Part shown: positions 1 through 64,000 of the stretch, piece by piece
Numbering within the stretch: position 1 is the first letter of the stretch
Layout: each line of letters starts with the position of its first letter
Sequence record: MK962750
Source: Shigella phage CM8
Reading direction: 5' to 3' (one strand)
DNA length: 64,000 bases
Made by a program: the position numbers and the translations under genes
Notes under the pieces: model-generated
Told to the model about the DNA's origin: nothing
Database searches by the model: none
Seen by the model: the letters and a program-made list of their open reading frames with translations, nothing else

Positions 1-111
1 AATTAACAATCCAAAAAGACTACCTGCAAGAGCTGCAGCCAACGCCACAGCAAAAATTAAAAATGACTCAGAAAACGAATATTTGACTTTATTTAGTTTT
101 GGCTTTTGCAT
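1..111 (-). CDS. partial ORF (N-terminal part only; 3' end beyond window start), hydrophobic N-terminus
   Basis: Minus-strand ATG near 109-111 reading MQKPKLNKVKYSFSESFLIFAVALAAALAGSLFGLLI... off the window edge; signal-anchor-like hydrophobic stretch. Start coordinate approximate. Confidence 0.3.
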   Translation of the reverse strand, partial: MQKPKLNKVKYSFSESFLIFAVALAAALAGSLFGLLI

Positions 112-485
112 CGTGATTCCTTAACAAATTTCATAATTTCATCAAATTCATACGCAGCAAGTTTAAGCTGATGTTCCTTTTTAATCTTTTTACACTGTGC
201 TTTCCAATCACGCACGCGTTTACGATAATGCCTTCCTTGATACCAGTATCCTACCCAATTTACGGGTACTAATAAAAGTGGAACTATTAATGGAAGAATT
301 AGCATTAACACAAGTATTTCGCCAGAATCAATATCAGTCATAACATCTAAAACACCTCCAATAATCAATAGAATTACAAATGATATGAGTATAACAGGAC
401 CTATTAACACATCAGTAGAAATTATCTGACGCTTTAATTCATACTTCAACGGTTTACTTGGAAGGTATAGTGATGGCTTTGACAT
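93..485 (-). CDS. small membrane protein, two hydrophobic helices
   Basis: ORF track 93..506; first ATG is residue 8 (MSKPSLY...) with AAGGA upstream. Hydrophobic segments VLIGPVILISFVILLIIGGVL and ILVLMLILPLIVPLLLVPV. Confidence 0.5.
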   Translation of the reverse strand: MSKPSLYLPSKPLKYELKRQIISTDVLIGPVILISFVILLIIGGVLDVMTDIDSGEILVLMLILPLIVPLLLVPVNWVGYWYQGRHYRKRVRDWKAQCKKIKKEHQLKLAAYEFDEIMKFVKESRCKSQN

Positions 486-1068
486 ATTCTCTACATTCCT
501 TAACAAATTTTTCTAGTAATAAATCACTTTCAAAATTGGGATTTTCTACAAATTTATCAAAAAGATCATCAACAATAGTTAAGATATTCTTTTTACTAAG
601 AATACGTTTATTTTCATGCTTCGTTTCAGAATCAACTATAAGAGTAAAGAAATATTTCTTGCCCTGAAATTTTACAGTAGTATCAATATAAAATAAATTT
701 GACTTTTGTAAATTACGTTTAAACCATGCGTCACTTAAACTATAAACACCGAGATAATCAAAATCGTCGTTTAAATAACAAACCGTCCATTCAGGAGAAA
801 TGAAATCAGTAAATTCAACATCAAAATCACACGTCAATGAATGAATTGATTCAATACTGTTAATGAGTATTCCAGGACGTATTAAAGACTTTTTACCTCT
901 AGAAAATCTTCCGGAAAGGCTTTCATCAGTTTCATATGAAGACCCCCAATAGTAATTACGTCCTTCTGCCATGCGTTTAAGAGCATTTAGTAATTGGTCT
1001 GGAACATCAACCTGTCTTTGGAACTCTTCAAACATTGAATTGAAATCACTTTGCATTTTCATTTTCAT
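454..1068 (-). CDS. hypothetical protein (204 aa)
   Basis: Long ORF in the minus-strand early block, begins ATG-AAA-ATG-AAA-ATG; no recognisable motif. Confidence 0.55.
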   Translation of the reverse strand: MKMKMQSDFNSMFEEFQRQVDVPDQLLNALKRMAEGRNYYWGSSYETDESLSGRFSRGKKSLIRPGILINSIESIHSLTCDFDVEFTDFISPEWTVCYLNDDFDYLGVYSLSDAWFKRNLQKSNLFYIDTTVKFQGKKYFFTLIVDSETKHENKRILSKKNILTIVDDLFDKFVENPNFESDLLLEKFVKECREYVKAITIPSK

Positions 1069-1086
1069 TCCTATTTACTCCAAGTA

Positions 1087-1107
1087 TAAGGGGCCGAAGC
1101 CCCTTAT
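1087..1107 (-). terminator. GC-rich hairpin terminator (aaggggcc-gaag-cccctta)
   Basis: Perfect stem with tetraloop just downstream of gene 1110..1703; identical copy near 44023. Confidence 0.6.
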
Positions 1108-1109
1108 CA

Positions 1110-1703
1110 TTATTTCAGAGAATTAATGTATTCCTGAACATCGGCAGAGGTAGTTTCAACCCCAGAAATATTACCGTTAAAGGTTTCAACTCGAGCAAGG
1201 GTATCTTCAATATCAACCTTAGTCAGTGCTGCAATTTCAACTACATCATCAGCAGTACTAATTCCAAGGGCATTTGCTGCACGAGTTTCACGGATATATT
1301 CCAATTTAACTGCAAGTTCTTGGCGAGCATCATCCAATTCAACTACTTTCTTGGCGATTTCAATTCGCATTTCAGCATAACCATCAGCTTTAGTAGTCAA
1401 CTGTTCAGCTGTTCGACGATATAGCAAGCCGAGTTTAGCATGCATTGTTACATCTTGACTTTCAGAAAGAAGCTTGCGAATTTCACGCTCTTTTGATTCG
1501 GCCTGTCGATTCTTTTCGACAATAAGTTCACGAATACGTTTTTCTTCATTAATAGATTTAACAGAAGCAGTTTTTAGATCTTTAATTTTATCAAGTAGTT
1601 TTGCTGCTGCAGCAGTATACTGTTCTTCGACAGATAGATTTTTAGCCATAGCAGAACCAAGTTTAGTGCGAATAAACTCAACAATTTTCTTCAGTGTGTT
1701 CAT
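1110..1703 (-). CDS. coiled-coil protein with weak PspA/IM30-like character
   Basis: 197-aa ORF rich in heptad-like charged helical sequence ([27 protein letters not shown]...), RBS AAGGAAA before ATG, hairpin terminator just downstream. Family assignment is tentative. Confidence 0.55.
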
Positions 1704-1746
1704 AGTATTTCCTTAGGTTGATTAAGATTTAAAATCCGTGAGAGTA

Positions 1747-1923
1747 TTATACTCCGGATAGTTTGTAAACTATTTCAACATCGCCTTTTGCTGCTTTATA
1801 ACCTTCAGCCCAAGATATAACCGAGTTTTTATCTGAAGATTCAAATTCTGGCATTGGGCTTTCGCCAATGTTCACGCAGTATGTTTCTTCATTTTCGTCG
1901 AACCAAATAATTAAAGTAGTCAT
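1747..1923 (-). CDS. small hypothetical protein (58 aa)
   Basis: Read directly from sequence: MTTLIIWFDENEETYCVNIGESPMPEFESSDKNSVISWAEGYKAAKGDVEIVYKLSGV; below the ORF-track size cutoff; fills an otherwise empty gap in a densely packed early region. Confidence 0.35.
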   Translation of the reverse strand: MTTLIIWFDENEETYCVNIGESPMPEFESSDKNSVISWAEGYKAAKGDVEIVYKLSGV

Positions 1924-1991
1924 TTATTTCTCCGTTTCTGTATTTGTTTTGATAAGTCTATAATAACACCGTCCTTGGTGTTTGTACACAA

Positions 1992-2255
1992 TTATTTCAT
2001 ATTATTGAAATATTCTTCTGCGATTTCGTCGTTATCATGGTAAACTTTAGAAGACAGTTTAACATAACCTTCAGCAGTGAACATGTTAATCACAACCTTT
2101 ACAGTATACCACTGACCATCTTCATTACCCATTACTGCGTAAGTTTCAAACATCGGATGGTCAGGACCGATAACTTTAATATCATTCACTGTACGACCGA
2201 AATCTTCTGAAACACATTTCATAAAGAAGTTGAACAGCTCACCGTAATTATCCAT
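1992..2255 (-). CDS. hypothetical protein (87 aa from first ATG)
   Basis: ORF track 1992..2318 begins at a TTG; first ATG (MDNYGELF...) is preceded by GGAGA. An early-promoter-like TTTACA-17-TACTAT lies upstream near 2330-2390. Confidence 0.5.
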   Translation of the reverse strand: MDNYGELFNFFMKCVSEDFGRTVNDIKVIGPDHPMFETYAVMGNEDGQWYTVKVVINMFTAEGYVKLSSKVYHDNDEIAEEYFNNMK

Positions 2256-2329
2256 TTCATTCTCCAAGTTGTTTTCTGTATCAGTAGTTGATAGTTGTAT
2301 AGTACCATGGAAGGACAAGGATGTAAACC

Positions 2330-2390
2330 GTTTTGTGAAAAAATTTTTAAAAAGTTTTGGGGAATTCTAGGGCAGGAAGGGGAAATCAAA
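2330..2390 (-). promoter_or_regulatory. early-promoter-like element related to the repeated core
   Basis: Contains tgtaaaccgttttgtgaaa; minus strand gives GTTTACA - 17 nt - TACTAT upstream of gene 1992..2255. Coordinates approximate. Confidence 0.45.
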
Positions 2391-2465
2391 GGATAGGATA
2401 ATATATTATAAAGGGTAGAAACTAAATGATGTCTAGAGAGGCCTGGAAAGGCCTAGATACCAAAA

Positions 2466-2489
2466 AGCCCCAACCTTTCGGTCGGGGCT
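2466..2489 (-). terminator. hairpin terminator downstream of the internal-protein-like gene
   Basis: On the minus strand 10-bp stem (one G-U) with GAAA loop; identical 31-bp element repeated near 3017-3047. Confidence 0.6.
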
Positions 2490-2496
2490 AAGAATG

Positions 2497-2970
2497 TTAT
2501 TTGATTTGTTTAGCAGACCAAATGCGATCTTTAATAATTTTTTGGATGTCTTCAACATACTCAAGAGAGTGAGCATGTGGATTATCTTTGAAACTATAAG
2601 CACGAGCTAGTTTTTGGCCTTCAGTTTTGATTACTAAAAGCTCTTTAAGGATAGCTTCATATTTGGAGATAATTCCTTTAACAATATTTTTTTCTTGTGC
2701 AGCTTTAGGATCTGCTTTAGGAGCAGGTTTACCCGAAGCCTTTGCAAAAGCAGCGCCAGTAGCAACTAAACTTTTCCAGGCCATACTAACTGCATTTCCC
2801 GTAAATCCTTCCGCTTTCATGTCGCGTGCGAACTGGAATCGCGATTCATCAGAAGCATCTTTATAAGAATATTTACCCGCTGCAATGGCTGCTTTTGCGA
2901 CAGCTTGAATTTCGGTGCTAGATGCTTCATTTAACACCGCTTCATTTAAAAATTGAGTATATGATTTCAT
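2497..2970 (-). CDS. internal protein-like (capsid targeting sequence at N-terminus; IPII/IPIII-like)
   Basis: N-terminus MKSYTQFLNEAVLNEA matches the T4 internal-protein capsid targeting sequence consensus (MKTYQEFIxEA) with L-x-E sites of the type cut by the gp21 prohead protease. Confidence 0.65.
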   Translation of the reverse strand: MKSYTQFLNEAVLNEASSTEIQAVAKAAIAAGKYSYKDASDESRFQFARDMKAEGFTGNAVSMAWKSLVATGAAFAKASGKPAPKADPKAAQEKNIVKGIISKYEAILKELLVIKTEGQKLARAYSFKDNPHAHSLEYVEDIQKIIKDRIWSAKQIK

Positions 2971-3020
2971 CTTATTTCCTGTTTTAATTCGTGGTTTTAA
3001 TATACTTATTTATACTAAAA

Positions 3021-3044
3021 AGCCCCAACCTTTCGGTCGGGGCT
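3021..3044 (-). terminator. hairpin terminator (second copy of the 2466 element)
   Basis: Identical sequence aaaaagccccaacctttcggtcggggctaag. Confidence 0.55.
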
Positions 3045-3353
3045 AAGCCTTGCGGCAACCTTGTCGGGGTTCCACCTGCTAAGGCAAGTGTTTGTACGAA
3101 ACGCCGGGATTCGAACCCGGTTATTAAGCAGTTGACGCTACTCAATATTTTTAAAAGGCCATATCTCGACCATATCCGAACGTTCCGTCAAAAACGCTAC
3201 TCGGCTTACGGCAAAGATATTTCCTCGAATCGATAATTCGGTGCGCCGTTTCTGCTGTGATGTAAGAGGGCATCAATAAACGCAAAGATTATTAACGCAA
3301 TTCCTTACTCAGGGAACATCAGTCCGACGACTTACCGGTAGCGACCCGGTTTC

Positions 3354-3704
3354 TTAATATTCTTTTAAAGCATCAATCTGTTTACGGCGTTCACGCCATA
3401 AATCAATTGCTTCATACGCGGATTCAACATTTCGAATTGGACGGCATTTATATAAAGATTTGTGATTTTGATATTGCGTAGATAACGGAATTTTATCTAA
3501 AAGGTCTTTACGTTCAAAGTATTCGTAACCATCTAAGCCAAATGAACGATTTTTGAGAAATTGCCAATGACCAAATTCGTTTTGAATATAAATATAATCC
3601 GCATGTTGATAAAGTAAATTAATTTCACGAAATGAGATATGTTTTTCATATTCATTGAAGTAAAATGTTAAATCATGAACTACTAAATAAACATTACCTT
3701 TCAT
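3354..3704 (-). CDS. hypothetical protein (116 aa)
   Basis: ATG-initiated ORF immediately downstream of tRNA-Arg on the minus strand; no motif recognised. Confidence 0.55.
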   Translation of the reverse strand: MKGNVYLVVHDLTFYFNEYEKHISFREINLLYQHADYIYIQNEFGHWQFLKNRSFGLDGYEYFERKDLLDKIPLSTQYQNHKSLYKCRPIRNVESAYEAIDLWRERRKQIDALKEY

Positions 3705-3722
3705 ATTTTCCTCACTTATAAT

Positions 3723-3798
3723 TGGTCGAGGCAGTAGGGATCGAACCTACGACCTAGGACTTAGAAGGTCCTTGCTCTTCCTTCTGAGCTATGCCCCG
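3723..3798 (-). tRNA. tRNA-Arg (anticodon UCU)
   Basis: 76 nt folded by hand: 7-bp acceptor stem CGGGGCA/UGCCUCG, anticodon arm AGGAC-CUUCUAA-GUCCU, T-arm GUAGG-UUCGAUC-CCUAC, encoded CCA. Confidence 0.88.
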
Positions 3799-3802
3799 TA
3801 AT

Positions 3803-3900
3803 TGGGGTGACCGATGGGAGTCGAACCACCCGAGTCGCAATGACAATGGATTTACAGTCCACACCGCTACCTCTACGGGATAACTCCCCTTAATTCTTAA
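3803..3900 (-). ncRNA. unassigned stable-RNA candidate between tRNA-Ile and tRNA-Arg (tRNA-like, not a canonical cloverleaf)
   Basis: About 100 nt with no ORF, GGGGAG 5' end, TTCGA T-loop-like motif and CCCCA 3' end, but I could not fold a canonical T-stem or acceptor stem. T4 carries two stable RNAs of unknown function in its tRNA region (recalled). Confidence 0.3.
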
Positions 3901-3902
3901 TT

Positions 3903-3977
3903 TGGTGGCCCTGGGTGGAATTGAACCACCATCTGGCGATTATGAGTCGCTTGCTTGAACCTTCCAGCTACAGGGCC
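3903..3977 (-). tRNA. tRNA with anticodon CAU (Ile by analogy to T4, or Met)
   Basis: 75 nt: acceptor GGCCCUG/CAGGGCC, anticodon loop CUCAUAA, T-arm GGUGG-UUCAAUU-CCACC, encoded CCA. Confidence 0.8.
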
Positions 3978-3978
3978 T

Positions 3979-4054
3979 TGGTGCTGATTGACGGAATCGA
4001 ACCGCCGACCTTCTCATTACAAGTGAGTTGCTCTACCTACTGAGCTAAATCAGC
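3979..4054 (-). tRNA. tRNA-Thr (anticodon UGU)
   Basis: 76 nt: acceptor GCUGAUU/AAUCAGC, D-arm GCUC-AGUAGGUA-GAGC, anticodon loop CUUGUAA, T-arm GGCGG-UUCGAUU-CCGUC, CCA encoded. Confidence 0.9.
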
Positions 4055-4059
4055 AAAAC

Positions 4060-4149
4060 TGGCGGAGGCGATAGGATTTGAACCTATGAGTCGCCGGAGC
4101 GACTGCCGGTTTTCAAGACCGGTGCATTAAACCACTCTGCCACGCCTCC
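4060..4149 (-). tRNA. tRNA-Ser (anticodon UGA), long variable arm
   Basis: 90 nt: acceptor GGAGGCG/CGCCUCC, anticodon arm CCGGU-CUUGAAA-ACCGG, long variable arm, T-arm AUAGG-UUCAAAU-CCUAU, CCA encoded. Confidence 0.9.
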
Positions 4150-4155
4150 AAATAT

Positions 4156-4806
4156 TTATATATTGTTAATTTGATTTAGAATTCTTTTTGCTTGAGTATG
4201 ACTTACGCCAATATGCTTAGCATATTTAGACAATTCGCCACGTTTAGAAAAATCATATAATTTAGAAATTTCTATTCTTCTTTTTCTTTCATCCGCAGAA
4301 ACTTTTGCTTCGTTTGCTTTTGCTATTTTACGTTTAGCTTCTTGAGAATGAGTTTTACCAGCAAAGCCATTCTTCATTAATCCATTTGAAGACCATCCTT
4401 TTAATTTTCCGTTAGAATGTGCCTTTTTAACACCCAATGAAATTAATTCGCGTTGCTGATCTGTCATAGGATAATTATTTATATGATCCCATCCACCTTC
4501 ACCTCCAAGTTTTAAATTATACACATCTGGTCTATTTAAAAACTCTTCTGTGACAATATTTTTCTCGGCTTCAAGCATAGATTCTTTATCGTCAAAATAC
4601 TCTAATATTTCTTTAGAAAAATTTTCTATACCATATTTATCTTGGGCTCTTTTTAATAATTTACCAGAACCCATATATCCATCATCTAAATTTTCGGTAG
4701 AATGCACACCAATATAAATTTTATTATTAATTTTATTTGTTATTTTATAAAGATAAAAATGCATATCAGTCCCTAATAAAGAACTGAGCGTCTCACGACG
4801 AGTCAT
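4156..4806 (-). CDS. segB: GIY-YIG homing endonuclease (SegB-like) inside the tRNA cluster
   Basis: FYLYKITNKINNKIYIGV...YMGSGK is a GIY-YIG motif; 216 aa; sits between tRNA-Gly and tRNA-Ser, as recalled for T4 segB. Confidence 0.75.
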   Translation of the reverse strand: MTRRETLSSLLGTDMHFYLYKITNKINNKIYIGVHSTENLDDGYMGSGKLLKRAQDKYGIENFSKEILEYFDDKESMLEAEKNIVTEEFLNRPDVYNLKLGGEGGWDHINNYPMTDQQRELISLGVKKAHSNGKLKGWSSNGLMKNGFAGKTHSQEAKRKIAKANEAKVSADERKRRIEISKLYDFSKRGELSKYAKHIGVSHTQAKRILNQINNI

Positions 4807-4810
4807 AAAT

Positions 4811-4884
<74 letters not shown>

Positions 4885-4889
4885 AAATT

Positions 4890-4976
4890 TGGTGCGAGAA
4901 GTGGGACTCGAACCCACAAGGAAATCATTCCGCAGCATTTTAAGTGCTGTGCCTTTACCAATTTGACCATTCTCGC
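4890..4976 (-). tRNA. tRNA-Leu (anticodon UAA), long variable arm
   Basis: 87 nt: acceptor GCGAGAA/UUCUCGC, anticodon arm CAGCA-CUUAAAA-UGCUG, T-arm GUGGG-UUCGAGU-CCCAC, CCA encoded. Confidence 0.88.
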
Positions 4977-4982
4977 GCTATA

Positions 4983-5591
4983 TTATTTATTACGTGAAAA
5001 AGACTGTTCTATCAATTCTGGACACTTTCGTTCTATCCATTTTCTAGCTTTTTGTGGGCTTATACCTATTATTTTAGCAGCTTTACTAACCCATCCAAAT
5101 TTAGAATAATCGATTTTAACTAATTCTTCGTAAATTTCATCAGTTAAAATCTTTTCATTAATATTTACCAGTAAATGATATAATTTATTATCATTAGCAA
5201 TTTTAATGAATCTTTTATAGTTTCCGCCTTTACTTAAACCTAATGAAGTAATTGCAGATGATATAGTAGCCGAATTTAATAGTGCGTTTAAAATTTCTTC
5301 ATCACTAACATTATAACGCTTTTTATTATTTTTAATATTTTTACCAGCAAAAGTATCAGTTTGCGAATGGCAGTTTGGACATAATAATCTTAAATTTGAT
5401 TTAAGATGATTTTTGTTATTTCCATCAATATGGTCTAATTGCAGAACAATATGCTTATTTTGCCATTTTGAAATTTTACAAATTGCACACTCATATGGAA
5501 AAATATTTTCTTTTATTATTTTGTCTTTCAGCTTTCCTGTACTAAAATTTGGATGTTTTCCTTCAAAAATTTCAGCTAATTTAGTATCCAT
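4983..5591 (-). CDS. HNH homing endonuclease
   Basis: LQLDHIDGNNKNHLKSNLRLLCPNCHSQ is an HNH motif; ORF track start is TTG, first ATG is residue 9; directly upstream of tRNA-Leu. Confidence 0.75.
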   Translation of the reverse strand: MDTKLAEIFEGKHPNFSTGKLKDKIIKENIFPYECAICKISKWQNKHIVLQLDHIDGNNKNHLKSNLRLLCPNCHSQTDTFAGKNIKNNKKRYNVSDEEILNALLNSATISSAITSLGLSKGGNYKRFIKIANDNKLYHLLVNINEKILTDEIYEELVKIDYSKFGWVSKAAKIIGISPQKARKWIERKCPELIEQSFSRNK

Positions 5592-5690
5592 AATATGATT
5601 CCCAATTATTAACAAAGGCTCTCTAACAAGAACCCTTGATGATAGAGGGTATTAATCAGTGCGGTATGAGTTAATAATAACAAATAATTC

Positions 5691-6206
5691 TTAAAGCAAA
5701 TTAAACATTTTAACGGTCGGCAAAACAATTTCTTTTTCTATATAAGAGTATTTAACACTCTCAACTACACGCAAAAAATCATAATCATAATACTCAGAAG
5801 CATTACCTAAAATATTAATAAGTCCTTCAAGCACTTTATTACCATTCACAAAGAATAAGTCAAATACGCGTTCTTCGTCTTCTTCGGATTTATTACCAAG
5901 GTCAACTTCTATATCAAAGACCTTTTTAATGAATTCTGGATAAAGTTGTTCTGAGAACAGTCCTTCAACCAAGTATTCATAAATAAAAAGCGATTGCTCG
6001 CTGAACAAGCCATTACCACAATAACGTTCAGCTTTAGTACTAGAATGTCTACTTTTAAACTTCTTTAAAAGATATTGAAATTGTAAGATTTCATGCTCTT
6101 CTACGCCAAACAGTGTTTTAGTTTTATAGTTGTCACCATCATTTTCCCAGGTAGTGACATCAATTACGTAACCCTGTGGAATTGTAGTACCTAAACAAAT
6201 ATTCAT
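5691..6206 (-). CDS. hypothetical protein (171 aa), internal GLFSEQ repeat
   Basis: ATG start; stop overlaps the next gene's start (ATGA coupling at 6203-6206). Confidence 0.55.
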   Translation of the reverse strand: MNICLGTTIPQGYVIDVTTWENDGDNYKTKTLFGVEEHEILQFQYLLKKFKSRHSSTKAERYCGNGLFSEQSLFIYEYLVEGLFSEQLYPEFIKKVFDIEVDLGNKSEEDEERVFDLFFVNGNKVLEGLINILGNASEYYDYDFLRVVESVKYSYIEKEIVLPTVKMFNLL

Positions 6207-6496
6207 TTGCTCACCATATTAATGTAAGTATATTCAATACATTCAAGACCCAAAGGATTCTTGAAAATATCATATTCAAGAGGACCTTTTTCTGTTTCAA
6301 TAAAGAAATCAAAATTTACTGTATTAAATTTACGGTCTTCCTTCACTAATTTAACCTGAGAAGATGAACGGTCAATGTAAACCTTTTCAACTTCAAAACA
6401 TGTTAAAACGCCATAATCATCAATCAAGGCTTTAGCCGCGTCTTGATCATATTTATATCCATTTTCAATTGACGATACTTTAGCATAAAGAATCAT
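6203..6496 (-). CDS. hypothetical protein (97 aa)
   Basis: Translationally coupled member of the same minus-strand operon. Confidence 0.55.
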   Translation of the reverse strand: MILYAKVSSIENGYKYDQDAAKALIDDYGVLTCFEVEKVYIDRSSSQVKLVKEDRKFNTVNFDFFIETEKGPLEYDIFKNPLGLECIEYTYINMVSK

Positions 6497-6498
6497 TA

Positions 6499-6879
6499 TC
6501 AGCCTTCATCAACAATAGTATGAGTGTGGGCATTTACAATTTGCCACCAATCAAAGCGATTAGAACCACACATCGGTTTGTTTTCATTTTCTTTGATAAT
6601 ATCACGAAGTTCATCTTCGGTAGCGGCTTTCGCGATTAAATCAGCATATCCACCGCGAGGATAATAATTATCACCTGCAAAAAGTAAAAAGTTCGGTTTA
6701 ATATTATTGAACTCTTCAAGAGTAATAACTTTTCCTGTCGGTTGAACAATCTCTACATATTTATATCCTAATTTTTGAGCAGCATCTACTGCTTCAAGCA
6801 AAGTATCATGAGCCCATCCAATTTGACAACCTGGCTTTTCAGATGGATTAGCCTGATAATCCGCGTACACTTTATACAT
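6499..6879 (-). CDS. hypothetical protein (126 aa from first ATG)
   Basis: ORF track 6499..6918; internal ATG (MYKVYADY...) preceded by AAGGTGA avoids overlap with the upstream gene. Confidence 0.5.
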   Translation of the reverse strand: MYKVYADYQANPSEKPGCQIGWAHDTLLEAVDAAQKLGYKYVEIVQPTGKVITLEEFNNIKPNFLLFAGDNYYPRGGYADLIAKAATEDELRDIIKENENKPMCGSNRFDWWQIVNAHTHTIVDEG

Positions 6880-6880
6880 T

Positions 6881-7066
6881 CTATTCACCTTTAGAAATTT
6901 TATCCATAACGATAGCAATTAAACCAATTAAAAATGCTACTACAAGTGAAAAAACATTTTCTGCTGTAGTTAATAATCCGCATATAAATCCAACAAACAT
7001 TGAAAAACTAAAAGCAGAAGCAGAAATTGCAATAGCAACATTTCGAATTAATTCACAACGTTTCAT
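6881..7066 (-). CDS. small membrane protein (61 aa from ATG with GAGGAG RBS)
   Basis: MKRCELIRNVAIAISASAFSFSMFVGFICGLLTTAENVFSLVVAFLIGLIAIVMDKISKGE is hydrophobic; GAGGAG-N6-ATG; a promoter-in-hairpin element lies immediately upstream. Confidence 0.5.
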   Translation of the reverse strand: MKRCELIRNVAIAISASAFSFSMFVGFICGLLTTAENVFSLVVAFLIGLIAIVMDKISKGE

Positions 7067-7127
7067 TTTATTCTCCTCAGTAGCTGATAGGGTAATAGTA
7101 TCACTACTAAAACCCAATGTAAACAAT
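7067..7127 (-). promoter_or_regulatory. promoter-in-hairpin element (early-promoter-like, PeSL-type)
   Basis: Minus strand reads GTTTACA - 17 nt - TGaTACTAT with flanking inverted repeat; shares the core gatagggtaatagtatcactactaaaacccaatgtaaaca with six other copies. Confidence 0.6.
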
Positions 7128-7352
7128 TTATTCAACGCCAGCGGCTTTCAAAAGTTTCTTAAGATTGGCAACACCTTGAGCAGAAAATGTGACCTTGCCA
7201 CCTTTTTCACTGATAGAACCAACCAATTTAGCAAGTTTATCATTAGGAATTTTTTTAAAATCAGCCAATGTTCCATCAAAGGTTTTTGAAACAAAAGGCA
7301 GTTCGTCTTCGCGTCTTTTAGCTTCTACAATAAATTCTTGATATGTTTTCAT
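7128..7352 (-). CDS. internal protein-like small protein (74 aa) with capsid targeting sequence
   Basis: Starts MKTYQEFIVEA (capsid targeting sequence consensus) from the second ATG, which has GGAAA-N5 upstream; promoter-in-hairpin element upstream. Confidence 0.65.
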   Translation of the reverse strand: MKTYQEFIVEAKRREDELPFVSKTFDGTLADFKKIPNDKLAKLVGSISEKGGKVTFSAQGVANLKKLLKAAGVE

Positions 7353-7436
7353 TTTAGTTTCCATTTGAGTGTTTGTTTTGATAGGGTAATAGTATCACTA
7401 CTAAAACCCAATGTAAACAACTTTGTGAAAAATTTA
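7353..7436 (-). promoter_or_regulatory. promoter-in-hairpin element upstream of the 74-aa internal-protein-like gene
   Basis: Same repeated core plus ctttgtgaaa; -35 GTTTACA, 17-nt spacer, extended -10 TGaTACTAT on the minus strand. Confidence 0.6.
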
Positions 7437-7724
7437 TTACAAAAGATTTTTAGCAATAATCTTGAGATGTGCCGCAGAAATGTGTTTAGCTTTAAACAAC
7501 GCAGTTTCTTCAGCAGGAGAGATAACGATTGTAGCACCATCCTTTTTAGCAGACCACCCATCGCCTAGGTAAACAGTACCTTTGATTTCTTCGCCATCAA
7601 CCAGACTAATCATTGGTTTACCTTCTCGTCCTTTATTTGCTTTAATAACTTCAGAAGTAAGAGTAGCTTCGGTAATAGTAGAAACCGGGGTAGTTGTAGA
7701 AGTAAATTCTTTGAAAGTTTTCAT
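7437..7724 (-). CDS. ipI: internal protein I-like (95 aa), copy 1
   Basis: MKTFKEFTSTTTPVSTITE|ATL...: cleavage after the 19-aa targeting sequence at I-T-E would leave 76 aa, matching the recalled size of mature IPI*; sits next to 57B as in T4. Confidence 0.6.
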   Translation of the reverse strand: MKTFKEFTSTTTPVSTITEATLTSEVIKANKGREGKPMISLVDGEEIKGTVYLGDGWSAKKDGATIVISPAEETALFKAKHISAAHLKIIAKNLL

Positions 7725-7796
7725 TTTATTTTCCTAATTAATTTTGATAGGGTAATAGTATCACAACTAAAACCCTATGTAAACAACTTTGTGAAA
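7725..7796 (-). promoter_or_regulatory. promoter-in-hairpin element upstream of ipI-like copy 1
   Basis: Inverted repeat atagggt / accctat bracketing the spacer and -10; then AGGAAA-N5-ATG. Confidence 0.6.
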
Positions 7797-8054
7797 TTAT
7801 TTTAAATCTTCTAATCGTTTCTTCATCTTAGAACCGTTCTTAGCGATTTCGCCTGCATCAGAGCATAATGCTAAAAGCGCTTTAACTTTAGTTTGGTCTC
7901 CTTTAAAAGATGAAGGATCAACAGCAGCAGCAAGTTCTTTAATACGAGAGAAAAGACGCTCAGCTTCAGCTAAAGCCATTCCAAGCTTTACTTCCATACC
8001 GCGGGAAGATTCAGTAATAGTAGTTTTTGTAGCAAACTCTTTGAAAGTTTTCAT
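7797..8054 (-). CDS. internal protein-like small protein (85 aa) with capsid targeting sequence, copy 1
   Basis: MKTFKEFATKTTITE... with I-T-E and L-A-E sites; preceded by a promoter-in-hairpin element. Confidence 0.6.
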   Translation of the reverse strand: MKTFKEFATKTTITESSRGMEVKLGMALAEAERLFSRIKELAAAVDPSSFKGDQTKVKALLALCSDAGEIAKNGSKMKKRLEDLK

Positions 8055-8126
8055 TTTATTTTCCTAATTAATTTTGATGAGGTAATAGTATCACTACCTC
8101 ATCAGTATGTAAACAACTTTGTGAAA
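8055..8126 (-). promoter_or_regulatory. promoter-in-hairpin element, variant with 9-bp stem
   Basis: gatgaggta ... tacctcatc perfect inverted repeat around the -10; same -35 core. Confidence 0.6.
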
Positions 8127-8698
<572 letters not shown>

Positions 8699-8770
8699 TT
8701 TATTTTCCTAATTAATTTTGATAGGGTAATAGTATCACAACTAAAACCCTATGTAAACAACTTTGTGAAA
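8699..8770 (-). promoter_or_regulatory. promoter-in-hairpin element upstream of ipI-like copy 2
   Basis: Identical to 7725..7796. Confidence 0.6.
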
Positions 8771-9028
8771 TTATTTTAAATCTTCTAATCGTTTCTTCAT
8801 CTTAGAACCGTTCTTAGCGATTTCGCCTGCATCAGAGCATAATGCTAAAAGCGCTTTAACTTTAGTTTGGTCTCCTTTAAAAGATGAAGGATCAACAGCA
8901 GCAGCAAGTTCTTTAATACGAGAGAAAAGACGCTCAGCTTCAGCTAAAGCCATTCCAAGCTTTACTTCCATACCGCGGGAAGATTCAGTAATAGTAGTTT
9001 TTGTAGCAAACTCTTTGAAAGTTTTCAT
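8771..9028 (-). CDS. internal protein-like small protein (85 aa), copy 2
   Basis: Protein identical to 7797..8054. Confidence 0.6.
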   Translation of the reverse strand: MKTFKEFATKTTITESSRGMEVKLGMALAEAERLFSRIKELAAAVDPSSFKGDQTKVKALLALCSDAGEIAKNGSKMKKRLEDLK

Positions 9029-9100
9029 TTTATTTTCCTAATTAATTTTGATGAGGTAATAGTATCACTACCTCATCAGTATGTAAACAACTTTGTGAAA
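9029..9100 (-). promoter_or_regulatory. promoter-in-hairpin element, 9-bp stem variant, copy 2
   Basis: Identical to 8055..8126. Confidence 0.6.
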
Positions 9101-9785
<685 letters not shown>

Positions 9786-9786
<1 letters not shown>

Positions 9787-10511
9787 TATAGTACCTTTAG
9801 TGTATTTTTAATTTTAGAAAAAAGTTCTTCAAGAGAACCATCGTTTGTAATTACTAAATCGCCATCACGAATTGGCAATCCAGCTTCTGTAATATGTGTA
9901 TCATTGGATTTTTGACCAGGACGAACTACATGAATTACTGTAGCACCCATCGCCCTAGCCGCATCCATTTCATGATCTTGACGGGTATCAGGAACGATAT
10001 AATAATCATAACCTGAGTTAAATTTATCAAGATAATCTAAAGCAAATAATTTTACCCAGTACATGCGGTCGAAGTTATTAACAATCAAATCCGTACCTAG
10101 GGCTTGCATCAGACGACGGACTGACCATTGATCTTCAATATTATTTATAACGTCAATAATCTTGTTAAATGCTACGGAATTAACTGATTCTTGTCCTTCG
10201 TCATCAAAAACAAACACACCCTTAATTGGGCTTTTACCGTTAAGATAGCAAAATGCTTGTTCCATAATCGTGATTACTTCTGATTTAGTCAGATTTAAAT
10301 TAGTCTCACGATCATAGTCAATTCCTTCAAACTCTTTACGAGTTAAGCAAGGATAGTCAGTGTTTGCTGCAAATACTCCCCATGCATAAGCCAATGCATC
10401 CTTAATAGGACCAGCAAGTTGGTATTTAACTGCAGAATAATTGCTCATGATAAAATCAGCAGTAGTATCTTTTCCACTACGCTTTACACCGCTTAAAAAG
10501 ATTAGTTTCAT
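9786..10511 (-). CDS. 1: gp1 deoxynucleoside monophosphate kinase
   Basis: P-loop GVKRSGKDT; 241 aa from the internal ATG (ORF track start 10550 adjusted), matching recalled T4 gp1 length. Confidence 0.85.
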
Positions 10512-10560
10512 GTGTTTCTCCTCAAATTTAATTAAGATTATAACACACAAAACTGAAGCA

Positions 10561-11091
10561 TTAAACTTCTGCTATAATTTTACCATCTTTTTCTACTTGA
10601 AAATACGTATAAGGAATCGTAGCTGTACATACTAAAGCCGGGTCTGAATCTTCTGTGTAGCTAAATTCTACTTCAGATAGGTCAGAAACCCAAGGCTTAT
10701 AAAAATTTATTGACATCACGATTTCAGTTTTGCTATTATCTAAGATGTAAAGCGTAATGTACTCAGGACCTGTTTTTTGGGCAGTATTTTCACCTGTAAG
10801 ATAGTTGCTAGTTCCTAGCATCCATTCATACATTCCTATCCACGACTTAAGTTCTTCATCAACTATAAATCTCACAATGAGTGGATCATACTCAAATGTA
10901 ACACCTGGACGTTGTGCTCTACCCAGTCCAAACGGCCCAGTCACGGTATCAGTAACAGGTATTCTAATTCCTGGAATAGGAACTGACTGAGCATTTAAAG
11001 TAAAAGCAGATGTAGTATTACTATGTGGTATTGATACTACAAAGTTAGTTGTATTTGCTTGGTTAAAAATTTGTTGCAGAGCTTGCGACAT
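10561..11091 (-). CDS. 3: gp3 tail completion / sheath stabiliser
   Basis: 176 aa from internal ATG (MSQALQQI...), matching recalled T4 gp3 length; synteny between genes 1 and 2. Confidence 0.75.
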   Translation of the reverse strand: MSQALQQIFNQANTTNFVVSIPHSNTTSAFTLNAQSVPIPGIRIPVTDTVTGPFGLGRAQRPGVTFEYDPLIVRFIVDEELKSWIGMYEWMLGTSNYLTGENTAQKTGPEYITLYILDNSKTEIVMSINFYKPWVSDLSEVEFSYTEDSDPALVCTATIPYTYFQVEKDGKIIAEV

Positions 11092-11197
11092 ATATTCCTC
11101 ATAATGCTTTATAACTGTTGGTGGTATAATGGGTCTAAGTCCCTTCCATTCAATTCCATTTAGAACAAACAACAGAAAAGAATGGAAGATAATAGAA

Positions 11198-12022
11198 TTA
11201 GATATTTGACCAGACTTTGTTTGCAGAGAAACGTTTTCCTTTTGAAACGAACTGCTGAAGTGGCATCAACACAACGTTCGCCCAGTCTTTCGGGGCGATT
11301 TCAACAAGGCTACCCATAATATTACCAGGTATATATGCCTTAATCATTTGGTCTGCACCCCTAAATCCTTTCACTTGACTCCAATCAATTTTTAATTTCG
11401 TTTTATTAGTAATAGTAGGTGTATTTGCATATTGCTTTAAAAGCTCTTCTAGGAATTGCTGACGAGCTTTAGGTGGAATATAGTGCAAGTTTAATCCGTA
11501 CATTAAATTATGCTTACCTAAACCAAGGTAAATTATCAAAGGAAATTTATCCCAGTAAGGAAGAGTTTCCTTGTGTTTAGCATCATAAGCAAAAGCATAT
11601 ATTCGTCCCGGCTGCGGGCGAACAACTTTATGTCCTTTTACTTGCTTAATAGTTTCAGCAAACCATTTTCTGGTTTTATTATTAATTGCTGCACCTTCAT
11701 TACGAATTTTATCACGCAATGTTTGTCTGAATGAATTTATCATAAGCAGTTGTCTTTCTTGCTTATTGAGCTTATTCATTGGTTTTGATTCAAGCTTTTG
11801 AATCTTTTCAGCCGTTTTAATTCCTGAAGCATATTTTGACATTGCCGAAGTAAACGTAGAGTATTTGATTCCTCTTTCTTCAGCAAATTGCTTTCCTGTC
11901 ATTCCTTTTGCTTTGGCCTTTTTATATTCAAGACCTATCTGAATCCATTTCTTTTCGTTTAATGATTGCTTAACCTTTGGAACTTGGGGAGTGCTTTCAT
12001 TAATTATTTGAAAAATAGCCAT
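11198..12022 (-). CDS. 2: gp2 DNA end-protector protein
   Basis: 274 aa, basic; position between genes 3 and 4. Confidence 0.8.
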
Positions 12023-12474
12023 TATGCCCCCTTAAAGCCAAGAGCTCGTAATCCATCTTCTGTTAAAATTCTAAATTTTATTCCACGCTTTTCAGCTAAA
12101 GATTGTGCTGCTTTCCATTTGTCGGTGTTAACAGACCAGGTATAAATTTCATTCATAAATCTTTTCTTCGCTGCGGTTGTTAGATGCGCCGGTTTAACTG
12201 GTGGTTGTGTTTCTTTTTTAGGTTTTATTTCAATAAAAAATTCTTGTCCAGAAGAATCTTTCATCCAAATATCCATGAAGTATCTACGTTTTTTCCCTTC
12301 TGCATTACAAAAATAAGGAATTACTGCTGTTTCACTACCCCATGCAATAATTTCTGGATTTTTATCTAACCATTCAAAAAAGAATTTTTCCCAATTTGAT
12401 CTATACGTAATTTTTTTAGGGTCACCTCTATACTTTGATATATTTTTAGGAACCCATTTTCCAGAATATGCCAT
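12022..12474 (-). CDS. 4: gp4 head completion protein
   Basis: 150 aa; divergent from gene 53 across a back-to-back late-promoter region. Confidence 0.8.
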
Positions 12475-12485
12475 TGGATTCTCCT

Positions 12486-12493
12486 TATAAATA
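12486..12493 (+). promoter_or_regulatory. late promoter TATAAATA (gene 53)
   Basis: Exact T4 late-promoter consensus about 30 nt before the start codon. Confidence 0.7.
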
Positions 12494-12500
12494 GATAATA

Positions 12501-12508
12501 TATTTATA
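12501..12508 (-). promoter_or_regulatory. late promoter TATAAATA (gene 4), back-to-back with the gene 53 promoter
   Basis: Reverse-strand TATAAATA about 27 nt upstream of gene 4. Confidence 0.65.
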
Positions 12509-12521
12509 AACAGGAGGGCCC

Positions 12522-13112
12522 ATGCTCTTTACATTTTTTGATCCGATTGAATATGCGGCCAAAACGGTGAATAAAAACGCGCCGACTATTCCTATGACAG
12601 ATATTTTTAGAAACTATAAAGACTATTTTAAACGCGCTCTTGCGGGATACCGCTTACGTACTTATTATATCAAAGGTTCACCACGCCCGGAAGAATTAGC
12701 AAATACTATATATGGAAATCCACAGTTGTATTGGGTTTTATTGATGTGTAATGATAATTATGACCCGTATTATGGATGGATTACTTCACAAGAAGCAGCT
12801 TATCAAGCATCTATACAAAAATACAAAAATGTAGGTGGAGACCAAATAGTATATCATGTGAATGAGAACGGTGAAAAATTTTATAATTTAATATCATACG
12901 ATGATAATCCATATGTTTGGTATGATAAAGGCGATAAAGCTAGAAAATATCCTCAATATGAAGGAGCACTTGCTGCGGTCGATACGTATGAAGCTGCTGT
13001 TCTTGAAAATGAAAAACTTCGTCAAATAAAAATAATAGCAAAATCAGACATCAATTCATTTATGAACGACCTTATACGTATAATGGAGAAATCTTATGGA
13101 AATGATAAGTAA
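12522..13112 (+). CDS. 53: gp53 baseplate wedge protein
   Basis: 196 aa; TATAAATA about 30 nt upstream; immediately precedes gene 5. Confidence 0.85.
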   Translation: MLFTFFDPIEYAAKTVNKNAPTIPMTDIFRNYKDYFKRALAGYRLRTYYIKGSPRPEELANTIYGNPQLYWVLLMCNDNYDPYYGWITSQEAAYQASIQKYKNVGGDQIVYHVNENGEKFYNLISYDDNPYVWYDKGDKARKYPQYEGALAAVDTYEAAVLENEKLRQIKIIAKSDINSFMNDLIRIMEKSYGNDK

Positions 13113-14823
13113 TAACCTTAATTGGTTTGTTGGTGTTGTTGAAGATAGAATGGACCCATTAAAATTAGGTCGTGTTCGTGTTCGTGTGGTTGGTCTGCAT
13201 CCACCTCAAAGAGCACAAGGCGATGTAATGGGTATTCCAACTGAAAAATTACCATGGATGTCAGTTATTCAACCTATAACTTCTGCAGCAATGTCTGGAA
13301 TTGGAGGTTCTGTTACTGGTCCGGTAGAAGGAACTAGAGTCTATGGTCATTTTTTAGACAAATGGAAAACTAACGGAATTGTCCTTGGCACGTATGGTGG
13401 AATAGTTCGCGAAAAACCTAATAGACTTGAAGGATTTTCTGATCCGACTGGACAGTATCCTAGACGTCTAGGAAATGATACTAACGTATTAAACCAAGGC
13501 GGAGAAGTAGGATATGATTCGTCTTCTAATATTATCCAAGATAGCAATCTAGACACTGCGATAAATCCTGATGATAGACCACTATCAGAGATTCCAACTG
13601 ATGATAATCCAAATATGTCAATGGCTGAAATGCTTCGCCGCGATGAAGGATTAAGACTAAAAGTTTATTGGGATACTGAAGGATATCCGACAATTGGTAT
13701 TGGTCATCTTATCATGAAGCAGCCAGTTCGTGATATGACTCAAATTAATAAAGTTTTATCAAAACAGGTTGGTCGTGAAATTACCGGAAATCCAGGTTCT
13801 ATTACAATGGAAGAAGCGGTAACTTTATTTGAACGTGATTTGGCTGATATGCAAAGGGATATTAAATCACATTCTAAAGTAGGACCAGTCTGGCAAGCTG
13901 TCAACCGTTCTCGTCAAATGGCATTAGAAAATATGGCGTTTCAGATGGGTGTTGGCGGTGTAGCTAAATTTAACACAATGTTAACTGCTATGTTAGCCGG
14001 AGATTGGGAAAAAGCATATAAAGCCGGTCGTGATTCATTGTGGTATCAACAAACAAAAGGCCGTGCATCCCGTGTTACCATGATTATTCTTACGGGGAAT
14101 TTGGAATCATATGGTGTTGAAGTGAAAACCCCAGCTAGGTCTCTATCAGCAATGGCTGCTACTGTAGCTAAATCTTCTGACCCGGCTGACCCTCCTATTC
14201 CAAATGACTCGAGAATTTTATTCAAAGAACCAGTTTCTTCATATAAAGGTGAATATCCTTATGTGCATACAATGGAAACTGAAAGCGGACATATTCAGGA
14301 ATTTGATGATACTCCTGGGCAAGAACGATACAGATTAGTTCATCCGACTGGAACTTATGAAGAAGTATCACCGTCAGGAAGAAGAACAAGAAAAACTGTC
14401 GATAATTTGTATGATATAACCAACGCTGATGGTAATTTTTTGATAGCCGGTGATAAAAAGACTAACGTCGGTGGATCAGAAATTTATTACAACATGGATA
14501 ATCGTCTTCACCAAATAGATGGAAGCAATACAATATTTGTACGTGGCGATGAAACTAAGACGGTTGAAGGTAATGGAACTATCCTAGTTAAAGGTAATGT
14601 TACTATTGTAGTTGAAGGTAATGCTGACATCACAGTTAAAGGAGATGCTACCACTTTAGTTGAAGGTAATCAAACTAATACAGTAAATGGAAATCTTTCT
14701 TGGAAAGTTGCTGGGACAGTTGATTGGGACGTTGGTGGTGATTGGACAGAAAAAATGGCATCTATGAGTTCTATTTCATCCGGTCAATACACAATTGATG
14801 GATCGAGGATTGACATTGGCTAA
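13096..14823 (+). CDS. 5: gp5 baseplate hub / tail lysozyme (cell-puncturing protein)
   Basis: 575 aa; lysozyme domain MAEMLRRDEGLRLKVYWDTEGYPTIGIGH; C-terminal VxGxxxxx beta-helix repeats. Confidence 0.95.
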   Translation: MEMISNNLNWFVGVVEDRMDPLKLGRVRVRVVGLHPPQRAQGDVMGIPTEKLPWMSVIQPITSAAMSGIGGSVTGPVEGTRVYGHFLDKWKTNGIVLGTYGGIVREKPNRLEGFSDPTGQYPRRLGNDTNVLNQGGEVGYDSSSNIIQDSNLDTAINPDDRPLSEIPTDDNPNMSMAEMLRRDEGLRLKVYWDTEGYPTIGIGHLIMKQPVRDMTQINKVLSKQVGREITGNPGSITMEEAVTLFERDLADMQRDIKSHSKVGPVWQAVNRSRQMALENMAFQMGVGGVAKFNTMLTAMLAGDWEKAYKAGRDSLWYQQTKGRASRVTMIILTGNLESYGVEVKTPARSLSAMAATVAKSSDPADPPIPNDSRILFKEPVSSYKGEYPYVHTMETESGHIQEFDDTPGQERYRLVHPTGTYEEVSPSGRRTRKTVDNLYDITNADGNFLIAGDKKTNVGGSEIYYNMDNRLHQIDGSNTIFVRGDETKTVEGNGTILVKGNVTIVVEGNADITVKGDATTLVEGNQTNTVNGNLSWKVAGTVDWDVGGDWTEKMASMSSISSGQYTIDGSRIDIG

Positions 14824-14857
14824 TATACTTCCAATGAGCGCTGATTTAGGAGAATCC

Positions 14858-15352
14858 ATGGAAGGTTCTTCTATCGACGTCACCTTTACCGCTCAATTAG
14901 AAACAGGTGAAACGTTAGTATCTATAAATATAACTAGTTACGAAGAAACTCCTGGGGTTTTAGTAGAAGAAAATCGCTTATATGGAACATATGAATCTGT
15001 GTTTGGATTTGGAAATGACGCGTTGAAATATCGTTTAGGCGATGAATTTAAAACTGCTGCTTCATGGGAAGAACTTCCTACTGATTCTGATACTCAGTTG
15101 TATTTGTGGAAAGCTCCTCAAAATCTCCAGAAGACATTCACTTACGAAGTAACATTAATATATGACTACCAAGAACAAAGTGAATCTGGAGGTTCTGGCA
15201 GTAATTCTAGGTCATCTTCTGATACTACTGAACCGACGGATCCTCCTGCTCCAGTAAGAAAAACTCTCGTTAAAAATTATACTAAAACTATAGTTGGAAA
15301 TTGGAGTCGTTGGGCTAATAAATTAAGAAGCTATGTGTATGAGAGGTCATAG
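14858..15352 (+). CDS. 5.1: gp5.1
   Basis: ORF track 14795 begins at TTG inside gene 5; start moved to ATG (MEGSSIDV...) with AGGAG-N5. Start choice is uncertain. Confidence 0.6.
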
Positions 15353-15646
15353 ATGTCAGGATTAAGTTATGATAAATGTGTTACTGCTGGTCATGAAGCA
15401 TGGCCTCCAACAGTTGTGAATGCTACACAAAGTAAAGTATTCACTGGAGGAATTGCTGTTCTCGTAGCAGGTGATCCAATTACAGAACATACAGAAATTA
15501 AAAAGCCATATGAAACACATGGCGGAGTGACACAACCCAGAACTTCTAAGGTATATGTCACTGGAAAGAAAGCTGTTCAAATGGCTGATCCAATATCATG
15601 CGGTGATACTGTGGCTCAGGCATCATCTAAAGTATTCATTAAATAG
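15353..15646 (+). CDS. 5.4: gp5.4 PAAR-repeat spike-tip protein
   Basis: 97 aa; conserved position between 5.1 and 6. Confidence 0.8.
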
Positions 15647-15654
15647 GATTTAAA

Positions 15655-17637
15655 ATGGCAAATACCCCTGTAAATTATCAATTAACAAGAACAGCAAATG
15701 CTATTCCCGAGATATTCGTCGGGGGTACGTTTGCTGAAATAAAACAAAATCTCATTGAATGGCTTAATGGCCAAAATGAATTTTTGGATTATGATTTTGA
15801 AGGCTCAAGATTAAACGTTCTGTGTGACCTTTTAGCTTATAATACATTGTACATTCAACAGTTTGGTAATGCTGCTGTGTATGAAAGCTTTATGCGTACT
15901 GCTAACTTACGAAGTTCAGTTGTTCAAGCTGCACAAGATAACGGATATTTACCTACTTCAAAATCCGCTGCGCAGACCGAAATTATGTTAACATGCACCG
16001 ACGCATTGAATAGGAATTACATTACTATTCCTCGCGGAACTCGCTTTTTAGCATATGCAAAAGATACTTCTGTTAATCCATATAACTTCGTTTCTACCGA
16101 AGACGTTATTGCTATTCGTGATAAAAATAACCAATATTTTCCGCGTTTAAAATTGGCCCAGGGACGTATAGTAAGAACTGAAATCATTTATGATAAATTA
16201 ACACCTATTATCATTTATGATAAAAATATTGATAGAAACCAGGTTAAATTATACGTTGATGGAGCAGAATGGATTAACTGGACAAGAAAGTCAATGGTTC
16301 ATGCTGGTTCTACATCGACAATTTACTACATGCGTGAAACTATTGATGGAAATACTGAATTCTATTTTGGTGAAGGTGAAATTTCTGTTAATGCTTCTGA
16401 AGGAGCTTTGACCGCTAATTATATCGGAGGTCTTAAACCTACTCAGAACTCTACGATTGTTATTGAGTACATCAGTACTAATGGTGCTGACGCGAACGGA
16501 GCAGTCGGATTTTCATACGCAGATACATTAACAAATATAACTGTCATCAATATTAATGAAAATCCAAACGATGACCCAGATTTTGTTGGGGCAGATGGCG
16601 GCGGTGATCCAGAAGATATTGAGCGTATCCGCGAATTGGGTACTATTAAACGCGAAACCCAGCAACGCTGCGTAACTGCGACTGACTATGATACATTCGT
16701 TTCAGAGAGATTTGGTTCTATTATTCAAGCAGTTCAGACTTTCACTGATTCTACTAAACCTGGTTATGCATTTATTGCTGCTAAACCTAAATCAGGTCTG
16801 TATTTAACTACCGTACAGCGTGAAGATATTAAAAATTATCTCAAAGACTATAATTTAGCTCCTATTACGCCATCAATTATTTCTCCTAATTATCTTTTTA
16901 TTAAGACTAATTTAAAAGTCACATATGCTTTAAATAAACTGCAAGAATCCGAGCAGTGGCTTGAAGGTCAAATAATTGATAAAATTGATCGCTATTATAC
17001 CGAAGATGTAGAAATTTTTAACTCGTCTTTCGCTAAATCTAAGATGTTGACATATGTAGATGATGCAGATCATTCTGTCATTGGTTCATCAGCGACTATT
17101 CAAATGGTTCGTGAAGTACAAAACTTCTATAAAACGCCTGAAGCGGGTATTAAATATAATAATCAAATAAAAGATCGTTCTATGGAATCTAATACGTTTT
17201 CATTTAATTCTGGACGAAAGGTTGTAAATCCTGATACTGGTTTAGAAGAAGATGTATTATATGATGTTCGTATAGTATCAACAGACCGAGATTCTAAAGG
17301 AATTGGTAAAGTTATTATTGGTCCATTTGCTTCTGGCGATGTTACAGAAAATGAAAACATTCAGCCGTATACAGGCAATGATTTTAATAAATTAGCAAAT
17401 TCTGATGGACGTGACAAATATTATGTTATCGGTGAAATAAATTATCCAGCTGACATGATTTATTGGAATATCGCTAAAATTAATTTAACATCTGAAAAAT
17501 TTGAAGTTCAGACTATTGAATTATATTCTGACCCAACCGATGATGTTATCTTTACTCGCGATGGTTCACTGATTGTATTTGAAAATGATTTACGTCCGCA
17601 ATACTTAACTATCGATTTGGAGCCTATATCACAATGA
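15655..17637 (+). CDS. 6: gp6 baseplate wedge protein
   Basis: 660 aa; synteny. Confidence 0.9.
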   Translation: MANTPVNYQLTRTANAIPEIFVGGTFAEIKQNLIEWLNGQNEFLDYDFEGSRLNVLCDLLAYNTLYIQQFGNAAVYESFMRTANLRSSVVQAAQDNGYLPTSKSAAQTEIMLTCTDALNRNYITIPRGTRFLAYAKDTSVNPYNFVSTEDVIAIRDKNNQYFPRLKLAQGRIVRTEIIYDKLTPIIIYDKNIDRNQVKLYVDGAEWINWTRKSMVHAGSTSTIYYMRETIDGNTEFYFGEGEISVNASEGALTANYIGGLKPTQNSTIVIEYISTNGADANGAVGFSYADTLTNITVININENPNDDPDFVGADGGGDPEDIERIRELGTIKRETQQRCVTATDYDTFVSERFGSIIQAVQTFTDSTKPGYAFIAAKPKSGLYLTTVQREDIKNYLKDYNLAPITPSIISPNYLFIKTNLKVTYALNKLQESEQWLEGQIIDKIDRYYTEDVEIFNSSFAKSKMLTYVDDADHSVIGSSATIQMVREVQNFYKTPEAGIKYNNQIKDRSMESNTFSFNSGRKVVNPDTGLEEDVLYDVRIVSTDRDSKGIGKVIIGPFASGDVTENENIQPYTGNDFNKLANSDGRDKYYVIGEINYPADMIYWNIAKINLTSEKFEVQTIELYSDPTDDVIFTRDGSLIVFENDLRPQYLTIDLEPISQ

Positions 17638-20600
17638 CAGTAAAAGCACCTTCAGTCACTAGTCTCAGAATTTCCAAGTTATCCGCAAATCAGGTGCAAG
17701 TACGCTGGGATGACGTTGGTGCTAATTTCTACTATTTTGTAGAAATCGCTGAGACAAAAACAGACTCGGGGGAAAATCTCCCGAGTGATCAATATCGTTG
17801 GATTAATTTAGGATATACAGCAAACAATAGTTTCTTTTTTGATGATGCTGATCCACTAACATCATACATCATTAGAGTAGCTACAGCTGCACAAGATTTT
17901 GAGCAATCTGATTGGGTTTATACGGAAGAGTTTGAAACTTTTGCTACGAATGCTTACACATTTCAAAACATGATTGAAATGCAATTAGCCAATAAATTCA
18001 TTCAGGAAAAGTTTACTCTTAACAATTCTAATTATGTCAATTTTAATAATGACACTATAATGGCTGCATTGATGAATGAATCGTTCCAATTCAGCCCATC
18101 ATATGTTGATGTTTCATCAATCAGTAATTTTATTATTGGTGAAAATGAGTATCATGAAATACAAGGTTCCATTCAGCAAGTATGTAAGGATATTAACCGA
18201 GTTTATTTAATGGAATCAGAAGGGATTCTATATCTTTTTGAGCGTTATCAACCCGTGGTTAAAGTATCTAATGATAAAGGACAAACCTGGAAAGCTGTAA
18301 AGCTCTTCAATGACCGTGTAGGATATCCTTTATCTAAGACAGTATATTACCAATCTGCGAACACTACATACGTTCTAGGATACGACAAGATTTTCTATGG
18401 CCGCAAATCTACTGATGTTAGATGGTCAGCCGATGATGTCAGATTTAGTTCACAGGATATAACATTCGCTAAACTTGGCGACCAATTACATCTAGGATTT
18501 GATGTAGAAATTTTTGCCACTTACGCGACTTTACCAGCGAATGTATATCGTATAGCTGAAGCCATTACTTGTACGGATGATTATATCTATGTTGTCGCCA
18601 GAGACAAAGTTAGATACATAAAAACGAGTAATGCACCTATAGATTCTGATCCATTATCTCCAACATATTCGGAAAGACTTTTTGAACCTGATACCATGAC
18701 TATAACCGGAAATCCTAAAGCAGTATGCTATAAAATGGATTCTATTGGTGATAAAGTTTTTGCTCTTATTATCGGTGAAGTTGAAACATTAAATGCTAAT
18801 CCTAGAACGTCAAAAATAATTGATTCTACTGATAAAGGAATATATGTTTTAAATCATGACACAAAAACGTGGAAAAGAGTTTTTGGCAACACTGAAGAAG
18901 AAAGAAGACGTATTCAACCTGGGTATGCGAATATGTCAACTGATGGTAAATTAGTTTCTCTATCTTCGAGTAATTTTAAATTTTTAAATGATAACGTTGT
19001 TAATGACCCTGAAACTGTAGCAAAATATCAGTTAATCGGTGCCGTTAAATATGAATTTCCTCGTGAATGGTTAGCTGATAAGCATTATCATATGATGGCA
19101 TTTATAGCAGATGAAAAGTCTGATTGGGAAACTTTTACGCCTCAGCCAATGAAATACTACGCAGAACCGTTCTTTAATTGGTCTAAAAAATCTAACACAC
19201 GCTGTTGGATAAACAACTCTAATAGAGCTGTAGTAGTTTATGCTGATTTAAAATACACTAAAGTTATAGAAAATATTCCGGAAACATCACCAGATAGATT
19301 AGTTCATGAATACTGGGATGATGGTGATTGTACGATAGTAATGCCAAATGTTAAATTCACGGGATTTAAAAAATATGCGTCTGGGATGCTTTTTTATAAA
19401 TCTTCTGGTGAAATAATTTCTTATTATGATTTTAACTATCGTGTGAGAGATACAGTAGAAATTATTTGGAAGCCGACTGGAGTATTTTTAAAAGCATTTT
19501 TACAAAACCAAGAGCATGAGACTCCTTGGTCGCCAGAAGAAGAGCATGGATTAGCTGACCCTGATTTAAGACCATTAATTGGCACAATGATGCCTGATTC
19601 TTATTTGTTGCAGGATTCGAATTTTGAGGCATTTTGTGAAGCATATATTCAATATCTTTCTGACGGATACGGAACTCAGTATAATAATTTACGAAATTTA
19701 ATTCGTAATCAGTATCCACGAGAAGAGCATGCGTGGGAATATTTGTGGTCAGAGATATATAAAAGAAACATTTATTTAAATGCTGACAAACGTGATGCTG
19801 TTGCAAGATTTTTTGAATCACGTAGTTATGATTTTTATTCTACTAAAGGAATTGAAGCATCATACAAATTTCTTTTTAAAGTTCTTTATAATGAAGAAGT
19901 TGAAATTGAAATTGAATCTGGAGCTGGTACTGAATATGATATAATCGTTCAATCTGATTCTTTGACTGAGGATTTAGTAGGACAAACGATTTATACAGCT
20001 ACAGGAAGATGTAATGTTACTTATATAGAAAGAAGTTATTCTAACGGTAAATTGCAATGGACCGTGACTATACATAATCTTTTGGGGCGTTTAATAGCAG
20101 GGCAAGAAGTTAAAGCAGAAAGACTTCCTAGTTTTGAAGGCGAAATTATTCGTGGGGTTAAAGGAAAGGATTTGCTTCAAAATAATATAGACTATATTAA
20201 TAGAAGTCGATCATATTATGTAATGAAAATTAAATCCAATTTACCTTCTTCTCGTTGGAAATCTGACGTTATTCGTTTTGTTCATCCAGTAGGATTTGGA
20301 TTTATAGCAATCACGCTTTTAACTATGTTTATTAATGTCGGTTTAACTCTTAAACACACAGAGACAATAATTAATAAATATAAAAACTACAAATGGGATT
20401 CTGGATTGCCTACTGAATATGCTGATAGAGTAGCTAAATTAACTCCAACTGGCGAAATTGAACATGATTCAGTAACAGGAGAAGCAATTTATGAACCTGG
20501 CCCAATGGCTGGTGTAAAATATCCTCTTCCTGATGACTATAATGCTGAAAATAATAATTCAATATTTCAAGGTCAATTGCCTTCTGAACGACGCAAGTTA

Positions 20601-20732
20601 ATGAGTCCTCTATTTGACGCATCTGGAACAACATTTGCACAATTTAGGGATTTAGTTAATAAACGTCTAAAAGATAATATAGGAAATCCAAGAGACCCTG
20701 AAAATCCAACACAGGTTAAAATAGATGAATGA
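17634..20732 (+). CDS. 7: gp7 baseplate wedge initiator
   Basis: 1032 aa; synteny; start overlaps gp6 stop. Confidence 0.9.
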   Translation: MTVKAPSVTSLRISKLSANQVQVRWDDVGANFYYFVEIAETKTDSGENLPSDQYRWINLGYTANNSFFFDDADPLTSYIIRVATAAQDFEQSDWVYTEEFETFATNAYTFQNMIEMQLANKFIQEKFTLNNSNYVNFNNDTIMAALMNESFQFSPSYVDVSSISNFIIGENEYHEIQGSIQQVCKDINRVYLMESEGILYLFERYQPVVKVSNDKGQTWKAVKLFNDRVGYPLSKTVYYQSANTTYVLGYDKIFYGRKSTDVRWSADDVRFSSQDITFAKLGDQLHLGFDVEIFATYATLPANVYRIAEAITCTDDYIYVVARDKVRYIKTSNAPIDSDPLSPTYSERLFEPDTMTITGNPKAVCYKMDSIGDKVFALIIGEVETLNANPRTSKIIDSTDKGIYVLNHDTKTWKRVFGNTEEERRRIQPGYANMSTDGKLVSLSSSNFKFLNDNVVNDPETVAKYQLIGAVKYEFPREWLADKHYHMMAFIADEKSDWETFTPQPMKYYAEPFFNWSKKSNTRCWINNSNRAVVVYADLKYTKVIENIPETSPDRLVHEYWDDGDCTIVMPNVKFTGFKKYASGMLFYKSSGEIISYYDFNYRVRDTVEIIWKPTGVFLKAFLQNQEHETPWSPEEEHGLADPDLRPLIGTMMPDSYLLQDSNFEAFCEAYIQYLSDGYGTQYNNLRNLIRNQYPREEHAWEYLWSEIYKRNIYLNADKRDAVARFFESRSYDFYSTKGIEASYKFLFKVLYNEEVEIEIESGAGTEYDIIVQSDSLTEDLVGQTIYTATGRCNVTYIERSYSNGKLQWTVTIHNLLGRLIAGQEVKAERLPSFEGEIIRGVKGKDLLQNNIDYINRSRSYYVMKIKSNLPSSRWKSDVIRFVHPVGFGFIAITLLTMFINVGLTLKHTETIINKYKNYKWDSGLPTEYADRVAKLTPTGEIEHDSVTGEAIYEPGPMAGVKYPLPDDYNAENNNSIFQGQLPSERRKLMSPLFDASGTTFAQFRDLVNKRLKDNIGNPRDPENPTQVKIDE

Positions 20733-21729
20733 TTCAAGTGTTATCTATCGTGCGATAGTTACTTCAAAATTTAGAACAGAAAAAATGTTGAATTTTTATA
20801 ATTCAATTGGGAGTGGTCCGGATAAAAACACTATCTTTATCACATTTGGAAGATCAGAACCGTGGTCATCAAATGAAAATGAGGTGGGCTTTGCCCCACC
20901 TTATCCAACCGATTCTGTATTAGGCGTAACTGACATGTGGACGCATATGATGGGAACAGTAAAAGTTCTTCCATCAATGCTTGACGCTGTTATTCCTCGC
21001 AGAGATTGGGGAGATACTAGATATCCGGATCCATACACATTTAGAATTAACGATATTGTAGTGTGTAACTCAGCTCCTTACAACGCTACTGAATCAGGCG
21101 CAGGCTGGTTAGTATATCGTTGTTTAGATGTTCCTGATACCGGAATGTGTTCAATAGCATCTTTAACTAATAAGGATGAATGCCTCAAATTAGGCGGAAA
21201 ATGGACTCCTTCTGTTAGGTCAATGACTCCTCCTGAAGGTCGAGGAGATGCGGAAGGAACAATCGAACCTGGAGACGGATATGTTTGGGAATATCTTTTT
21301 GAGATTCCGCCCGATGTATCTATAAATAGATGCACAAATGAATATATCGTAGTTCCTTGGCCTGAGGAATTAAAAGAAGATCCAACTAGATGGGGGTATG
21401 AAGATAATCTCACTTGGCAACAAGATGATTTTGGATTAATTTACCGGGTTAAGGCAAATACTATCCGTTTTAAAGCATATTTAGATTCAGTTTACTTTCC
21501 TGATGCTGCATTGCCAGGAAATAAAGGATTTAGACAAATATCAATAATCACAAATCCTCTTGAAGCTAAAGCTCATCCAAATGACCCAAATGTTAAAGCT
21601 GAAAAGGATTATTATGATCCAGAAGATTTAATGAGGCATTCGGGCGAAATGATTTATATGGAAAATAGGCCACCTATTATCATGGCAATGGATCAGACAG
21701 AAGAAATCAATATTCTGTTTACATTTTAA
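20725..21729 (+). CDS. 8: gp8 baseplate wedge protein
   Basis: 334 aa; followed by hairpin terminator and late promoter. Confidence 0.9.
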   Translation: MNDSSVIYRAIVTSKFRTEKMLNFYNSIGSGPDKNTIFITFGRSEPWSSNENEVGFAPPYPTDSVLGVTDMWTHMMGTVKVLPSMLDAVIPRRDWGDTRYPDPYTFRINDIVVCNSAPYNATESGAGWLVYRCLDVPDTGMCSIASLTNKDECLKLGGKWTPSVRSMTPPEGRGDAEGTIEPGDGYVWEYLFEIPPDVSINRCTNEYIVVPWPEELKEDPTRWGYEDNLTWQQDDFGLIYRVKANTIRFKAYLDSVYFPDAALPGNKGFRQISIITNPLEAKAHPNDPNVKAEKDYYDPEDLMRHSGEMIYMENRPPIIMAMDQTEEINILFTF

Positions 21730-21733
21730 ATTA

Positions 21734-21753
21734 AGGGAGCCCATGGGCTCCCT
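21734..21753 (+). terminator. hairpin terminator after gene 8
   Basis: agggagccc-atgggctccct followed by T-run. Confidence 0.7.
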
Positions 21754-21760
21754 TTTTCTT

Positions 21761-21768
21761 TATAAATA
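21761..21768 (+). promoter_or_regulatory. late promoter TATAAATA (gene 9)
   Basis: Consensus between gp8 terminator and gp9 start. Confidence 0.7.
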
Positions 21769-21792
21769 CTATAAACTCATAAGGAAACCGCT

Positions 21793-22659
21793 ATGTTCAT
21801 TCAAGAACCAAAGAAATTGATTGATACCGGCGAAATTGGTAACGCTTCTACTGGTGATATCTTATTCGACGGTGGTAATAAAATTAATAGTGATTTTAAC
21901 GCAATTTATAATGCGTTTGGCGATCAGCGTAAAATGGCAGTAGCAAATGGCACTGGAGCAGATGGTCAAATTATCCATGCTACTGGATATTATCAAAAAC
22001 ACTCTATTGCTGAGTATGCAACTCCAGTAAAAGTTGGCACTAGACATGATATTGATACCTCTACTGTAGGTGTTAAAGTTATCATTGAAAGAGGAGAACT
22101 TGGCGATTGTGTTGAATTCATTAATTCTAATGGATCAATATCAGTTACTAATCCTTTAACGATTCAGGCTATTGATTCAATTAAAGGTGTTTCAGGTAAT
22201 TTGGTAGTAACTACTCCATATAGTAAAGTTACTTTACGCTGTATTTCATCTGATAATTCTACGTCGATTTGGAATTATTCTATTGAAAGCATGTTTGGTC
22301 AAAAGGAATCACCAGTTGAAGGTACGTGGAATATTTCTACATCTGGATTAGTTGACATTCCATTGTTTCATCGCACTGAATATAACATGGCTAAATTGTT
22401 AGTTACATGCCAGTCAGCAGATGGAAGAAAAATTAAAACAGCAGAAATAAATATTCTTGTGGATATTGTTAATTCAGAGGTCATTTCTTCTGAATATGCT
22501 GTCATGCGAGTTGGGAATGAAACCGAAGAAGACGAAATCGCTAATATTGCATTTAGTATTAAAGAAAATTATGTAACGGCGACTATAAGTTCTTCAACTG
22601 TCGGTATGAGAGCAGCAGTTAAAGTTATCGCTACGCAGAAAATCGGGGTGGCTCAATAA
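21793..22659 (+). CDS. 9: gp9 baseplate wedge / long tail fibre socket
   Basis: 288 aa; TATAAATA upstream. Confidence 0.9.
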   Translation: MFIQEPKKLIDTGEIGNASTGDILFDGGNKINSDFNAIYNAFGDQRKMAVANGTGADGQIIHATGYYQKHSIAEYATPVKVGTRHDIDTSTVGVKVIIERGELGDCVEFINSNGSISVTNPLTIQAIDSIKGVSGNLVVTTPYSKVTLRCISSDNSTSIWNYSIESMFGQKESPVEGTWNISTSGLVDIPLFHRTEYNMAKLLVTCQSADGRKIKTAEINILVDIVNSEVISSEYAVMRVGNETEEDEIANIAFSIKENYVTATISSSTVGMRAAVKVIATQKIGVAQ

Positions 22660-24464
22660 TGAAACAAAATATTAATATCGGTAATGTTGTAGATGATGGT
22701 ACCGGTGACTACCTGCGTAAAGGTGGTATAAAAATAAATGAAAACTTTGATGAGCTTTATTACGAGCTTGGTGACGGTGATGTTCCATATTCAGCTGGTG
22801 CCTGGAAAACTTATAATGCTTCATCAGGACAAACATTAACAGCAGAATGGGGAAAATCATATGCCATTAACACTTCATCTGGAAGAGTAACTCTACAACT
22901 TCCTAAAGGAACCGTTAATGATTATAATAAAGTAATTAAAGCTAGGGATGTATTTGCAACATGGAATGTTAATCCAGTTACTCTAGTAGCCGCTTCTGGT
23001 GATACTATTAAAGGATCATCGTCATCAGTTGAAATTAATGTTCAATTTAGCGATTTAGAATTAGTTTATTGTGCTCCAGGACGTTGGGAATATGTCAAAA
23101 ACAAACAAATTGACAAAATTATTAGTTCAGATATTAGTAATGTAGCACGTAAAGAATTTTTAGTCGAAGTTCAAGGACAAACAGACTTTTTAGATGTTTT
23201 CCGTGGAACTAGCTATAATGTTAATAACATCCGAGTAAAACACCGCGGTAATGAATTATATTATGGCGATGTATTTAGTGAAAACAGTGACTTTGGCTCT
23301 CCTGGGGAAAATGAAGGAGAATTGATTCCTCTTGATGGATTTAATATTAGGTTAAGACAGCCTTGTAATATTGGTGACACTGTTCAAATTGAAACATTTA
23401 TGGATGGTGTATCACAATGGAGAAGTTCATATACAAGACGCCAAATAAAAGTACTGGATTCAAAACTAACATCAAAGACTTCTTTAGAAGGAAGCATTTA
23501 TGTTACTGATTTATCAGCGATGAAATCAATTCCATTTTCTGCATTTGGATTAATTCCTGGTGAACCCATTAATCCTAACTCTCTTGAGGTTCGTTTTAAT
23601 GGAATTTTACAACAACAAGCTGGAACAGCCGGATATCCTCTGTTTTTGTGTGAAGGTGCTAATTCAGATACGCAAGAAGGATGTATATCTCTTGGTGGTG
23701 AATGGAAGGAATCGAATACAGATTATTCTATAGAATATGAAGATGGAAAACCTGTCAGTCTTTTATTTGATAGAAAATTTGAATCCGGTGATATAATCGT
23801 TATAACATGGTTCAATAATGATTTAGGAACTCTTTTAGAAAAAGATGACATTATTGAATTAACTGATGACCGTTATGTTAGTAAAGGATCATCTACTGAA
23901 GTTACTGGTGATGTAGCCTTAACAGATTTTGATAAAATCGGTTGGCCAAATGTTGAAAAAGTTGATTCTTATACTAGAACGTATAATTCAATATCATCTA
24001 TTTTCGACAGCATTTATCCTGTTGGTTCAATTTATGAAAATGCTATAAATCCAAATAATCCAGTGACTTATATGGGATTTGGTTCATGGAAATTATTTGG
24101 TAAAGGGCAGGTTTTAGTAGGATGGAATGATGATGTTACAGATCCAAACTTTGCATTAAACAATAATGATTTAGATTCTAGCGGAAATCCTTCACATACC
24201 GCCGGTGGAACAGTTGGTACAACATCAGTAACGCTTGAAAACGCAAATCTTCCTGCGACTAAAACTGATGAAAGAGTTTTAATTGAAGACGAAAATGGAT
24301 CAGTTATTATTGGAGGATGTCAATATGACCCAGACGAAACTGGTCCTATATATACAAAATATCGTGAAGACTACGCAACAACAAACTCTTCACATACTCC
24401 TCCTACTAATATTAGTAATATTCAACCGTCTATTACTGTATACCGTTGGATAAGGATTGCATAA
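22659..24464 (+). CDS. 10: gp10 baseplate wedge protein
   Basis: 601 aa; synteny. Confidence 0.9.
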
Positions 24465-25123
24465 TGAGTTTACTTAATAATAAAGCGGGAGTTATTTCCC
24501 GCTTAGCAGATTTTCTTGGTTTTAGAACTAAGAAAAATGATATTTCGGTTATGAATAATCAGCCGGTAGGCGCTGTAACAATTTCACAAATAGCAAAAGG
24601 TTTTTATGACCCAAATGTAGAATCTGCTATCAATGATGTTAGAAATATGGCAGAGCAACAGGTTGGAGCTGTATTAATTAATATAAGCGGCGTATCTCCT
24701 ACTGGAGTGCAACAAACAGACTATTGGTCATTTGAAGGAACTGTTACTGATACTTCAGCCAAACCAGGTGACCCAGTTATTGTTAACATGTTTGGTATTC
24801 CAGTTAAAGCTACTAACGGAATGACTTCAATTGAATTTACCAGTGCCGTTAGAATAGCTCTACAGGAAATGGTTGCAAAATTTATTGCAATTGATTCATT
24901 TGAAGACCATCCTACCATAGGAAATAAAATACAAGTTAAGTATTTAGATAACCAAGAACATATCTTAGAGCAATACTCTGATAAAGGAATTACTTTCAAG
25001 CAAGAAATAATTTCTCCTTCTAAACCTGGATATGGAACTTGGCAATTATTAGGTGCGCAAACTGTCACGTTAGATAGTCACACACAACCTACAGTATTTT
25101 ATTATTTTGAGAGAATAGCATGA
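24464..25123 (+). CDS. 11: gp11 baseplate wedge / short tail fibre attachment
   Basis: 219 aa from ATG overlapping gp10 stop (TAATG); ORF track start 24446 is TTG. Confidence 0.85.
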
Positions 25124-26670
25124 GTAATAATACATATCAGCACGTATCAAATGAATCAAAATATGTTAAATTCGATCCCATTGGATCGAATTTTCCTGAC
25201 ACTGTTACGACGGTTCAGTCTGCATTATCAAAAATAAGTAATATCGGCGTAAATGGTATTCCTGATGCAACTATGGAAGTTAAAGGAATAGCAATGATTG
25301 CATCAGAGCAAGAGGTTTTAGATGGAACAAATAATTCTAAAATCGTTACACCAGCTACATTAGCAACAAGATTATTGTATCCAAATGCTACTGAAACTAA
25401 ATATGGTTTAACGCGTTATTCAACAAATGAAGAAACATTAGAAGGCTCAGATAATAATTCATCAATAACACCGCAAAAACTGAAATACCATACTGATGAT
25501 GTGTTCCAAAATAGATATTCGTCTGAGTCATCAAACGGGGTTATTAAAATATCATCTACGCCTGCAGCTTTGGCTGGTGTCGATGATACTACGGCGATGA
25601 CTCCGCTGAAAACCCAAAAACTTGCAATAAAATTAATTTCACAAATAGCTCCTTCAGAAGACACTGCAACAGAATCTGTGAGAGGAGTAGTTCAATTATC
25701 TACTGTTGCACAAACTCGTCAAGGAACTCTCCGCGAAGGATATGCAATTTCCCCGTATACCTTTATGAATTCTGTTGCAACACAAGAATATAAGGGTGTT
25801 ATACGTCTAGGAACACAAGCAGAAATTAATAATAATTTGGGGGATGTTGCAGTAACAGGTGAAACACTAAATGGTCGAGGAGCTACCGGTTCTATGCGTG
25901 GGGTAGTAAAATTAACGACGCAAGCTGGTATTGCTCCTGAAGGTGATAGCTCTGGGGCATTAGCCTGGAACGCAGATGTAATTAATACTCGTGGTGGACA
26001 AACTATTAATGGTTCTTTAAATTTAGATCATCTCACAGCAAATGGAATTTGGTCGCGCGGCGGAATGTGGAAAAATGGCGATCAACCTGTTGCCACTGAA
26101 AGATATGCGTCCGAAAGGGTTCCGGTTGGAACTATTATGATGTTTGCGGGTGATTCAGCACCTCCAGGTTGGATTATGTGTCATGGTGGAACTGTGTCAG
26201 GAGACCAATATCCTGATTATAGAAACACTGTTGGAACAAGATTTGGTGGGGATTGGAATAATCCAGGGATTCCTGATATGCGAGGTCTTTTTGTTAGAGG
26301 AGCGGGCACCGGTGGTCATATTTTAAATCAACGAGGACAAGATGGTTATGGGAAGGATAGACTGGGCGTAGGATGTGACGGAATGCATGTTGGTGGTGTT
26401 CAGGCACAACAAATGTCATACCATAAACATGCTGGTGGTTGGGGTGAATATAACAGAAGTGAAGGCCCATTTGGCGCGTCAGTTTATCAAGGATATCTTG
26501 GAACTAGAAAATATTCCGACTGGGATAATGCTTCATACTTCACTAATGATGGATTTGAATTAGGTGGACCGAGAGATGCTCATGGTACACTTAATCGTGA
26601 AGGATTAATTGGTTATGAAACTAGACCATGGAATATATCATTAAACTATATTATTAAAGTTCATTACTAA
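25120..26670 (+). CDS. 12: gp12 short tail fibre
   Basis: 516 aa, Gly/Thr-rich fibrous protein; synteny. Confidence 0.9.
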
Positions 26671-26679
26671 GGATTACAA

Positions 26680-28137
26680 ATGATTGAATTAAAAGAGTTA
26701 CCTTTTGTTGATAGCGTTCCTGACGAAGGTCAGGAACGTATTTCATGGATTAAAAATGGTGAAGAAATATTAGGAGCTAGTACTAAGTATGGAAATGATG
26801 GATCAATGAATAGACCAATTGTTTCCGTGTTTAAAAACGTCGAAGTTCTTGATGAAAATGTGGGAATTCTTAAAACTGCCATTGAAACATCACAGAAAGA
26901 TATTAAAACAATTCAAGGAGTTTTAGATGTATCAGGAGATATAGAAGCACTATCGCAGATCAGTGTTAATAAAAATGACATATCGAATTTAAAGACACTT
27001 ACCAGTGAACACACTGATATATTAACTGGAACTAATAATACAGTTGACAAAATTATTGCTGATATAGGTCCATTTAATGATGAAGAAAACTCTGTTTATA
27101 GAACAATTAGAAATGATTTATTGTGGATTAAACAGGAATTAGGACAATATTCTGGCCAAGACATTAACGGTCTTCCTGTTGTTGGTAATGCTAGCACAGG
27201 AATGAAACACAGAATAATAACAAATAGTACATTATTATCTTCACAGGGCATTCGTTTAAGCGAATTAGAAAATAAATTTACTGAATCTGACGTAGGATCA
27301 TTAACTGTTGAAGTTGGTAAATTACGTGATGAACTTGGTAATAAACCAGTAGATTTTGGGCCAAATATTTATAATAGATTAAACACCATAGATGATAAAC
27401 AAACTTTAATAATTTCTGATATAGCAGAAATTAAATCTTCTATTGGATACCCAGAAAATGTTTCTATAATAACAGAAATTAATAATAACAAAAGTAGCAT
27501 TGAAGCTATTAATAATGAATTAAATCAGAGTGAAGGTGTTAAACAGCGCTTAACGGCTATTGAAACTTCTATAGGTTCAGATGATATTCCTTCTAGTATT
27601 AAAGGAAAAATTAAAAATCACACAACTTCTATTGAGTCTTTAAACGGAATTGTTGGTGAAAACACTTCGTCTGGTTTAAGAGCGAATGTTTCGTGGTTAA
27701 ATCAAATTGTTGGAACTGACTCCAGCGGAGGACAACCGTCTCCTTCTGGATCTCTATTAAATAAAGTTTCAGTGCTTGAAGGAGAAGTTTCAGTTTTAAA
27801 CAATAATGTTCAAAATATACAAGTTGAAATAGGAAATAATAGAACAGGAATTAAAGGTCAAGTTATTGAACTTACTTCACTTATAAATGGAAATAATCCT
27901 GACGGATCAACTGTTGAAGAACGAGGATTAACTAATTCTATAAAAACGAATGAAACCAACATTGCGGCAGTCACACATGAAGTAAATACAGCTAAAGACA
28001 ATATATCCTCTTTACAGAGCAGCGTTCAAGCTCTACAAGAAGCAGGTTATATTCCTGAAGCTCCAAAAGATGGCCAAGCTTACGTTCGTAAAGACGGCGA
28101 ATGGGTACTACTTTCTACCTTTTTATCACCAGCATAA
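26680..28137 (+). CDS. wac: fibritin (whisker antigen control)
   Basis: 485 aa coiled coil ending in the foldon [27 protein letters not shown]. Confidence 0.95.
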
Positions 28138-28140
28138 CAT

Positions 28141-28156
28141 GGGGCCGCAAGGCCCC
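28141..28156 (+). terminator. hairpin after wac
   Basis: ggggcc-gcaa-ggcccc. Confidence 0.6.
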
Positions 28157-28168
28157 AAAGGATTTTAA

Positions 28169-29871
<1,703 letters not shown>

Positions 29872-29912
29872 TAAATATTATAAACTAATTAAAGCCCAGA
29901 TTAGGAGAAATC

Positions 29913-33050
<3,138 letters not shown>

Positions 33051-33081
33051 ATATATTAAAGCATATTAAAGAGGATTAAAA

Positions 33082-35061
33082 ATGACTTTATTATCTCCGG
33101 GCATTGAGCTCAAAGAAACTACGGTTCAAAGCATCGTGGTTAATAACTCTACTGGTACAGCAGCTTTGGCCGGTAAATTCCAGTGGGGTCCTGCTTTTCA
33201 GATTAAACAGGTTACAAACGAAGTAGATTTAGTTAATACTTTTGGTCAACCTACAGCTGAAACTGCTGACTATTTTATGTCTGCAATGAATTTCTTACAA
33301 TATGGAAATGATTTGCGAGTTGTGCGCGCTGTCGATAGAGATACCGCTAAAAACTCATCTCCGATTGCTGGTAATATTGAATACACAATTTCTACCCCAG
33401 GTAGTAACTACGCGGTTGGAGATAAAATCACGGTCAAATATGTTTCAGAAGATGTTGAAACAGAAGGTAAAATTACCGAAGTAGATGCTGATGGAAAAAT
33501 TAAGAAAATTAATATTCCTACTGCAAAAATTATTGCTAAAGCTAAAGAAGTTGGCGAATACCCAACATTAGGTTCTAACTGGACTGCAGAAATTTCTTCG
33601 TCTTCCTCTGGTTTAGCTGCAGTAATAACTCTTGGAAAAATTATTACTGATTCTGGTATTTTATTAGCTGAAATTGAAAATGCTGAAGCTGCTATGACAG
33701 CGGTTGACTTTCAAGCAAATCTCGAAAAATACGGAATTCCAGGAGTAGTAGCTCTCTATCCAGGCGAATTAGGCGATAAAATTGAAATTGAAATCGTATC
33801 TAAAGCTGACTATGCAAAAGGAGCTTCTGCATTACTCCCAATTTATCCGGGCGGTGGTACTCGCGCATCTACTGCTAAAGCAGTGTTTGGATATGGACCA
33901 CAAACTGATTCACAGTACGCTATTATAGTTCGTCGAAATGATGCTATTGTTCAAAGCGTTGTTCTTTCAACTAAGCGTGGTGAAAAAGATATTTACGATA
34001 GTAACATCTATATCGATGACTTTTTCGCAAAAGGTGGTTCAGAATATATTTTTGCAACTGCACAAAACTGGCCAGAAGGATTCTCTGGAATTTTAACTCT
34101 TTCTGGTGGATTATCATCAAATGCTGAAGTAACAGCAGGAGATTTGATGGAAGCTTGGGACTTCTTTGCTGACCGTGAATCCGTTGATGTTCAACTGTTT
34201 ATTGCGGGTTCTTGTGCCGGTGAATCTTTAGAAACAGCATCTACTGTCCAAAAACACGTCGTTTCAATTGGGGACGCTCGCCAAGATTGCTTAGTATTGT
34301 GCTCTCCTCCGCGTGAAACTGTAGTTGGAATTCCTGTAACTCGTGCTGTTGATAACTTAGTCAATTGGAGAACTGCAGCAGGTTCATACACTGATAATAA
34401 CTTTAATATCAGTTCAACCTATGCAGCAATTGATGGTAACTATAAGTATCAGTATGACAAATATAATGATGTGAATCGTTGGGTTCCATTAGCAGCTGAT
34501 ATTGCTGGTTTATGCGCAAGAACTGATAACGTATCTCAGACTTGGATGTCTCCAGCTGGTTATAATCGTGGTCAGATTCTTAACGTTATTAAACTGGCTA
34601 TTGAAACTCGCCAGGCTCAGCGCGACCGTTTATACCAAGAAGCTATCAACCCAGTAATTGGTACAGGTGGTGATGGTTACGTATTGTATGGTGATAAAAC
34701 AGCTACTTCTGTTCCTTCTCCATTTGATCGTATTAACGTTCGTCGTCTGTTTAATATGTTGAAAACTAATATCGGACGTAGTTCAAAATATCGTTTGTTC
34801 GAATTAAACAACGCGTTTACTCGTTCATCATTCCGCACAGAAATTGCCCAATACTTACAGGGAATTAAAGCTCTCGGTGGAATTTATGAATATCGTGTAG
34901 TTTGCGATACAACAAATAACACTCCGTCAGTAATTGATAGAAATGAGTTTGTTGCAACATTCTACATTCAACCGGCGCGCAGTATAAATTATATCCAGCT
35001 TAACTTCGTAGCAACTGCTACTGGTGCAGATTTCGATGAGTTAACTGGTCTTGCTGGTTAA
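33082..35061 (+). CDS. 18: gp18 contractile tail sheath
   Basis: 659 aa; synteny; followed by hairpin terminator. Confidence 0.95.
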   Translation: MTLLSPGIELKETTVQSIVVNNSTGTAALAGKFQWGPAFQIKQVTNEVDLVNTFGQPTAETADYFMSAMNFLQYGNDLRVVRAVDRDTAKNSSPIAGNIEYTISTPGSNYAVGDKITVKYVSEDVETEGKITEVDADGKIKKINIPTAKIIAKAKEVGEYPTLGSNWTAEISSSSSGLAAVITLGKIITDSGILLAEIENAEAAMTAVDFQANLEKYGIPGVVALYPGELGDKIEIEIVSKADYAKGASALLPIYPGGGTRASTAKAVFGYGPQTDSQYAIIVRRNDAIVQSVVLSTKRGEKDIYDSNIYIDDFFAKGGSEYIFATAQNWPEGFSGILTLSGGLSSNAEVTAGDLMEAWDFFADRESVDVQLFIAGSCAGESLETASTVQKHVVSIGDARQDCLVLCSPPRETVVGIPVTRAVDNLVNWRTAAGSYTDNNFNISSTYAAIDGNYKYQYDKYNDVNRWVPLAADIAGLCARTDNVSQTWMSPAGYNRGQILNVIKLAIETRQAQRDRLYQEAINPVIGTGGDGYVLYGDKTATSVPSPFDRINVRRLFNMLKTNIGRSSKYRLFELNNAFTRSSFRTEIAQYLQGIKALGGIYEYRVVCDTTNNTPSVIDRNEFVATFYIQPARSINYIQLNFVATATGADFDELTGLAG

Positions 35062-35077
35062 TACGGTGCATTCTAAA

Positions 35078-35095
35078 GGCCTGTTTCGGCAGGCC
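35078..35095 (+). terminator. hairpin terminator after gene 18
   Basis: ggcctg-tttcgg-caggcc. Confidence 0.6.
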
Positions 35096-35155
35096 ATATA
35101 AATACACTATATCCTTAATTCTTTAATTCTATATGCCCTAGGTTAAACATAGGGA

Positions 35156-35163
35156 TATAAATA
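35156..35163 (+). promoter_or_regulatory. late promoter TATAAATA (gene 19); a second copy at 35097-35104
   Basis: Two exact consensus copies between gp18 terminator and gp19. Confidence 0.7.
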
Positions 35164-35177
35164 CTACAGAGGCTAAT

Positions 35178-35669
35178 ATGTTTGTAGATGATGTAACACG
35201 AGCGTTTGAATCTGGTGATTTTGCTCGACCTAACTTATTCCAAGTAGAAATTTCTTATCTTGGACAAAATTTTACATTCCAATGTAAAGCCACTGCTTTA
35301 CCAGCTGGTATTGTAGAAAAAATTCCAGTCGGATTTATGAACCGTAAAATTAACGTAGCAGGCGATCGTACATTCGATGACTGGACTGTTACAGTAATGA
35401 ACGATGAAGCTCATGATGCTCGCCAGAAGTTTGTTGATTGGCAAAGCATTGCTGCTGGTCAAGGAAACGAAATTACTGGTGGAAAACCTGCAGAGTATAA
35501 AAAGAGCGCTATTGTTCGTCAATATGCTCGTGATGCTAAAACAGTAACAAAAGAAATTGAAATTAAAGGTCTGTGGCCTACTAACGTGGGTGAACTTCAA
35601 TTAGATTGGGATTCAAACAATGAAATCCAAACCTTTGAAGTAACTCTTGCTCTCGATTATTGGGAATAA
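35178..35669 (+). CDS. 19: gp19 tail tube
   Basis: 163 aa; two TATAAATA motifs upstream. Confidence 0.95.
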   Translation: MFVDDVTRAFESGDFARPNLFQVEISYLGQNFTFQCKATALPAGIVEKIPVGFMNRKINVAGDRTFDDWTVTVMNDEAHDARQKFVDWQSIAAGQGNEITGGKPAEYKKSAIVRQYARDAKTVTKEIEIKGLWPTNVGELQLDWDSNNEIQTFEVTLALDYWE

Positions 35670-35701
35670 AATGAATGGGGAGAAATCCCCATCCTGCTTA
35701 A

Positions 35702-37326
<1,625 letters not shown>

Positions 37327-37327
<1 letters not shown>

Positions 37328-37575
37328 TGGAAGGTTTAATTGAAGCTATTAAATCAAACGACCTCGTAGCCGCTCGTAAATTATTTGCTGAAGCCATGGC
37401 TGCAAGAACGATTGATTTAATTAAAGAAGAAAAAATCGCTATCGCTCGTAATTTCTTAATCGAAGGTGAAGAACCTGATGACGAGGATGATGACGAAGAC
37501 GAAGATAGTGATGATAAAGACGACAAAAAAGACAAAGATTCTGATGAAGATGACGAAGACGAGGATGATGAATAA
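37327..37575 (+). CDS. 67: gp67 prohead core protein, acidic C-terminal tail
   Basis: 82 aa ending in a D/E-rich stretch ([19 protein letters not shown]...); position between 20 and 68. Confidence 0.85.
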
Positions 37576-38000
37576 TGCTTCTGATCCCTGAAACTCATGA
37601 ATTAGTTCTCGAGAATGTCGAAGCACTTATTCCTGAAGCACAGGGTCGCTTTGACGAATTGTCTTCTGCTTTAAATAAAGACGATATAAATACAATTGTC
37701 GAGAATATGCTTGATGATGAAACTGATTTAGCGGTTGCATTAGCTTCTATTAATGAAAATATGCCGCTAAATGAATTTATCGTTAAACATGTTTCCGCCC
37801 GTGGTGAAATTACTCGCACTAAAGACCGCAAAACGCGTGAACGTAATGCATTTCAAACCACTGGGTTGTCTAAAGCAAAACGTAGACAAATTGCTCGTAA
37901 AGCTACCAAAACGAAGATTGCCAATCCAGCAGGTCAATCTCGTGCTCAGCGTAAGCGTAAAAAAGCTCTTAAACGCCGTAAAGCATTAGGATTAAGCTAA
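37575..38000 (+). CDS. 68: gp68 prohead core protein
   Basis: 141 aa; synteny; overlapping start/stop. Confidence 0.85.
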
Positions 38001-38638
38001 TGAATGAACCCCAATTACTAATTGAAACTTGGGGTCAACCTGGCGAAATTATTGATGGCGTACCAATGCTTGAATCTCATGATGGAAAAGACTTAGGTTT
38101 AAAACCGGGTTTATACATCGAAGGAATATTCATGCAAGCGGAAGTCGTCAATAGAAATAAACGTCTTTATCCAAAACGTATATTAGAAAAAGCGGTAAAA
38201 GACTATATTAATGAGCAAGTTTTAACTAAACAAGCTCTCGGAGAATTAAATCATCCTCCACGCGCTAATGTTGACCCGATGCAAGCCGCTATCATTATAG
38301 AAGATATGTGGTGGAAAGGAAATGACGTATACGGACGAGCTCGTGTTATTGAAGGTGACCACGGTCCTGGAGATAAATTAGCAGCTAATATTCGTGCCGG
38401 ATGGATTCCAGGAGTTTCTTCTCGTGGATTAGGTTCATTGACTGACACAAATAAAGGTTATCGTATCGTAAACGAAGGATTCAAATTAACTGTAGGTGTT
38501 GATGCAGTATGGGGTCCAAGTGCTCCAGATGCATGGGTAACTCCTAAGGAAATTACCGAATCACAGACGGCGGAAGCCGATACAAGTGCCGATGACGCCT
38601 ATATGGCTCTCGCAGAGGCCATGAAAAAAGCGTTATAA
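38000..38638 (+). CDS. 21: gp21 prohead protease
   Basis: 212 aa; synteny 68-21-22-23. Confidence 0.92.
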   Translation: MNEPQLLIETWGQPGEIIDGVPMLESHDGKDLGLKPGLYIEGIFMQAEVVNRNKRLYPKRILEKAVKDYINEQVLTKQALGELNHPPRANVDPMQAAIIIEDMWWKGNDVYGRARVIEGDHGPGDKLAANIRAGWIPGVSSRGLGSLTDTNKGYRIVNEGFKLTVGVDAVWGPSAPDAWVTPKEITESQTAEADTSADDAYMALAEAMKKAL

Positions 38639-38668
38639 ATATTATTATCTAAACAACAGGACTACAAA

Positions 38669-39478
38669 ATGCTTAAAGAACAACTGATTGCTGAAGCGCA
38701 AAAAATTGATGCTTCCGTTGCTCTTGATAGTATTTTCGAATCAGTTAATATTTCTCCGGAAGCAAAAGAAACTTTCGGCACTGTATTCGAAGCTACCGTC
38801 AAGCAGCACGCCGTTAAATTAGCTGAATCTCATATCGCTAAAATTGCTGAAAAAGCAGAAGAAGAAGTAGAAAAAAATAAAGAAGAAGCAGAAGAAAAAG
38901 CTGAGAAGAAAATCGCTGAGCAAGCTTCTAAATTCCTTGACCATCTTGCAAAAGAATGGCTCACTGAAAATAAATTAGCAGTAGATAAAGGTATCAAAGC
39001 CGAACTGTTTGAATCCATGCTTGGTGGATTGAAAGAGCTCTTCGTTGAACACAACGTTGTTGTTCCAGAAGAATCAGTTGATGTTGTAGCTGAAATGGAA
39101 GAAGAGCTGCAAGAACATAAAGAAGAATCAGCTCGTCTGTTCGAAGAACTCAATAAGCGTGACGCATATATCAATTATGTGCAGCGTGAAGTGGCATTGA
39201 GCGAAAGTACTAAAGATCTGACTGAGTCTCAAAAAGAAAAAGTCTCTGCTCTGGTCGAAGGTATGGATTATTCAGATGAATTCTCAAGTAAATTGAGTGC
39301 CATCGTAGAAATGGTGAAGAAATCTAATAAAGATGAAAGCACTATTACTGAGAGTATAAATACTCCTGATACTGAAGCAGCCGGACTGAATTTCGTCACT
39401 GAAGCTGTAGAAGATAAATCTGCACAAGGTGCAGAAGATATTGTAAGTGTATATGCGAAAGTCGCATCTCGTTTCTAA
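38669..39478 (+). CDS. 22: gp22 prohead core scaffold
   Basis: 269 aa acidic coiled coil; the gene 23 late promoter lies inside its 3' end. Confidence 0.92.
   Translation: MLKEQLIAEAQKIDASVALDSIFESVNISPEAKETFGTVFEATVKQHAVKLAESHIAKIAEKAEEEVEKNKEEAEEKAEKKIAEQASKFLDHLAKEWLTENKLAVDKGIKAELFESMLGGLKELFVEHNVVVPEESVDVVAEMEEELQEHKEESARLFEELNKRDAYINYVQREVALSESTKDLTESQKEKVSALVEGMDYSDEFSSKLSAIVEMVKKSNKDESTITESINTPDTEAAGLNFVTEAVEDKSAQGAEDIVSVYAKVASRF
39355..39362 (+). promoter_or_regulatory. late promoter TATAAATA (gene 23), inside the 3' end of gene 22
   Basis: Consensus within gene 22 coding sequence, upstream of gene 23. Confidence 0.65.
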
Positions 39479-39496
39479 TTTTAAAGGTTAACACAA

Positions 39497-41062
39497 ATGA
39501 CTATCAAAACTAAAGCTGAACTTTTGAACAAATGGAAGCCATTACTGGAAGGTGAAGGTTTACCGGAAATTGCTAATAGCAAACAAGCGATTATCGCTAA
39601 AATCTTTGAAAACCAGGAAAAAGATTTCCAGACAGCTCCGGAATATAAAGACGAAAAAATTGCTCAGGCATTCGGTTCTTTCTTAACAGAAGCTGAAATC
39701 GGTGGTGACCACGGTTACAATGCTACCAACATCGCTGCTGGTCAGACTTCTGGCGCAGTAACTCAGATTGGCCCAGCTGTTATGGGTATGGTACGTCGTG
39801 CTATTCCTAACCTGATTGCTTTCGATATTTGCGGTGTTCAACCGATGAGCAGCCCAACCGGTCAGGTATTCGCACTCCGCGCGGTATATGGTAAAGATCC
39901 GATCGCTGCCGGTGCTAAAGAAGCATTCCACCCAATGTATGGTCCAGATGCAATGTTCTCTGGTCAGGGTGCTGCTAAGAAATTCCCAGCTCTGGCTGCT
40001 AGCACACAAACCGTTGTAGGTGATATCTATACTCACTTCTTCCAGGAAACTGGTACTGTGTATCTGCAAGCTTCCGCTGTAGTAACAATCGATGCTGGTG
40101 CGACTGATGCTGCTAAATTAGATGCTCAAATTAAGAAACAAATGGAAGCTGGTGCACTGGTAGAAATCGCTGAAGGTATGGCTACTTCTATCGCTGAACT
40201 CCAGGAAGGTTTCAACGGTTCTACCGATAACCCATGGAATGAAATGGGCTTCCGTATCGATAAACAAGTTATCGAAGCTAAATCTCGTCAGCTGAAAGCT
40301 GCTTACTCTATCGAATTAGCACAAGACCTCCGCGCTGTTCACGGTATGGATGCTGATGCTGAACTGTCTGGTATTCTGGCTACCGAAATTATGCTGGAAA
40401 TCAACCGCGAAGTTGTTGATTGGATTAACTACTCCGCTCAGGTTGGTAAATCTGGTATGACCCTGACTCCGGGTTCTAAAGCTGGTGTATTTGACTTCCA
40501 GGACCCAATCGATATTCGTGGTGCTCGCTGGGCAGGTGAATCCTTTAAAGCTCTGTTGTTCCAGATTGACAAAGAAGCAGTTGAAATTGCTCGTCAGACT
40601 GGTCGCGGCGAAGGTAACTTCATTATCGCTTCCCGTAACGTAGTTAACGTTCTGGCTTCAGTTGATACCGGCATTTCTTATGCTGCACAAGGTCTGGCTA
40701 CTGGCTTTAACACTGATACTACCAAGTCAGTATTTGCTGGTGTTCTGGGTGGTAAATACCGTGTATATATCGACCAGTATGCTAAACAGGATTATTTCAC
40801 CGTAGGTTATAAAGGTCCGAACGAAATGGATGCTGGTATTTACTATGCTCCATATGTAGCTCTGACTCCGCTGCGTGGTTCTGATCCGAAGAACTTCCAA
40901 CCGGTAATGGGATTCAAAACTCGTTACGGTATCGGTATCAACCCATTTGCAGAATCCGCTGCTCAGGCTCCGGCTTCTCGCATCCAGAGCGGTATGCCTT
41001 CTATTCTGAATAGCCTTGGTAAAAACGCTTACTTCCGCCGTGTATATGTTAAAGGTATCTAA
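39497..41062 (+). CDS. 23: gp23 major capsid protein
   Basis: 521 aa; N-terminus MTIKTKAELLNKWKPLLEGEG is the recalled T4 gp23 N-terminus. Confidence 0.97.
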   Translation: MTIKTKAELLNKWKPLLEGEGLPEIANSKQAIIAKIFENQEKDFQTAPEYKDEKIAQAFGSFLTEAEIGGDHGYNATNIAAGQTSGAVTQIGPAVMGMVRRAIPNLIAFDICGVQPMSSPTGQVFALRAVYGKDPIAAGAKEAFHPMYGPDAMFSGQGAAKKFPALAASTQTVVGDIYTHFFQETGTVYLQASAVVTIDAGATDAAKLDAQIKKQMEAGALVEIAEGMATSIAELQEGFNGSTDNPWNEMGFRIDKQVIEAKSRQLKAAYSIELAQDLRAVHGMDADAELSGILATEIMLEINREVVDWINYSAQVGKSGMTLTPGSKAGVFDFQDPIDIRGARWAGESFKALLFQIDKEAVEIARQTGRGEGNFIIASRNVVNVLASVDTGISYAAQGLATGFNTDTTKSVFAGVLGGKYRVYIDQYAKQDYFTVGYKGPNEMDAGIYYAPYVALTPLRGSDPKNFQPVMGFKTRYGIGINPFAESAAQAPASRIQSGMPSILNSLGKNAYFRRVYVKGI

Positions 41063-41076
41063 TCTTTGACGATTTA

Positions 41077-41094
41077 AGGGACCTTCGGGTCCCT
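41077..41094 (+). terminator. hairpin terminator after gene 23
   Basis: agggacc-ttcg-ggtccct followed by T-rich run. Confidence 0.75.
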
Positions 41095-41110
41095 TTAGTT
41101 GTTTTTATGG

Positions 41111-41118
41111 TATAAATA
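41111..41118 (+). promoter_or_regulatory. late promoter TATAAATA (gene 24)
   Basis: Consensus after gp23 terminator. Confidence 0.7.
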
Positions 41119-41145
41119 AATCATATAAACTGAAAGGAAAGCGCA

Positions 41146-42429
41146 ATGGCTAAAATCAACGAACTTCTGCGCGAATCAACCACAACGAATAGCAACTCAA
41201 TCGGTCGCCCAAATCTCGTTGCTTTGACTCGCGCTACCACTAAATTAATATATTCTGACATTGTAGCAACGCAAAGAACTAATCAACCTGTTGCTGCTTT
41301 TTATGGTATCAAATACCTTAACCCAGACAATGAATTTACATTTAAAACTGGTGCTACTTACGCTGGCGAAGCCGGATATGTAGACCGAGAACAAATCACA
41401 GAATTAACAGAAGAGTCTAAATTAACTCTCAATAAAGGCGATTTATTCAAATATAATAATATCGTTTATAAAGTATTAGAAGATACACCATTTGCTGATA
41501 TTGAAGAAAGCGATTTAGAATTAGCTCTTCAGATTGCAATCGTTCTTTTAAAGGTTCGTCTATTTTCTGATGCTGCAGTAACAAGCAAATTTGAAAACTC
41601 TGATAGCGAAATTGCGGATGCTAGATTCCAGATTAATAAATGGCAAACCGCAGTTAAATCTCGTAAACTTAAAACTGGTATCACAGTTGAATTAGCACAA
41701 GATTTAGAAGCAAATGGATTCGATGCTCCTAATTTCTTGGAAGATTTGCTTGCAACTGAAATGGCAGATGAAATCAATAAAGATATTCTGCAGTCTTTGA
41801 TTACAGTGTCAAAACGCTATAAAGTTACAGGAATTACTGATACTGGATTCATCGATTTGAGTTATGCATCTGCACCTGAAGCTGGTCGTTCATTATACCG
41901 AATGGTATGTGAAATGGTTTCGCATATCCAAAAAGAATCAACTTATACAGCAACGTTCTGTGTTGCTTCAGCTCGTGCTGCTGCGATTCTTGCTGCATCA
42001 GGTTGGTTAAAACATAAACCAGAAGATGATAAATATCTTTCACAAAATGCCTACGGGTTCTTAGCTAATGGTTTACCGCTTTATTGCGATACTAACAGCC
42101 CATTAGATTATGTAATCGTTGGCGTAGTAGAAAATATCGGTGAAAAAGAAATTGTTGGATCAATTTTCTATGCTCCGTATACAGAAGGTCTTGACTTGGA
42201 TGACCCTGAACATGTAGGTGCATTTAAAGTTGTTGTTGATCCAGAAAGCTTACAACCGTCTATCGGTTTATTAGTTAGATATGCTTTATCAGCAAATCCT
42301 TATACCGTAGCAAAAGATGAAAAAGAAGCAAGAATAATTGACGGTGGAGACATGGATAAAATGGCGGGTCGTTCAGATTTGTCTGTTTTATTAGGTGTTA
42401 AATTACCAAAAATTATTATTGATGAATAA
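41146..42429 (+). CDS. 24: gp24 capsid vertex protein
   Basis: 427 aa gp23 paralog; TATAAATA upstream; hairpin terminator downstream. Confidence 0.95.
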   Translation: MAKINELLRESTTTNSNSIGRPNLVALTRATTKLIYSDIVATQRTNQPVAAFYGIKYLNPDNEFTFKTGATYAGEAGYVDREQITELTEESKLTLNKGDLFKYNNIVYKVLEDTPFADIEESDLELALQIAIVLLKVRLFSDAAVTSKFENSDSEIADARFQINKWQTAVKSRKLKTGITVELAQDLEANGFDAPNFLEDLLATEMADEINKDILQSLITVSKRYKVTGITDTGFIDLSYASAPEAGRSLYRMVCEMVSHIQKESTYTATFCVASARAAAILAASGWLKHKPEDDKYLSQNAYGFLANGLPLYCDTNSPLDYVIVGVVENIGEKEIVGSIFYAPYTEGLDLDDPEHVGAFKVVVDPESLQPSIGLLVRYALSANPYTVAKDEKEARIIDGGDMDKMAGRSDLSVLLGVKLPKIIIDE

Positions 42430-42433
42430 AACA

Positions 42434-42453
42434 AAGGGACCTTTCGGTCCCTT
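42434..42453. terminator. bidirectional hairpin terminator between convergent genes 24 and rnlB
   Basis: aagggacc-tttc-ggtccctt with T-runs on both sides. Confidence 0.7.
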
Positions 42454-42458
42454 TTTAT

Positions 42459-43463
42459 TTAGCTCACCAACTCAATCCAAGCTGGACGAAGTACATCTTG
42501 TACCATTTTAACTAATTCCTTTTTAATCAAAGAAGGATTATCGGCTTGAGTTAAAGTAATACCTTCACGAGAAGTTTCTTCCAAAATATCTTGAACAGTT
42601 AGCCCCATCACCTTTCCAAAATCTTTAGGACCAATTTCGCCAATTTTAGAAATAACGTTATTTACTCGGTTCAGTGTAACGTAACAAGCTAAAATTCCCA
42701 CCAATTTGTTATCAGCTTCTGATAGTTCAACTTTAGCTTTAATAGGCTTATCAGACTTTTTCTTTTCACTAAATTTGGAATTCTTGCATTTAATTGCTAC
42801 ACGATTTCCATTACGAAGCCAAGAAGGATAACAAGGTTTCAATACATATCCTTCAGCGGTAAATACTTCGCCTTTTGCTTCGGCATTCCAAACACATTTA
42901 TTTGCATCAACTAATCCAGCATGGTCTACTGTAAAATTATAATCTTGGACGACAGAATCTAAATCATTTGGCAATTTAATAAGCTCTTCAAATTTACCGC
43001 GACCTAAAAGTGGAGCCATTTTAAATTTAAATGTATTGCAGAATGATTCCATCATATAATCATCGACATAAGTCACATCACCACTTTCTGTAGTAACAAT
43101 AATGTCAAATACATAAAAATCTTTATCGCCATAATCGACATTCTTCTGAATGCCAGGTCCAGCGAATTCGCCAAAAACTTGATAAGATACAACCGCTGAA
43201 GTTTCCATAATATCTTGTACTGCTTTAATGGAATCAGAGTAATTCTTCAAAATAATTTCATACCCAAAGAAATCTTCAGCAGGAAGAATAGGACCAGTGC
43301 GTTTAGCGCAAGTTACTTTATCACGCTCAATAATCAATGAGAAATTTGTGCCGTGAATCTTTTCACGAGCTACCCACTCCCCACCAGTCAATCCCAAGCT
43401 ATAAAGTTTTTCAATAAATTTAGAGTTGTAATGATTTTCAAGACTGCTATACTTTTTAAACAT
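42459..43463 (-). CDS. rnlB: RNA ligase 2 (Rnl2)
   Basis: 334 aa; N-terminus [14 protein letters not shown] and nucleotidyltransferase lysine motif EKIHGTNF; convergent with gene 24. Confidence 0.92.
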
Positions 43464-43472
43464 AATTAATCC

Positions 43473-43751
43473 TCAAAATGTAATTTCTAACCAATCACCA
43501 TCACGCTGATCACTATTGACTTTAAAGCTGAATCCTTCTTTTCTCAGCCAATCACCAATTTCTTCAGTAATCAATTTATCACGAGCAATACAATAATAAC
43601 TAAAATGTGTTTTACCTTGTTCAGCTGCTTTATTAGCAAGTTCCGAAAAATCTTTAATAAAACATTCTAGTTTAAACTGTTTACTTTTAAGTGCTTTTTC
43701 TCGCAATTGATTAGCAAAAGATTCATTTTCATAAAGATCATACTGTTCCAT
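43473..43751 (-). CDS. 24.2: gp24.2-like hypothetical protein
   Basis: 92 aa; position between rnlB and hoc. Confidence 0.6.
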   Translation of the reverse strand: MEQYDLYENESFANQLREKALKSKQFKLECFIKDFSELANKAAEQGKTHFSYYCIARDKLITEEIGDWLRKEGFSFKVNSDQRDGDWLEITF

Positions 43752-43953
43752 TTTTCACCTTTTTATTGATATGTCTTTTTCTATAGACGACTTTTTCTCG
43801 AGTTTCAAATTTATTCTTAGCAGTCATAGCTCGAGCCCATAATACAGCCACTTCTTTTGCCTGTAAGTTTAATTCACGAGCAATTTCAATGAATGACTTT
43901 CCAGACTCATGAAGCGTAAACACCACAACCTCAGTTCTCATAATTAATCTCAT
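43738..43953 (-). CDS. 24.3: gp24.3-like hypothetical protein
   Basis: 71 aa; position; overlaps the 24.2 start. Confidence 0.55.
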   Translation of the reverse strand: MRLIMRTEVVVFTLHESGKSFIEIARELNLQAKEVAVLWARAMTAKNKFETREKVVYRKRHINKKVKNGTV

Positions 43954-44022
43954 GTTATCGAGTTGGTGCCATTATATACATCATTTTCTGATTGTGTTTT
44001 GCGTGCTTTCAAAATGAAGAAA

Positions 44023-44041
44023 GGGGCCGAAGCCCCTTATG
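44023..44041 (-). terminator. hairpin terminator downstream of hoc
   Basis: Same 19-bp hairpin as at 1087-1107. Confidence 0.6.
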
Positions 44042-44042
44042 A

Positions 44043-45167
44043 TTATGGATAGGTATAGATGATACCAGTTTCTAAAGCAGTTTTATGAATGATGTATCCA
44101 TTGCGTGATTCTTGAACATCAACTTCTGGATAGTCTTTCATCATCTTCTGAAGAGTGTAACGATGCAGGTAGTATTTACTGTCTGGATCTTCAGTTTTCC
44201 AATCTTTACCTTCTTCGGTCATTTTTTGGATTTCATCCATAACCCACCAACCGCACCAGATATAAGCTGAAGTACGATGTGGAAGAGGATGAACATAAGG
44301 CAATTCACCTTCTGGCTCTGGAGCAACTTTATCAGTCACTTGAACTTGACCTTCTGCTGTAATAGTTTTACTATCATAGTCAGTAGCAGTAACAGTTGCA
44401 GTAACTTCAATAGTTTGACTTCCAATAGATGAGGTATCAACGGTATATACATTAGTTGACCCTTCTACAGGAGAAGAATCTTTCTTCCATGAATACTCAA
44501 TTTGCGCTTCTTCTGGTGCATCAGTGACATTAGCAGTAAATGTGGCCGAAGCATCTTGCTGAACATTAATAGAAGGAGGAGTCAATGTAACCTGTGGATT
44601 CATTGACTTCTTATTAACAGTCAGTGATACTTCATTAGAAGTAACTTCTTTTGCATCATAATCTGTCGCGGTTACTTGAGCCACACACTTAATTGTTTTA
44701 ACTCCGCTTGTGGTAGGAGTGTAATTGAATGTAGCAGAAGTTGCTTCGCCCACAGGAGAACCGTCAACGTGCCATTGATACGTAGCAGATGCACCTGGTG
44801 GCTGCGAAGCTAAGGCAGCGGTAAATTCAACAGCTGTTCCAATCACTCCAGCAGCAGGACTATCAGGAGTTACTGCCAAGGTAGTTGTCTGTGTCTTATT
44901 TTGAACTGTGATAGTTGTAGTAGCTTCTGCTGTTTCAGCTTCTGGAACTGTATTTGTTGCAACTACTTTAATAGTCTTTTGACCGGCAGGTCCTTTTAAT
45001 ACATAATTAAAAGTTGCTTCAGCTCCATCTTGTGGAAAATCATCTACAGTCCAAGCATAGGTAATAGTTCCACCTCCAGTTTCACCACTGGGTGTAGCAG
45101 TAAACTGCTTAGTTTCATCAATAACCCCTGTCGGTGTTTTAGGAGTTATATCAACTGTAAAAGCCAT
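44043..45167 (-). CDS. hoc: Hoc highly immunogenic outer capsid protein (Ig-like domains)
   Basis: 374 aa with repeated Ig-like segments (TATVTATDYD... twice); C-terminal capsid-binding region; synteny. Confidence 0.9.
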   Translation of the reverse strand: MAFTVDITPKTPTGVIDETKQFTATPSGETGGGTITYAWTVDDFPQDGAEATFNYVLKGPAGQKTIKVVATNTVPEAETAEATTTITVQNKTQTTTLAVTPDSPAAGVIGTAVEFTAALASQPPGASATYQWHVDGSPVGEATSATFNYTPTTSGVKTIKCVAQVTATDYDAKEVTSNEVSLTVNKKSMNPQVTLTPPSINVQQDASATFTANVTDAPEEAQIEYSWKKDSSPVEGSTNVYTVDTSSIGSQTIEVTATVTATDYDSKTITAEGQVQVTDKVAPEPEGELPYVHPLPHRTSAYIWCGWWVMDEIQKMTEEGKDWKTEDPDSKYYLHRYTLQKMMKDYPEVDVQESRNGYIIHKTALETGIIYTYP

Positions 45168-45176
45168 AAGTTATCC

Positions 45177-45857
45177 TTATTTTAATGTTACGAAAGAAGA
45201 ATTGCGTGTTTCACGAATTAAAACTGATCCGTCACGGTTAATGTAATAAATTAAGCTAAATAAAGTTTGGTGTGCTGACGCGTGTTCAAAACTAGTTGGG
45301 TGAGATTTCCAATCAGGAGTTTCAGCAATCCATTGATAAATCCACCAAGGAACGGTACAAAATCCTGGATTTTTTCCAATCAGCTGAAGATTCGGGCTAA
45401 AGTTTTCCGGAAGAGTAAATACAGACGGCTTTTCAGATTCAATAATCTCAGCTACAGCCTGTTCGAATTTTTCTTCAACAAAAGGAGTGTCTTCAATCAA
45501 AACATCGGTATTTTCAGGAATTTTATCCGTTTCTACTACTTCAATTTTAATGTCAGATTTAACCGGAGAATCAATCAGAAGTGCTGCTTCTGGATTGACT
45601 TCTTCATCGTCATATTTTAATCCCTCTGCAGCATCAGCAGCATCAATTAAGTCTTTAATAGATAACCCATCAGTCTCTGGCATAGGTTCACTAGCGAGCT
45701 TCTGGAGGGCTTCTTCAATATCAACAACGATATTATCAAAAGATTTATTCTTTTTGACCTTTATACCAAACTGTTCAGCATATTCAGCTAATTTAGCTTT
45801 AGCTTCTTTATTATCATCAAGAGCCTTCAGCTCTGCAATATAATCTTTATCTATCAT
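45177..45857 (-). CDS. inh: Inh inhibitor of prohead protease
   Basis: 226 aa; position next to hoc. Confidence 0.8.
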   Translation of the reverse strand: MIDKDYIAELKALDDNKEAKAKLAEYAEQFGIKVKKNKSFDNIVVDIEEALQKLASEPMPETDGLSIKDLIDAADAAEGLKYDDEEVNPEAALLIDSPVKSDIKIEVVETDKIPENTDVLIEDTPFVEEKFEQAVAEIIESEKPSVFTLPENFSPNLQLIGKNPGFCTVPWWIYQWIAETPDWKSHPTSFEHASAHQTLFSLIYYINRDGSVLIRETRNSSFVTLK

Positions 45858-45870
45858 AATATTTCCTCAG

Positions 45871-45878
45871 TATAAATA
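45871..45878 (+). promoter_or_regulatory. late promoter TATAAATA (uvsW)
   Basis: Consensus about 30 nt before uvsW. Confidence 0.65.
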
Positions 45879-45907
45879 TAGATATATTTATTACATGGTA
45901 TTTAGAC

Positions 45908-47419
45908 ATGACTGACATTAAAGTACATTTTTATGATTTTAGTCACGTGAGAATTGATTGTGAAGAAAGTACATTTCATGAACTCCGTGATTTCTTTAGC
46001 TTTGAAGCTGATGGGTATCGTTTTAATCCGAAATACAAATATGGCCACTGGGATGGACGAATCCGTCTTTTAGATTATAATCGCCTTCTTCCATTCGGCT
46101 TAGTCGGGCAAATTAAAAAGTTCTGTGATAACTTTGGCTATAAAGCCTGGATTGACCCACAAATTAACGAAAAAGAAGAATTATCAAGAAAAGATTTTGA
46201 TGAATGGCTTTCTAAATTAGAAATCTATTCAGGAAATAAAAGAATTGAACCACACTGGTATCAAAAAGATGCAGTGTTCGAAGGATTAGTTAATCGTCGT
46301 AGAATTCTTAATCTTCCAACATCCGCTGGTAAATCGTTAATTCAAGCTTTGCTTGCGCGATATTATTTGGAAAATTATGAAGGTAAAATTCTTATCATTG
46401 TTCCAACAACTGCTCTGACAACTCAGATGGCTGATGACTTTGTTGATTATCGTTTATTCAGTCATGCAATGATAAAGAAAATTGGTGGCGGAGCATCAAA
46501 AGATGATAAATATAAAAATGATGCACCAGTCGTTGTTGGTACATGGCAAACTGTAGTAAAACAACCGAAAGAATGGTTCTCACAGTTTGGAATGATGATG
46601 AATGATGAATGCCATCTTGCTACAGGAAAAAGTATTTCATCTATCATATCAGGTTTAAATAACTGCATGTTCAAATTTGGTCTATCTGGTTCATTACGTG
46701 ATGGCAAAGCCAATATCATGCAGTATGTTGGAATGTTTGGTGAAATATTTAAGCCAGTAACGACTTCTAAGTTAATGGAAGATGGACAAGTAACTGAGCT
46801 AAAAATTAATAGTATTTTTCTTCGCTATCCCGATGAGTTCACTACTAAATTAAAGGGAAAAACTTATCAAGAAGAAATAAAAATTATTACTGGGCTTAGT
46901 AAAAGAAATAAATGGATCGCTAAATTGGCTATTAAGCTTGCACAAAAAGATGAAAACGCTTTTGTCATGTTTAAACATGTATCACATGGTAAAGCTATTT
47001 TCGATTTAATTAAAAATGAATACGATAAAGTTTATTACGTATCAGGGGAAGTTGATACCGAAACCCGCAATATAATGAAAACCTTAGCTGAAAATGGTAA
47101 AGGAATAATTATAGTAGCTAGTTATGGTGTATTTTCTACTGGTATTTCAGTTAAAAATCTGCATCACGTTGTTTTAGCGCACGGTGTTAAATCAAAAATC
47201 ATTGTATTACAAACAATCGGTCGTGTATTACGTAAGCATGGTTCTAAGACAATAGCAACCGTCTGGGACCTCATAGATGATTGTGGCGTTAAGCCAAAAT
47301 CTGCTAATACGAAAAAGAAATATGTTCATTTGAACTATCTTTTAAAACACGGCATTGATCGTATTCAGCGCTACGCAGATGAAAAATTTAATTACGTAAT
47401 GAAAACAGTTAATTTATAA
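45908..47419 (+). CDS. uvsW: UvsW DNA/RNA helicase
   Basis: 503 aa; Walker A PTSAGKS and DECH box (MMMNDECHLATGKS). Confidence 0.95.
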   Translation: MTDIKVHFYDFSHVRIDCEESTFHELRDFFSFEADGYRFNPKYKYGHWDGRIRLLDYNRLLPFGLVGQIKKFCDNFGYKAWIDPQINEKEELSRKDFDEWLSKLEIYSGNKRIEPHWYQKDAVFEGLVNRRRILNLPTSAGKSLIQALLARYYLENYEGKILIIVPTTALTTQMADDFVDYRLFSHAMIKKIGGGASKDDKYKNDAPVVVGTWQTVVKQPKEWFSQFGMMMNDECHLATGKSISSIISGLNNCMFKFGLSGSLRDGKANIMQYVGMFGEIFKPVTTSKLMEDGQVTELKINSIFLRYPDEFTTKLKGKTYQEEIKIITGLSKRNKWIAKLAIKLAQKDENAFVMFKHVSHGKAIFDLIKNEYDKVYYVSGEVDTETRNIMKTLAENGKGIIIVASYGVFSTGISVKNLHHVVLAHGVKSKIIVLQTIGRVLRKHGSKTIATVWDLIDDCGVKPKSANTKKKYVHLNYLLKHGIDRIQRYADEKFNYVMKTVNL

Positions 47420-47432
47420 GGGCTTCGGCCCT
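47419..47432 (+). terminator. hairpin overlapping the uvsW stop, before uvsW.1
   Basis: agggc-ttcg-gccct; short stem, possible attenuator rather than full terminator. Confidence 0.4.
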
Positions 47433-47444
47433 TTGGAGAAAAAG

Positions 47445-47675
47445 ATGTTACTAGAATTTAAACAATTTCTTTATGAAGCTTCTATTGATGAATTTATGGG
47501 TAAAATTGCCTCTTGTCAAACATTAGAAGGTTTAGAAGAACTTGAAGCTTATTATAAGAAAAGAGTTAAAGAAACTGAATTAAAAGATACTGATGACATC
47601 TCTGTGAGAGATGCTTTGGCAGGAAAAAGAGCTGAATTAGAAGATTCAGACGATGAAGTAGAAGAAAGCTTTTAA
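47445..47675 (+). CDS. uvsW.1: UvsW.1
   Basis: 76 aa from ATG (MLLEFKQFLYEA...) with GGAGA RBS; ORF track start 47433 is TTG; acidic C-terminus. Confidence 0.8.
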   Translation: MLLEFKQFLYEASIDEFMGKIASCQTLEGLEELEAYYKKRVKETELKDTDDISVRDALAGKRAELEDSDDEVEESF

Positions 47676-47730
47676 ATTAAAAAAGGCCCAACCAAAAAGG
47701 AAGGGCCAAAACTATAGACTAAAGGTCACA

Positions 47731-47898
47731 CTATAGCAAAAGTTGCGTTTCATTTAATTGTTCTTCCGAACTTTCTGAAACTGGTAGTTCTTTAATGTAA
47801 TTATAGCAAGGCCCAGGATGTACAGGACCTTTGTCTGTTTCAACAACCAATGCAGAATCGATTGGAGTTTTACAGACAACACAAATCTTATCTGACAT
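47731..47898 (-). CDS. small Cys-rich protein (55 aa), uvsY.-2-like by position
   Basis: Read from sequence: MSDKICVVCKTPIDSALVVETDKGPVHPGPCYNYIKELPVSESSEEQLNETQLLL (CxxC ... HPGPC); below ORF-track cutoff; coordinates anchored on the overlapping plus ORF frame, may be off by 1. Confidence 0.4.
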   Translation of the reverse strand: MSDKICVVCKTPIDSALVVETDKGPVHPGPCYNYIKELPVSESSEEQLNETQLLL

Positions 47899-47926
47899 GA
47901 TTGTCTCCTCTGAATTATATATCTAT

Positions 47927-48151
47927 TTATACAACTCTCATATGCATATCAATGCCCATATCTTTAGAATAAAAATATTCATCAAGATATCCGGCAAATT
48001 TTCCTTTAATATAAAGAACATCTTCACCGCATGGGTGGTCGGCCAGGATACGAATATCCTGACGCTTAAGATTATACTTTTTCATTAAGAATTGAATTTC
48101 CGTTTCAAATTCTTCTTCATAATTAAAAGCATCATCAATGCTATATCTCAT
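47927..48151 (-). CDS. uvsY.-1-like protein
   Basis: 74 aa directly downstream of uvsY with overlapping stop/start. Confidence 0.65.
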   Translation of the reverse strand: MRYSIDDAFNYEEEFETEIQFLMKKYNLKRQDIRILADHPCGEDVLYIKGKFAGYLDEYFYSKDMGIDMHMRVV

Positions 48152-48564
48152 TATTTTCCAGCCTCAAATGCTCGCATGTCTTGAATATGCTTAATAGCAA
48201 ATCCACGTGATTTAATAGCATCAAGAGCTCCGCTACAGAAATCTAATAAAATCCCCCAATACTGTAACGAGGTATCAACTTTTAAAACATCCTTATCAGC
48301 TGATAGAACTGTCTTCATTTCTGATTTCTCGTAACGATCCATACTAAATTCATCACCATCTCCTCGTCCCGAGTAGTAGTCTAATTTAGCTTTAAGAGCA
48401 ACTTTTTTCTGTGCTTCAATTCTAAGCATTTCCTTTTTAATACTTGAATGCTTATTAAGCCATTTACTATATAACATCACATTATTAGCTGCTTCATACT
48501 GTAATTTAGTCGAATCTATAAACACATCTTTCTTCAATTCTTCTTGAAGATCTTCTAATCTCAT
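48151..48564 (-). CDS. uvsY: UvsY recombination mediator
   Basis: 137 aa, N-terminus MRLEDLQEELKKDVFIDSTKLQYEAANN; size and position match T4 UvsY. Confidence 0.92.
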   Translation of the reverse strand: MRLEDLQEELKKDVFIDSTKLQYEAANNVMLYSKWLNKHSSIKKEMLRIEAQKKVALKAKLDYYSGRGDGDEFSMDRYEKSEMKTVLSADKDVLKVDTSLQYWGILLDFCSGALDAIKSRGFAIKHIQDMRAFEAGK

Positions 48565-48630
48565 ATTGTTCTCTATTCAATTGTTATTGGATGGACTTAG
48601 ATTCATTATACCACGTTTATACGTGAAGCA

Positions 48631-49029
48631 TTATACTCTATTACTGGAAGCCAGTTGTAGTTTTATCTGCTCAATATCATCAGGGTTATCGATGACTGAA
48701 AAGCGTATTTCTACTATCAAAGTATAATCATCATAAACCGGTATTACATTAACTGCTAATTTATCAATACGTGGCTCATAGTTTCTTACTGCGCTTTCGA
48801 TATTGCGCTCAACTGTGTCAGCAGTAAGAGGAGTCATATTTTCAAAAAGCTGGTCTGATAAATCACAACCAAATTCAGGGTCAAACGGTCTTGAACCTTT
48901 TCTTGTTGTAATAATTCCCAAAAGACTGTTTTTAATTGACCTTAATCCAAGCGATCTGGAAACATCTTTGTTCCAATCCATTTTCATTTCTGGGTCAATG
49001 TCAGAATAAAGCTTATTAATATTTGCCAT
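48631..49029 (-). CDS. 25: gp25 baseplate wedge protein (lysozyme-fold, gpW-like)
   Basis: 132 aa; synteny 25-26 divergent from 51. Confidence 0.9.
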   Translation of the reverse strand: MANINKLYSDIDPEMKMDWNKDVSRSLGLRSIKNSLLGIITTRKGSRPFDPEFGCDLSDQLFENMTPLTADTVERNIESAVRNYEPRIDKLAVNVIPVYDDYTLIVEIRFSVIDNPDDIEQIKLQLASSNRV

Positions 49030-49655
49030 TATAGTAACTCAAAGAACTCTTTGAGGCCTCTTATTACATGAGCATGGGTTTTTCCACACTCTGGACACTT
49101 AATTGGAACAGCCAAATAAACGGTAGGTTTTAAAAGCATATCTTTTATAGCTACAATATCTGACTCTGTGATGATAGAATATAAATCTTCTAGTTCCTTT
49201 TCATTTAAGTCTTCAACTGGAATGCTTTCCCCGTTAGCATGAATCGTTTCTATGCATGATACTATCATGTGGGCTATATTTTTATCATCAAAAATTTTAG
49301 GGTAATGGAATTTAATTTTAATGTCACCCAGTGTATACCAGAGGTCTTCTGGTGCATCTATTTGTGTATGTAATAGATTTATATGGGTTGGTATTTCAGT
49401 TCCACAGGTGCACTTCCAGGAGTTTTCGTGATTAACTTCTCCAAGAGAATGTGCCCATAAATGAATCAACAATAGTTCTGATTCTTGGCGGTTTAAATCT
49501 TTTGCATTTGTGCAGTCTTTGATTAGCTTTTTAACAATCTCTTCTACTGAACCATTCTTTTTAGCAGTAATAAGTTCTAGATATTCTTTAAGAGTAAATG
49601 CGCGACAGTTGATTATTTTAGAACCAACTCTCACATCAAATTTGTATTCATACAT
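49029..49655 (-). CDS. 26: gp26 baseplate hub protein
   Basis: 208 aa; minus-strand TATAAATA upstream. Confidence 0.85.
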
Positions 49656-49676
49656 ATTTAGCTCCTTTATTTATCA

Positions 49677-49688
49677 TATTTATAAATA
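49677..49688. promoter_or_regulatory. overlapping divergent late promoters (gene 26 on minus, gene 51 on plus)
   Basis: tatttataaata reads TATAAATA on both strands. Confidence 0.65.
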
Positions 49689-49705
49689 GAATAAAAGGAG
49701 CATCT

Positions 49706-50458
49706 ATGGCAAACATTATTCGTTGTAAATTACCAGATGGTGTTCATCGTTTTAAACCATTTACGGTAGAAGATTATCGAGATTTTTTGTTAGTTCGAAA
49801 CGATATAGAACATCGGTCACCACAAGAACAAAAAGAAATAATTACTGATTTAATTGATGATTATTTTGGAGACTATCCGAAGACTTGGCAACCATTTATA
49901 TTTTTGCAGGTATTTGTAGGTTCAATAGGTAAAACTAAAGTACCGGTCACATTTGTATGTCCAAAATGCAAAAAAGAAAAGACAGTTCCATTTGAAATAT
50001 ATCAAAAAGAATTAAAGGAACCTGTTTTTGATGTAGCTAATGTTAAAATTAAATTAAAGTTTCCTTCTGAGTTTTATGAAAATAAAGCAAAGATGATTAC
50101 TGAAAATATTCATTCCGTTCAAGTAGATGAAATGTGGTATGATTGGAAGGAAATTAGCGAATCGAGTCAAATAGAACTTGTTGATGCCATCGAGATAGAA
50201 ACATTAGAAAAAATTCTCGATGCAATGAATCCTATTAATTTAACACTGCATATGTCGTGTTGTAATAAGTATGTAAAAAAATACACTGATATAGTAGATG
50301 TGTTTAAGCTATTAGTTAATCCAGATGAGATATTTACTTTTTATCAAATTAATCACACACTTGTAAAAAGTAATTATAGCTTAAATTCAATAATGAAAAT
50401 GATTCCTGCTGAGCGCGGATTCGTATTAAAACTGATTGAGAAGGATAAACAACAATGA
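49706..50458 (+). CDS. 51: gp51 baseplate hub assembly catalyst
   Basis: 250 aa; TATAAATA upstream; synteny. Confidence 0.85.
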
Positions 50459-51627
50459 GTATGTTGCAACGCCCCGGATATCCAAATCTCAGCGTTAAAT
50501 TATTTGAGAGTTATGACGCTTGGAGTAATAATAGATTTGTTGAATTAGCTGCTACTATTACCACATTAACTATGCGGGATTCTCTTTATGGTCGAAATGA
50601 AGGAATGCTGCAGTTTTATGATTCTAAAAATATCCATACAAAAATGGATGGAAATGAAATAATTCAGATTTCTGTAGCTAATGCAAACGATATTAATAAT
50701 GTTAAAACACGAATTTATGGATGTAAGCATTTTTCCGTGTCAGTAGATTCAAAAGGTGATAACATCATTGCTATTGAATTGGGAACTATTCATTCTATAG
50801 AAAATCTTAAATTTGGTAGACCATTTTTCCCTGATGCAGGTGAATCTATAAAAGAAATGCTTGGTGTCATTTATCAGGATCGCACATTATTAACTCCAGC
50901 AATAAATGCTATAAATGCTTATGTTCCTGATATTCCATGGACTAGCACATTTGAAAACTATTTGTCATATGTAAGAGAAGTTGCTCTAGCTGTAGGAAGC
51001 GACAAATTTGTATTTGTATGGCAAGACATCATGGGAGTTAACATGATGGACTATGATATGATGATAAATCAAGAACCGTATCCAATGATTGTCGGTGAGC
51101 CAACTTTAATAGGTCAATTCATCCAAGAATTAAAATATCCATTGGCATATGATTTTGTTTGGTTGACTAAATCAAACCCGCATAAACGTGATCCAATGAA
51201 AAATGCTACTATCTATGCTCATTCGTTTTTAGATTCTTCACTGCCAATGATTACTACAGGAAAGGGTGAAAACTCTATTGTAGTGTCAAGGTCAGGTGCT
51301 TATTCTGAAATGACTTATAGGAATGGCTATGAAGAAGCTATTCGTCTTCAAACTATGGCGCAATATGATGGCTATGCTAAATGTTCTACTGTCGGTAATT
51401 TTAACTTGACTCCTGGTGTTAAAATTATTTTTAATGATAGTAAAAACCAATTTAAAACAGAATTTTACGTTGATGAAGTTATCCATGAATTATCAAATAA
51501 TAATTCAGTAACTCATCTATATATGTTCACTAATGCAACGAAACTGGAAACAATAGACCCAGTTAAGGTTAAAAATGAATTTAAATCTGATACTACCACT
51601 GAAGAAAGTAGTTCTTCCAATAAGTAA
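50455..51627 (+). CDS. 27: gp27 baseplate hub protein
   Basis: 390 aa; synteny. Confidence 0.9.
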
Positions 51628-52108
51628 TAAAGAAGTTTCTATTCCTAAGATGGGTCTTAAACATTATAACATTTTAAAAGATGTTAAAGGTCCTGATGAA
51701 AATTTAAAACTTCTTATTGATTCTATTTGTCCGAATTTATCACCGGCAGAAGTTGATTTCGTTTCTATTCATTTATTGGAATTTAATGGAAAGATTAAAT
51801 CTCGTAAAGAAATAGATGGTTATACTTATGATATTAATGACGTTTATGTATGTCAAAGATTGGAATTTCAATACCAAGGAAATACATTTTATTTTAGACC
51901 TCCTGGAAAATTTGAACAATTTTTAACTGTAAGCGATATGTTATCCAAATGCTTGCTTAAGGTCAATGATGAAGTTAAAGAAATTAATTTTCTTGAGATG
52001 CCAGCATTTGTTTTAAAATGGGCAAATGATATTTCTACAACTTTAGCAATTCCTGGCCCTAATGGTCCAATAACCGGAATTGGCAATATTATTGGATTAT
52101 TTGAATGA
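51575..52108 (+). CDS. 28: gp28 baseplate hub distal subunit
   Basis: 177 aa; synteny; start overlaps gp27 end (start choice uncertain). Confidence 0.8.
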
Positions 52109-53877
52109 AAAAGCCACAAGAAATGCAAACGATGCGTAGAAAAGTTATTTCAGATAATAAACCAACACAGGAAGCGGCTAAATCCGCTTCTAATACTTTA
52201 TCTGGTCTTAATGACATTTCTACAAAATTAGATGATGCTCAAGCTGCCTCTGAATTAATAGCTCAGACTGTTGAAGAAAAATCAAATGAAATAGTTGGAG
52301 CAATTGATAACGTTGAAAGCGCAGTAAGTGATACTACTGCCGGTTCTGAGTTAATTGCCGAGACTGTTGAAATTGGCAATAATATCAATAAAGAAATAGG
52401 CGAATCACTCGGAAGCAAATTAGATAAATTAACGAGTTTATTAGAACAAAAAATTCAAACAGCTGGAATTCAACAGACTGGAACGAGTTTAGCAGTAGTC
52501 GAAAATGCTATTCCTGTTAAAGTCGTCGAGGATGATACAGCTGAATCTGTGGGTCCTTTATTACCGGCTCCTGAAGCAGTTAATAATGATCCTGATGCTG
52601 ATTTTTTCCCTACTCCTCAGCCAATTGAACCAAAACAAGAGTCTCCAGAAGAGAAGCAAAAAAGAGACGCATTTAACTTAAAATTATCTCAAGCTTTAGA
52701 TAAATTAACAAAGACAGTTGATTTCGGATTTAAGAAATCTATTTCAATTACTGATAAAATATCTAGCATGCTATTTAAGTATACCGTCAGTGCTGCTATT
52801 GAAGCTGCTAAAATGGTTGCATTGATAATGGCTGTTGTTATTGGAATAGACCTGCTGATGGTTCATTTTAAATACTGGTCAGATAAATTTTCAAAAGCCT
52901 GGGATTTATTTAGCACTGATTTTAAAACTTTCTCAAGCGAAACAGGAACTTGGGGCCCTTTATTACAAAGCATCTTTGAATCTATTGATGAAATTAAAAA
53001 GTTCTGGGAAGCTGGAGATTGGGGCGGATTAACAGTAGCTATTGTTGAAGGGCTTGGAAGTGTTCTTTATAATTTAGGAGAGCTTATTCAATTAGGTATG
53101 GCTAAATTATCTGCAGCAATTCTTCGAGTCATTCCTGGCATGAAGGATACTGCTGATGAAGTAGAAGGAAGAGCATTAGAAAATTTCCAAAATTCTACTG
53201 GAGCATCTCTTAATAAAGAAGACCAAGAAAAAGTAGCAAATTATCAAGATAAACGAATGAATGATGATCTTGGCCCAATAGCAAAAGGATTAGACAAAAT
53301 TGCGAACTGGAAAACTCGTGCATCTAACTGGATTCGTGGTGTAGATAATAAAGAAGCATTGACTACTGACGAAGAACGTGCAGCAGAAGAAGAAAAATTA
53401 AAACAACTTTCACCGGAAGAAAGAAAAAATGCTTTAATGAAAGCTAATGAAGCTCGTGCTGCGATGATTCGTTTTGAAAAATACGCTGATTCAGCTGATA
53501 TGAGCAAAGACTCGACAGTTAAATCAATTGAAGCTGCTCATGAAGACCTTAAAAAACGAATGAATGATCCGGATTTAAATAATTCACCAGCAGTTAAAAA
53601 AGAACTTGCTTCTAGATTTGCTAAAATTGATGCCACTTATCAAGAGCTTAAGAAAAATCAACCTGAGGCCAAACCTGAAACTTCTGCTAAATCACCAGAA
53701 GCAAAACAGGTCCAGGTGATTGAAAAGAACAAAGCACAACAAGCTCCTGTTCAACAAGCATCTCCTTCAATCAATAATACTAATAATGTTATTAAGAAAA
53801 ATACTGTCGTTCATAATATGACACCTGTCACAAGCACAACTGCTCCTGGTGTATTTGGTGCGACGGGAGTTAATTAA
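52105..53877 (+). CDS. 29: gp29 tail length tape-measure / baseplate hub protein
   Basis: 590 aa, helical, Ala/Glu/Lys-rich. Confidence 0.9.
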   Translation: MKKPQEMQTMRRKVISDNKPTQEAAKSASNTLSGLNDISTKLDDAQAASELIAQTVEEKSNEIVGAIDNVESAVSDTTAGSELIAETVEIGNNINKEIGESLGSKLDKLTSLLEQKIQTAGIQQTGTSLAVVENAIPVKVVEDDTAESVGPLLPAPEAVNNDPDADFFPTPQPIEPKQESPEEKQKRDAFNLKLSQALDKLTKTVDFGFKKSISITDKISSMLFKYTVSAAIEAAKMVALIMAVVIGIDLLMVHFKYWSDKFSKAWDLFSTDFKTFSSETGTWGPLLQSIFESIDEIKKFWEAGDWGGLTVAIVEGLGSVLYNLGELIQLGMAKLSAAILRVIPGMKDTADEVEGRALENFQNSTGASLNKEDQEKVANYQDKRMNDDLGPIAKGLDKIANWKTRASNWIRGVDNKEALTTDEERAAEEEKLKQLSPEERKNALMKANEARAAMIRFEKYADSADMSKDSTVKSIEAAHEDLKKRMNDPDLNNSPAVKKELASRFAKIDATYQELKKNQPEAKPETSAKSPEAKQVQVIEKNKAQQAPVQQASPSINNTNNVIKKNTVVHNMTPVTSTTAPGVFGATGVN

Positions 53878-53885
53878 GGAATAAT

Positions 53886-54980
53886 ATGGCAATTGTTAAA
53901 GAAATAACTGCTGATTTAATTAAAAAGTCCGGTGAGAAAATTTCAGCCGGACAGAGTACTAAATCAGAAGTAGGAACTAAAACATACACAGCCCAGTTTC
54001 CAACTGGGCGTGCTAGTGGTAATGACACTACAGGGGACTTCCAGGTAACAGATCTATATAAGAATGGATTATTATTTACTGCATACAATATGTCATCTAG
54101 GGATTCTGGAAGTCTTAGAACGATGAGATCTAACTACTCTTCTTCATCTTCGAGTATTTTACGTACAGCCAGAAACACTATCAGTAATACAGTATCAAAA
54201 CTATCAAATGGACTAATATCAGATAATAATTCAGGAACAATAAGTAAAGTTCCTGTTGCAAATATTCTTTTACCTAGATCTAAATCTGACGTCGATACGT
54301 CATCACATAGATTTAATGATGTTCAAGATAGTCTTATTACAAAAGGTGGAGGTACTGCTACTGGTGTGCTAAGTAATATTGCTTCAACCGCAGTATTTGG
54401 GGCATTGGAAAGTATAACACAAGGTATAATGGCTGATAATAATGAACAGATTTATACGACAGCCAGAAGTATGTATGGTGGTGCCGAAAATAGAACTAAA
54501 GTGTTCACTTGGGATTTGACTCCGCGCTCAACAGAAGATTTAATGGCTATTATTAATATCTATCAGTATTTTAACTATTTTTCTTACGGTGAAACTGGTA
54601 AATCTCAATATGCTGCTGAAATAAAAGGATATCTAGATGAGTGGTACCGTTCTACTTTTATTGAGCCGTTAACTCCAGAAGATGCAGTTAAAAATAAGAC
54701 GTTATTTGAGAAAATGACATCGAGTTTAACTAACGTTCTAGTAGTTTCAAACCCGACAGTTTGGATGGTGAAAAACTTTGGTGCAACATCTAAGTTTGAT
54801 GGAAAAACGGAAATATTTGGTCCATGCCAAATACAGAGCATCAGATTTGATAAAACACCTAATGGTAACTTTAACGGATTAGCTATTGCTCCAAACCTCC
54901 CTAGTACATTTACTCTCGAGATTACTATGAGAGAAATTATCACGTTAAACCGTGCTTCTTTATATGCGGGGACTTTTTAA
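53886..54980 (+). CDS. 48: gp48 baseplate tail-tube junction protein
   Basis: 364 aa; synteny. Confidence 0.9.
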   Translation: MAIVKEITADLIKKSGEKISAGQSTKSEVGTKTYTAQFPTGRASGNDTTGDFQVTDLYKNGLLFTAYNMSSRDSGSLRTMRSNYSSSSSSILRTARNTISNTVSKLSNGLISDNNSGTISKVPVANILLPRSKSDVDTSSHRFNDVQDSLITKGGGTATGVLSNIASTAVFGALESITQGIMADNNEQIYTTARSMYGGAENRTKVFTWDLTPRSTEDLMAIINIYQYFNYFSYGETGKSQYAAEIKGYLDEWYRSTFIEPLTPEDAVKNKTLFEKMTSSLTNVLVVSNPTVWMVKNFGATSKFDGKTEIFGPCQIQSIRFDKTPNGNFNGLAIAPNLPSTFTLEITMREIITLNRASLYAGTF

Positions 54981-55945
54981 TGTATTCTTTAGAGGAATTT
55001 AATAATCAAGCAATAAACGCAGATTTCCAACGTAATAATATGTTCAGCTGTGTTTTTGCTACAACTCCATCAACTAAAAGCTCTTCGTTGATAAGTTCAA
55101 TTAGCAACTTTTCTTATAATAACTTGGGCCTAAATTCAGATTGGTTAGGATTGACTCAAGGTGATATTAATCAGGGAATTACCACGCTAATTACTGCTGG
55201 CACACAAAAACTGATAAGAAAATCAGGGGTTAGTAAATATCTTATTGGTGCCATGAGTCAACGTACAGTTCAAAGTTTATTAGGCTCATTTACAGTTGGT
55301 ACATATTTAATTGACTTCTTTAACATGGCATATAACTCATCTGGATTGATGATATATTCTGTAAAAATGCCAGAGAACAGATTATCCTATGAAACTGACT
55401 GGAACTATAATTCTCCTAATATTCGTATAACTGGGAGAGAATTAGACCCTTTGGTTATTTCATTTAGAATGGATTCAGAAGCTTGTAACTATCGTGCAAT
55501 GCAAGACTGGGTTAACGCTGTTCAAGACCCAGTAACTGGATTACGTGCTTTGCCGCAAGATGTCGAGGCAGATATTCAGGTTAATCTTCATTCTCGCAAT
55601 GGATTACCTCACACTGCGGTGATGTTCACCGGATGCATTCCAGTGTCAGTGAGCGCTCCTGAGTTATCATATGATGGAGATAACCAAATAACTACATTTG
55701 ATGTTACTTTTGCGTACAGAGTGATGCAGGCTGGAGCAGTTGATAGGCAAGCTGCGCTTGAATGGCTTGAATCTGCTGCTATAAATGGTATTCAAAGCGT
55801 TCTCGGAAATAGTGGAGGTGTTACTGGACTATCTAATTCGCTTTCACGACTTAGTAGATTAGGGGGAACTGCAGGAAGCATTTCAAATATTAATACTATG
55901 ACAGGAATTGTCAATTCGCAGAGTAAAATATTAGGAGCAATATAA
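54980..55945 (+). CDS. 54: gp54 baseplate tail-tube initiator
   Basis: 321 aa; synteny; hairpin terminator downstream. Confidence 0.9.
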   Translation: MYSLEEFNNQAINADFQRNNMFSCVFATTPSTKSSSLISSISNFSYNNLGLNSDWLGLTQGDINQGITTLITAGTQKLIRKSGVSKYLIGAMSQRTVQSLLGSFTVGTYLIDFFNMAYNSSGLMIYSVKMPENRLSYETDWNYNSPNIRITGRELDPLVISFRMDSEACNYRAMQDWVNAVQDPVTGLRALPQDVEADIQVNLHSRNGLPHTAVMFTGCIPVSVSAPELSYDGDNQITTFDVTFAYRVMQAGAVDRQAALEWLESAAINGIQSVLGNSGGVTGLSNSLSRLSRLGGTAGSISNINTMTGIVNSQSKILGAI

Positions 55946-55948
55946 CAA

Positions 55949-55968
55949 TGGGGACCTTTCGGTCCCCA
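55949..55968. terminator. bidirectional hairpin terminator between gene 54 and the minus-strand alt block
   Basis: tggggacc-tttc-ggtcccca followed by T-run. Confidence 0.7.
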
Positions 55969-55973
55969 TATTT

Positions 55974-56264
55974 TTATTTACGGAATGAAATGAAAGCAGA
56001 AACTGAAGCAACTAAACTGTCTTCAATATAAACTTCAATTTTTACCGGAGCTTCTGACTCAAATTTACCTGTTACTACACCTTGGAAAATACTTTCAGTC
56101 TGTTCTGGTTTTGAAAAATTTTCAGAAGGAAAAATTCCGAACTTTTTATCTGTTCCAAAAATTTTAATAAATTCATCGTAAACTGCTTCATTAAAAGCAT
56201 TATCAGCAGGAATAACGCCTTCAACGACGAGCTCTTGGCCTAAAAAGCGTAAAGAAGATTTCAT
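55974..56264 (-). CDS. hypothetical protein (96 aa), alt.-3-like by position
   Basis: Small ORF between gp54 and the Alt paralogs. Confidence 0.55.
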   Translation of the reverse strand: MKSSLRFLGQELVVEGVIPADNAFNEAVYDEFIKIFGTDKKFGIFPSENFSKPEQTESIFQGVVTGKFESEAPVKIEVYIEDSLVASVSAFISFRK

Positions 56265-56324
56265 TTTGTGTTCCTCATGTTATGTCAGTAAGACTACTAT
56301 AACACAACACGAGGGACTTGTAAA

Positions 56325-58382
56325 CTACATTTTGAACTTTTTAGACATTCCGTTGATGTTAACCAAAGAAGCTAATATTTGAGAAACTTCGTTTTCCTCT
56401 TCTTTTGATTCTTCTACAAGGAATTGATTAAATCCAGCCATTGGACGAACTTCACCAGTTTCCATTAAATGGTCGCCATCATATACTGATTCTTCTAATT
56501 GGTCAGAAGGAGGAACGATTGTACCTTCGATTAGATACTTGTTATAAGCAGTTTCTTTCATAAAGTACGTACTTACTTTATTAATCTTTAGTAAAATTCC
56601 GCGCGGTAGAATAACTTCAGCTTCTGATGGAAATCCTGATAAATGACCCGGAACGATAACTTTGATTCGCTCAGCTCCTTTAATTACCATACCCACGCTA
56701 GTTTCAGCATCTTCATTAGCATATGTAGAATGACTACCCATATGCATCAAATCTTCTGCATCAACGGAACCTTCTCCTTCACCAGAAAATACTGCGCCGG
56801 AATCATCTAGAGCCATATAGTTTTTACCATGCTCACCGAAGATATTTGGTTTAAGCGATGTCGATACGAAGTTCTTGAAATAGAACATTTTGTTTTCAAT
56901 GTTATGACGCAAAGTTTTAAAGGTAACTTCTTGCCCACGATAAAGAGTAGTTCCTGGAGGAAGAACTGAACCTTTAGCAAATGCAGAATCCAACGTCTCG
57001 ATGTGTTTAATAGCTCGTTCCATATATTCTTCACGGGTAGAATCAGGTTTACCTAAAAGGAACGAGTTCATTTCAACATATGAATCTGCACAATAATCTT
57101 CAATTACATCAGACTCAGCCTGAGTCAGTCCTTTTGGAGTTACTTCAGTGCTTGCGTATTCATATGCCTGAGCAGCAGATTCATTAATCAATTTATAAAT
57201 GCCATTCATGACAAATTGAATAATAGCTGTCTTTTCATCTGGTGTAGCTTTAGAACCTTTAACTAAATCATTGATAATTTTCTTAATAACATCAAAGCTA
57301 TTAGAAATATTAATGTCAGCAAGATCGCTTAAAATTTTATCAGTTTTATAATCAAAAAATTCTTTATTCTTTAAATATTCTTGAGAACCTTGATATGTTA
57401 TATCGCTCTGCAGCTTGATAGATGGATCGCGTAAACGTGCATGGGCTAATGCAATATGATTTCGGAAACTTTCTAGTTCATAATCGTTAGATTTAAAACG
57501 AGAAGCACTCCTCATACCACCGATAGCTCCTTTGCTGAAGTTTGAACCAATCTGAATAACGCCAGAGTTCATTGGTCCTTCTGCTTTATATACCGGAACT
57601 TTAGATTCAAACTCTTGATATTTCTTGGCAGCGAAGCTATCACCCTGGAGTGAAGCATCAACAGTAGAATATTGAGCTTGTGCTGCTAATCGACGACTAA
57701 TTTTAGTTTTCTGAATAACAGCTTGATCAGTGCGCTTATCATTTTCTAAAGCAATAGAAGCAGCAACAGCGACAGCTTTAGGAACAGCATTACCTGTTTT
57801 AACGTCTACATAAACATCACCAACCTTTGATTCAACTTTTGTGAATAACTCAGTTGAAATAGGAGGTACACCTGGAATGTCTTCTAAATTGGCATTTTTA
57901 CGGTAAACCATAATATATGCATACTTTTTATCATAGTCCCAGATTTCCTTTAAAAGAACATATCGACCTGCTCCTTTAGTACGTACTAAACGGTCAGCAA
58001 TAACTTGCATTTGACGAGCTGCGCCATTTGTTTTACTTTTTAGTACGCGGAATAGGCATGCGTCAATTTTATACTGTTTCATTGTTTGAAGAGCAGTATC
58101 AAAAACAGCATTAATGACGCCAATTGGATTTCCACCCAAGTTTCTAAGCTTGACTAACGATAATTTCTCGTTGACACCTATCATTACGATATGCATCATT
58201 TTATCGCCTGGTTTAACGTTTTTATTCGTATCACCACCAGAGGTGTATGTACAAAATCTAAATCCAGGAAGCACGCTTTCTTCGCCGGCTTGAATAGCAA
58301 AAATTTGTGGTATTTTATGCTTAGGATTTAAGTTAACAACCGGCGCCGAAGCGCCGTCAAATAATTCTGTAATAAGTTCCAT
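56325..58382 (-). CDS. Alt-like ADP-ribosyltransferase, paralog A (685 aa)
   Basis: N-terminal region shared with paralog B (MELITELFD..., KIDAC..RQ.QVIADRL, GRYVLLKE.WDYDKKYAY); C-terminal R-S-E type motifs (YRGQEV, FVSTSLKP, EAEVILPRG). Confidence 0.8.
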   Translation of the reverse strand: MELITELFDGASAPVVNLNPKHKIPQIFAIQAGEESVLPGFRFCTYTSGGDTNKNVKPGDKMMHIVMIGVNEKLSLVKLRNLGGNPIGVINAVFDTALQTMKQYKIDACLFRVLKSKTNGAARQMQVIADRLVRTKGAGRYVLLKEIWDYDKKYAYIMVYRKNANLEDIPGVPPISTELFTKVESKVGDVYVDVKTGNAVPKAVAVAASIALENDKRTDQAVIQKTKISRRLAAQAQYSTVDASLQGDSFAAKKYQEFESKVPVYKAEGPMNSGVIQIGSNFSKGAIGGMRSASRFKSNDYELESFRNHIALAHARLRDPSIKLQSDITYQGSQEYLKNKEFFDYKTDKILSDLADINISNSFDVIKKIINDLVKGSKATPDEKTAIIQFVMNGIYKLINESAAQAYEYASTEVTPKGLTQAESDVIEDYCADSYVEMNSFLLGKPDSTREEYMERAIKHIETLDSAFAKGSVLPPGTTLYRGQEVTFKTLRHNIENKMFYFKNFVSTSLKPNIFGEHGKNYMALDDSGAVFSGEGEGSVDAEDLMHMGSHSTYANEDAETSVGMVIKGAERIKVIVPGHLSGFPSEAEVILPRGILLKINKVSTYFMKETAYNKYLIEGTIVPPSDQLEESVYDGDHLMETGEVRPMAGFNQFLVEESKEEENEVSQILASLVNINGMSKKFKM

Positions 58383-58385
58383 GAT

Positions 58386-60482
58386 TTATCCTTGAACGAA
58401 CTTGTAAGGCATGTTTGTAATATCTATGCAAGACGCAATAATTCCAAGAGATGATTCTACTTTCTGTTTAACATTTGATGAAACAAATGATGCAAAGTCA
58501 ACTCTGTCTTCTACTTCAATATCACCTGTCATTGCAACTACTTCGCCGGTTTCCATTAGATGGTCACCGTCATAAATTACCGATTCGGTGAGTTCTTCTG
58601 TGGTCATAACTTCAGCTTGAATGAGTTTTGTATTATTAGATGTTGTTCCGTCATTATTAGAAGCATCAGTTATTTTATTAACTTTAACCATCAATCCGCG
58701 CGGTAGAATAACTTCAGCTTCTGTTGCTATTCCGAGACTTCCTGGATATACAACATTAACTTTATGAGCTCCATCAATTGCCCATCCTATTTGAACTTTA
58801 ACGTATTCAGGATTTTCTTTATACGCTCTTATTTCGTTTGGATTAATAGTTATTCCTTCTTCATTTTTATCAACTGTTAATTCATTGCGAGCTTCTGGTT
58901 CTAAAAGACCAATACCAGCATGTGTAATTCCAAAACGTCCAAAAATGATAGGAGTTAAAGAAGTAGATACAAAATTTCTGAAATAGAACACTTTATTTTT
59001 AACTAGTGCTTCGTATATAGGAGCAGTCATACTTTGAGCACGATAAACTGTAATGCCTTCTGGTATACGGTCACCATTTTCAAAAGCTGAATCTAAATTA
59101 TTTATAGCAGATTCAATTTCTTTTTCACTCATTATATCATATCGTTCTGGATTGTAACGACCTAAAAGAAGATTATTGATGTCTGTATATCCTGAACCAC
59201 AATACTCTCTAATGCCGCGCTTTTGTGATGGAGTATATTTAGAACCATCACGGGCAATAGTAATATCAATCATTGGACCTGCACCAATTCCGGAAAAGCT
59301 ATAAATCATTCGTTTGAGGAATTTAGTTTTTGCTGCATTCCAGGCATTTTTAGTTATTTCTCCCCAGACTTCATCTGGCTGCCCTTTACGAGTTTTATTA
59401 TGTTTATCAAGCCAATTATCTTTATATTCTTCAAATAATTGATTAACAGCTGCTGCGTATTTCTCTAAACATTTTATTGAAGTAGTTGGTTCATTTTTAA
59501 TCGCATTAAGAATTACATCTTTAATTTTTTCTGAAACTTCACCGACTTGACTCATTGGAAAGAATTTATAATCATAGTGAAGTTCATCTGCCGTTCCTTC
59601 AGCAATAATTTTTGCTGCCTTAGTTTTAGAAGCTAATGAATTAATTCCAATTTTCATTTCTTCTGCTTCGGGAATTAAAGGTGCAGTAGCTGGTTTATTA
59701 AAATTAGCTGCTGTAGATTCATACTTCTGGAATAATTCACTTTCAAATCTAGAAGATTCCAATGACTGACTTTGTGCAATTGCTCTACGGGAAATTTTAA
59801 CTTTAACGATTACGGCTTGGTCAGAACGTTTATCATTTTCTTGTGCAATTGATGCTGCAATTGCCTCATTTTTAGTTACTTGGGCTCCAGTATCTTTATT
59901 GATATAAACATCACCGACTTTCGATTCAACTTTAGTAAAGAGCTCGGTACTAATTTCCGGAACTCCTGGAATGTCTTCTAGTGATACATTTTTGCGATGT
60001 ATAAGAATATATGCATACTTTTTATCATAATCCCAGAGTTCCTTAAGAAGGACGTATCTGCCACCTGAACGACTACGGATAAGTCTATCAGCAATAACTT
60101 GAATTTGTCGAGCTTGGCCAGCAGTTTTAGACTTAAGAATACGAAGCATACAAGCATCAATTTTATACTGACGCATTGTTTGCATTGCAACAGTAAAAAC
60201 TGAATTGATATAATTAATTGGGCTTGGACCAAGACCTTTTAATTTAGCAATTGAACCTTTAGCAGTTAATGTAAAAGGAACAATATGCATCATTTTATCG
60301 CCCATTTTTAAATCGCGATTAGTATCACCTCCAGATGTATAGGTACATAAACGAAAGCCTGGTTGTTCAATTGCATCATCAACGTGAACTGAAAAAATTT
60401 GTGGTATTTTCTTCTTTGGATTTAAGTTTGTAATCGGAAGAGTAGTATCTTCGTCAAATAATTCTGTAATGAGTTCCATCAT
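58386..60482 (-). CDS. alt: Alt-like ADP-ribosyltransferase, paralog B (698 aa); positional alt candidate
   Basis: Same architecture; catalytic motifs VYRAQS, FVSTSLTP, EAEVILPRG; minus-strand TATAAATA about 20 nt upstream; second ATG at 60479 is an alternative start. Confidence 0.8.
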   Translation of the reverse strand: MMELITELFDEDTTLPITNLNPKKKIPQIFSVHVDDAIEQPGFRLCTYTSGGDTNRDLKMGDKMMHIVPFTLTAKGSIAKLKGLGPSPINYINSVFTVAMQTMRQYKIDACMLRILKSKTAGQARQIQVIADRLIRSRSGGRYVLLKELWDYDKKYAYILIHRKNVSLEDIPGVPEISTELFTKVESKVGDVYINKDTGAQVTKNEAIAASIAQENDKRSDQAVIVKVKISRRAIAQSQSLESSRFESELFQKYESTAANFNKPATAPLIPEAEEMKIGINSLASKTKAAKIIAEGTADELHYDYKFFPMSQVGEVSEKIKDVILNAIKNEPTTSIKCLEKYAAAVNQLFEEYKDNWLDKHNKTRKGQPDEVWGEITKNAWNAAKTKFLKRMIYSFSGIGAGPMIDITIARDGSKYTPSQKRGIREYCGSGYTDINNLLLGRYNPERYDIMSEKEIESAINNLDSAFENGDRIPEGITVYRAQSMTAPIYEALVKNKVFYFRNFVSTSLTPIIFGRFGITHAGIGLLEPEARNELTVDKNEEGITINPNEIRAYKENPEYVKVQIGWAIDGAHKVNVVYPGSLGIATEAEVILPRGLMVKVNKITDASNNDGTTSNNTKLIQAEVMTTEELTESVIYDGDHLMETGEVVAMTGDIEVEDRVDFASFVSSNVKQKVESSLGIIASCIDITNMPYKFVQG

Positions 60483-60502
60483 ATCCTCTCTAGTGTTTAT
60501 TC

Positions 60503-60510
60503 TATTTATA
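60503..60510 (-). promoter_or_regulatory. late promoter TATAAATA upstream of Alt paralog B
   Basis: Reverse-strand consensus about 20 nt before the Alt-B start; consistent with Alt being made late and packaged. Confidence 0.6.
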
Positions 60511-60516
60511 AAATTA

Positions 60517-60534
60517 AAGGCCCGAAGGCCTTTA
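60517..60534 (-). terminator. hairpin downstream of the 62-aa gene, upstream of Alt-B
   Basis: aaaggcc-cgaa-ggccttt. Confidence 0.5.
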
Positions 60535-60720
60535 ATAATCTATTGGTAATAGAGTACGATATATTTCAAACTTTGGACCTTTTTCATAAGCATCAAAAGT
60601 TTCTGTGAATTTATTATAAGCATATGCATCTATAAATTCAATCATGATTTGCGATACAGAAGTAGAAACATCTCCACCTTCTTTTTGAGCCACGACAATT
60701 GTTTCTAAGTAAGCTTTCAT
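60532..60720 (-). CDS. small hypothetical protein (62 aa)
   Basis: Start overlaps the ligase stop (ATGA); hairpin terminator downstream. Confidence 0.5.
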   Translation of the reverse strand: MKAYLETIVVAQKEGGDVSTSVSQIMIEFIDAYAYNKFTETFDAYEKGPKFEIYRTLLPIDY

Positions 60721-62180
60721 AAACCAGTTACCTCATGAAAATCGCCAAATACATCTTCGAATGTATTAGCTTTAGTTTTATCTTCACGTAAACGAATCGC
60801 AATCGGAAGAAATAATTTAACGTAATCAGTGCGGCCATCAGATTTTAACCAACCGTTGCATTCGCACTCTAGAATTTTTCCAATATAATAATTTTGGTTT
60901 TCCATAATGCGAGTACGGTCAAGTTCATGCGATTTTACACCGGCTTTATCTTTTAAGCCTGAACCAGCATTTACTTTAATTTTTCCACACTCTGACTCAA
61001 GAATAAATCCACCCGCTTTAGTAGGGTCTTTACGGTGAGGATAAATTCCTACAATTTTTAAATCAACATCAATTACTTCTTTAAATTTATAAAGATTTTT
61101 TGAACGAGCATTTTCCCATAATCCATCGATATTTTTGAGAATAATACCTTCAAGACCTTGGTCAATATACTTTTTATAAATTACCTTAGCTTCATCTAGG
61201 TTATTTACTACCTGGTTTTCAATTAAAATTACTTTATCATAACCTGATGTCATTTGTTCTAGTTTAGAAAAACGTACATCATATTTCAAACGAAATGCAG
61301 GAAGACCGTATATTTCTACCAACGGGACATAATCCCAGACCTGAAACTTCATGCATTGTGCTTCTTTTTCAGAAATGGTTCCCTTTAAAGATTTATTAGC
61401 GATTCCATTAGAAGTAGTACGTGATTCAGCTACTTCGGCGAATTCTTTAGCTTTACTAATTTCAGGATAAGCATCAAAAAGAAAATCTAGGCCTTCTGGT
61501 TCCTTTTCAACTTGCTCATGGTATACCAATTCGCCATCAATTAACACACCTTCTGGATGAATCTGGCGAGCTTCTGCAGTCATTTTGATTAACTCTTCCT
61601 TGAGAAGATCTAATCCTAGATATTCATTACCAGCTCGTGATAAAAGACGAACATCATCTAATTCATCACCTCTGACTTCAGCAAAGCACCGAGCTCCATC
61701 AGCTTTTAACTGCGCAAAAGCTGGAAACTTGATATTCTTACTAATGCCTTTTTCATCATAAGAACTTGCCAGCATTTGAGGTTGTTCAGGAATTAAACCT
61801 GGCCAAACTTTGTTTGCAATAGATACTGAAGCACCACATTCAAGGTCTCGCATCATCACTCGACGCAAAACTTCAACATCATCTTTTTTACCATCGGTGA
61901 TGTATCCAGTTAATTCCTCAATTGCCGCATTTCCAGTCAATTTCCGAGTAGCTAACGTGAATTCAATGAAGTCAAGCATATCGGTAAGAGTCAACATTCC
62001 AAAACTCTGGGTAGCAATACCAGGTTTAGGCCATTTCTTGATATAATACTGTAACCCACGAGAATAAGTCAGACGATATACTCGTTTAAGCAATTCATTA
62101 TCTTTATTCTTTTCAAGAATTGCTTGCTTCTGTTTAGTTGAACCAATAGATGCTATTTCGTTCAGAATTTTAAGAATCAT
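60717..62180 (-). CDS. 30: gp30 ATP-dependent DNA ligase
   Basis: 487 aa; adenylation motif KADGAR; N-terminus MILKILNEIASIGSTKQKQ. Confidence 0.95.
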   Translation of the reverse strand: MILKILNEIASIGSTKQKQAILEKNKDNELLKRVYRLTYSRGLQYYIKKWPKPGIATQSFGMLTLTDMLDFIEFTLATRKLTGNAAIEELTGYITDGKKDDVEVLRRVMMRDLECGASVSIANKVWPGLIPEQPQMLASSYDEKGISKNIKFPAFAQLKADGARCFAEVRGDELDDVRLLSRAGNEYLGLDLLKEELIKMTAEARQIHPEGVLIDGELVYHEQVEKEPEGLDFLFDAYPEISKAKEFAEVAESRTTSNGIANKSLKGTISEKEAQCMKFQVWDYVPLVEIYGLPAFRLKYDVRFSKLEQMTSGYDKVILIENQVVNNLDEAKVIYKKYIDQGLEGIILKNIDGLWENARSKNLYKFKEVIDVDLKIVGIYPHRKDPTKAGGFILESECGKIKVNAGSGLKDKAGVKSHELDRTRIMENQNYYIGKILECECNGWLKSDGRTDYVKLFLPIAIRLREDKTKANTFEDVFGDFHEVTGL

Positions 62181-62446
62181 TGTTCATCCTTTAGAGTTTG
62201 GTTTACAGCTCTATTATAAATCAATTCATCATTAAGCTCAGTCAAAGACCTGTGGTACGTGGTTCTAACTTTATTTCCTTGCATCCAGTGCTTGACGTAA
62301 ATGAAACCTTGCTCTACACATTTTTTAAAAATTCGTTCGTCTTTTTGAGCTCGGAATTCTGGATTGCATCTAAAAAATTGATTTACGTGACCGTAATCAC
62401 GTGTAGTATTACCTTCATTTTCATAAATAGTGTGAACAACAAACAT
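62177..62446 (-). CDS. hypothetical protein (89 aa)
   Basis: ATG start; overlaps the ligase start; no motif recognised. Confidence 0.5.
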   Translation of the reverse strand: MFVVHTIYENEGNTTRDYGHVNQFFRCNPEFRAQKDERIFKKCVEQGFIYVKHWMQGNKVRTTYHRSLTELNDELIYNRAVNQTLKDEQ

Positions 62447-63285
62447 TAGAATGCTCCTTGGAAAATATTATCACCACTAGTAGGTCTATTATACAAATAC
62501 TCTATGCCACCAGGTTTAATATAGTTCCATGTCTGAAACGGATGTGTCTGATATGGATGATATAGATGATTATAAGGATTAAATCCAGGAGTTCTCCAGG
62601 TAGTGTTCCAAGGAAAAGAATCGTTTTTGATCATCTTCTCGATTGCATCTTTTATAGCTTTTTCACTATCAAAGCTTTCTTTATTTTCCTTTGGTGAAAA
62701 AAGCTTATTCTCTACATCGTTCCATGTATAAACTCGCTGAGCAGTTTTTGGAATATTGTCACGCTCTCCTCGAGCCATCCAATAAACAGGAACATTTAAT
62801 ATTTCACTCGCGTGATCGCAGTGGTGAGCGAGATCGTCAATATAACAAATTACGTTATATTTCTCTTTTGCCTTTTTGAACAACTCTTCTTTTGAAGAAT
62901 CATGACCACACATCATTACTTCTGAGAAGGCACCAGGAAAAAGAGCATTCAAATTAAATTGACGATTCAGCAGAGCGTCAATAGAATCACCCAGTGCTGT
63001 AACAGCTACAAAATTATAATCTTCTTTTAATTTGTTAATTACACACAGGGCATCTTTATACGGAGACAAGTAACGAATAAAATCTGAACGATTGTATTTT
63101 TCAATTAACTTGACGCCAAGTTCTTCATCACAATTAAAAAGTTTACCTGGAGAAATAAATTTCTCATCTTGGATCATTTTTAAAATATGTTCCAACGGAA
63201 GATTATATTTCTGAGCAAAATAAGGAAGGCCTGATTGCCAGCTTAAACATACTCCATCAATATCAGTTAAAATAGTAGGCTTCAT
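62446..63285 (-). CDS. HAD-superfamily hydrolase-like protein (putative phosphatase/nucleotidase)
   Basis: Motif I ILTDIDGV near the N-terminus, later VTALGD and YIDD; unusual Pro/Tyr/His-rich C-terminal tail (NPYNHLYHPYQTHPFQTWNY). Confidence 0.6.
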   Translation of the reverse strand: MKPTILTDIDGVCLSWQSGLPYFAQKYNLPLEHILKMIQDEKFISPGKLFNCDEELGVKLIEKYNRSDFIRYLSPYKDALCVINKLKEDYNFVAVTALGDSIDALLNRQFNLNALFPGAFSEVMMCGHDSSKEELFKKAKEKYNVICYIDDLAHHCDHASEILNVPVYWMARGERDNIPKTAQRVYTWNDVENKLFSPKENKESFDSEKAIKDAIEKMIKNDSFPWNTTWRTPGFNPYNHLYHPYQTHPFQTWNYIKPGGIEYLYNRPTSGDNIFQGAF

Positions 63286-63740
63286 AGAGAGTCTCTTAAT
63301 AGGTTTAACACATCAATAAATTCAGCTTCTGTTAGTATTGTATCATCTTTTGTTAGACCACTAGCCATGCTGTGCTTCAAAACTTTTCCTTTCGAGGCTT
63401 GTAATGCATCGCGAAAGCCTCTGTTTTGGATCGCTGCTTCAAAATATGCATTTGTGTATAATTCTTTCCACGCTGGGGAGTATCTTGAAAATGGAACTCC
63501 AAGCCAGAAGAGGGTTCCGCGGTCCTGAGCTCTTGCATAAGACCTTCCAGCTTGTTGGGCGGCAAGCCCGGATAACCCAAATATACGACGTTGTTGTTCA
63601 ACATTTTTCACCTTGCATCCTTGGAGGAATCCTTCAAGACCTCCAAATTGAATACCATCCATAACGAAAGGCCAATGGGCGAAATTACTTAATGCACATG
63701 ATGGCCATCTAAAATTGCTTCTAATCTCTAACTCAGACAT
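63282..63740 (-). CDS. candidate NADAR-family (YbiA/DUF1768-like) protein
   Basis: LSNFAHWPFVMDGIQFGGLEGFLQGCKV resembles the NADAR core as I recall it from E. coli YbiA (FSNFAAWP..DG......EHYFQAQKF); ORF track start is TTG, first ATG at 63740. Assignment from memory, not a search. Confidence 0.45.
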   Translation of the reverse strand: MSELEIRSNFRWPSCALSNFAHWPFVMDGIQFGGLEGFLQGCKVKNVEQQRRIFGLSGLAAQQAGRSYARAQDRGTLFWLGVPFSRYSPAWKELYTNAYFEAAIQNRGFRDALQASKGKVLKHSMASGLTKDDTILTEAEFIDVLNLLRDSL

Positions 63741-63939
63741 TTTCAATGCTTATAATTTCAACATCAGCCCAATGACCATAGTTTGGTAGACGAAATTCAA
63801 CTGGCCAGTCACTGCCTTTTTCTAATATAATAGACTTAACTTGTGGTTCTTCGTGTTCATCAGTATACGGATTTTTATCTGTTACTTTATATGTGACCTT
63901 AATGTACTGAATTCCAAAAATCTTATTAATTATATTCAT
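63733..63939 (-). CDS. small hypothetical protein (68 aa)
   Basis: ATG start; overlaps the next gene's start. Confidence 0.5.
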   Translation of the reverse strand: MNIINKIFGIQYIKVTYKVTDKNPYTDEHEEPQVKSIILEKGSDWPVEFRLPNYGHWADVEIISIENV

Positions 63940-63950
63940 ACTATTTCCTT

Positions 63951-64000
63951 TAATCCGTAGATAGGAGATAATTCATCGCCCATACGAAGGTCTTCATTCC
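63951..64000 (-). CDS. partial ORF (C-terminal end only; 5' part beyond window end)
   Basis: Open minus-strand frame ending ...MKTFVWAMNYLLSTD-stop near 63951; coordinates approximate. Confidence 0.3.

What the first reader, a model, noticed from the sequence alone, without database searches (positions are those of the whole stretch)
2497..2970. Second internal-protein-like gene (157 aa) sitting close to the tRNA cluster
Starts MKSYTQFLNEAVLNEA, a clear capsid targeting sequence, but its length fits neither T4 IPII (about 100 aa) nor IPIII (about 194 aa) as I recall them. It lies only about 750 bp from tRNA-Arg, whereas in T4 the ipII/ipIII genes are separated from the tRNAs by the endolysin gene e and the e.1-e.8 ORFs. 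Both the protein and its neighbourhood therefore look rearranged relative to the reference arrangement.
Basis: partly seen in the sequence, partly recalled or inferred. Interest (0 to 1): 0.45.

Follow-up and report, generated by a model that had tools for sequence, protein, structure and literature searches.

The report
Unrecognised T4-type internal head protein gene
This 157-codon gene of a T4-like coliphage very probably encodes a protein that is packed inside the phage head and injected with the DNA, a class now known to disarm bacterial restriction enzymes. Databases call it "hypothetical", and it sits in its normal, conserved place rather than in a rearranged one.

Summary
The ORF is real: window 2497..2970, minus strand, 157 aa, starting MKSYTQFLNEAVLNEA, 753 bp from tRNA-Arg. 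It is under strong purifying selection (dN/dS 0.07-0.17).

Its leader keeps all four residues shown experimentally to matter in the T4 IPIII capsid targeting sequence: Y4 and F7 for targeting, L8 and E10 for gp21 cleavage. It also has a second LNE site. Distant homologues (family phrog_2280) keep this leader. The gene is a self-contained unit: terminator, T4 late promoter TATAAATA, Shine-Dalgarno, ORF, terminator. A Klebsiella Jiaodavirus has the same layout.

A 99.4%-identical orthologue, Yersinia phage fD1 g140, was detected by LC-MS/MS in purified virions, although that dataset has low specificity.

The "rearranged" reading is wrong. The gene is unrelated to IPII, IPIII or Ip4 beyond the leader. 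Genes e.8, e.6, e.5 and e.4 follow it as in T4. The same slot (tRNAs/rnaC, then this gene, then the e.x genes) is occupied in at least five Tevenvirinae genera. T4 lacks a 555-bp cassette bounded by a 36-nt direct repeat of the terminator hairpin.

Verdict: a new, unnamed member of the known internal-protein class, at a third ip locus. Its target is unknown; it is probably an injected anti-defence factor. Interest is moderate.

The parts
2497..2970 (-). Coding sequence of the 157-aa candidate internal head protein (stop codon included). It belongs to phrog_2280 and equals RB32ORF133c, NBG2 gp127 and fD1 g140.
   Evidence: ORF list. PHROG match at 2e-60 with no Pfam hit. 100% identical to AWM12072.1. 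dN/dS 0.07-0.17. fD1 g140 is 156/157 identical and was detected in virions.
2926..2970 (-). Codons 1-15, the predicted propeptide / capsid targeting sequence MKSYTQFLNE|AVLNE|A. It carries two gp21-type L-x-E cleavage sites, produced by a 15-nt tandem duplication (TTAAATGAAGCGGTG / TTAAATGAAGCATCT).
   Evidence: Alignment with T4 IPI/II/III leaders. L-x-E sites at residues 8-10 and 13-15. The LH2 orthologue has the single-site form. Critical residues are taken from PMC9026906.
2975..2980 (-). Shine-Dalgarno sequence AGGAAA, 4 nt upstream of the ATG.
   Evidence: Read from the sequence. It is conserved in orthologues.
3007..3014 (-). T4 late-promoter box TATAAATA, 36 nt upstream of the ATG.
   Evidence: It is conserved upstream of orthologues in RB32, RB27, Nami and LH2 and of the homologue in Klebsiella phage KpV477; Mosigvirus and Dhakavirus have AATAAATA. 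No early-type promoter lies upstream, unlike ipI/ipII/ipIII.
3016..3044 (-). Intrinsic terminator hairpin plus T-run that ends the tRNA/rnaD/rnaC transcription unit. It is the upstream copy of the direct repeat (repeat span 3012-3047).
   Evidence: Terminator scan and repeat finder. NBG2 annotates a terminator at this place.
2457..2492 (-). Downstream copy of the 36-nt direct repeat, which is the terminator hairpin (2466-2489) of the cassette. Recombination between the two copies would give exactly the T4 arrangement.
   Evidence: The RB32 record notes 'flanked by 34 bp imperfect direct repeat'.
2687..2693 (-). A7 homopolymer at the linker/C-domain boundary. Database variants with A8 or A6 give products truncated to about 93-111 aa.
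3095..3233 (-). rnaC (species 1 stable RNA), the upstream neighbour; context only.
   Evidence: Local alignment to the annotated T4 rnaC, score 135 over 139 nt.
1992..2255 (-). e.8 orthologue, the downstream neighbour, 86/87 identical to T4 e.8. Its own early-type promoter lies at 2299-2327; context only.
38000..38638 (+). gp21 prohead protease (Peptidase_S77), the enzyme predicted to remove the propeptide. The scaffold protein gp22 lies at 38669-39478 and gp67 at 37327-37575.
   Evidence: Pfam: 1.5e-111 for gp21, 4.6e-90 for gp22, 1.6e-42 for gp67.

Best explanation
The ORF encodes a previously unnamed T4-type internal head protein.

**Proposed mechanism**
1. Late in infection, gp55-RNA polymerase transcribes the gene from its own TATAAATA promoter. 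The gene forms a short unit insulated by identical terminator hairpins on both sides.
2. The N-terminal leader MKSYTQFLNE(AVLNE) works as a capsid targeting sequence. It binds the protein to the gp22 scaffolding core of the prohead.
3. The prohead protease gp21 then cuts after Glu10 and/or Glu15 (L-N-E|A). This releases a basic (pI about 9.6), Lys-rich, all-helical mature protein of about 15.5 kDa, which stays in the head with the DNA.
4. At the next infection the protein is ejected into the cell ahead of or with the DNA. There it most probably neutralises a host defence. By analogy with Ip1, Ip2, Ip3 and Bas37_0260, that defence would be a modification-dependent (type IV) restriction nuclease.

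**What is shown:** the gene is real and conserved; the leader and cleavage motif are present; the late promoter and terminators are present; a near-identical orthologue co-purifies with virions.

**What is inferred:** targeting, cleavage, injection and the anti-defence role.

**Relation to T4:** T4 lacks the gene because of a clean 555-bp deletion, most simply by recombination between the two hairpin repeats.
For: **Leader**
- It aligns with the T4 IP leaders. M1, K2, Y4, F7, E10 and A11 are identical, and S3 and L8 are conservative changes.
- Mutagenesis mapped targeting to positions 4 and 7 and processing to positions 8 and 10, and the gp21 motif is L/I-x-E (PMC9026906).
- Homologues down to about 25% identity in other genera keep the leader, e.g. 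MKFKEFLAE|A, MLKFNEFLAE|G, MINFSDFLNE|G, MKSFSSFLNE|G.
- All of these homologues belong to the single family phrog_2280.

**Transcription unit**
- TATAAATA lies 36 nt upstream of the ATG, directly after a terminator, and a second terminator follows the stop codon.
- Klebsiella Jiaodavirus KpV477 has the same layout although the sequence has diverged. Other Tequatrovirus phages have it too.

**Protein and genome context**
- The gene is under purifying selection, with dN/dS 0.07-0.17.
- The protein is basic (pI 9.5), like T4 IPII (9.3) and IPIII (9.5).
- gp21, gp22 and gp67 are encoded in the same window.

**Virion association**
- fD1 g140 is 156/157 identical. It was scored as a particle-associated protein at the strict LC-MS/MS threshold in ultracentrifuge-purified virions (PMC8309999 Table S3).
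- In the same table the two known Ip-locus proteins, g129 and g146, are also particle-associated.

**Role of the class**
- Ip1-3 each block a distinct GmrSD type IV enzyme (PMC12373910).
- Loss of another leader-bearing protein, Bas37_0260, causes a fitness defect on E. coli K-12 BW25113 but not on a K-12 strain lacking the type IV systems McrA, McrBC and Mrr (bioRxiv 10.1101/2025.11.20.689424).

**Annotation**
- One UniProt entry (Klebsiella phage KPKp, A0AAU8BA37) already calls a homologue 'Internal head protein'.
Against: - **No direct demonstration.** Nothing shows that the protein is inside the head, that the propeptide is removed, or that the protein is injected.
- **The fD1 proteome is unspecific.** It lists 113-137 of 277 phage proteins and 672 host proteins. 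Clearly non-structural enzymes (DenV, lysozyme e, NudE) are scored as particle-associated. Detection therefore proves expression and co-purification, not packaging.
- **The leader is not identical to the T4 consensus** (S3, T5, Q6, L8, N9).
- **The promoter arrangement differs from known ip genes.** T4 ipI, ipII and ipIII are each preceded directly by an early-type promoter; this gene has only a late one.
- **Truncated alleles exist.** Frameshifted or nonsense alleles in several sequenced phages (teqhal, SfPhi01, KpV477) show the gene is dispensable in the laboratory.
Confidence: 0.75

Rival explanations
1. The gene is a displaced or resized orthologue of T4 ipII or ipIII, moved next to the tRNA genes by a genome rearrangement.
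For: It shares the N-terminal leader with IPII and IPIII. Its length (157 aa) lies between theirs.
Against: BLASTP finds nothing beyond the leader: E=1.1 for a 14-residue patch with IPIII, no alignment at all with IPII, and E=3.6 with Ip4. Gene order around it is T4-like except for the inserted cassette. Relatives with the same gene keep separate Ip genes beside denV/e. The slot is conserved across five genera.
Confidence: 0.02
2. The protein is targeted to the prohead by its leader but acts there, not in the next host. It could be an accessory scaffold/core or DNA-organising protein, like gp67, gp68 or the assembly role reported for IPIII. In that case it would either be degraded by gp21 or remain as a histone-like counter-ion for packaged DNA.
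For: The protein is basic and Lys-rich with a Pro/Ala/Lys linker (KPAPKADPKAAQEK), and distant homologues have the same kind of linker. Only lysines of internal proteins contact DNA phosphates in T4 heads (PMC3012670). IPIII mutants assemble heads more slowly (PMC9026906). A third L-x-E site (LKE, residues 108-110) lies inside the C-terminal domain. The family is older and more conserved than Ip1-3, spanning several genera with a C-domain dN/dS of 0.01-0.06. That pattern fits a structural role better than an arms-race role.
Against: About half of T-even-type records, including T4, lack the gene (943 records match the region, 510 match the protein). Truncated alleles are common. It therefore cannot be needed for assembly. 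The internal LKE site is not conserved in the Klebsiella and Yersinia homologues. All functionally solved CTS-bearing small proteins are anti-restriction factors.
Confidence: 0.15
3. It is a late cytoplasmic protein that is not packaged. The CTS-like N-terminus would be an inherited or recombined remnant without function, and the mass-spectrometry signal would be contamination.
For: The fD1 virion preparation contained many non-structural proteins. The leader deviates from the T4 consensus at five positions.
Against: The leader, including the F..FL.E core, is kept in homologues that have diverged to about 25% identity elsewhere, which argues for selection on it. The cleavage site has been duplicated rather than lost. 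The first 10 residues of IPIII alone suffice to package foreign proteins (PMC9026906), so a leader that keeps all critical residues is expected to work.
Confidence: 0.08

Closest known systems
T4 internal proteins IPI, IPII and IPIII (Ip1-3), injected inhibitors of GmrSD-type type IV restriction enzymes
   Same: It has the N-terminal capsid targeting sequence, with the critical Y/F4, F7, L/I8 and E10 residues and a gp21 L/I-x-E cleavage site. It is small, basic and dispensable. It is encoded in the early-strand block between gene e and gene 57B, and a near-identical orthologue is found in virion preparations.
   Different: The mature part shows no sequence similarity to them. It lies at a third locus, between rnaC and e.8. 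It has only a dedicated late promoter between two terminators, whereas ipI/II/III sit directly behind early-type promoters. Its predicted architecture is all-helical with two domains (IPI* is a compact alpha/beta fold according to PMC3012670). It is conserved across several Tevenvirinae genera rather than confined to close T4 relatives. Its target is unknown.
Polymorphic Ip genes of the ipI locus in T-even phages (Ip4, Ip5 and so on, Repoila et al. 1994; Bas37_0260)
   Same: The principle is the same: unrelated cargo domains behind one shared targeting leader. Presence and absence vary among closely related phages. Bas37_0260 is needed on a K-12 strain that carries the type IV systems McrA, McrBC and Mrr.
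   Different: Those genes lie in tandem at the ipI locus or the ipII/III locus, each behind a repeated early-promoter element (seen in this window at 7085-9093). This one is a solitary cassette bounded by a duplicated terminator. I could not read Repoila et al. (not held), so I cannot exclude that they listed it. The genome records I saw call it hypothetical, apart from one UniProt entry for a Klebsiella phage homologue.
phrog_2280 / RB32ORF133c, 'hypothetical protein, flanked by 34 bp imperfect direct repeat'
   Same: This is the family and the gene itself. The full-length match scores 2e-60, and the RB32 orthologue is 97.5% identical.
   Different: Nothing differs in sequence. The database entries carry no function, and the targeting leader and late promoter are not annotated.

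Membership tests
T4-type internal (head) proteins with a capsid targeting sequence | N-terminal leader resembling MKTYQEFIAE, with the targeting determinants at positions 4 (Y/F) and 7 (F) | tested here: met
   MKSYTQFLNE has Y4 and F7. The determinants are taken from PMC9026906. Only Ip genes and this ORF carry the motif in the window.
T4-type internal (head) proteins with a capsid targeting sequence | gp21 prohead-protease cleavage motif L/I-x-E at the end of the leader, with a gp21 protease encoded by the same phage | tested here: met
   LNE occurs at residues 8-10 and again at 13-15, each followed by Ala. The gp21 gene lies at 38000..38638. Actual cleavage was not tested.
T4-type internal (head) proteins with a capsid targeting sequence | Expression late in infection, when proheads are assembled | tested here: met
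   TATAAATA lies 36 nt upstream of the ATG and is conserved in orthologues and in a Jiaodavirus homologue. This is a sequence prediction only; no transcript data were examined.
T4-type internal (head) proteins with a capsid targeting sequence | Physical presence inside the mature head | tested here: inconclusive
   The fD1 orthologue g140 was detected by LC-MS/MS in purified virions at the strict threshold. However, 41-49% of all fD1 proteins and 672 host proteins were detected too.
T4-type internal (head) proteins with a capsid targeting sequence | Ejection into the host cell with the DNA | not testable with these tools
   This needs an injection assay.
T4-type internal (head) proteins with a capsid targeting sequence | Small, basic and non-essential | tested here: met
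   The precursor is 17.2 kDa with pI 9.5. The gene is absent from T4 and truncated in several phages.
T4 IPII / IPIII orthologue | Sequence similarity of the mature protein to IPII or IPIII | tested here: not met
   BLASTP gives no alignment with IPII, and E=1.1 for a 14-residue patch with IPIII.
T4 IPII / IPIII orthologue | Position between denV and e | tested here: not met
   The gene lies between rnaC and e.8. Relatives keep other Ip genes at the denV/e position.
Inhibitors of type IV (GmrSD-like) restriction enzymes | Demonstrated rescue of phage plating on a host carrying the nuclease, or binding to the nuclease | not testable with these tools
   The link is by analogy only. There is no homology or fold match to IPI* or any known inhibitor.

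The most novel reading that the evidence does not exclude
phrog_2280 is an ancient, genus-spanning family of injected head proteins at a third, previously unrecognised ip locus. It would have a modular build: a shared leader, a fast-evolving N-domain that recognises a variable host defence protein, a Pro/Ala/Lys linker and a strongly conserved C-domain. It would inhibit a defence system other than those blocked by Ip1-3. Loss by recombination between the hairpin repeats, together with A7-tract frameshifts, would give phages a cheap way to switch it off.
Probability: 0.3. Interest if true: 0.55.

Novelty: new member of a known kind. Interest (0 to 1): 0.35.

Why it matters
In 2025, T4 Ip2 and Ip3 were shown to block distinct GmrSD type IV restriction enzymes (Ip1 was already known to block one). 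The same year, loss of another leader-bearing protein was shown to impair phage growth on a K-12 strain that carries the type IV systems McrA, McrBC and Mrr. Each new leader-bearing protein is therefore a ready-made candidate anti-defence factor with a cognate, possibly unknown, host system.

This family is present in roughly half of the T-even-type genome records (510 of about 940 matching the region) and in Klebsiella, Enterobacter, Serratia, Yersinia and Erwinia phages that are being developed for therapy. Apart from one UniProt entry for a Klebsiella homologue, the records I saw label it 'hypothetical'. Recognising it as a probable injected protein gives a directly testable host-range determinant. 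It also shows that ip genes are not confined to the two loci known from T4.

The finding does not reveal a new principle.

Tried and rejected
- **Pfam and Rfam:** Pfam had no family for the ORF. Rfam found only the six tRNAs in 2000-5500.
- **Sequence search of the PDB:** a profile search gave nothing at E up to 1.
- **Remote-homology search:** a profile search of 1.84 billion representatives gave 13 proteins, all of the same family, with no link to a characterised protein.
- **Literature:** searches for RB32ORF133c/ABI94957 gave 0 papers. A search for Ip4/Ip5/Ip7 was swamped by inositol phosphates. A search for Tequatrovirus virion proteomes was unproductive. Repoila et al. 1994 is not held. 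The fPS-2 paper contains no proteomics.
- **Swapped C-terminal domain in the Klebsiella/Yersinia homologues:** considered and rejected. All members match phrog_2280 over their full length, so that domain is divergent rather than replaced.
- **A7 tract as a programmed frameshift site:** considered. It fits the X_XXY_YYZ pattern, but there is no evidence beyond indel variants in databases, which may be mutations or sequencing errors. Left as a note.

Full report
**1. The observation**

The ORF exists as described. It lies at window 2497..2970 on the minus strand, has an ATG start, encodes 157 aa and begins MKSYTQFLNEAVLNEASS. ARAGORN places tRNA-Arg(tct) at 3723..3798, so the gap is 753 bp. T4 IPII is 100 aa and IPIII 193 aa, so the length fits neither.

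The window comes from a Tequatrovirus close to teqhal, RB32 and NBG2.

The ORF is a real gene:
- tblastn finds it in 510 phage records, 466 of them nearly full length.
- Nei-Gojobori dN/dS against orthologues of 72-86% identity is 0.07-0.17, with dS between 0.5 and 2.2.

The leader is not a chance match. Among 892 candidate start codons of ORFs of at least 50 aa in six frames, only this ORF and three ipI-locus genes begin MK[ST][YF]x[EQ]F[LIT].

**2. What surrounds it**

I aligned the region with T4 and teqhal. Everything from rnaD/rnaC (window 3240-3354 and 3095-3233) to e.8 (1992-2255, 86/87 identical to T4 e.8) is collinear with T4, with one exception. That exception is a 555-bp block carrying this gene.

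The block is bounded by a 36-nt direct repeat at 2457-2492 and 3012-3047, 97% identical. The repeat is a GC-rich hairpin followed by a T-run, so it looks like an intrinsic terminator. T4 has exactly one copy of the hairpin, joined to the rnaC side on one flank and to the e.8 side on the other. This is what recombination between the two copies would leave.

The RB32 annotators had already noted 'flanked by 34 bp imperfect direct repeat' for RB32ORF133c. NBG2 annotates both hairpins as terminators.

Downstream of the gene the T4 order continues: e.8, a small ORF in place of e.7, then e.6 (1110..1703), e.5 (454..1068) and e.4 (93..506). Gene e and the ipII/ipIII locus therefore lie to the left of the window. 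Nothing has been rearranged.

Relatives that carry the identical or near-identical gene (NBG2, teqhal, fD1) still have their other Ip genes beside denV/e.

**3. A conserved locus that T4 has lost**

The gene occupies the same slot, after the tRNA cluster/rnaC and before the e.x genes, in these phages:

| Phage | Genus |
|---|---|
| RB27, RB32, Nami, LH2, fD1 | Tequatrovirus |
| RPN187 | Mosigvirus |
| 04086 | Dhakavirus |
| Klebsiella phage KpV477 | Jiaodavirus |
| Serratia phage X20 | Winklervirus |

Further homologues occur in Enterobacter, Erwinia, Yersinia, Kosakonia, Raoultella and Cronobacter phages. All fall in one family, phrog_2280 'unknown function', and match it over their full length.

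With this breadth, deletion in the T4 lineage is more parsimonious than repeated insertion. Roughly half of the records that match the surrounding region carry the gene: 943 records against 510.

**4. Evidence that it is an internal head protein**

(a) Leader.
- Aligned with the T4 leaders, M1, K2, Y4, F7, E10 and A11 are identical. S3 and L8 are conservative changes.
- Black's amber-suppressor analysis of the IPIII leader placed targeting at residues 4 and 7 and processing at residues 8 and 10. The gp21 motif is L/I-x-E (PMC9026906 sections 2.5-2.6). All four positions are satisfied here.
- A 15-nt tandem duplication gives a second L-N-E|A site at residues 13-15. The LH2 allele has one site only.
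- Diverged homologues keep the same core. Examples are MKFKEFLAE|A (Klebsiella), MLEYSEFLKE|LFCE|A (Yersinia), MLKFNEFLAE|G, MINFSDFLNE|G and MKSFSSFLNE|G.

(b) Expression signals.
- TATAAATA, the T4 late-promoter box (established knowledge), lies at 3007-3014, 36 nt upstream of the ATG and directly after the upstream terminator. AGGAAA lies 4 nt before the ATG.
- TATAAATA is enriched in the window: 27 copies against 10 expected.
- Klebsiella phage KpV477 has the same order (hairpin, TATAAATA, SD, ORF, hairpin) although its sequences differ. Other Tequatrovirus phages have it too, while Mosigvirus and Dhakavirus carry AATAAATA.

(c) Machinery. gp21 protease, gp22 scaffold, gp67, gp20 and gp23 are all in the window.

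(d) Protein properties. The precursor is 17.2 kDa with pI 9.5, against 9.3 for IPII and 9.5 for IPIII.

(e) Proteomics.
- Yersinia phage fD1 g140 differs from the window protein at one residue.
- It is listed as 'PPAP' at the strict threshold (at least 2 peptides, mean spectral count at least 2) in LC-MS/MS of ultracentrifuge-purified virions (PMC8309999 Table S3).
- The known Ip-locus proteins g129 and g146 are also PPAP.
- The caveat is serious. The list holds 113-137 of 277 phage proteins and 672 host proteins, including DenV, lysozyme and NudE. I treat this as proof of expression and weak support for packaging, with a likelihood ratio of perhaps about 3.

(f) Annotation. One UniProt entry (Klebsiella phage KPKp) already names a homologue 'Internal head protein'. 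Every other record I saw says hypothetical.

**5. What it is not**

BLASTP against IPII, IPIII and teqhal Ip4 finds nothing beyond the leader. It is therefore not a resized IPII or IPIII.

The family has no Pfam model. It has no PDB relative by profile search. It has no characterised relative among 1.84 billion cluster representatives.

**6. Structure and evolution of the protein**

AlphaFold2 with a shallow alignment of 8 sequences gave mean pLDDT 77 and pTM 0.48. The model predicts:
- a three-helix N-domain (residues 18-71);
- a low-confidence Pro/Ala/Lys linker (about residues 76-93, KPAPKADPKAAQEK);
- a long helical hairpin (88-124 and 131-154).

Among Escherichia phages the N-domain occurs in at least three allelic types, with dN 0.20-0.37 and dN/dS about 0.2. 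The C-domain is almost invariant, with dN 0.02-0.05 and dN/dS 0.01-0.06 at similar dS. Nami combines a window-type leader with an RB27-type N-domain, which indicates recombination between alleles. This pattern is compatible with an N-domain that tracks a variable host partner, but it is not proof.

**7. Likely mechanism and rivals**

Best explanation (confidence about 0.75 for 'packaged, CTS-targeted, gp21-processed internal protein'):
1. late transcription from its own promoter;
2. leader-mediated binding to the scaffolding core;
3. removal of 10 or 15 residues by gp21;
4. residence in the DNA-filled head;
5. ejection at infection.

The downstream function is inferred by analogy only. Ip1, Ip2 and Ip3 each block a distinct GmrSD type IV enzyme (PMC12373910). 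Loss of another leader-bearing protein at the ipI locus causes a fitness defect on K-12 BW25113 but not on a K-12 strain lacking McrA, McrBC and Mrr. I put an anti-defence role at about 0.4-0.5 given packaging.

The main rival (0.15) is a head-internal structural or DNA-counter-ion role. The basic, Lys-rich, linker-containing sequence and the unusually deep conservation favour it. The gene's absence from T4 and the frequent truncated alleles count against it.

A non-packaged late protein (0.08) and a relocated IPII/IPIII (0.02) are unlikely.

One real difference from known ip genes should be noted. T4 ipI, ipII and ipIII, and the window's own ipI-locus genes, each sit directly behind an early-type promoter (GTTTACA-N17-TAnnnT). 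This gene has only the late box.

**8. Novelty and score**

The gene has been in databases since RB32 (2006) as a hypothetical ORF. The class it belongs to is well known, so nothing here is new in principle.

What appears unrecognised, as far as the held literature and the annotations show, is that this widespread family carries a capsid targeting sequence and a private late promoter. It therefore defines a third ip locus, one that T4 happens to lack. I could not read Repoila et al. 1994, so I cannot exclude earlier mention.

I rate it a new member of a known kind, with interest 0.35. It is a useful, directly testable candidate anti-defence or host-range gene. It is not a surprise to a T4 specialist.

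Noticed in passing
window 7366-9116: A 974-bp tandem duplication carries ipI (7437..7724 and 8411..8698), an Ip5-like gene (7797..8054 and 8771..9028, identical) and a 3' fragment of 57B (8127..8372), ahead of the full 57B (9101..9559). The best database matches (T4_ev240, RB14, RB3) have a single copy. It could be a genuine gene amplification of anti-restriction genes or an assembly artefact.
   Followed up: partly
window 3799-3902: A chimeric tRNA remnant. The 5' part of tRNA-Tyr is fused at the shared T-loop GGTTCGACTCC to the 3' end of tRNA-His. About 273 bp present in teqhal are missing (the Tyr 3' end, tRNA-Asn, a spacer and most of tRNA-His). Neither ARAGORN nor Rfam calls it a tRNA.
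   Followed up: partly
window 4156-4806 and 4983-5615: A GIY-YIG (segB-like) ORF and an HNH-type ORF (annotated 'F-TflIV' in relatives) lie inside the tRNA cluster, at the places where teqhal and T4 have tRNA-Pro and tRNA-Gln. The window has only six recognisable tRNAs.
   Followed up: partly
window 3354-3704: A 116-aa ORF (phrog_3355, unknown function) lies between tRNA-Arg and rnaD. It is absent from T4 but present in teqhal and Nami, and its stop codon abuts the 5' end of rnaD.
   Followed up: no
window 2687-2693: An A7 run (coding strand) sits exactly at the linker/C-domain boundary of the ORF. A8 alleles (teqhal, SfPhi01; products of about 108-111 aa) and A6 alleles (93 aa) exist in databases. 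In frame the heptamer reads A_AAA_AAT, which resembles a -1 slippery site. These variants could be mutations, sequencing errors or a way to produce an N-domain-only product.
   Followed up: partly
window 7085-9093: A 45-nt element repeated seven times (TGATAGGGTAATAGTATCAC...GTAAACAA on the + strand) precedes each ipI-locus gene. On the coding strand it reads as an early-type promoter, GTTTACA-N17-TACTAT. T4 ipI, ipII and ipIII have the same kind of element and no TATAAATA within 120 nt.
   Followed up: partly
L005 (Klebsiella phage KpV477) 4995-5530: The homologue in this RefSeq genome carries an in-frame TAA where other Klebsiella phages have AAA (Lys). It is therefore annotated as a 78-aa fragment, and could be a pseudogene or a sequencing error.
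   Followed up: no

Follow-up and report, generated by a model that had tools for sequence, protein, structure and literature searches.

Positions 2971 to 3353 (minus strand) of the window, meaning the whole 64,000-nt stretch of DNA analyzed, were shown by sequence homology and gene order to be the 3′ end of a T4-type tRNA operon, encoding rnaD and rnaC and followed by a terminator. When the identity of rnaD, rnaC, and the terminator, the tRNA shape of rnaC, its tRNA-type excision, and a role as a tRNA mimic are taken together as one explanation, we regard this as very probably the best account of the region; the role itself is weighed separately below. Both RNAs are already known, having been annotated in T4 for decades and known since the 1970s. 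Paddock and Abelson reportedly sequenced species I RNA (1973-75), which RNase III is reported to cleave in vitro. The RNAC and RNAD transcripts of T4 are classed as late RNAs and were confirmed by Northern blot (PMC9697503), a passage of PMC2330249 that cites Broida and Abelson describes a primary transcript of the T4 tRNA cluster of ~1.75 kb ending after the species I gene, and the function of rnaC and rnaD is described as unknown (PMC3014915; PMC12685909). The absence of a transcript, named beforehand in the first-pass annotation as grounds for rejecting a structured RNA, does not apply, as rnaC RNA is expressed in T4.

Identity of the stretch and layout of the locus

The stretch is located in a T4-like (Tequatrovirus) phage window with six tRNA genes just upstream (3723-4976, all on the minus strand), which were detected by ARAGORN and by Rfam at the gathering threshold. 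Within 2971-3353 itself, no call was made by ARAGORN or by Rfam at the gathering threshold, and no Rfam family matched at E ≤ 10. The stretch was compared by blastn with 50,697 phage records, of which 804 were found to match, nearly all of them T4-like phages of enterobacteria. Several records were 100% identical, including phage Aplg8, in which rnaD (species 2 RNA), rnaC (species 1 RNA), and the terminator are annotated. Identity to T4 (NC_000866) was ~98%; in this genome rnaC (70908-71046) and rnaD (71053-71171) are misc_RNA features directly after tRNA-Arg. Homology of rnaC to its T4 counterpart extended over the full length with 2 substitutions (137 of 139 nt identical), while rnaD differed by one indel and a few 5′ bases. 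Matches to rnaC and rnaD were present in 742 and 733 phage records, respectively. Many GenBank records leave rnaC and rnaD blank, or carry 'hypothetical protein' CDSs and odd tRNA calls (95-nt tRNA-Met, tRNA-Lys, and tRNA-Phe).

The order on the minus strand was found to be tRNA-Arg, ORF, rnaD, rnaC, and terminator (Table 1). Thus, rnaC occupies the distal position of the tRNA operon, between rnaD and the terminator, and rnaD lies immediately 5′ of rnaC with its invariant 5′ and 3′ modules present. Compared with T4, the genes are the same, as are the rnaD-spacer-rnaC-trailer-terminator order and the downstream neighborhood; however, rnaD of T4 starts one base after tRNA-Arg, whereas here a 116-aa ORF intervenes, the TAA stop of which (3356-3354) is overlapped by the first bases of rnaD. 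Because of this overlap, 3′ processing of tRNA-Arg cannot generate the 5′ end of rnaD here, as it could in T4. The T2L 'trna.2 ORF' primers #24 and #25 (PMC2330249) matched the 116-aa ORF with one mismatch each, which identifies it by sequence as homologous to the T2L 'trna.2 ORF' and indicates that this part of the window is T2-like. The strong terminator noted at the first pass was confirmed, with its hairpin at 3044..3021 (minus strand) having a GAAA loop closed by 10 base pairs, 7 of them G-C, and a T run on its 3′ side; transfer of the Aplg8 terminator annotation placed it at ~3043..3012. A 91-nt trailer segment including the terminator had a minimum free energy (MFE) of −38.4 kcal/mol (z = −4.63). 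The sequence TATAAATA, which we take to be the T4 late-promoter consensus, was observed at 3007-3014 (minus strand), immediately past the terminator; the next ORF begins ~40 nt further downstream.

Table 1. Features of the rnaD/rnaC locus, in window coordinates except where a contig is named
Feature	Coordinates	Strand	Description
116-aa ORF (phrog_3355)	3354-3704	-	Function not assigned, no Pfam match; between tRNA-Arg and rnaD
rnaD (species 2 RNA)	3240..3358	-	~119 nt; coordinates transferred from Aplg8, in agreement with T4 rnaD (71053-71171)
Spacer between rnaD and rnaC	3234..3239	-	GAAUUA, 6 nt; Aplg8/T4 annotation
rnaC (species 1 RNA)	3095..3233	-	139 nt as annotated; 100% identical to Aplg8 rnaC
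rnaC acceptor 5′ strand, nt 2-8	3226..3232	-	CGAUUCG; pairs with 3103-3097
rnaC long irregular arm, nt 9-78	3156..3225	-	In the D-arm place; AGG/CCU base, two stems, 3-4-nt bulge, 5-bp apical stem, loop UUGACG
Long-arm apical loop, nt 43-48	3186..3191	-	UUGACG; exact complement of P3 loop CGUCAA (3137-3132)
rnaC hairpin P3, nt 87-112	3122..3147	-	10-bp stem, 6-nt loop CGUCAA (3137-3132)
rnaC T-arm, nt 114-130	3104..3120	-	5-bp stem, loop UUCGAAU
rnaC acceptor 3′ strand, nt 131-137, with U138	3096..3103	-	CGUUUCG, U138 at the discriminator position; from the alignment
Trailer, rnaC to terminator	3045..3094	-	Three small hairpins predicted; conserved in T4
Intrinsic terminator of the tRNA/stable-RNA operon	3016..3044	-	AGCCCCGACC-GAAA-GGUUGGGGCU, then U run; annotated in Aplg8
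Next ORF (phrog_2280)	2497-2970	-	Function not assigned; downstream of the terminator
rnaD-like elements of other contigs	L157 2281-2357; L158 12773-12849; L179 2736-2812	-	Motifs AAGUCGUCGAACUGACGUUCCCUG and UCACAGC..GAAGCGGCGCA kept

The tRNA array of the window differs from that of T4 in being without Gln, Pro, and Ile and in having Met. Three further features were observed in this array: (i) a chimeric pseudo-tRNA at 3813-3889 (minus strand), in the gap between tRNA-Met and tRNA-Arg; (ii) a free-standing GIY-YIG/NUMOD3 (Seg-like) homing-endonuclease ORF at 4156-4806 (minus strand), between tRNA-Ser and tRNA-Gly; and (iii) a free-standing HNH homing-endonuclease ORF at 4983-5615 (minus strand), upstream of tRNA-Leu. 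The first ~77 nt of the pseudo-tRNA matched Aplg8 tRNA-Tyr and continue, from a junction inside the T-arm (GGTTCGACTCC), as the 3′ end of Aplg8 tRNA-His, which reads as if the 3′ part of Tyr, Asn, and the 5′ part of His had been deleted by recombination between T-arms. It scored 22.7 bits against the Rfam tRNA model (cut-off 29) and was not called by ARAGORN.

As the first-pass annotation had noted, the stretch has no ORF of useful length. The longest ORFs were 53 and 44 aa on the minus strand, both with TTG starts, and 81 aa on the plus strand with a GTG start. Several phage records treat the region as protein coding, with a 'hypothetical protein' placed across rnaC or rnaD, and hypothetical CDSs in many GenBank records, together with the existence of ORFs of 44 to 81 aa, would fit this reading. 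Yet these ORFs rely on TTG or GTG starts, change frame and strand from one record to another, and are not conserved, and the substitutions are patterned as paired RNA helices with alignment indels that are not multiples of 3; the probability of a coding function is, in our view, close to negligible. Likewise, a conserved coding gene was found at this site in no relative, which answers the earlier proviso that a gene intact in related phages might have frameshifted here.

Covarying structure of rnaC

For structural analysis, rnaC was numbered such that RNA position N corresponds to window position 3234−N. The single-sequence fold had an MFE of −50.2 kcal/mol (z = −4.55), and 0 of 200 shuffles were as good. 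A MAFFT alignment of 27 distinct homologues from at least nine genera was used, with sequences derived from Tequatrovirus, Mosigvirus, Dhakavirus, Karamvirus, Winklervirus, Kanagawavirus, Gelderlandvirus, Moonvirus, Marfavirus, and unclassified phages. RNAalifold analysis of these homologues revealed a four-way junction of 35 pairs, 23 with compensatory changes. When the rnaC structure was specified explicitly, 92.5% of cells were paired compared with 34 to 48% when the partners were slid by 1 to 3 columns, changes on both sides were found in 20 of the 36 pairs, and the observed covariation score was reached by no shuffle. The G·U pairs in the rnaC stems fit the minus-strand transcript only. 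By this covariation among aligned sequences, rnaC was shown to be a tRNA-shaped four-way junction closed by its own 5′ and 3′ ends and to carry the acceptor/T-arm minihelix of a tRNA. The initial proposal of a structured noncoding RNA with a tRNA-like 3′ domain was therefore essentially right with respect to rnaC, but the stretch holds two RNA genes, and it is the whole of rnaC that is tRNA-like.

The T-arm that had been pointed out at the first pass was found to be real and to belong to rnaC: the motif CCGGG-TTCGAAT-CCCGG at 3120..3104 (minus strand) occurs once in the 64-kb window, no second site appeared when up to 2 mismatches were tolerated, and it arose in 0 of 100 shuffles. Its third (middle) stem pair covaries (U-A, G-C, or A-U), and, as in tRNA, no base separates the T-stem from the acceptor 3′ strand. 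In the acceptor stem, the pairs C2-G137, G3-C136, C7-G132, and G8-C131 were invariant in the 27 sequences, A4-U135 (8 sequences) was replaced by G-C in the other 19, and U5·U134 and U6·U133 were mismatched in 26 of 27. The first-pass annotation had reported no matching acceptor stem at tRNA distance, but a partner does exist ~130 nt upstream (CGAUUCG, 3232-3226), and its two U·U mismatches make it easy to miss. A noncanonical T-loop (UGCAUCC or UGCAUUC) was observed in rnaC of Winklervirus (L004 and L026), with the T-stem and the remainder of rnaC conserved.

Two other pairings of the acceptor 3′ strand were examined and discarded. The conserved partner differs from the complementary strand said earlier to lie about 150 nt away, which corresponds to GAAACG (3252-3247); the latter falls within the rnaD 3′ end as part of the invariant 3′ module, and the 5′ partner within rnaC itself is kept where rnaD is not adjacent. 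A perfect 8-bp complement, ACGGAACG at 3188-3181, which went unnoticed at the first pass, gave rise to a weak 93-nt tRNA-Sec-like match (16.6 bits versus a cut-off of 47). This complement explains the tRNA-Sec-like match as well as the 95-nt 'tRNA-Met' call that an annotation pipeline placed on part of rnaC in one database record. Though 83% paired across the homologues, the internal pairing was rejected because 451 of 500 shuffles reach that level and one of its pairs is broken in 17 of 27 sequences.

The two remaining arms were also found to be maintained by paired changes. All 5 pairs of the long-arm apical stem covary, the mid and apical stems of this arm were recovered by RNAalifold, and the same architecture is predicted for three versions of the arm that are unrelated in sequence. 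All 10 stem pairs of P3 were changed on both sides; this hairpin occupies the place of the anticodon arm but is without anticodon-arm geometry. The linker between the two arms (nt 79-86) is 8 nt long, A/U-rich, and highly conserved. These results bear on the suggestion, also made at the first pass, that the stretch is a tRNA disrupted by an insertion, in which case rnaC would be a decaying tRNA gene and a functionless pseudogene. Such a reading could draw on the canonical T-arm and acceptor stem in an RNA that is without a D-arm or an anticodon loop, and a real tRNA wreck, the Tyr/His chimera at ~3813-3889, does occur in the same window. Nonetheless, the supposed insertion, i.e., the long arm, is conserved, covaries across at least nine genera, and most likely contacts the loop of the other hairpin. 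Moreover, 20 to 23 pairs throughout rnaC, including this arm, have compensatory changes, which shows selection on RNA structure, and the two U·U mismatches are themselves conserved. Since the structure is selected across at least nine genera, rnaC is not a tRNA wreck, and we judge the pseudogene explanation to have a very remote chance of being correct.

The apical loop of the long arm was found to be exactly complementary to the loop of P3. All 6 loop-loop pairs were present in 27 of 27 rnaC sequences, including (i) UUGACG/CGUCAA in 22; (ii) UUGGCG/CGCCAA in 4 Marfavirus sequences; and (iii) UUAGCG/CGCUAA in Yersinia phage MHG19. The covarying variants thus derive from two independent lineages only (Marfavirus and MHG19). 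As the stems flanking both loops covary too, the three helices appear meant to coexist. From the alignment, the two loops most likely pair in a 6-bp kissing contact, either within one molecule or between two. Covariation cannot tell these apart, being equally compatible with an intramolecular contact and a dimer; given how much the length of the long arm exceeds that of P3, the former would need bending at the internal loops. No description of a loop-loop contact in rnaC was found in the literature searched, the 1970s papers lying outside that search.

The conserved loops could alternatively serve a trans-acting base-pairing regulator, with one of its 6-nt loops or the A/U-rich linker pairing to a host or phage RNA and the loop-loop complementarity representing an auto-inhibited or alternative state. 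Consistent with this idea, both loops and linker nt 79-86 are highly conserved, RNAC and RNAD have been loosely termed 'small regulatory RNAs' (PMC9697503), and the adaptation of a T4-like phage to its host was accompanied by a convergent SNP in rnaD (PMC12685909). However, the two loops change together and stay mutually complementary, whereas an external target would hold them fixed; in addition, 6 nt is short for a seed, and no trans-acting sRNA has been characterized in T4 (PMC3014915). Regulation by base-pairing is thus considered unlikely.

rnaD, rnaC distribution, and probable tRNA-type excision

rnaD was found in 11 variants to have an invariant 5′ module (AAGAAACCGGGUCGCUACCGGUAAGUCGUCGGACUGAUGUUCCCUG), which includes the hairpin ACCGG-GUCGCUA-CCGGU at 3350-3334, and an invariant 3′ module (UCACAGCAGAAACGGCGCACC), which ends in ...GAAACGGCGCACC. 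Alignment and per-sequence folding of the same 11 variants revealed that the sequence of the covarying central hairpin between these modules is replaced wholesale while the fold is kept. The single-sequence fold of rnaD was weakly better than that of shuffles (z = −1.66). Overall, rnaD is a structured RNA in its own right, constant at its ends and variable in its central hairpin. Short rnaD-like elements were also detected ~410 nt upstream of rnaC in Marfavirus-type contigs, with a weak nhmmer E-value of ~5e-5 (Table 1), and the rnaD family may extend beyond what is annotated. A hammerhead-like interpretation was considered for rnaD on account of CUGAUG...GAAAC but was discarded, as the Marfavirus rnaD-like element lacks these motifs and no Rfam match was obtained.

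The genomic position of rnaC was found to vary among genera. In Karamvirus, Winklervirus, and Gelderlandvirus, rnaC is positioned between two tRNA genes with tRNA-like spacers of 3 to 10 nt, as in the arrangements tRNA-Trp/rnaC/tRNA-Gly and tRNA-Phe/rnaC/tRNA-Trp. A profile search of 330 to 600 nt on either side of rnaC in the loci of these three genera detected no rnaD. In Dhakavirus JS98 (L031) and vB_EcoM_005 (L034), at ~417-440, rnaD is kept and rnaC is cleanly absent, with the rnaD 3′ end directly joined to the trailer hairpin (ACACTTGCC...), which represents a natural deletion of rnaC. As rnaC is missing from some relatives, it is dispensable in at least some settings. Searches beyond the T4-like phages were also performed. 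Scanning 185,579 bacterial and archaeal genomes for the rnaC motif gave 0 matches and thus no host homologue by that pattern. A loose motif scan of IMG/VR returned almost entirely chance hits among the matches listed (at least 120), and a stricter scan returned 14 IMG/VR loci and at least 120 metagenome loci, which after nhmmer filtering comprised, among the matches listed, already known rnaC sequence types only. The most divergent member (MHG19) retrieved no further lineages when used as a blastn query.

These positions argue against the view that rnaC and rnaD work only in cis within the operon, where they would aid processing or stability or protect the 3′ end as a cap, and do nothing as free RNAs. 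In favor of this view, both lie at the operon 3′ end in T4-type phages, directly before the terminator. Yet rnaC is found mid-array with no adjacent rnaD in Karamvirus, Winklervirus, and Gelderlandvirus, a cap would not need an elaborate covarying body and a loop-loop contact, and the RNAs accumulate in T4 as discrete stable species, ~140 nt in the case of rnaC (PMC9697503). A purely cis-acting role is accordingly regarded as highly unlikely.

The tRNA slot of rnaC in other genera suggests that rnaC is presumably excised by the tRNA-processing machinery. In Marfavirus, U-CCA is encoded directly after the acceptor stem of rnaC (CGTTCCGTCCAA), whereas in T4-type rnaC the acceptor stem is followed by U-ACAA and CCA is not encoded. 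T4 tRNA precursors without an encoded CCA are described, as is the preference of RNase P for a 3′ CCA (PMC11143913). In the proposed route, the host tRNA-processing machinery would cut rnaC out of the polycistronic tRNA transcript, with (i) the 5′ end generated by RNase P cleavage; and (ii) the 3′ end generated by trimming and then CCA addition, the latter being proposed because T4-type copies do not encode CCA. Taken together, the tRNA slots, the Marfavirus U-CCA, the CCA-less T4 precursors along with the CCA preference of RNase P, and the minihelix favor RNase P excision with 3′ trimming and CCA addition as the likeliest way in which rnaC would mature. The 95-nt tRNA call on part of rnaC was also counted in favor of this route. 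The annotated rnaC ends (U1 and A139) are one base off per side relative to this tRNA-like prediction, in which the RNA would extend from C2 to U138 plus CCA (140 nt).

Relationship to other RNAs and possible function of rnaC

The features of rnaC were compared with those of RNAs that carry a tRNA or a tRNA-like domain. Similar to canonical tRNA (RF00005), rnaC has a four-way junction and a 7-bp acceptor stem that abuts a 5-bp T-stem with the consensus loop UUCGAAU; it is also found in tRNA arrays with tRNA-like spacing, and some homologues encode CCA after the discriminator. However, rnaC is not a canonical cloverleaf, as an arm of ~70 nt is present instead of a D-arm and a 10-bp stem with a 6-nt loop instead of an arm with a 7-nt anticodon loop. 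The interhelix linkers are 0, 8, 1, and 0 nt in rnaC compared with 2, 1, 4-5, and 0 nt in tRNA, and a tandem U·U is present in the acceptor stem. RF00005 did not match rnaC even at E ≤ 10, the best-scoring member of the clan being tRNA-Sec (16.6 bits; cut-off 47).

The tRNA-like domain of tmRNA (SsrA), which is included in a list of RNase P substrates (PMC11143913), resembles rnaC in that a stable, non-decoding RNA has ends that form an acceptor/T-arm minihelix without an anticodon. In contrast to tmRNA, rnaC is much smaller and has neither a tag frame, for which 139 nt leaves no room, nor a pseudoknot ring, nor the G3·U70 alanine identity pair, and it does not belong to this class. ARAGORN tmRNA detection and the Rfam tmRNA models gave no call on rnaC; the permuted tmRNA model matched the T-arm only, at 10 bits. 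YrlA, a bacterial Y-RNA-like RNA, is a small stable RNA in which a T-arm-bearing tRNA-like module is combined with an extended helical arm, and its action is attributed to protein binding and not to decoding. Its ends form the Ro-binding stem and its tRNA-like part is internal, whereas the ends of rnaC form the acceptor stem, and no sequence or Rfam match to YrlA was found in rnaC.

Based on its structure, rnaC cannot decode because it has no anticodon loop and the 6-nt loop of P3 is taken up by loop-loop pairing; the rejection of rnaC by ARAGORN and by the Rfam tRNA models was likewise counted in favor of a non-decoder. We tentatively suggest, as one possibility, that rnaC is a stable, non-decoding tRNA mimic that may bind or titrate a tRNA-recognizing protein of the host or the phage. 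The acceptor/T-arm half would then serve as the handle and the locked double-arm half as the distinctive mark. More speculative, and rather unlikely as it stands, is the broader proposal that rnaC constitutes a conserved tRNA-mimic family of enterobacterial T4-like phages, in which the arms would be locked or dimerized by the loop-loop contact and the RNA would act as a decoy or adaptor for a tRNA-recognizing factor, for example a host tRNA-targeting defense nuclease or a tRNA-modifying or processing enzyme.

As the outcome of a sequence scan, the finding is an ordinary one: two RNA genes long annotated in T4 and present in more than 700 sequenced phages. Both are often left unannotated or miscalled and match no Rfam family, and a curated model could be built on the alignment and structure generated here. 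What the comparative structure (above all the covarying loop-loop contact) and the tRNA slots add to the old question of function is modest and does not answer it; nonetheless, the covariation-backed structure (minihelix, tandem U·U, and loop-loop contact) and the tRNA-slot placement point to concrete experiments on that question. If true, the decoy or adaptor reading would assign a role to species 1 RNA after 50 years, along with a defined structure for mutagenesis.

Follow-up and report, generated by a model that had tools for sequence, protein, structure and literature searches.

A hybrid tRNA-Tyr/tRNA-His gene remnant in the tRNA array of Shigella phage CM8, the apparent scar of a single 269-bp deletion

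Here, we analysed a window of 64,000 nt of Shigella phage CM8 (record MK962750), and found that an 87-nt element in its tRNA array is almost certainly a hybrid gene, the scar of one 269-bp deletion which, as read from sequence alignments, joined the 5′ part of a tRNA-Tyr gene to the end of a tRNA-His gene. The deletion cost the phage three tRNAs. We regard an origin by one deletion, combined with a putative SegB-type trigger and a presumed pseudogene outcome, as the joint best explanation, and hold it with good confidence. The features are collected in Table 1.

Table 1. Coordinates of the hybrid gene, its parts and its neighbours (window positions unless another record is named)
Feature	Position	Strand	Remarks
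Hybrid tRNA gene remnant	3803..3889	-	87 nt; Tyr(1-73)::His(last 14); sequence GGGGAGTTATCCCGTAGAGGTAGCGGTGTGGACTGTAAATCCATTGTCATTGCGACTCGGGTGGTTCGACTCCCATCGGTCACCCCA
tRNA-Tyr-derived part	3817..3889	-	acceptor 5′ strand, D arm, anticodon arm, long variable arm, 5′ T-stem strand, T loop
GUA anticodon of the tRNA-Tyr-derived part	3855-3853	-	
Junction repeat GGTTCGACTCC	3817..3827	-	11-nt T-loop region; crossover somewhere within
tRNA-His-derived tail CATCGGTCACCCCA	3803..3816	-	3′ T-stem strand, 3′ acceptor strand, C73, CCA
Hybrid junction reading			GGTTCGACTCC followed directly by CATCGGTCAC
13-nt spacer AATTAAGAATTAA between CAU tRNA and hybrid	3890..3902	-	same spacer ahead of intact tRNA-Tyr in teqhad-type phages
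Upstream neighbour, CAU-anticodon tRNA (Ile2-like)	3903..3977	-	ARAGORN; Rfam 59.9 bits
Downstream neighbour, tRNA-Arg(UCU)	3723..3798	-	ARAGORN; Rfam 66.1 bits
SegB-like GIY-YIG homing endonuclease ORF, 216 aa	4156..4806	-	within the tRNA array, 270 bp from the hybrid
rnaD (species 2 RNA) homologue	3240..3354	-	115 identical bases over T4 rnaD positions 4-119 (116 positions)
rnaC (species 1 RNA) homologue	3095..3233	-	137/139 identical to T4 rnaC
Strong intrinsic terminator after rnaC	3044-3021		terminator-like, 10-bp stem and T run
IME339 hybrid copy	MH051915, about 1499-1586	-	

The first-pass annotation had described an ORF-free interval of about 100 nt between tRNA-Ile and tRNA-Arg, and both the position and the absence of coding sequence hold: the tRNA-to-tRNA gap around the hybrid measures 104 nt (3799-3902) and is overlapped solely by mechanical ORFs of 28-36 aa. 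The landmarks it had listed, namely a GGGGAG start, a GTGGA-CTGTAAA-TCCAT hairpin, a TTCGA motif and a CCCCA end, are all present on the minus strand. ARAGORN labelled the upstream CAU tRNA as Met. Its best E. coli matches are annotated tRNA-Ile genes (81.6% over the full length), and therefore the name tRNA-Ile is reasonable; identity with T4 tRNA-Ile is only about 65%. Overall, ARAGORN and Rfam gave six tRNA genes in the window, and ARAGORN found no other tRNA-Tyr, tRNA-Asn or tRNA-His gene within it. Some sub-threshold Rfam hits were set aside as artefacts: the Plastid-ycf2 hits on the plus strand (3905-3977, 3981-4054, 4892-4976 and others) are antisense of tRNA genes, and the sX4 hit (4028-4157, minus strand) coincides in part with tRNA-Ser and tRNA-Thr, in sense orientation; all of them reflect tRNA-like sequence and are no RNAs in their own right.

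When the 2-kb region was compared with Tequatrovirus phages such as KIT03, the identity reached 99%, yet the close matches all aligned in at least two pieces. At the same site, KIT03 (AP018932) carries the array Met(CAU)-Tyr-Asn-His-Arg, and RB68 carries Met-Tyr-Asn-Arg. Aligned with these two phages, the window follows tRNA-Tyr exactly up to and including GGTTCGACTCC, and then continues with CATCGGTCACCCCA, an ATTA spacer and tRNA-Arg. This tail is identical to the 3′-end of tRNA-His in KIT03 and teqhad, as are the ATTA spacer and the tRNA-Arg gene behind it. On the other side of the joint, bases 1-73 of the hybrid are identical to positions 1-73 of teqhad tRNA-Tyr, and together with the 13-nt upstream spacer they match the intact annotated tRNA-Tyr at 86/86 positions in at least 30 phage records. 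The suggestion that the element is tRNA-derived was thus borne out, as such a match is not due to chance, and the anticodon that had been read from the hairpin as GUA was correct, the Tyr part being identical to an intact tRNA-Tyr(GUA).

In teqhad, the 11-mer GGTTCGACTCC is present in both tRNA-Tyr and tRNA-His, 269 bp apart. We deleted these 269 bp in silico between the teqhad repeats and obtained the window hybrid with 0 differences. The same deletion in KIT03 gave the window sequence except for one base, Tyr position 41, where the window allele (C) is found in the intact Tyr genes of at least 30 records. Because the KIT03 tRNA-His copy of the repeat has one different base (GATTCC), the crossover can be narrowed to the last 3 nt of the repeat, TCC. 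From Tyr, the deletion took the 3′ T-stem and acceptor strands; tRNA-Asn was lost entirely, along with the Asn-His spacer and the 62 nt at the start of tRNA-His. The 5′ segment of the element comes from one tRNA gene and the 3′ segment from a downstream tRNA gene of the ancestral array, the junction lies within a short sequence common to both parents, and the genes between them are gone. The reconstructed ancestral form of the array is tRNA-Ile2(CAU) - tRNA-Tyr - tRNA-Asn - 115-bp spacer - tRNA-His - tRNA-Arg. Taken together, these alignments show, at the level of sequence, that the joint was made by recombination between two 11-nt direct repeats in the T-loop regions of Tyr and His. The earlier proposal of a decayed tRNA was therefore right about a tRNA remnant and wrong about gradual decay, the cause being a single deletion that fused Tyr and His.

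In bacteria, tRNA-His normally has a gene-encoded G-1 which pairs with C73. The tRNA-His genes of KIT03 (2306-2381, minus strand) and teqhad have T, not G, at DNA position -1, and their discriminator is C73. The Asn-His spacer (about 115 bp; KIT03 2382-2495, minus strand), which is absent from the window, includes a short perfect palindrome (GTGACAACTGTCAC) as well as the hexamer TTGACG. This spacer could carry an internal promoter or a processing signal for His-Arg, which would also have been removed by the deletion.

We then searched 50,697 phage records with a 38-nt junction query, designed to exclude seeding by either parent gene, and only IME339 was matched. The Tyr part is carried by about 608 of the records and the complete Tyr-Asn-His stretch by 187, and the hybrid occurs in just 2 of the about 608 records with this Tyr sequence. 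The exact junction patterns were absent from IMG/VR (two patterns) and from metagenome contigs, in scans whose positive controls worked, while a wider 22-mer scan returned 127 loci, all of them intact genes. In IME339, the junction stands in a context with tRNA-Pro present, no segB and T at Tyr position 41, an allele which occurs in intact genes too, and the downstream ORF is identical to that of the window at 319/351 positions. The two hybrids are compatible with separate deletions at a hotspot as well as with a single deletion and later recombination.

The D arm, the anticodon arm (5/5 pairs, 7-nt loop, GUA) and the long variable arm of the hybrid are the same as in the intact tRNA-Tyr. In contrast, the acceptor stem in the normal register has 3/7 pairs versus 7/7 in intact Tyr, and the T stem has 3/5 versus 5/5, which agrees with the first reading that a canonical acceptor or T stem could not be formed; the discriminator at position 73, in register, is C. 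ARAGORN called no tRNA in 3799-3902 with default settings or at a 95% threshold. The bare acceptor, anticodon and T stems sum to +4.1 kcal/mol in the hybrid and -23.0 kcal/mol in intact Tyr, and the best folds with these three stems enforced have -3.6 and -30.7 kcal/mol, respectively. Left to fold freely, the hybrid reaches -29.2 kcal/mol, with a stability no greater than that of shuffled sequence (z = -0.67), and its minimum-energy fold contains neither the acceptor nor the T stem. Pair probabilities in these two stems (ViennaRNA) do not exceed 0.002 in the hybrid, against 0.86-0.998 for intact Tyr. Compared with a canonical class II tRNA-Tyr, the hybrid lacks the acceptor stem with discriminator and CCA, the T stem with a 7-nt loop, A73, and detection at default settings. 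We infer that the hybrid does not fold as a tRNA because the 5′ strands of Tyr no longer match the 3′ strands of His.

The Rfam tRNA model (RF00005), run at a permissive E-value as the covariance-model check that had been proposed for the element, gave the hybrid 22.7 bits, short of the gathering score of 29, in an alignment with the wrong register. Given that even the intact phage tRNA-Tyr scores low in Rfam, with tRNA-Sec as its best reported match (30.9 bits), the covariance-model score is a weak discriminator here. We also compared 127 homologous loci from IMG/VR and metagenomes, selected by a 22-mer over the variable arm and the T loop. The acceptor stem was fully paired (7/7) in 126 of them, and all 127 had 5/5 T-stem pairs with a 7-nt T loop. 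These environmental homologues show 12 distinct stem combinations with the pairing kept, indicating compensatory change under selection. Moreover, A73, a major identity element for TyrRS, is present in 127/127. The fold models thus suggest that the hybrid likely acts as a natural tRNA pseudogene whose function is lost, although it may keep some residual function.

The hybrid lies only slightly under the limit of tRNA detection. At a threshold of 90%, ARAGORN did report a tRNA-Tyr(gta) at 3804-3889 in the window, with the 3′ side shifted by one base and a 5-bp T stem including one G.U pair. In this shifted register, the T stem runs from G60-C77 to G64-C73 and closes an 8-nt T loop, UUCGACUC, while the acceptor has 5/7 pairs, with mismatches G3.A and G6.G, and is directly followed by CCA without a discriminator. 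The in-register pair count alone would suggest a completely dead tRNA; this lower-threshold call, which offers a shifted-register near-cloverleaf, calls for a softer verdict. It also leads to a different reading, in which the hybrid is a working, non-canonical tRNA-Tyr(GUA) that would be usefully processed and charged in the one-base-shifted fold and would have been improved in IME339 by compensatory mutations. The untouched D, anticodon and variable arms agree with it, and the shifted T arm retains the equivalent of G53-C61 and the UUCGA of the loop. The IME339 copy adds to this. Its His-derived tail has A82 changed to C and one extra C, neither of which is found elsewhere among 422 records (86-nt query); these changes repair the G3.A mismatch, improve the shifted acceptor stem to 6/7 pairs and restore C+CCA, and ARAGORN called this copy tRNA-Tyr(gta) at a 92% threshold.

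However, according to ViennaRNA the shifted cloverleaf is less stable than the minimum-energy fold by 11.4 kcal/mol, and none of its pair probabilities exceeds 0.002. The window copy has no discriminator ahead of its CCA, A73, invariant in the 127 homologues, is replaced by C, and the T loop is 7 nt long in every one of those homologues. The scarcity of the hybrid among the records with this Tyr sequence also speaks against a useful tRNA. As for IME339, the tail changes could be compensatory mutations and could reflect selection for residual function, but they fall within a C run and could be sequencing errors. A working tRNA is therefore an unlikely reading; of the non-canonical tRNA considered in the first-pass annotation, what stands is a distorted cloverleaf that can be drawn when the T loop has 8 nt, and this cloverleaf is without A73 and thermodynamically strongly disfavoured. 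A milder form, in which the hybrid, with its 8-nt T loop and mismatched acceptor stem, is a crippled but evolvable tRNA with some tRNA-Tyr activity or value as a decoy for nucleases cutting in the tRNA-Tyr variable loop, under repair by selection, is doubtful and ranks slightly lower in our judgement. If it were true, the window would hold the raw deletion product, and IME339 a version with a re-paired acceptor and a rebuilt N-CCA end.

We considered whether the junction might be an artefact, either an assembly collapse between near-identical T loops or a deletion that arose during propagation on a laboratory host for which phage tRNAs are dispensable. The array is repetitive, the junction sits in an exact repeat and is very rare in databases, and IME339 was grown on BL21(DE3). 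Nevertheless, sequencing reads are much longer than the 11-nt repeat, which makes a collapse unlikely, and the same junction is present in the independent IME339 record with another Tyr allele, another array and a divergent downstream ORF. Moreover, a laboratory deletion would still be a real hybrid gene. We consequently hold an artefact to be very improbable.

Least credible is the reading as a stable RNA akin to RNA C or RNA D of T4, or as a novel regulatory or decoy RNA that resembles a tRNA: the element does lie in a transcribed tRNA operon and has complete anticodon and variable arms, the latter being the Septu cut site in tRNA-Tyr (PMC13096335), but it has no sequence of its own, each base coming from Tyr or His, its fold stability is ordinary (z = -0.67), its conservation is limited to two genomes, and rnaC and rnaD, nearly identical to those of T4, lie elsewhere (3095-3354).

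T4 has the gene order Ile - segB - Arg - rnaD - rnaC. The identity with RNA C or RNA D that had been suggested for the element was ruled out, as T4 rnaC and rnaD align at 3095-3233 and 3240-3354, downstream of tRNA-Arg (rnaD reading from 3354 to 3240 and rnaC from 3233 to 3095), and not at 3803-3889. T4 rnaC and rnaD resemble the hybrid in being small non-coding genes of the same operon with tRNA-like 3′ portions, but they have no sequence relationship to it. Between tRNA-Arg and rnaD lies a 116-aa ORF (3354-3704, minus strand) without a Pfam match, whose stop codon abuts the start of rnaD. This ORF is identical to KIT03 at 351/351 nt and to IME339 at only 319/351, and T4 has no ORF there.

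The SegB-like ORF of the array shares 83% identity with T4 SegB over its N-terminal 117 aa, the catalytic half (E = 5e-69), and matches the Pfam GIY-YIG family with 26.8 bits (cutoff 22.6). It lies between tRNA-Gly and tRNA-Ser, where T4 and IME339 carry tRNA-Pro. Because its C-terminal half is unrelated to T4 SegB, its target preference may differ. The site of T4 SegB is 27 bp long with GGTTCRANTCC as its 5′ part, and the enzyme cuts just after CCAR at the 3′-ends of tRNA genes; it favours a site in T2L tRNA-Asn over those in tRNA-Tyr and further tRNA genes, which are weaker (PMC2330249). The repeat GGTTCGACTCC fits the GGTTCRANTCC core of this recognition consensus (PMC2330249), so that the SegB motif of the repeats is accompanied by a SegB-type gene in this genome. 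We propose that a double-strand break by a SegB-type homing endonuclease was the probable initiating lesion, and that its repair by resection and annealing of the flanking repeats would have produced the deletion. A SegB cut after the CCA of Tyr or Asn falls between the two 11-nt repeats, and precisely this deletion would then result from resection and annealing. As an alternative route, slippage of replication from one repeat to the other would lead to the same product. KIT03 has the same SegB-like gene alongside an intact Tyr-Asn-His array, which indicates that SegB is not sufficient for the deletion and keeps the SegB step a proposal.

The hybrid would probably still be transcribed as part of the polycistronic tRNA precursor, and an RNase P cut at the 5′-end of tRNA-Arg would then set the 3′-end of its transcript. 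With the acceptor/T-arm stack missing, efficient cleavage at the 5′-end of the hybrid itself is improbable. The hybrid RNA would be poorly processed and poorly charged, and it would likely be degraded.

Some further observations concern endonucleases in the array. The SegB cleavage motif RAWTSGAAC also occurs in the rnaC T arm (3108-3116), in tRNA-Thr (3994-4002) and in tRNA-Gly (4826-4834). An HNH-like ORF of 210 aa (4983-5615, minus strand) scores weakly against HNH (17.3 bits; cutoff 21.4) and contains a CxxC...HxxxGN...CPNCH motif. It lies directly upstream of tRNA-Leu, where KIT03, IME339 and T4 have tRNA-Gln, and seems to be another insertion of the homing-endonuclease kind in the array.

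McClain and Foss (Cell 1984, 38:225-231) reportedly described hybrid tRNA genes in deletion mutants of phage T4, formed via short sequences common to two tRNA genes. Those hybrids resemble the present one in that a deletion in the tRNA cluster of a T-even phage joined the 5′ part of an upstream tRNA to the 3′ part of a downstream tRNA. They differ in being laboratory mutants which involve the eight tRNA genes of T4 itself, whereas the window and IME339 are sequenced isolates. T4 lacks tRNA-Tyr and tRNA-His, the parents of our hybrid, and these parents are too dissimilar for the stems to re-pair. A deletion-made hybrid tRNA gene is thus a known kind of event, of which we report a natural example with tRNA genes absent from T4. 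Compared with the intact class II tRNA-Tyr(GUA) of KIT03, teqhad, RB68, T2 and T6, the hybrid has the common alleles at positions 1-73 and the same place after the CAU tRNA, but it takes its last 14 nt from tRNA-His and has lost A73 together with the canonical acceptor and T stems.

The tRNA-Tyr/segB locus of T6 (PMC13096335) and the homing of SegB (Brok-Volchanskaya et al., NAR 2008, PMC2330249) share with our case the locus, the kind of endonuclease and the GGTTCRANTCC repeat. In T6, the tRNA-Tyr/segB segment is amplified through SegB breaks and UvsX/UvsY recombination, with microhomology at the repeat junction, which was proposed to facilitate the recombination (Chihara et al., Nat Commun 2026, PMC13096335). 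What these papers describe is tandem amplification or homing-associated replacement, whereas here a deletion destroyed tRNA-Tyr and the part played by SegB is putative.

With its crossover in a SegB-recognised motif, the hybrid is a natural example that fits the idea of tRNA arrays being remodelled by deletion as well as by amplification. For Tequatrovirus genomes of this type, it explains an annotation gap, the 104-nt interval of the tRNA array at which tRNA finders stay silent. The tRNA-Tyr of T6 counters the Septu defence, and T4, which is without tRNA-Tyr, cannot escape Septu (PMC13096335). Given that the tRNA-Tyr is lost here, by analogy with T4 and Septu we predict a greater sensitivity of the phage to defences whose target is tRNA-Tyr cleavage, and this predicted sensitivity bears on the prediction of host range and on the choice of phages for therapy.

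Follow-up and report, generated by a model that had tools for sequence, protein, structure and literature searches.

The 64,000-nucleotide stretch of the Shigella phage CM8 genome analysed here (the window; record MK962750) carries two full-length Alt-like genes in tandem, altA and altB, which raises the question of whether this phage injects two ADP-ribosyltransferases (ARTs) into its host and whether these would act on different targets. The reference enzyme, T4 Alt (gpAlt, NP_049811), is a packaged and injected arginine mono-ADP-ribosyltransferase that modifies RNA polymerase at Arg265 in one of the alpha subunits. The tandem pair itself is already known, being annotated in hundreds of genomes with both genes labelled Alt-like in RefSeq, and alt duplications were noted back in 2006 (PMC1524935). 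What the present analysis adds are the old A and B cores, the grouping of N-terminal domains by genus, the exchange of cores and the hybrid genes of phages ECML-134 and PST.

Organisation of the locus and its two Alt paralogues

The locus is located between gene 30/alt.1 and alt.-3/gene 54 and is transcribed late, as in the T4 Alt family (Table 1). A preliminary description of the sequence had placed two adjacent minus-strand ORFs here, with a late promoter ahead of the upstream copy and altB tightly coupled behind it (3 nt from the altA stop to the altB ATG), all of which was recovered. However, altA likely starts at the second ATG (60479) and thus encodes 697 instead of the described 698 aa, and it does not lie directly beside gene 30, as the alt.1 ORF (62 aa, 60532-60720) and a terminator hairpin intervene. 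The later start is favoured because of the Shine-Dalgarno sequence GAGAGGA at 60484-60490; it gives an N-terminus that agrees with T4 Alt (MELITE), and T2, G50 and REP3 annotate the same 697 aa. In phage G50, a terminator is annotated at the place equivalent to the AAAGGCCTTCGGGCCTTT hairpin. altB has its own Shine-Dalgarno sequence (AAGGA) 6 nt upstream of its ATG, and the 3-nt spacing is common to T2, G50, REP3, UFV06, C2-3, MN04 and dhaeg, across genera. A further TATAAATA copy within altA (59099-59106, 720 nt upstream of altB) was considered as a second late promoter serving altB, but is treated as a chance occurrence because it has no counterpart in G50 and T4-type alleles. NCBIfam contains no family for AltA, AltB, alt.1 or alt.-3.

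Table 1. Features of the alt locus, in window coordinates.
Feature	Position	Strand	Remarks
altB	56325..58382	-	685 aa; second full-length Alt paralogue; RB32 'alt.-2'
9-bp direct repeat CTAAAAAGT, downstream copy	56336..56344	-	right end of T4 deletion
AltB C-terminal gp21-type motif LEE (629-631)	56490..56498	-	aligned with T4 Alt LTE-619
AltB ARTT loop end, F584 (aromatic at -3) to E587-A-E589	56616..56633	-	aligned to C3cer AYPGQYE
AltB S507-T508-S509 motif	56856..56864	-	
AltB catalytic Arg482 (LYRGQ)	56937..56939	-	invariant in alignments A3 and A4
9-bp direct repeat CTAAAAAGT, upstream copy	58035..58043	-	left end of 1,699-bp deletion giving T4 alt.-2
A5 run in altB	58219..58223	-	A4 in T4
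AltB N-terminal gp21 cleavage motif ITE (4-6)	58365..58373	-	
altA-altB junction	58383..58393	-	Shine-Dalgarno AAGGA 58389-58393; altA stop TAA 58386-58388; 3-nt spacer; altB ATG 58382
altA	58386..60479	-	697 aa from second ATG; ORF reaches 60482 (698 aa)
AltA C-terminal gp21 motif LTE (630-632)	58584..58592	-	
AltA ARTT loop end, I584 (non-aromatic at -3) to E587-A-E589	58713..58730	-	
AltA S505-T506-S507 motif	58959..58967	-	
AltA catalytic Arg480 (VYRAQ)	59040..59042	-	aligned to CDTa VYRR
AltA N-terminal gp21 motif ITE (4-6)	60462..60470	-	
T4-type late promoter TATAAATA	60503..60510	-	upstream of altA
Terminator hairpin AAAGGCCTTCGGGCCTTT	60516..60533	-	after alt.1, immediately upstream of late promoter

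altA is the positional orthologue of T4 alt and represents a T2-type allele, with a product 72% identical to T4 Alt. AltA and AltB share 41% identity (BLASTP, E 3e-162), and both match the full-length Alt family phrog_802 (AltA residues 1-697, E 1.9e-273; AltB residues 1-685, E 2.7e-256) and the ART domain PF03496 (AltA, E 1.4e-37; AltB, E 5.8e-20), while precomputed annotation of the AltB cluster lists PF26846 (Tevenvirinae_ADPRT) together with PF03496. Both proteins are collinear with T4 Alt over their full length and share with it the locus between alt.1 and alt.-3, protein length, domain order, the R/STS/ExE residues, the ITE-6 and LxE-~619 motifs of the gp21 prohead protease and the late promoter, although AltB is only 45% identical to T4 Alt overall and its helical region is unalignable. 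Between the paralogues, identity amounts to 52-82% in residues 1-235, 5-20% at 240-410, 28-48% at 413-510, 5-15% at 511-560, rising again to about 30-45% between residue 563 and the C-terminus. Every peptide motif quoted in the preliminary description is present and the N-terminal half is indeed conserved; conservation is not confined to that half, however, as the C-terminal ~60 residues are conserved too. A phmmer search of AltB against PDB sequences yielded no match, and a B-type profile was needed for alignment. The AltB helical region (236-415) returned 0 matches among 1.84 billion representatives and provided no functional clue.

The R, S-T-S and E-x-E residues of both paralogues, verified at codon level, occupy their places in the ART fold when aligned to the solved C3, CDTa and iota ARTs, so that the earlier claim of retained R-S-E motifs holds, including the catalytic glutamate on careful alignment. 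These residues are invariant in the family, even across B-type lineages down to 43% identity, and the E-x-E form suggests arginine specificity. AF2 models were of moderate confidence, with the variable insert poorly modelled. An aromatic residue three positions before (Q/E)xE, as in C3-like and VIP2 enzymes, is found in AltB and all B-types (F/Y), but A-types lack it, with I in AltA, P in T4 Alt, H in MN04_260 and Q in P0016/P0018. In contrast to Alt, the C3-like, Vis and iota/CDTa/VIP2 R-S-E toxins lack the ~410-residue N-terminal extension and the ~40-residue post-STS insert, and are secreted rather than delivered from the phage head.

Core lineages, mosaicism and the T4 remnant

The sequence between the catalytic motifs has diverged strongly, as previously described, but simple drift after a local duplication does not explain this pattern. 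Instead, the catalytic halves fall into two old lineages, A and B, which also occur in Dhakavirus and have stayed separate since before the split of Tequatrovirus and Dhakavirus. In Dhakavirus (JS98/JS10/MN04/dhaeg), the downstream Alt paralogue of 707 aa resembles AltB in position, 3-nt coupling and its ...KFKM C-terminus, and is assigned to the B lineage as an orthologue because the two ART domains share 56% identity, compared with 36% between A and B types (NJ bootstrap 99-100%). Unlike the cores, N-terminal domains cluster by genus: that of the Dhakavirus downstream paralogue is 65-67% identical to the Dhakavirus A copy and only 45% to AltB. Recent gene conversion as the source of the N-domain similarity was rejected, A-B synonymous sites being saturated (N-domain dS 1.7). 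The longest exact DNA common to altA and altB measures 29 nt and is located at the ExE motif, outside the N-domain.

AltA matches T4 Alt at 96-100% identity in the N-domain and at the C-terminus but carries another allele of the core (about residues 235-617), where identity to T4 Alt falls to 33% (helical region) and 66% (ART domain). With a Dhakavirus ART, by comparison, the AltA core shares 94% identity. Effector cores have thus been exchanged between phages, and that of AltA has been swapped itself. Furthermore, phages ECML-134 and PST each encode a single alt gene, a hybrid of an A-type N-terminus and a B-type core with a different breakpoint in each, and a B-type core is consequently the sole Alt enzyme in these isolates. 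Such hybrids are present in the complete isolate genomes of ECML-134, SCS4 and PST, and an assembly artefact was therefore dismissed, also in view of the differing breakpoints in ECML-134 and PST. PSD9 carries a three-gene array, the third copy of which is more divergent. Conserved delivery combined with an exchangeable effector, with content varying among close relatives, has been described for the T-even internal proteins (IPI, IPII, IPIII and variants; PMC12373910). Alt resembles these and polymorphic toxin systems by analogy only; the internal proteins, unlike Alt, are small, have no enzymatic activity and act by inhibiting restriction systems.

T4 alt.-1 and alt.-2 correspond to the first ~345 nt of altB (DNA about 96% identical) and differ by the loss of 1 nt from the A-run, a frameshift that divides alt.-1 from alt.-2, and by a 1,699-bp deletion between the CTAAAAAGT repeats, which removed the rest of the gene. 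They are a deletion remnant of full-length altB, and the remark 'duplication of the first part of alt' in the T4 record reads better as describing such a remnant of a full-length paralogue. A 624-aa variant (P0007, 36 members) begins at M62, just downstream of the A5 run.

Full-length altB is found in about 400 phage records, including T2 and RB32 (named alt.-2), and in about 80% of the Tequatrovirus records with altB sequence. It has been lost in T4 and 91 other records and is thus dispensable on at least some hosts. In CM8 both copies are intact, and both genes are maintained by strong purifying selection (dN/dS 0.016-0.075, or about 0.02-0.08, with dS up to 0.28).

Probable packaging and injection, and possible host targets

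The gp21 cleavage sites of T4 Alt, ITE-6 and LTE-619, were mapped by mass spectrometry (PMC5694885). Both paralogues contain gp21 sequence motifs at the aligned positions, which makes packaging of both plausible. Predicted mature AltB comprises residues 7-631 (69.2 kDa); applied to T4 Alt, the same calculation gives the published 68.2 kDa. No report on AltB function, biochemistry or virion presence was found in the literature.

The window derives from a T2/RB32-type Tequatrovirus, and we consider it fairly probable that its alt locus specifies two mono-ADP-ribosyltransferases that are both functional and packaged in the head. In this scheme, altA and altB would be transcribed late from the promoter upstream of altA, with altB translated via coupling or its own Shine-Dalgarno sequence. 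The genus-specific N-terminal alpha/beta domain (about 1-235) and the conserved C-terminal propeptide would direct incorporation into the prohead core, and gp21 would trim both proteins at two sites, behind ITE-6 and behind the LxE near residue 631. The mature enzymes (roughly 69-70 kDa) would then be ejected with the DNA, and each would ADP-ribosylate arginines in the cell using NAD+ (E-x-E type), with host targets set by the variable core, i.e. the helical region (236-410), the ART domain with its long post-STS insert and the ARTT loop. Because their cores come from two old lineages, AltA and AltB probably share only some of their targets. Different targets are plausible, the sole sequence-level pointers being the ARTT -3 position, the post-STS insert and a helical region that cannot be aligned, and the existence of A-core-only and B-core-only phages is equally compatible with overlapping function.

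AltA and AltB could instead be interchangeable, modifying the same RNA polymerase alpha and broad protein set, with the copies kept for dosage or as recombination-shuffled alleles. Natural phages do get by on a single core type, A in T4 and 91 other records and B in ECML-134 and PST, and the two enzymes share an identical architecture and the arginine-type E-x-E. Nevertheless, the long separation of the core lineages, the full-length state of altB in four in five altB-carrying Tequatrovirus records, the purifying selection on both genes and the systematic differences in the ARTT -3 residue, helical region and insert argue against full equivalence, which we regard as rather unlikely.

We assign a distinctly small probability to AltB being active but unpackaged, with host or phage proteins as its targets at a late stage in the producing cell, or being packaged without ejection. 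Late expression and the missing virion reports agree with this reading, as does a C-terminal propeptide that is shorter than that of AltA (54 vs 65 aa) and shares only about 40% identity with it; yet AltB retains the MELITE propeptide, the LxE site and the YDGDHLMETGE block, which is invariant, the AltB N-domain tracks the resident genus as that of AltA does, and in ECML-134 and PST the B core is carried behind an AltA N-terminus as the only alt gene. Least probable by far, and close to refuted, is that altB is a decaying duplicate or encodes a catalytically dead structural protein: against the T4 remnant and the frameshifted variants P0007, P0008 and P0010 stand dN/dS values of 0.016-0.058 in six phages with intact 685-codon frames, as well as the invariant catalytic residues of divergent B-type lineages.

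Beyond two packaged enzymes, we tentatively raise the possibility that the Tevenvirinae alt locus is a polymorphic injected-effector array, combining a genus-specific delivery module, made up of the N-terminal domain and the C-terminal propeptide, with horizontally exchangeable targeting/ART cassettes drawn from two or more old lineages, in which the host targets of AltB would be distinct from those of AltA, e.g. components of defence or toxin-antitoxin systems in place of RNA polymerase alpha. T4, the reference for injected ADP-ribosyltransferases, is a deletion derivative at this locus, and A-only, B-only and both-core genotypes exist as isolates, offering ready material for testing target specialisation of injected ARTs. 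The pairing of conserved delivery sequences and an exchangeable core further suggests a route by which foreign enzymes might be targeted into T-even heads. If the array with distinct AltB targets proves true, the loss of altB from T4 would contribute to differences in host range or defence sensitivity between T4 and T2-type phages.

Two Alt paralogues at the T4 alt locus

As the preliminary description had claimed, this T2/RB32-type Tequatrovirus encodes two adjacent full-length Alt paralogues, AltA (upstream; positional orthologue of T4 Alt) and AltB (downstream; alt.-2 of RB32), which are 41% identical (BLASTP, E 3e-162). Both are matched over their full length by the Alt family profile phrog_802 (AltA E 1.9e-273, AltB E 2.7e-256), both contain a match to the ADP-ribosyltransferase (ART) domain PF03496 (AltA E 1.4e-37, AltB E 5.8e-20), and every peptide motif quoted in that description was found. 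Identity by window is 52-82% over residues 1-235, 5-20% over 240-410, 28-48% over 413-510, 5-15% over 511-560 and ~30-45% from 563 to the end. The longest exact DNA match, the 29-nt CAGAAGCTGAAGTTATTCTACCGCGCGGA, encodes (S/T)EAEVILPRG at the catalytic ExE and is conspicuous because synonymous sites of the two genes are saturated elsewhere.

The locus is the T4 alt locus: gp48, gp54 and alt.-3 (DUF5498) flank the pair at one end, and alt.1 (PF24647) and gp30, the DNA ligase, at the other end. The 4.9-kb stretch shares 98.6% identity with Shigella phage JK23 and ~97% with T2, RB32, RB27 and RB33. altA does not adjoin gene 30, as had been proposed; alt.1, which matches Pfam 'Phage blade protein' (E 7.5e-29) and overlaps the ligase gene end by 4 nt, lies in between. 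Directly 3' of the altB stop codon, an early-type promoter-like site of alt.-3 was identified (GTTTAC, 18-nt spacer by eye, TATAGT; TTTACA-17-TATAGT as scored by the scan tool). T4 mutants in which Alt.-3 is extended at its C-terminus evade the defence system CmdTAC (PMC11618068).

As an annotation-level conclusion, two intact Alt paralogues are already known: in the RefSeq entries for T2, RB32 (alt, alt.-2), RB27, slur02 and others, both genes carry the label 'Alt-like RNA polymerase ADP-ribosyltransferase', and Nolan et al. (2006; PMC1524935) listed alt duplications, one of them full-length in phage 44RR. Literature searches found no paper on AltB function or its presence in virions.

Coordinates of features at the alt locus (window positions unless another locus is named)
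Feature	Position	Strand	Remark
alt.1	60532-60720	minus	62 aa
Hairpin AAAGGCCTTCGGGCCTTT	60516-60533		downstream of alt.1
Late-promoter consensus TATAAATA	60503-60510		after hairpin, before altA
altA ORF	58386-60482	minus	698 aa
altA second ATG	60479	minus	697 aa
Internal TATAAATA	59099-59106	minus	codons A-I-N-N
CAGAAGCTGAAGTTATTCTACCGCGCGGA in altA	58695-58723	minus
altA stop TAA	58386-58388	minus
altB ORF	56325-58382	minus	685 aa
altB ATG	58382	minus
A-run	58219-58223		1-nt loss in T4
CTAAAAAGT copies	58035-58043, 56336-56344		T4 deletion ends
CAGAAGCTGAAGTTATTCTACCGCGCGGA in altB	56598-56626	minus
alt.-3 promoter-like site	56324-56296	minus
alt.-3	55974-56264	minus	96 aa
Terminator hairpin	55948-55969		9 bp, 6 GC
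Three Alt paralogues, PSD9 (L007)	3100-9212
Hybrid alt gene, ECML-134 (L012)	2501-4561
Hybrid alt gene, PST (L013)	2501-4561
Hybrid alt gene, L010
Hybrid alt gene, L011

Expression and packaging signals

The proposed late promoter of the upstream copy is present as a T4 late-promoter consensus, followed by the Shine-Dalgarno (SD) sequence GAGAGGA and ATGATG. The second ATG is the favoured start because of SD spacing, annotation in T2, G50 and REP3, and the MELITE N-terminus of T4 Alt. Direct coupling of the downstream copy likewise held: AAGGA lies 6 nt 5' of the altB ATG within the last altA codons, and the 3-nt junction is identical in all two-copy phages examined, Dhakavirus included. The second TATAAATA, within altA, is shared with T2, REP3 and UFV06 and is probably a chance occurrence, since it is missing from G50 and T4-type alleles. 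Genes 54 and alt.-3 converge on a strong bidirectional terminator hairpin, where the late altA-altB transcript probably ends.

Each T4 head contains ~40 copies of Alt (PMC9026906). The prohead protease gp21 cuts T4 Alt after ITE-6 and LTE-619, as determined by mass spectrometry, yielding a mature 68.2-kDa protein (PMC5694885); the mass computed for the trimmed sequence equals this value. AltA retains ITE-6 and LTE-632 (predicted mature mass 70.0 kDa), and AltB retains ITE-6 with LEE-631 at the aligned position (69.2 kDa). Furthermore, the YDGDHLMETGE block of the removed C-terminal propeptide is invariant across the whole family. At the sequence level, packaging and processing of both proteins are supported, short of proof.

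Distribution, remnants and recombinant loci

AltB was detected at >=80% identity in ~400 phage records (tblastn), and the whole tandem region in at least 360. In six phages the 685-codon altB frame is intact, dS reaches 0.28 and dN/dS is 0.016-0.058 (altA, 0.020-0.075); altB is therefore kept by selection where present. T4 alt.-1 and alt.-2 together represent the initial ~345 nt of altB, in which an A-run has become 1 nt shorter and a deletion of 1,699 bp has occurred between two CTAAAAAGT copies. This deletion junction is common to 91 records, compared with ~400 carrying full-length altB, and T4 therefore represents a derived, minority state. Three AltB variants (P0007, P0008 and P0010) are N-terminally truncated calls starting at M62, M158 and M271, and the M62 form (36 members) has the same ATGATG start (MMHIV) as T4 alt.-2. 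These calls reflect either recurrent A-run frameshifts or homopolymer sequencing errors.

Phage C2-3 combines altB with a T4-type altA, and Shigella phage PSD9 encodes three tandem paralogues. The first of these (631 aa) is highly divergent with a different C-terminus, and a regex search for canonical FVSTS gave no match in it. ECML-134, SCS4 and Yersinia phage PST each encode one alt gene with an AltA-type start (approximately the first 450 nt in ECML-134 and 300 nt in PST) and an AltB-type remainder, a layout also found in two metagenomic contigs. These hybrids are unequal crossovers inside the N-domain. They show that an A N-terminus joined to a B core can serve a viable phage as its sole Alt enzyme, and neither core is indispensable by itself. 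No locus without any Alt enzyme was found among the Tequatrovirus and Dhakavirus loci examined.

Domain histories and putative target differences

Region-wise identity matrices and bootstrapped neighbour-joining trees placed the two protein ends in conflict. N-domains of the A and B copies are 67% identical within Tequatrovirus and 65-67% within Dhakavirus, versus 42-47% in any comparison between these genera, and form a Dhakavirus (bootstrap 100%) and a Tequatrovirus-like clade (92%). ART domains are 56% (B) and 56-94% (A) identical across genera, versus ~36% between A and B, and with the C-terminus form an A (100%) and a B clade (99%). Thus, the effector A/B split is older than both genera. 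The N-domain tracks the resident genome, and its A-B likeness, with saturated synonymous sites (dS 1.7), is old. The AltA core has been exchanged as well. altA is 95-100% identical to T4 alt over nt 1-690 and mostly 85-100% from nt 1850 to the end, versus 30-82% between (dS 0.12 in the N-domain, 1.17 in the ART), and 88-100% identical to Dhakavirus PSD9 ORF7 in most windows of the ART segment only (nt 1200-1850; dS 0.38, flanks saturated).

Both paralogues retain the R-S-E type motifs originally noted, including the catalytic Glu. HMMER comparison with solved toxins aligned AltA R480 and TEAE with the catalytic Arg and ExE of CDTa/iota, and a profile of B-type proteins aligned AltB LYRG (R482) and YPEEAE with C3cer VYRG and YPGQYE. 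R, S-T-S and E-x-E are invariant in 29 family members with identities down to ~42%. AF2 models (pLDDT 70.5 for AltA, 76.2 for AltB) comprise an N-terminal alpha/beta domain (~1-215), a long helical region, the ART domain and a poorly ordered C-terminus.

AltA and AltB differ in the helical region (236-410), a ~40-residue post-STS insert and the ARTT loop ending at the catalytic E-x-E, the same regions that distinguish T2-type from T4-type AltA alleles. No homologue of the AltB helical region was detectable outside the Alt family. The ARTT motif of C3 and iota toxins has a substrate-contacting aromatic three residues before the first Glu. This position is F or Y in all B-types (F584 in AltB; Y on Y in the alignment of the B-type profile with C3cer) versus I, P, H or Q in A-types, a concrete and testable hint that substrate recognition may differ between AltA and AltB. 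The proposed reading of the pair as two enzymes with different host targets is plausible. To this the analysis adds a corrected reading of T4 alt.-1/alt.-2, delivery and effector parts with incongruent histories, and natural genotypes with A only, B only or both.

What the first reader, a model, noticed from the sequence alone, without database searches (positions are those of the whole stretch)
62177..63939. HAD-like hydrolase and candidate NADAR-family protein immediately upstream of DNA ligase
The 279-aa protein has HAD motif I (ILTDIDGV) and later HAD-like motifs, plus an odd Pro/Tyr/His-rich tail. The next gene (about 152 aa) has an SNF..WP..DG....E....K core that resembles the NADAR (YbiA/DUF1768) family as I recall it. 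NADAR enzymes have been reported to remove ADP-ribose from DNA bases modified by DarT-type toxins. A phage copy beside the ligase, in a genome that also encodes two ADP-ribosyltransferases, would fit a role in countering ADP-ribosylation of phage DNA or in NAD/ADP-ribose turnover. The family call is from memory and the proposed catalytic region is not a perfect match.
Basis: inference. Interest (0 to 1): 0.65.

Follow-up and report, generated by a model that had tools for sequence, protein, structure and literature searches.

The report
Known anti-DarT NADAR beside HAD phosphatase
This stretch is the gene block 30.1-30.4 of a T4-type phage: gene 30.3 is AdfN, an already published enzyme that strips toxic ADP-ribose off phage DNA, and gene 30.2 is an uncharacterised but catalytically intact HAD-type phosphatase that works independently of it.

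Summary
The window is a Tequatrovirus (T4-like phage). Coordinates 62177-63939 hold four minus-strand genes, 30.1, 30.2, 30.3 and 30.4, upstream of DNA ligase (gene 30).

- It is 98% identical to T4 gp30.3.
- It hits Pfam Phage_30_3 at E 1.7e-69.
- Its predicted fold matches only the three solved NADAR structures.
- It keeps E36, K43, H123 and the C-terminal helix.

T4 gp30.3 has already been published as AdfN. It is a NADAR DNA ADP-ribosylglycohydrolase that neutralises the DarTG1 defence (Nat Commun 2025; Toxins 2024).

The 279-aa protein is gp30.2. It is a HAD-fold phosphatase with a helical cap inserted after motif I (C1 type), and all four HAD motifs are conserved: D8xD10, T96, K132 and D150-D151. 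Its family (PHROG 420, more than 1400 clusters) lies closest to NT5C deoxyribonucleotidases. It stays next to the ligase far more consistently than next to the NADAR.

Published T4 transposon data show that 30.2 is dispensable and is not needed against DarTG1. Its substrate is unknown; a nucleoside monophosphate is my best guess. Its disordered tail carries a conserved C-terminal motif of unknown function.

Interest is low: the main point is already known.

The parts
63282..63740 (-). Gene 30.3 = adfN. Encodes a 152-aa phage-type NADAR DNA ADP-ribosylglycohydrolase, full length, with E36, K43 and H123. A TTG at 63746 would add 2 residues.
   Evidence: Pfam PF08010 E 1.7e-69. 149/152 identical to T4 gp30.3. 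AF2 model pLDDT 84. Top PDB matches are YbiA 2b3w, 8bat and 8bau. Invariant residues. Function from the literature.
62446..63285 (-). Gene 30.2. Encodes a 279-aa HAD-superfamily phosphatase with a C1 cap; PHROG 420.
62701..63285 (-). gp30.2 catalytic core, residues 1-195: a Rossmann-like HAD domain with a helical C1 cap inserted between motif I and motif II (residues ~12-88).
   Evidence: Secondary structure and pLDDT. The core is what is conserved in all 30 aligned relatives and in the 190-220-aa forms.
62446..62700 (-). gp30.2 C-terminal tail, residues 196-279: one helix (202-220), then a disordered segment rich in aromatic residues, Pro and Asn. Absent from the short homologues.
   Evidence: pLDDT below 50 for 239-279. 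Composition. Length distribution and alignment.
62479..62508 (-). Conserved near-C-terminal short motif G-I-E-Y-L-Y-N-R-P-T (family pattern G(T)G[IVL]EY[LWY]xxxQPT); function unknown.
   Evidence: Found 6-10 residues from the C-terminus in 16 of 100 cluster representatives, although the linker before it cannot be aligned. It is the only occurrence in the window.
62177..62446 (-). Gene 30.1. Encodes an 89-aa DUF3045 protein of unknown function, lying between 30.2 and the ligase.
   Evidence: Pfam PF11243 E 2.9e-64. Annotated 30.1 in AR1 and T4. Present in only 21 of 78 related loci.
63733..63939 (-). Gene 30.4. Encodes a 68-aa protein of unknown function. Its stop overlaps the 30.3 start by 8 nt.
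   Evidence: PHROG 2042 E 1.5e-33. Annotation. Junction sequences.
63377..63604 (-). 75-aa ORF in another frame inside 30.3. It corresponds to T4's annotated gene 30.3'.
   Evidence: ORF list. The T4 record annotates 30.3' as 'internal translation, in a different reading frame, within gene 30.3'. Not tested further.
60717..62180 (-). Gene 30, ATP-dependent DNA ligase (context: the conserved downstream neighbour of 30.2).
   Evidence: Pfam PF01068 E 3.3e-32. The ligase lies within 700 bp downstream of the HAD gene in 66 of 78 related loci.

Best explanation
The interval is the tightly packed, co-oriented early-gene block 30.4-30.3-30.2-30.1 of a T4-like phage, running into the DNA ligase gene.

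**gp30.3 is AdfN.** It is a minimal, core-only NADAR enzyme. When a host DarT1 toxin ADP-ribosylates guanine in replicating phage DNA, AdfN hydrolyses the N-glycosidic link. This releases ADP-ribose, restores guanine, and lets replication continue. This mechanism is shown in the literature for the 98%-identical T4 protein. Here I only show that the window's copy is full length with the catalytic residues intact.

**gp30.2 is a separate enzyme.** It is an Mg-dependent HAD phosphomonoesterase whose Asp8 would form the phospho-aspartyl intermediate. A helical C1 cap closes over a small substrate. Its family is closest to the NT5C 5'(3')-deoxyribonucleotidases, so the most likely substrate is a (deoxy)nucleoside monophosphate. 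That would make it a dispensable nucleotide-pool enzyme; this step is inferred, not shown. It does not act with AdfN.

Sub-confidences:
- 30.3 = functional AdfN orthologue: 0.97.
- 30.2 = active HAD phosphatase: 0.9.
- 30.2 is independent of AdfN: 0.85.
- Nucleotide substrate for 30.2: 0.45.
For: **Phage identity and gene names:**

**gp30.3**
- PF08010 at 232 bits.
- 149/152 identical to T4 gp30.3.
- E36, K43 and H123 invariant in the alignment.
- The model has H123 in the last strand and an intact C-terminal helix at 138-151.
- Foldseek's top three hits are the three NADAR structures, and nothing else scores below E = 1.
- The profile's best PDB sequence hit is YbiA across the SNF..WP..DG..E..K motif.
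- Experimental function of the T4 protein: it rescues RB69 on DarTG1, and E36A, K43A and the C-terminal truncation all impair it. It also removes ADP-ribose from DarT1-modified DNA in vitro (PMC11825919).
- It hydrolyses G-ADPr but not T-ADPr (PMC11125620) or C-ADPr (PMC12945103).
- Transposon insertions in 30.3 are lost on DarTG1 hosts: log2FC -7.25, q = 0.

**gp30.2**
- Motifs D8, D10, G11 and K132 are invariant; T96, D150 and D151 are at least 90% conserved.
- Motif I is present in 95 of 100 homologues and the DD of motif IV in 92 of 100.
- Confident model of the core.
- NT5C is the nearest family. The best PDB profile hit is cytosolic 5'(3')-deoxyribonucleotidase, E 0.016, with invariant W16 aligned to the Phe after motif I.
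- Deoxyribonucleotidases give the lowest rmsd and highest TMt among the Foldseek hits.
- 41 of 91 distant family members hit Pfam NT5C (best E 4.2e-10), against 21 for Hydrolase and 18 for HAD_2.
- One bridging member passes the NT5C cut-off.
- Distant members sit beside thymidylate synthase, dCMP deaminase and thymidine kinase.

**Independence from AdfN**
- 30.2 insertions are neutral on DarTG1 hosts: log2FC -0.12, q = 1.
- 41 loci carry the HAD gene with no NADAR within at least 1.6 kb upstream.
Against: **gp30.3.** Nothing argues against it. AdfN works fully only during T-even infection, for unknown reasons, so part of its mechanism is still open.

**gp30.2.**
- The window protein itself reaches no Pfam or NCBIfam threshold.
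- No T4 5'-nucleotidase activity is known to me.
- No phenotype was seen on K-12 (72 of 72 TA sites tolerated) or in LB versus M9 (log2FC -0.10), so there is no functional read-out at all.
- A dNMP phosphatase would seem wasteful in a phage that recycles host dNMPs.
Confidence: 0.8

Rival explanations
1. gp30.2 is the missing T-even-specific partner of AdfN. It would process a product of de-ADP-ribosylation, or otherwise enable AdfN. The two overlapping genes would then form one anti-DarT module.
For: The 30.3 stop overlaps the 30.2 start. The NADAR gene is immediately upstream of the HAD gene in 22 loci, including distant Acinetobacter phages. The AdfN authors suggest an unidentified T-even protein may be needed for full activity.
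Against: In the T4 transposon screen on DarTG1, 30.2 insertions are neutral (log2FC -0.12, p 0.61) while 30.3 drops by 7.25 log2. 41 related loci have the HAD gene and no NADAR nearby. Neighbours in such loci are not hidden NADARs. NADAR hydrolysis yields ADP-ribose and intact guanine, so nothing is left for a phosphomonoesterase to repair. Overlapping start and stop codons are the rule for every gene in this block.
Confidence: 0.04
2. gp30.2 works with the DNA ligase as a nucleic-acid end-healing phosphatase. For example, it could remove 3'-phosphates at nicks so that gp30 can seal them, like the HAD phosphatase domain of polynucleotide kinase.
Against: Gene order is strongly conserved among T4-like phages in general, and the loci are not independent, so adjacency is weak evidence. 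Seven distant loci with full flanks have no ligase within 5 kb. The protein has a large C1 cap, which in HAD enzymes usually encloses small molecules, whereas Pnkp-type end phosphatases are capless (established HAD classification; from my own knowledge). T4 already has PseT. NT5C, not HAD_PNKP, is the Pfam family that relatives hit: 41 against 1 of 91.
Confidence: 0.1
3. gp30.2 is a dNMP phosphatase used as an anti-defence or pool-shaping enzyme. It would be analogous to T5 Dmp, which blocks Kongming signalling by removing dAMP, or to PBS1 Dtm, which removes dTMP.
For: NT5C-like affinity. There are precedents for phage HAD nucleotidases with these roles (for T5 Dmp and Kongming; for PBS1 Dtm, an mdN-like fold). 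T4-like phages encode a dNMP kinase, the type of enzyme that triggers Kongming. Dispensability on a defence-poor K-12 host fits an anti-defence gene.
Against: There is no sequence relation to T5 Dmp beyond motif I (hhalign probability 1.4%). No substrate or phenotype data exist. In the part of the screen data I read, gene 30.2 was neutral in the library comparison and on DarTG1 and LB versus M9. It is an early gene in a phage that needs dNMPs.
Confidence: 0.15
4. gp30.3 mainly degrades soluble ADP-ribose-derived immune signals, or reverses the phage's own Alt/Mod ADP-ribosylation, rather than repairing DNA.
For: A 2022 comparative study argued that phage NADARs probably prefer low-molecular-weight ADPr derivatives, and noted their co-expression with phage ARTs. 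Two Alt paralogues lie 1-5 kb away.
Against: Later experiments show DNA G-ADPr hydrolysis in vitro and strict conditional essentiality on DarTG1. alt insertions are neutral on DarTG1. An additional soluble substrate is not excluded.
Confidence: 0.05

Closest known systems
T4 AdfN (gp30.3), anti-DarT factor NADAR (Johannesman et al., Nat Commun 2025, PMC11825919; Toxins 2024, PMC11125620)
   Same: 149/152 identical, same length, and same position between 30.4 and 30.2. E36, K43, H123 and the C-terminal helix are all present.
   Different: Three substitutions (Q22H, K106R, I124M). None falls at a residue reported as catalytic. Activity of this allele has not been measured.
DarG1 / DarT-associated NADAR (BC4488 family; e.g. 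Geobacter lovleyi 8bat) and E. coli YbiA (2b3w)
   Same: Same YbiA fold and the same SNF..WP..DG..E..K active-site motif. Same reaction on guanine-ADPr according to the literature.
   Different: The phage protein is the bare core domain, without the extra N-terminal elements of DarG1. It has His where DarG1 has Asp and YbiA has Glu in the last strand. It is an orphan with no DarT partner, and it cannot act as an antitoxin in uninfected cells.
NT5C family 5'(3')-deoxyribonucleotidases (cdN/mdN, PF06941; S. epidermidis 3bwv)
   Same: HAD core plus a helical C1 cap. DxDGV motif I followed by an aromatic residue (W16 aligned to Phe). It is the nearest Pfam family for the wider gp30.2 family.
   Different: About 16-21% identity. 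The window protein does not reach the Pfam cut-off. It has an extra 84-residue tail. Substrate untested.
T5 Dmp deoxynucleoside-5'-monophosphatase and PBS1 Dtm dTMP phosphatase
   Same: Phage-encoded HAD phosphatases acting on dNMPs. They are the functional precedents for a phage nucleotidase.
   Different: No detectable homology to T5 Dmp beyond motif I. PBS1 Dtm was not compared. No activity or phenotype is known for gp30.2.
T4 PseT (Pnkp) 3'-phosphatase domain
   Different: Pnkp's phosphatase has no cap and acts on polynucleotide ends. gp30.2 has a ~75-residue C1 cap and no kinase domain.

Membership tests
NADAR superfamily, phage gp30.3/AdfN subfamily | Sequence match to the family profile (Pfam PF08010 Phage_30_3) above the curated cut-off | tested here: met
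   232.4 bits against a cut-off of 36, E 1.7e-69, covering profile positions 1-138 of 138.
NADAR superfamily, phage gp30.3/AdfN subfamily | YbiA fold: a helical core flanked by small beta-sheets | tested here: met
   AF2 model pLDDT 84, pTM 0.82. Foldseek's top three hits are YbiA 2b3w (E 1.8e-4, TM 0.63), G. lovleyi NADAR 8bat and P. nicotianae NADAR 8bau. All other hits have E > 1.
NADAR superfamily, phage gp30.3/AdfN subfamily | Catalytic Glu and Lys (E36 and K43 in AdfN) within the SNF..WP..DG..E..K motif | tested here: met
   E36 and K43 are invariant in 10 homologues down to 40% identity. They are present in the window protein. The motif aligns with YbiA.
NADAR superfamily, phage gp30.3/AdfN subfamily | [quoted passage not shown] | tested here: met
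   H123 is invariant and lies in the last strand, 120-123, of the model. The criterion comes from PMC11125620.
NADAR superfamily, phage gp30.3/AdfN subfamily | Intact C-terminal helix (its loss in RB69 makes the phage DarTG1-sensitive) | tested here: met
   Full 152 residues, identical to T4 over the last 28. Helix at 138-151 in the model.
NADAR superfamily, phage gp30.3/AdfN subfamily | Hydrolysis of guanine-N2-ADP-ribose on DNA and protection from DarTG1 | not testable with these tools
   Shown for the 98%-identical T4 protein. Not measured for this allele.
HAD (haloacid dehalogenase-like) phosphatase superfamily | Motif I DxDx(T/V), carrying the nucleophile and the general acid/base Asp | tested here: met
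   D8-I-D10-G-V. D8, D10 and G11 are invariant in 30 sequences. Present in 95 of 100 homologues. D and D are invariant in 91 distant members.
HAD (haloacid dehalogenase-like) phosphatase superfamily | Motif II Ser/Thr at the end of strand 2, motif III Lys, and motif IV acidic pair | tested here: met
   T96 (at least 90% conserved) ends strand 91-96. K132 is invariant. D150-D151 (at least 90% conserved) end strand 145-150. K and the first D are also conserved in the distant set.
HAD (haloacid dehalogenase-like) phosphatase superfamily | Rossmann-like HAD fold | tested here: met
HAD (haloacid dehalogenase-like) phosphatase superfamily | Match to a curated HAD profile above its cut-off | tested here: not met
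   The window protein has no HAD hit in Pfam or NCBIfam. 8 of 30 relatives hit PF00702 below threshold. The family is simply not covered by a curated model. Motifs and fold are met, so I still file it as HAD.
HAD (haloacid dehalogenase-like) phosphatase superfamily | Mg-dependent phosphoryl transfer through an aspartyl-phosphate intermediate | not testable with these tools
   Needs an enzyme assay with the D8N control.
NT5C 5'(3')-deoxyribonucleotidase family (PF06941) | Profile match above the gathering score | tested here: not met
   No hit for the window protein. 5 of 30 close relatives are sub-threshold, best E 1.2e-4. 41 of 91 distant members hit at E <= 0.01, best 4.2e-10. One member scores 25.5 bits against a cut-off of 24.8. 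gp30.2 is therefore a neighbour family, not a member.
NT5C 5'(3')-deoxyribonucleotidase family (PF06941) | Closest structural neighbours are deoxyribonucleotidases | tested here: inconclusive
NT5C 5'(3')-deoxyribonucleotidase family (PF06941) | Base-stacking aromatic residue shortly after motif I (the Phe in DGVLADF) | tested here: met
   W16 is invariant in gp30.2 relatives and at least 90% conserved in distant members. It aligns with that Phe of mouse cdN. That this Phe stacks on the base is from my memory of the mdN/cdN structures and was not checked here.
NT5C 5'(3')-deoxyribonucleotidase family (PF06941) | dNMP phosphatase activity | not testable with these tools
   No assay data were found. 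'gp30.2' returns no paper in the library.

The most novel reading that the evidence does not exclude
gp30.2 and the large phage-only PHROG 420 family could be a nucleotide-pool or anti-defence dNMP phosphatase. In that reading it is a T4-lineage counterpart of T5 Dmp (the anti-Kongming factor), and its conserved C-terminal GIEYL..QPT motif tethers it to a replication or ligase partner. A second variant is that it is a ligase-coupled end-healing phosphatase. Either would give a function to a gene conserved next to the ligase across T4-like phages for which no phenotype is known.
Probability: 0.15. Interest if true: 0.5.

Novelty: already known. Interest (0 to 1): 0.15.

Why it matters
The main point of the finding is a phage NADAR that undoes DarT-type ADP-ribosylation of DNA. 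It is correct, but it was published for this gene family in 2024-2025, so the window adds only one more intact allele.

What remains open is modest. gp30.2 belongs to a large HAD phosphatase family (more than 1400 clusters at 50% identity) with no curated profile, no known substrate and no phenotype. It is kept next to the DNA ligase in most T4-like phages. Assigning its substrate would fill a gap in the T4 gene map. Given the T5 Dmp precedent, it might also reveal another nucleotide-level counter-defence.

Tried and rejected
1. **Single-sequence searches against PDB** gave only noise for both proteins. Profiles were needed, and even then the sequence hits were marginal: YbiA E 0.055, cdN E 0.016.
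2. **NCBIfam** has no model for any of the four proteins.
3. **gp30.2 as AdfN's missing partner.** I considered this because of the gene overlap and the authors' remark. I rejected it on the T4 transposon data and on co-occurrence.
4. **Hidden NADARs.** I checked whether the small ORFs next to the HAD gene in NADAR-less loci are divergent NADARs. They are not.
5. **Homology to T5 Dmp.** Only motif I aligns, with probability 1.4%.
6. **Fusion proteins in the family as functional clues.** Pfam found nothing in the extra regions. PHROGs found one fusion to a DNA-polymerase-like domain (P0172). It is a single metagenomic sequence and could be a gene-calling artefact.
7. **Promoter and terminator scan of 60000-64000.** Nothing above the shuffled expectation.
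9. **Literature on gp30.2.** None found.


Full report
**What the region is.** The DNA from 60500 to 64000 matches 655 phage records. Nearly all are Tequatrovirus and other T4-like phages, at 95-99% identity. All the genes lie on the minus strand. By comparison with the annotated phages AR1 and T4 they are:

| Gene | Coordinates | Notes |
|---|---|---|
| alt (two tandem paralogues) | 56325-58382, 58386-60482 | both hit PF03496 |
| alt.1 | 60532-60720 | |
| 30, DNA ligase | 60717-62180 | PF01068 |
| 30.1 | 62177-62446 | DUF3045 |
| 30.2 | 62446-63285 | |
| 30.3 | 63282-63740 | |
| 30.4 | 63733-63939 | |

Every junction in the 30.4-to-30 block is a start/stop overlap. No promoter- or terminator-like sites exceed the shuffled expectation. 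This fits a single transcription unit. The finding's interval therefore contains four genes, and 30.1 separates the HAD-like gene from the ligase.

**Gene 30.3: the NADAR call is right, and already published.**
- The 152-aa product hits Pfam Phage_30_3 at 232 bits, E 1.7e-69.
- It differs from T4 gp30.3 at 3 of 152 positions.
- A 10-sequence alignment reaching 40% identity keeps E36, K43 and H123 invariant.
- A profile of that alignment finds E. coli YbiA as its best PDB sequence hit.
- The AlphaFold model (pLDDT 84) places H123 in the last strand and shows an intact C-terminal helix at 138-151.
- The model's only meaningful PDB matches are the three NADAR structures: YbiA 2b3w, Geobacter lovleyi NADAR 8bat and Phytophthora NADAR 8bau.

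The literature settles the function:
- T4 30.3 was renamed adfN (anti-DarT factor NADAR).
- It rescues the naturally truncated RB69 on DarTG1 hosts.
- The E36A and K43A mutants and the C-terminal truncation are all impaired.
- The purified protein removes ADP-ribose from DarT1-modified DNA (PMC11825919).
- It hydrolyses guanine-ADPr but not thymine-ADPr (PMC11125620) or cytidine-ADPr (PMC12945103).
- His in the last strand marks phage NADARs.
- A T4 transposon screen found 30.3 dispensable on K-12 but lost on DarTG1: log2FC -7.25, q = 0 (preprint 10.1101/2025.11.20.689424).

One open point remains. AdfN does not work as an antitoxin in uninfected cells, and it rescues non-T-even phages only weakly.

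**Gene 30.2: a real HAD phosphatase of an uncurated family.** Pfam and NCBIfam give nothing for this protein. PHROG 420, of unknown function, matches at E 1.2e-92. One hundred homologues were found, all from T4-like phages and metagenomes, with lengths of 176-347 aa.

In a 30-sequence alignment:
- D8, D10, G11 (motif I) and K132 (motif III) are invariant.
- T96 (motif II) and D150-D151 (motif IV) are at least 90% conserved.
- W16, R108 and N111 are also invariant.

**Which HAD subfamily?** Five lines of evidence point to NT5C 5'(3')-deoxyribonucleotidases as the nearest known family:
1. The family profile's best PDB sequence hit is mouse cytosolic deoxyribonucleotidase, E 0.016. The alignment runs through the cap, with W16 opposite the Phe that follows motif I.
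3. A profile search of 1.84 billion representatives found 1435 clusters at E <= 1e-3.
4. Of 91 distant members, 41 hit Pfam NT5C (best E 4.2e-10), against 21 for Hydrolase and 18 for HAD_2.
5. One member passes the NT5C cut-off.

**Context.** I examined 78 loci holding a gp30.2 relative.

| Neighbour | Loci (of 78) |
|---|---|
| Ligase within 700 bp downstream, same strand | 66 |
| Ligase just upstream (rearranged loci) | 4 |
| No ligase in the flanks (one is cut off by the end of its contig) | 8 |
| NADAR within 5 kb upstream | 35 (22 directly adjacent) |
| No NADAR, with at least 1.6 kb of upstream sequence available | 41 |

In the ligase-less distant loci the neighbours include thymidylate synthase, dCMP deaminase, thymidine kinase, RNA ligase, PhoH and the clamp loader. 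The loci are not phylogenetically independent, and T4-like gene order is conservative, so adjacency to the ligase is only a weak functional hint.

**Is gp30.2 linked to AdfN?** No. In the DarTG1 table of the T4 screen, 30.2 has log2FC -0.12 (p 0.61), whereas 30.3 has -7.25. I identified that table by its position before Data S8 and by the 30.3 signal. In addition:
- 30.2 tolerates insertions at 72 of 72 TA sites.
- It shows no effect in LB versus M9.
- Small ORFs beside the HAD gene in NADAR-less phages are not cryptic NADARs.

**Likely mechanism of gp30.2 (inferred).** Asp8 attacks a phosphomonoester bound under the closed cap. Asp10 acts as the acid/base. Mg2+ is held by D8, D10 and D150/D151, and K132 and T96 bind the phosphate. 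A (deoxy)nucleoside monophosphate is the best guess for the substrate.

Phage precedents exist. T5 Dmp depletes dAMP and blocks Kongming immunity. PBS1 Dtm is an mdN-like dTMP phosphatase. gp30.2 is not detectably related to T5 Dmp beyond motif I.

**The tail.** Residues 196-279 form one helix followed by a disordered stretch rich in aromatic residues, Pro and Asn. The linker cannot be aligned between relatives. A motif, G(T)G[IVL]EY[LWY]xxxQPT, nevertheless recurs 6-10 residues from the C-terminus in 16 of 100 cluster representatives, all of them long forms. The short forms of 196-235 aa lack the tail. This looks like a docking motif; its partner is unknown.

**Verdict.** The NADAR part is already known (AdfN). 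The HAD protein is an uncharacterised member of a known superfamily, with no detected phenotype. Overall interest is low.

Noticed in passing
window 62479-62508 (-), within the gp30.2 tail at 62446-62700: A short motif, GIEYLYNRPT (family pattern G(T)G[IVL]EY[LWY]xxxQPT), is conserved 6-10 residues from the C-terminus in 16 of 100 homologue clusters. The disordered linker before it cannot be aligned. It may be a docking motif; the partner is unknown.
   Followed up: partly
window 63377-63604 (-): A 75-aa ORF in a different frame lies inside gene 30.3. T4's record annotates the same ORF as gene 30.3' ('internal translation, in a different reading frame'). Whether it is expressed or conserved as a protein was not examined.
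   Followed up: no
window 56325-58382 and 58386-60482 (-): There are two full-length tandem Alt ADP-ribosyltransferase paralogues (685 and 698 aa, both PF03496), as in phage AR1. T4 has one alt plus the remnants alt.-1 and alt.-2 of a duplicated copy.
   Followed up: partly
window 63733-63939 (-), gene 30.4: In the published T4 transposon screen, insertions in 30.4 are moderately depleted on DarTG1 (log2FC -1.79, q 0.014). This may be a polar effect on the overlapping downstream 30.3, or a role of its own.
   Followed up: no
protein P0172 (metagenomic relative of gp30.2): This is a 591-aa protein. A DNA-polymerase-like region (PHROG 24943, residues 11-263) is fused to a gp30.2-type HAD domain (residues 386-586). 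It is a single sequence and may be a gene-calling artefact.
   Followed up: partly
window 60532-60720 (-), gene alt.1: The 62-aa product matches Pfam 'Phage_blade' (PF24647, E 7.5e-29). The gene sits between alt and the ligase, and it recurs after the ligase in an Acinetobacter phage contig.
   Followed up: no
locus L066 3022-4671: A 549-aa thymidylate-synthase homologue lies next to a distant gp30.2 relative. The Pfam domain is split into two stretches, with the best one at residues 378-549. This suggests a large insertion or an extra N-terminal region.
   Followed up: no
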